From: Octopus sinensis
Taxonomy: Eukaryota
NCBI RefSeq assembly: GCF_006345805.1
Contig: NW_021828165.1
Coordinates: 1 to 8,988 of the forward strand
DNA: 8,988 bases
Direction: 5' to 3'
The notes below the pieces were generated by a model. The model worked only from the letters and a program-made list of their open reading frames with translations. It was not told the DNA's origin and made no database searches. Of this stretch, positions 1 to 8,988 are shown piece by piece. Both the position numbers and the translations under genes were made by a program. Within the stretch, counting starts at the first letter, position 1. Every line of letters starts with the position of its first letter.

Positions 1-224
1 CATAAATCGGGCAACTCAGGAAGATGTAAACAACTGGTTTCTCTCATGTCTTTTAAACACAATGGATCTGGACGTGTTTGCAATCAAACTGTATGTTTTA
101 AGCGTGGAGATGAACGAATATGTGACCACGAATGGGGTCGCTTTTACTTGTTGCGGCCATGATTCACTATTTTCGAAATCGTTTTGTTTTTATTTTTGGT
201 TATTTATTTTTGTCAAAACCATAT

Positions 225-395
225 AAGACAGCGCCCTGGAAGAATCGGTAGCGCGCCGGCCAAAATGTTTGGCGGTATTTCCAACTCAAATTCCGCAGAG
301 GTCGGTTTTGCCTCTCATCCTATCGTGCTCGATACAATAAATAGCAGTATTTTGCCCTAGAATTTGCAGGCCTTGTGCCAAAATTTGAAACCAGA
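225..395 (+). mobile_element. Degenerate tRNA-derived SINE copy (octopus-type), internally deleted
   Basis: Aligns by eye to the better copy at 430-810: ctggaagaatcggtagcgcgccgg (A-box region), ctcaaattccgcagaggtcggttttgcctctcatcc (B-box/core) and tail aatttgcaggccttgtgccaaaatttgaaacc. Confidence 0.6.
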
Positions 396-439
396 ATTAA
401 AGCCATACAATATTTTAATATTAGCATAAGGCGACGAGC

Positions 440-450
440 TGGCAGAATCG
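440..450 (+). promoter_or_regulatory. Pol III A-box of SINE
   Basis: TGGCAGAATCG fits the A-box consensus TRGCnnARYnG, 10 nt from the SINE 5' end. Confidence 0.6.
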
Positions 451-672
451 TTAGCACGCCGGGCTGAATGCTTAACGGTATTTCGTCTGTCTATATTTTC
501 CACGGAGTTCGACTTTGCCTTTCATCCTTTCGGGGTCGATAAATTAAGGACCAGTTACGCACTGGGGTCGATATAATCGACTTAATCCGTTTGTCTGTTC
601 TTGTTTGCCCCCTCTATGTTTAGCCCCTTGTGGGTAGTAAAGAAATAGGAATTTCGTCTGTTTATACGTTCG

Positions 673-685
673 GAGTTCAAATTCC
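673..685 (+). promoter_or_regulatory. Pol III B-box of SINE (second core unit)
   Basis: GAGTTCAAATTCC fits the B-box consensus GTTCRAnnC. Confidence 0.6.
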
Positions 686-947
686 ACCGAGGTCGACTTT
701 GCTTTTCATCTTTTCGGGGTCGATAAATTAAGTACCAGTTGCATACTGAGGTCTCTCCCACCGGAAAAAAAAAATTCGGGTCTTGTGCCTAGAGTAGAAA
801 AGAATATTTTGATATCGGAATGCTTACTCGAACAATTAACGCAAAGCTGGCTCCCAATCGGCCGAAAACCAAAGCTCCAAGATCAACGTGTCTACTTAGC
901 CAGAATATGGTACTAGTAACAAACAGCCAAATAAATAAAGAAGCCGA

Positions 948-951
<4 letters not shown>

Positions 952-982
<31 letters not shown>

Positions 983-1004
983 TAATAATAATAATAATAA
1001 TAAT

Positions 1005-1077
<73 letters not shown>

Positions 1078-1085
1078 GTAATAAT
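952..1085. repeat. (AAT)n microsatellite with a 1-nt slip and one ATT variant
   Basis: (AAT)9, an extra A at about 979-981, then AAT units to 1076 with ATT at 1005, then GGT AAT AAT. Confidence 0.97.
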
Positions 1086-1220
1086 AAACGCAGGCAGTCA
1101 TGTAAATAATTGATGTGATCTGTTGCGGTGTAGTTAGATTGTTTTGACAGTTGGTTTGTGATACCGCCATGTCTATAGTGTTGGCCACCATTGTTCTGTA
1201 CTAACGCCACCTATTTGCAG

Positions 1221-1355
1221 ACATACAAAACATAAACACACATCCCCCCTCCTCATCCCCTTCCCCTCCTCCTCCTCCTCTCGTCCTATCTCTTATTCTC
1301 TTCTATTTCTTTTCTCCATTCTCACTATGTCCTCTTTTCGATTGACACTCGTGTC
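1221..1355 (+). other. Candidate exon (135 nt)
   Basis: TACTAAC at 1199-1205, TTTGCAG acceptor ending 1220, GTAAGT donor at 1356-1361. One frame is open across it and contains ATG at 1327 (MSSFRLTLV). No homology recognised. Confidence 0.3.
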
Positions 1356-1429
1356 GTAAGTACATTTATTATTACAGAACGAGATTACTGCCCACGCGTG
1401 TGTAGGTACGCGTATGTGTAGCTTTATAT

Positions 1430-1476
1430 ATGTATATGTGTGTATCGTGTATGATTGTGTATGGTATGAGTATGCA

Positions 1477-1518
<42 letters not shown>

Positions 1519-1792
1519 ATTTGTATATGTGTGCGAATGTATGTTTGCATGTGTGAGTATATATATATATATATATAAGCATATGTATGTGCGATTGCAA
1601 ATGTGTGTGTGTGTGTTCATATATATATAAATATATGCATATATACACACAAACATACATATATGATTGTGCATGTATGCAAATGTGAGCTTGCGATTTG
1701 AGTTCGTGAGGACTTGTGCGTGTGTGTATGAATGTGCGTGCGTAAGTGAGCGTATGTGTGTGTGTGTGTGTGTGTATGTTGTGTGTGTGTGT

Positions 1793-1828
<36 letters not shown>

Positions 1829-1830
1829 GT
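1430..1830. repeat. Compound (TA)n/(TG)n microsatellite field
   Basis: TA run at about 1480-1520, TG run at about 1755-1827, degenerate TG/TA in between. Confidence 0.95.
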
Positions 1831-1942
1831 ATGCAAATGTGAATAAACAGATGATCAAATGAATTGAGAAACTTTCGTACATCAAAAGGACAGCAACAAG
1901 AGGAAAAAGAACACCCAGCTATTATACTGGAAATTTTCAATG

Positions 1943-2072
1943 TGTGCGCACACACACACTCTTACACACACTAACACACATATATTTATATACCCTCACA
2001 CACACAAACACATATATATACATACATATATGCTTATATATATATAAATACACACACACACACATATATACG
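1943..2072. repeat. Degenerate (CA)n/(TA)n microsatellite
   Basis: Direct reading of the sequence. Confidence 0.9.
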
Positions 2073-2403
2073 TAGGTAGGTACGTTCTCATAATTGCTTC
2101 TCGTTCCCACGCCTTTAGCCTTAAGAGGTGTATTGTTTAAGAACGCCAATTGAAATTGAAACCGACACTTCGCAGTTACCTTCACCCACAATCACATCAC
2201 ACTTCGTACTTTTCATACGAGTTACCATCGTTTCGCGGTCATCAGTTGTGAATGACTTAGAAACGGTGATCGCTGACACCACCACCACCACCACCATCAA
2301 AACAACAGCAACCATCCCCGCTGCCGCTACTATAAACAGAGGTGCACTTATAATCAATATAAATATCTTGAAATTGTTCTCAAATCGTCTACTTGCTATT
2401 TTA

Positions 2404-2453
<50 letters not shown>

Positions 2454-2490
2454 ATACTAATACTACTACAACTGCTGCTGCTGCTGCTGC

Positions 2491-2526
<36 letters not shown>

Positions 2527-2533
2527 TAATAAT
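2404..2533. repeat. Compound trinucleotide array (ACT)n-(GCT)6-(AAT)n
   Basis: Direct reading; units change motif while keeping one 3-nt phase. Confidence 0.95.
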
Positions 2534-2562
2534 ATGAGAAATGAAAGATACCTGTCGTGCGC

Positions 2563-2696
2563 ATATATCTATCTATATATCTATATATATATGCGCGCGC
2601 GCGTGTTTGTATATATATATCCATCATGTTTTTGCAGCTTTATTAATAAAGCACATTACTCTACCTCCGGTAATCGAGTACTATTTTTCCGTCCTT

Positions 2697-2749
<53 letters not shown>

Positions 2750-2829
2750 ATATAAATATATAATGTGTATGTTTGTGTGTATATGTTTGCTTATGTGTGT
2801 ACGTGAGCGTGCATGTATGTGTGTAGGTC
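2563..2829. repeat. Dinucleotide repeat cluster including (CA)21 at 2701-2742 and (GC)5 at about 2593-2602
   Basis: Direct reading of the sequence. Confidence 0.9.
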
Positions 2830-3049
2830 GGTGTCTTTGTGGCTGTGTTTGTCTCTCATCAAGTCATGACAACCGGTGATGGTGTGTTAACGTCCCCGTA
2901 AGCTAGACTAGTTAACAAGCTTTAAAAGGAAAATAAATAAAATTTAAAAAAATAATAATAATAACTACTAGTATTGATTCGCTCGACTAAAATGCTACAA
3001 GGCGGTGCCCCAGCAAGGCCGCAGTCTAATCAGTGAAACAAGTAAAAGA
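2830..3049 (+). mobile_element. Degenerate SINE-like interspersed repeat (second octopus family), middle replaced by AT-rich sequence
   Basis: gtgtctttgtggctgtgtttgtc...gacaaccggtgatggtgtgttaacgtccccgtaa and gattcgctcgactaa...aaggcggtgccccagcaaggccgcagtc...tgaaacaagtaaaaga match both ends of an abundant Octopus repeat as I recall it. Not verified by search. Confidence 0.6.
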
Positions 3050-3272
3050 TATTTTTAAAACTTCACTTATTCACACACGGTTCTGTTGAATCAAGCCGCA
3101 ACCCTTGCGCCATTTACGCCCATCGCTCCTACCCAACAAACAACACCATAGTACCAACCGACAAACCAGCCAGCCAACCGACCTAACCCTTACTACGGTA
3201 CCAGACCCACCCGATCGCATGGGTTTTCGTCTTTAAACCTTTCTTATTCAATAAATTGTTTCTGGGTCTCCC

Positions 3273-3274
<2 letters not shown>

Positions 3275-3304
<30 letters not shown>
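3275..3304. repeat. (AC)15 microsatellite
   Basis: Direct reading of the sequence. Confidence 0.97.
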
Positions 3305-3306
<2 letters not shown>

Positions 3307-3357
3307 CTCAACAATAACAAGCAATAACACGCACAAGGAGTAGTAGTACGAGTCCAT

Positions 3358-3402
3358 GACGACGACGACGACGCCGGCGGCGGCGGGCGGCGGCGGCGGC
3401 GG
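3358..3402. repeat. GC-rich (GAC)5-(GGC)n trinucleotide tract
   Basis: gacgacgacgacgacgccggcggcggcgggcggcggcggcggcgg. Confidence 0.95.
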
Positions 3403-3520
3403 TAACAACACATTGTTATCATCCCTGCCCTCTTGTAACACATGTAAACTACTTCAGCACCTGGGGGTAGGTCGAGGTAGAATAAAAATTCGCCGCAGGG
3501 ATTCTTCCAGGGGTATATTG

Positions 3521-3529
3521 TATATAAAG
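3521..3529 (+). promoter_or_regulatory. Possible TATA box
   Basis: TATATAAAG with GC-rich flanks, next to a CpG-rich segment. Motif match only. Confidence 0.2.
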
Positions 3530-3567
3530 GGCCGCTGGATAACACAGAATGAGAAGCCGAGGAGAAC

Positions 3568-3597
3568 GATACATACATACATACATACATACATACA

Positions 3598-3642
<45 letters not shown>

Positions 3643-3690
3643 TGTGTGTATGTATGTATGTTATGAGTGCATCTGTGTGTATGTGTGTGG
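3568..3690. repeat. (ATAC)n-(TA)n-(TATG)n compound microsatellite
   Basis: Direct reading of the sequence. Confidence 0.95.
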
Positions 3691-3854
3691 ATACAGAGAA
3701 GAAAGAACTTGATAAGAGGGGGTGGATTGAGGGTGCTTTGTTTGGTGTGGTTGTGTGTGTGGGCAGATGGGTGTGTGCGCGTGCGTACGTGTGTGTCGGG
3801 GGGAGTTTTTTCATTTCTCTTGAATGAGAAACTGTTTTAGAGTTTGTGCATGCT

Positions 3855-3938
3855 TCTCTCTCTCCCCACTCTCTCCCCCCTCTCTCTCTCACTCTCTCTC
3901 TCTCTATCTATCTATCTATATATATATATATATATACA

Positions 3939-3972
<34 letters not shown>

Positions 3973-4016
3973 CATGCATACTACATACATACATACATAC
4001 ATACATACATACATAC
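3855..4016. repeat. (CT)n-(TCTA)n-(TA)n-(CATA)n compound microsatellite
   Basis: Direct reading of the sequence. Confidence 0.95.
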
Positions 4017-4702
4017 AAATACTGATGCATATGTACTTACATACATATACATATATATATACAAAACCAGAAAGAAGAAAGCGAATTCGAAGACCACAGA
4101 TCTACTCCATCAATGGAACTGTAAAAGTCTGTAAAACTTTCCTGAAGTTTACCATTTAAATATATATGAGCATGTCTAGATATGCAACTATATGCATGAG
4201 GATATATACACAAAGCAAATAAACAATTCTGGATACATAAATTCATACAAAAATTCCTTGTTGAACGAAAATCTACGTTTTCAGATTCTCAACATTCAAC
4301 AAAACGCCACTTTTATATATATATATATATATATAAAAGTGGCGTTTTGTTGAATGTTTGAGAATCTGAAAACGTAGATTTTCGTTCAACAAGGAATTTT
4401 TGTATGAATTTATGTATCCAGAATTGTTTATTTTGCTTTGTGTATATATCCTCATGCATATAGTTGCAAATCTAGACATGCTCATATATATTTAAATGGT
4501 AAACTTCAGGAAAGTTTTACAGACTTTTACAGTTCCATTGATGGAGTAGATCTGTGGTCTTCGAATTCGCTTTCTTCTTTCTGGTTTTGTATATATATAT
4601 GTATATGTATGTAAGTACATATACATCAGTATTTGTATGTATGTATGTATGTATGTATGTATGTATGTATGTATGTATGTATGTATGTATGCATGTATGT
4701 AT
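3965..4702. repeat. Long spacer-less inverted repeat (palindrome), centre 4324/4325
   Basis: 4017-4324 is the reverse complement of 4325-4634 except for two 1-nt homopolymer indels (extra T at about 4358 and about 4432) and two substitutions (4182/4469, 4028/4623). Symmetry continues into the (CATA)n/(TATG)n flanks. Confidence 0.97.
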
Positions 4703-4726
4703 GTGTTCATGTATGTATGTGTTCAT
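4635..4726. repeat. (TATG)n microsatellite ending in a 16-bp tandem duplication (gtatgtatgtgttcat x2)
   Basis: Direct reading of the sequence. Confidence 0.93.
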
Positions 4727-4999
4727 GCATAGAACCCGTGTTCGCTTATGTTAATATTCTGAACGCTTAATAAACAGTGGAGTGGTTTATGAGGCTGCTA
4801 CGTAGTGATTCATCAAACAGGAACGACAAAATTTCCTAGACTTATTTATTTGATCTACATATTCGGCTAAAACTCACAAAAGGAGTATCACAGTATGGCT
4901 GCATTACAATGACTACGATTAGTCATTTATATATATGCATACATACACACACACATATACATGTGTGTGTGTTTGTATATATATATATATATATTAAGG

Positions 5000-5108
5000 T
5001 ATGTAGAAAAATACAACATGGACAAGAACGTATAACTCTTAGAAGACGATACAATAAACATGGACAGGACATTCGAACCCCTCAGTCTTCAGTCAAGAAC
5101 CGGATCAT
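5000..5108. mobile_element. Fragment of an interspersed repeat between two (TA)n tracts
   Basis: acaacatggacaagaacgtataactcttagaagacgatacaataaacatggacaggacattcgaa...cagtcttcagtcaagaaccggatc resembles a common Octopus repeat from memory. Internal direct repeat aacatggaca. Class unknown. Confidence 0.35.
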
Positions 5109-5744
5109 ATATATATATATATATATATGTATATACGTTTCCAAACGTAAGTAAGAGAGCTCAATACATGTTGCGGGGTGCATTTGTATTTGTCGAAGAA
5201 GGTGACTCACTCTGTCGCTATGCACGGCCATTTTGAATGATTTCCTTAACCAATAGCTTTGCGCAATCTCCTACTGCGATCATACGACAACATACGACGA
5301 GCAGGTTCTCATTTTTTTCACTACATAACCTACACAGGAATCATATGACTTTCCGCCCTATCCTTCTCCTTCCCCACTTTTTTCTACACACTCTTTTTTA
5401 TAATTTGTTCTTGCAAGTTAATGATGAAAGAAACTTTTTTTTACGTCTGGAATCTGTTAGACTTTAACCATTCCTCCCAATTTTTTGTCTTCAGAGAAGT
5501 TGTTGACGAGATCACCCTGTAAAGTTTTCTCTTATTAGAGCTAAAGCATTTTTTCACCTCTTAGCTTTTTTCTATATTCTATCAGAATCCTTTTATATAT
5601 ACACCGTTCTTTCTTATTCTAATTTCTCAATCACCAAATTTTACGTCATTTTTTCTTCTCATTTCTTTTGTTTTTTTCAATTTTGAGTATTAATTCTTCA
5701 TTTTTTACCGTATTTCTTTCTCTCACGAGCTATACATAGATACG

Positions 5745-5965
5745 CACACACACACATACATACATACATACATACATACATACATACATACATACATACA
5801 TACATGCATGCATACATACATACACATACATGCTTGTGTATGTGTATTTACATGCATTTATATATGTACACATAACTCACACGTATATATATACATATAT
5901 ATATGTATGCATATATATTTGTGTGTATGTGCGTATATATATACGTATACGTGTGCACATATACA
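5745..5965. repeat. (CATA)n and degenerate TA/TG microsatellite
   Basis: Direct reading of the sequence. Confidence 0.93.
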
Positions 5966-6029
5966 ACATACATGTCCATAAGTATGCATGTGAAAGAGAT
6001 TGACTTGCGGATCATGGTGTTGAGCTCAA

Positions 6030-6140
6030 TACCATAATAAATTCGTGAGCTCAATTCCAGGTCGGGCTGTGCATTACTCCTTTGAAATACATTGAAACAC
6101 ATTATTACATATTAGACCAGGCTACTCAGTTGTAAATAAG
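6030..6140 (+). mobile_element. Highly decayed tRNA-derived SINE remnant
   Basis: B-box-like gtgagctcaattcc followed by ggtcgggctgtg...aaacac.ttatt...cag...actcagttgtaaat, similar to a cephalopod SINE body as I recall it. Confidence 0.35.
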
Positions 6141-6231
6141 CATCATCCCAGTGCAACTTGAACTCCTGTCTTCCTCCATCTGTCGTATCCATACTAATCA
6201 ATGTTTTGTATTATGATATTTTTTATTATAA

Positions 6232-6390
6232 TTTGCCTTTGATCCTTTCAAGTTTGATAAATTAAGTACCAGTTGCGTACTGGGGTCGATCTAATCGACT
6301 GTCAACCACCCAAAAATTTCAGGCCTTGTGACTAGTTCAAATTCTGAGTTCAAATTCCGCTGAGGTCGATTTTGCCAAGTACTGGTGTAG
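6232..6390 (+). mobile_element. Rearranged SINE fragments of the 430-810 family
   Basis: tttgcctttgatcctttc...gataaattaagtaccagttgcgtactggggtcgatctaatcgact, then tail aaaatttcaggccttgtgactag, then B-box segment gagttcaaattccgctgaggtcgattttgcc. Confidence 0.75.
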
Positions 6391-6693
6391 ATTAAATTGG
6401 CTAAGACACTTCTCCCACACACTTTTCGCTTTGTATTTAGAAAACAACTGTCGATTGTTCTTTCGTCACAAGATTCTGCTCGATCTAAACCACCCTCTAT
6501 TATATAGTTGTGGTTTTCCTCTGTATTTCACCTTTCCAAATGCCCCAATGACTGAGGCCTCTCTGTTCAATAAAAGAAATATTGAAAATAATCAGAACCA
6601 GCAAATTTCAGAAGGTCGGTTGGTAGCCTCATGCAACAGGTACATCGTCTCATTTTTACGGGAGGTAAAGCTAACCTGTGACTTCATAAGCCT

Positions 6694-6790
6694 CTGAGGT
6701 TGACTTTGCCTTTCACCTTTTGGAGTTCGAGAGAGCGCCACACAATTGTATACTGGGGCCGAACTTTCTGGCCAAAATTAAAAACCATTA
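6694..6790 (+). mobile_element. Short SINE fragment of the same family
   Basis: gaggttgactttgcctttcaccttttggagttcga...atactgggg...aaaattaaaaaccattatt. Confidence 0.5.
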
Positions 6791-6943
6791 TTATTATCAA
6801 TATCGTTGTTAATTTGACTCAGGTTCTATAGGTACCCGGTTAATAACCATAATCTTAGGTCTCTAATGGCTTTAAATAGTCTTCGACGTACATTGAAACC
6901 TCCTTTAATTTTTTTTGTTCCTAAGAAGCAAGCTTTCTGTAGA

Positions 6944-6961
6944 ATTATTATTATTATTATT
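6944..6961. repeat. (ATT)6: 3' tail or target tract of the retrotransposon
   Basis: Directly abuts the element 3' end; the minus strand reads ...gtcagacatag-aataataat. Confidence 0.9.
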
Positions 6962-8790
<1,829 letters not shown>

Positions 8791-8988
8791 AAAATTCAGA
8801 TTGATTTACATGCGATTCTTTCAGATATTTCCCTTGTACTCGTGCCTATACTCATAACTTCCTTCTTTCTTCATTCCTATGCATATACATACACCAAATC
8901 TTATATACACATATCCGTACATACATAGACACATCCACGCATGCACGCTTACACCACACACTGGTACACATATACATATGTGTGCATA

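What the first reader, a model, noticed from the sequence alone, without database searches (positions are those of the whole stretch)
3965..4702. About 740-bp zero-spacer palindrome with microsatellites at the centre and both outer junctions
Seen: about 310 bp of non-repetitive sequence is duplicated head-to-head around a self-complementary (TA)n tract. The arms differ by only 2 substitutions and two 1-nt indels, and symmetry ends inside (CATA)n/(TATG)n arrays, after which unique sequence resumes. Established: spacer-less palindromes extrude cruciforms, are unstable, and give long dsRNA if transcribed; coleoid cephalopods have very active ADAR editing. Inference: it formed by fold-back at (TA)n and re-entry at a (TATG)n tract (microsatellite-guided template switching), or it is a foldback/MITE-like element. 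If it lies in an intron it would be a 300-bp hairpin substrate for ADAR or Dicer. A long-read or amplification fold-back artefact is a real alternative.
Basis: partly seen in the sequence, partly recalled or inferred. Interest (0 to 1): 0.7.

Follow-up and report, generated by a model that had tools for sequence, protein, structure and literature searches.

The report
Young spacer-less DNA palindrome in repeats
A roughly 750-bp stretch of non-coding, repeat-rich animal DNA reads almost identically on both strands around a (TA)11 centre; it is a real but ordinary kind of feature (a recent inverted duplication or a foldback-type mobile element), with no evidence of a function.

Summary
Two arms of about 300 unique bp (4016-4313 and 4336-4635) face each other across a (TA)11 tract, with the axis at 4324|4325 and no spacer. 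They differ by 2 substitutions and two 1-nt indels (98.7% identity). Symmetry fades out inside (CATA)n/(TATG)n arrays. The strand folds into a ~390-bp hairpin (z about -67).

The arm is non-coding. It has no relative in any collection I could search, matches no curated RNA family, and has no other copy in the window. The surroundings are SINEs, a decayed LINE and microsatellites.

Origin cannot be settled from this window:
- I lean to a local fold-back/template-switch duplication seeded at the self-complementary (TA)n (0.4).
- A new observation keeps a foldback/MITE-like insertion alive (0.3): an 8-bp direct repeat, CATGCATA, brackets the palindrome, and its left copy ends exactly at a register break in the left array (chance about 0.03, post hoc).
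- An assembly artefact is less likely (0.15), because the outer arrays differ in length, register and variant units.

It does not meet the PATRR composition criterion (71.5% AT against more than 90%). The dsRNA/ADAR/Dicer role and the cephalopod origin are untested. Low-to-moderate interest; a new member of a known kind.

The parts
4016..4313 (.). Left arm, unique (non-microsatellite) part, 298 nt, about 69% AT
   Evidence: alignment to the reverse complement of the right arm; composition; no other copy in the window
4314..4335 (.). Central (TA)11 tract holding the symmetry axis (4324|4325); there is no spacer, and the 4-nt loop forms only on folding
   Evidence: TRF: period 2, 11 copies, 100% matches; axis; perfect core 4291-4358; fold
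4336..4635 (.). Right arm, unique part, 300 nt; carries the two extra T (4359, 4434) and the two substitutions (4469, 4623) relative to the left arm
3981..4015 (.). Left inner array, CTA(CATA)8, continuous with the arm; its register differs by 1 nt from the array further left
   Evidence: CATA phase 0 from 3984 to 4012; phase 1 up to 3977
3937..3980 (.). Left outer array, (CATA)8 TATA CATG CATA. It is either the outermost part of the palindrome or flanking target sequence, and it is in register with the (TATC)3(TA)n to its left
4636..4723 (.). Right array: 13 pure TATG units, a 14th within TATGCATG, then degenerate units including a 16-nt duplication CATGTATGTATGTGTT x2 (4692-4723). It keeps one register throughout and is 55 nt longer than the mirror of 3981-4015
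   Evidence: period 4, 21.8 copies, 0% indels
3973..3980 (+). Left copy of the 8-bp direct repeat CATGCATA (candidate target-site duplication); it ends exactly at the register break
4724..4731 (+). Right copy of the 8-bp direct repeat CATGCATA, immediately followed by unique flank (GAACCCGTG...)
   Evidence: chance of this 8-mer in the 60-nt zone: 0.023-0.029
4688..4695 (+). TATGCATG, the mirror image of the left CATGCATA, 363 nt from the axis against 344 nt for the left copy. It argues that the left 8-mer could lie inside the palindrome
3855..3936 (.). Left flanking compound microsatellite (CT)n (TCTA/TATC)n (TA)n. It is not mirrored on the right, so it lies outside the palindrome

Best explanation
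This is a genuine, evolutionarily young, spacer-less DNA palindrome in non-coding, transposon- and microsatellite-rich DNA. It was made by one local inverted duplication.

Inferred sequence of events. The ancestral locus carried one copy of the ~300-bp segment, in the orientation of today's right arm. A (CATA)n(TA)n compound microsatellite lay on its left and a (TATG)n array on its right. During replication or repair synthesis the nascent 3' end stalled in the self-complementary (TA)n tract and folded back on itself. It then copied the newly made arm and about nine array units. Finally it re-annealed, one base out of register, to the complementary (CATA)n array of the original template and continued.

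The result is the order seen today: flank, (CATA)n, a register break, (CATA)8, arm, (TA)11, arm', (TATG)n, flank. Later events added 2 substitutions, 2-3 single-base slips and a change of about 4 units in array length.

Function. It has no demonstrated function. What it does is structural. As DNA it can extrude a cruciform or form a hairpin on single strands, because the alternating AT centre and perfect central symmetry favour this. It should therefore be a site of replication stalling, breakage and centre-deleting polymorphism. If it happens to be transcribed it would give a ~390-bp perfect hairpin RNA.

Shown: the structure, its near-identity, its fold, its non-coding nature and the register asymmetry. 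Inferred: the mechanism, its direction and its age.
For: - Structure and significance.
- The axis is a self-complementary (TA)11, and both limits lie in arrays that are reverse complements of each other. These are the places where a nascent strand can fold back and re-anneal by repeat homology.
- The left array has a 1-nt register break at 3980|3981, while the right array keeps one register into the unique flank. That is the pattern expected if the left arm is the copy and 3980|3981 is the re-entry junction.
- The arm has no other copy in the window. Its two longest ORFs have no relative among 5.8 billion proteins or 1.84 billion representatives. Exact arm 25-29-mers are absent from the JGI metagenome, GTDB and IMG/VR collections. 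So there is no positive sign of a repeat family.
- The outermost ends are not a clean terminal inverted repeat, and the right arm carries 55 extra nt.
- Smaller self-complementary compound microsatellites, such as (ATAC)8(TA)17..(TATG)3 at 3569-3662, occur nearby. The postulated ancestral flanks are therefore typical of this region.
- Template switching that creates perfect inverted repeats, and fold-back priming at short inverted repeats, are established mutational processes (PMC7954356; PMC7467729 and PMC10622511).
- Arm divergence is 0.69% (Poisson 95% CI 0.08-2.5%), which fits a recent event. That is about 1 My (0.1-3.4 My) if the octopus calibration JC 0.09 = 25 My applied.
Against: - The 8-bp direct repeat CATGCATA that brackets the whole palindrome is not predicted by this model and has to be a coincidence (about 0.02-0.03).
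- Documented short-range template switches are mostly tens of nucleotides, not about 350 (PMC7954356).
- The host genome was not available, so the single-copy status of the arm, the key prediction, is untested. The negative database searches say little, because the host genome appears to be absent from those collections: the window's own LINE ORF found nothing above 72% identity.
- No outgroup or alternative allele was available to show the ancestral single-arm state.
Confidence: 0.4

Rival explanations
1. It is a non-autonomous foldback- or MITE-like DNA transposon of about 743 bp (3981-4723). The element consists entirely of two long terminal inverted repeats with tandem-repeat outer parts and a (TA)n centre. 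It inserted into the end of a (CATA)n array and duplicated 8 bp of target (CATGCATA). An 8-bp duplication would point to the hAT, P or Mutator/foldback classes.
For: - An 8-bp direct repeat sits at 3973-3980 and 4724-4731. The left copy ends exactly at the only register break of the left array, and the right copy is immediately followed by unique flank.
- The chance of that 8-mer appearing in the right outer zone is 0.023-0.029.
- The joined flanks give a plausible empty site.
- The architecture resembles foldback elements: long inverted repeats containing tandem repeats, little or no middle domain, no ORF, and 8-10-bp duplications (PMC4079207).
- If the host is an octopus, recently active hAT, Mutator and MITE families are reported there (PMC13282606).
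Against: - No second copy was found anywhere, although the host genome itself was not searchable.
- The motif CATGCATA is one substitution away from the pure array and occurs 4 times in the window. Its mirror TATGCATG lies at the matching place in the right arm, so the left copy may be inside the palindrome rather than flanking it.
- The terminal nucleotides (CTACATAC... against AACACATAC... on the reverse complement) are not a clean inverted repeat, and the two ends differ by 55 nt, although the interior is 98.7% identical.
- Plain (CATA)n termini would give a transposase little to recognise (inference).
- The test was devised after seeing the data.
Confidence: 0.3
2. It is an assembly or sequencing artefact. 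The true locus has one arm next to a (TA)n tract. The second arm was created by a fold-back read, or by an assembler turning back through the self-complementary (TA)n and leaving through the common (TATG)n repeat into another locus.
For: - All three junctions (the centre and both ends) lie in low-complexity repeats where overlaps are ambiguous.
- Fold-back reads make up about 0.55-0.6% of ONT genomic reads. They can recur at the same place, and their junction sequence is enriched in simple repeats (PMC12870357).
- Both arm indels lie in homopolymers, a typical long-read error site.
Against: - Fold-back artefact reads fold near the read midpoint and are symmetric to the read ends. Here the symmetry is confined to about 390 bp per side, with different unique flanks, so two independent errors would be required.
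- The arms differ by two substitutions. The outer arrays differ in register, in unit count (about 10 against 14 units inside the CATG variant) and in variant units, so the arms were not built from the same reads.
- The window has no N and resolves arrays such as (ATA)46 and (TTA)36. This suggests a long-read assembly in which a 22-bp (TA)n is easily spanned.
- HiFi data show practically no such artefacts.
Confidence: 0.15
3. It is a selected hairpin-RNA locus. It is transcribed, folds into a ~390-bp dsRNA, and is processed by Dicer into endo-siRNAs against a target gene from which the arm was copied, or it serves as an ADAR substrate. This concerns function and is not exclusive of either origin.
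For: - The RNA would fold into an almost perfect hairpin.
- hpRNA loci of this general form exist in Drosophila and arise by inverted duplication of target sequence (PMC10317233).
- Sub-threshold hits to hairpin miRNA models are centred on the axis.
Against: - All Rfam hits are far below their gathering scores, occur on both strands, and are matched by similar hits on plain microsatellites elsewhere in the window.
- The arm has 2-6 stops in every frame and no protein relative, so it is not a copied coding exon.
- No promoter, CpG island, exon or other sign of a transcription unit is seen nearby.
- No conservation data exist.
- A neutral young palindrome explains everything that is seen.
Confidence: 0.05

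Closest known systems
Human palindromic AT-rich repeats (PATRR11, PATRR22, PATRR17, PATRR8)
   Same: Several hundred bp long, nearly perfect, with no spacer and an AT-only centre. PATRRs have only 1-3 G/C in the central 20 bp, and here there are none in the central 22 bp. Perfect central symmetry and a long stem are the features shown to drive cruciform extrusion and instability (PMC4940405; PMC1851657). It probably behaves like one.
   Different: Overall AT content is 71.5% (arm 69%) against more than 90% for PATRR11/22. The arms are complex unique sequence rather than AT-rich low-complexity sequence. The outer ends are tetranucleotide microsatellites. No rearrangement is known to be associated with it.
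Fold-back / short-range template-switch inverted duplications (four-point model; foldback inversions in yeast and human)
   Same: The product is a perfect inverted repeat next to its template. The event starts at a sequence able to form a hairpin, and the return uses microhomology (PMC7954356; PMC7467729, PMC10622511 and PMC3907307).
   Different: The copied tract (about 350 nt) is longer than typical short-range switches and far shorter than chromosomal foldback inversions. There is no spacer at all, and both switch points lie in microsatellites. The ancestral state was not observed.
Foldback transposons and palindromic MITEs (Drosophila FB, Tetris, Galileo-like long-TIR elements)
   Same: Long inverted repeats that contain tandem repeats, little or no middle domain, no coding capacity, and a candidate 8-bp target-site duplication (PMC4079207).
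   Different: No second copy is known. The termini are plain microsatellite and not precisely inverted. The tandem units are 4 nt rather than 10-220 nt. The candidate duplication is statistically weak.
Drosophila hairpin-RNA (hpRNA) endo-siRNA loci
   Same: A long inverted duplication able to give a several-hundred-bp dsRNA hairpin (PMC10317233).
   Different: No evidence of transcription, small RNAs or a target gene. hpRNAs usually have a loop and often carry tandem copies of the duplicated segment.

Membership tests
PATRR (palindromic AT-rich repeat) | Several hundred bp, nearly perfect palindrome without a spacer | tested here: met
   Arms of about 345-395 bp, 98.7% identical over the unique part, with the axis inside (TA)11 and no spacer. 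Definition taken from PMC4940405.
PATRR (palindromic AT-rich repeat) | Extreme AT richness (more than 90% for PATRR11/22) | tested here: not met
   71.5% AT over 3934-4719 and 69.4% over the unique arm, against 63.5% for the whole window.
PATRR (palindromic AT-rich repeat) | AT-rich, symmetric centre (1-3 G/C in the central 20 bp) | tested here: met
   The central 22 bp are pure TA, and the perfect core is 68 nt. Criterion taken from PMC1851657.
PATRR (palindromic AT-rich repeat) | Cruciform extrusion, size/symmetry polymorphism, breakage at the centre | not testable with these tools
   This needs plasmid extrusion assays and population data. Only the single-strand folding energy was computed.
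Foldback transposon / palindromic MITE | Multiple dispersed copies in the genome | not testable with these tools
   The host genome is not available. There is no other copy in the window and none in the protein or DNA collections searched, which do not appear to contain the host.
Foldback transposon / palindromic MITE | Target-site duplication of fixed length flanking the element | tested here: inconclusive
   An 8-bp CATGCATA sits at 3973-3980 and 4724-4731, with chance 0.023-0.029. The test is post hoc, and the motif is a one-step variant of the array.
Foldback transposon / palindromic MITE | Defined, matching terminal inverted repeats at the extreme ends | tested here: inconclusive
   Within the boundaries set by the direct repeat, the ends read CTACATAC... 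and, on the reverse complement, AACACATAC.... They mismatch at the terminal 2-3 nt, then match only as microsatellite, and the right end is 55 nt longer.
Foldback transposon / palindromic MITE | Long inverted repeats with internal tandem repeats, small or absent middle domain, no ORF | tested here: met
   Definition taken from PMC4079207.
Local fold-back / template-switch inverted duplication | The inverted copy lies adjacent to its template, with the switch point at a hairpin-capable sequence | tested here: met
   Zero-spacer junction in self-complementary (TA)11.
Local fold-back / template-switch inverted duplication | Return junction with microhomology to the original template | tested here: inconclusive
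   A register break at 3980|3981 inside (CATA)n is compatible with out-of-register re-annealing, but a later 1-nt deletion would look the same.
Local fold-back / template-switch inverted duplication | An ancestral single-copy state seen in an outgroup or another allele | not testable with these tools
   No orthologous locus could be retrieved. The best relatives of the window's LINE ORF are at most 72% identical, and the fetched loci share only that LINE with the window.
Long-read fold-back artefact | The read maps to the same place on both strands, folding near the read midpoint, so symmetry runs to the read ends | tested here: not met
   Symmetry is limited to about 390 bp per side, with different unique flanks and non-identical outer arrays. 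Criteria taken from PMC12870357. Raw reads were not available.
Curated RNA families (miRNA precursors and others, Rfam 15) | Score at or above the family's gathering threshold | tested here: not met
   The best hits over the centre score 49-53 bits against thresholds of 83-119. They occur on both strands, and similar hits fall on plain microsatellites.
hpRNA / endo-siRNA locus | Transcription, 21-22-nt small RNAs, and a homologous target gene | not testable with these tools
   No expression data are available. The arm has no protein-coding relative and has stops in all frames.

The most novel reading that the evidence does not exclude
The palindrome is one copy of a so far undescribed family of foldback elements whose ends are tetranucleotide microsatellites. 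They would insert with 8-bp duplications and seed new (CATA)n arrays and long perfect hairpins across a mollusc or cephalopod genome. If copies lie in introns, they would supply ready-made dsRNA for Dicer or ADAR.
Probability: 0.1. Interest if true: 0.5.

Novelty: new member of a known kind. Interest (0 to 1): 0.25.

Why it matters
Long spacer-less palindromes are rare and fragile, and they are often lost or mis-assembled. A verified example with both junctions in microsatellites would show clearly how simple repeats can seed and bound an inverted duplication. It would also mark a probable site of structural polymorphism. If instead it proves to be one copy of a family, it would document a transposon type that spreads microsatellites and hairpins. 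For genome curators it is a locus to check against raw reads. None of this changes current understanding, so the value is modest.

Tried and rejected
- Exact look-up of ten window ORFs, seven of them over the arms or the centre, in the 15-billion-protein collection: none present.
- Homology search with the arm ORF 4040-4246(-): no candidate.
- Exhaustive HMMER scan with the centre-crossing ORF 4276-4485(-): 0 hits.
- Exact arm 25-29-mers in JGI metagenomes (twice), GTDB genomes and IMG/VR: 0 hits.
- These negatives are weak. The host genome seems to be absent from the collections: the window's LINE ORF found only 48-72% identical relatives on unnamed ENA metaMDBG contigs, and those loci share nothing else with the window.
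- Pfam on arm and LINE ORFs: nothing meaningful.
- Rfam: only sub-threshold generic hairpin and microsatellite hits, rejected as evidence for a miRNA.
- tRNA scan: none.
- A CpG island or promoter upstream was considered and rejected. The GC patch at 3201-3500 is a (GAC)n(CGG)n repeat, and CpG o/e is about 0.8-1.3 across most of the window anyway.
- Membership of the PATRR class was rejected on AT content.
- An earlier idea of mine, that re-entry occurred in the (TA)n tract at 3917-3936, was dropped in favour of re-entry in the (CATA)n array once the register break at 3980|3981 was found.
- The organism could not be identified. The tools give no organism for the ENA hits, so I ran no further search on it.

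Full report
1. THE OBSERVATION

Reading 3700-5000 and the repeat scans show the reported structure. A script located the symmetry axis between 4324 and 4325, inside a (TA)11 tract at 4314-4335. The perfectly self-complementary core is 68 nt, 4291-4358.

A global alignment of 4016-4324 with the reverse complement of 4325-4635 gives 307 matches in 311 columns, 98.7%. The differences are:
- two substitutions: 4028 C against 4623 A, and 4182 A against 4469 A;
- two extra T in the right arm: 4434 (T4 against A3) and 4359 (T3 against A2).

A local alignment carries weaker symmetry out to 3934 and 4719 through (CATA)n on the left and (TATG)n on the right. EcoRI, BglII and XbaI each cut once per arm.

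The strand 3934-4719 folds into one hairpin. As DNA the energy is -418.5 kcal/mol (shuffles -72 +/- 5, z = -66.9). As RNA it is -620.2 kcal/mol (z = -68.9).

2. WHAT THE ARM IS NOT

- Not coding. It has 2-6 stop codons in every frame. Its two longest accidental ORFs have no relative among 5.8 billion proteins or 1.84 billion cluster representatives scanned exhaustively, and no Pfam match.
- Not a curated RNA. Rfam gives only hits far below the gathering scores, on both strands, of the same kind as hits on plain microsatellites elsewhere in the window.
- Not repeated nearby. Outside its mirror copy the arm matches the rest of the window only through its microsatellite-like first 45 nt.
- Not in the public DNA collections. 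Exact 25-29-mers of the arm are absent from the JGI metagenome, GTDB genome and IMG/VR collections.

These negatives are weak, because the host genome seems not to be in those collections. The window's own LINE ORF found only 48-72% identical relatives, all on unnamed megabase-scale ENA contigs. Those loci share nothing but that LINE with the window.

3. SURROUNDINGS

The window has no N and is 36.5% GC. It contains:
- several copies of a SINE with a tRNA-like B box;
- a decayed LINE reverse-transcriptase tail on the minus strand at about 7183-8481;
- very many microsatellites.

There is no exon, tRNA or convincing CpG island. This is ordinary repeat-rich metazoan DNA. The composition is compatible with what is reported for octopus genomes, LINE 12.9% and SINE 11.6% (PMC13282606).

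4. THE JUNCTIONS

Parsed in 4-nt units, the left side reads (TATC)3 (TATA)5 (CATA)8 TATA CATG CATA | CTA (CATA)8 CAAATACTG-arm. The bar at 3980|3981 marks a 1-nt change of register: CATA units are in phase 1 up to 3977 and in phase 0 from 3984.

The right side reads arm-CAGTATTTG (TATG)13 then TATG CATG TATG TATG TGTT CATG TATG TATG TGTT CATG CATA | GAACCC. All of it is in one register.

Both arrays carry a CATG variant, about 10 units from the arm on the left and 14 units on the right.

An 8-bp direct repeat, CATGCATA, lies at 3973-3980 and 4724-4731. The left copy ends exactly at the register break, and the right copy is followed at once by unique sequence. The chance of that 8-mer falling in the 60-nt outer right zone is 0.029 by unit shuffling and 0.023 under a third-order Markov model. 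The test was devised after seeing the data.

The motif occurs four times in the window. Its mirror image TATGCATG lies at 4688, 363 nt from the axis against 344 nt for the left copy.

5. EXPLANATIONS

(a) Local fold-back duplication (my preference, 0.4).
- A nascent strand stalls in the self-complementary (TA)n, primes on itself, copies the arm and some array units, and returns to the complementary array on the original template.
- This accounts for the zero spacer, for limits inside arrays that are reverse complements of each other, and for the register break on one side only. It also accounts for the absence of any sign of a repeat family and for the untidy outer ends.
- Such processes are established (PMC7954356; PMC7467729, PMC10622511 and PMC3907307), although a ~350-nt copy is long for a short-range switch.
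- The bracketing 8-mer must then be a coincidence.

(b) Foldback/MITE-like insertion with an 8-bp target duplication (0.3).
- This explains the 8-mer and its coincidence with the register break. It matches the architecture of foldback elements: long inverted repeats with tandem repeats, no middle domain, no ORF and 8-10-bp duplications (PMC4079207).
- Against it: no second copy is known, the termini are not a clean inverted repeat, the two ends differ by 55 nt, and the mirror 8-mer suggests the left copy may be inside the palindrome.

(c) Artefact (0.15).
- All junctions are in simple repeats. Fold-back reads exist in nanopore genomic data at about 0.6%, with junction sequence enriched in simple repeats (PMC12870357).
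- Such reads are symmetric about their midpoint out to the read ends, whereas here unique and different flanks resume after about 390 bp.
- The arms differ at four sites, and the arrays differ in register, length and variants. The assembly also resolves much longer arrays elsewhere.

(d) A selected hairpin-RNA gene (0.05). Only the foldability supports it.

6. HOW IT WORKS

Whatever its origin, the sequence has the properties shown to favour cruciform extrusion and instability in human PATRRs. These are a long stem, perfect central symmetry and a purely alternating AT centre (PMC1851657; PMC4940405).

I therefore expect hairpin or cruciform formation, replication stalling, and centre-deleted or asymmetric alleles in the population. 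This is inference, not something shown here.

It works like a PATRR but fails the composition criterion for membership: 71.5% AT against more than 90%.

The arms' 0.69% substitution divergence (95% CI 0.08-2.5%) indicates a recent event. That is roughly 1 My (0.1-3.4 My) if the octopus calibration of JC 0.09 per 25 My applied and no gene conversion occurred.

7. VERDICT

This is a real, well-described, statistically unambiguous palindrome of a known general kind, in junk-like DNA. Its origin is unresolved between two ordinary mechanisms, and it has no evidence of function. The decisive data are outside these tools: copy number in the host genome, an orthologous or allelic ancestral state, spanning raw reads, and RNA data. 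Interest 0.25; a new member of a known kind.

Noticed in passing
window 278-400, 485-610, 669-790, 6186-6290, 6342-6375, 6676-6790 (all + strand): Five to six diverged copies (about 63-88% identical) of a short interspersed repeat with a tRNA-like B-box core (GAGTTCAAATTCCGCNGAGGTCGAC...GGGGTCGATAAATTAAGTACCAGT). The first three are spaced 207 and 184 bp apart, which looks more like a short tandem arrangement than like independent insertions. ARAGORN finds no tRNA.
   Followed up: partly
window 7183-8481, minus strand: Decayed C-terminal part of a LINE reverse-transcriptase ORF, broken into three ORFs (8481-8197, 8130-7819, 7482-7228). Its relatives are 48-72% identical at the protein level, all on Mb-scale ENA metaMDBG contigs (ERZ25878469, ERZ25067561, ERZ25067570), one of them with an RVT_1 hit. 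CpG o/e drops to 0.17-0.5 here against about 0.8-1.3 across most of the rest of the window, which suggests past methylation of the element.
   Followed up: partly
window 3569-3662; 4925-4992; 5732-5824 versus 4634-4720: Self-complementary compound microsatellites recur around the palindrome. (ATAC)8(TA)17...(TATG)3 is a miniature of the palindrome's (CATA)n-(TA)n-(TATG)n frame. (CA)n...(TG)n sits at 4925-4992. (ATAC)23 at 5732-5824 is inverted relative to the palindrome's right array 1 kb away (80% over 146 nt). This may reflect a regional tendency to fold-back slippage.
   Followed up: no
window 950-1087 and 8630-8738: Two long trinucleotide arrays, (ATA)46 and (TTA)36, are reverse complements of each other, 7.5 kb apart (108 nt, 96% complementary). 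They form a distant inverted pair that brackets most of the window.
   Followed up: no
window 3358-3402 (within the GC-richer 3000-3600): A (GAC)5 run followed by (CGG)9, in the only stretch of the window above 50% GC. It is not a convincing CpG island and has no credible ORF.
   Followed up: partly
window 4119-4142 and 4233-4256 (mirrored at 4507-4530 and 4394-4417): Short tandem duplications inside the arm: CTGTAAAAGT/CTGTAAAACT, and the 12-nt unit ATACAAAAATTC twice. Small subterminal repeats of this kind occur in some DNA transposons, but here they may be chance.
   Followed up: no
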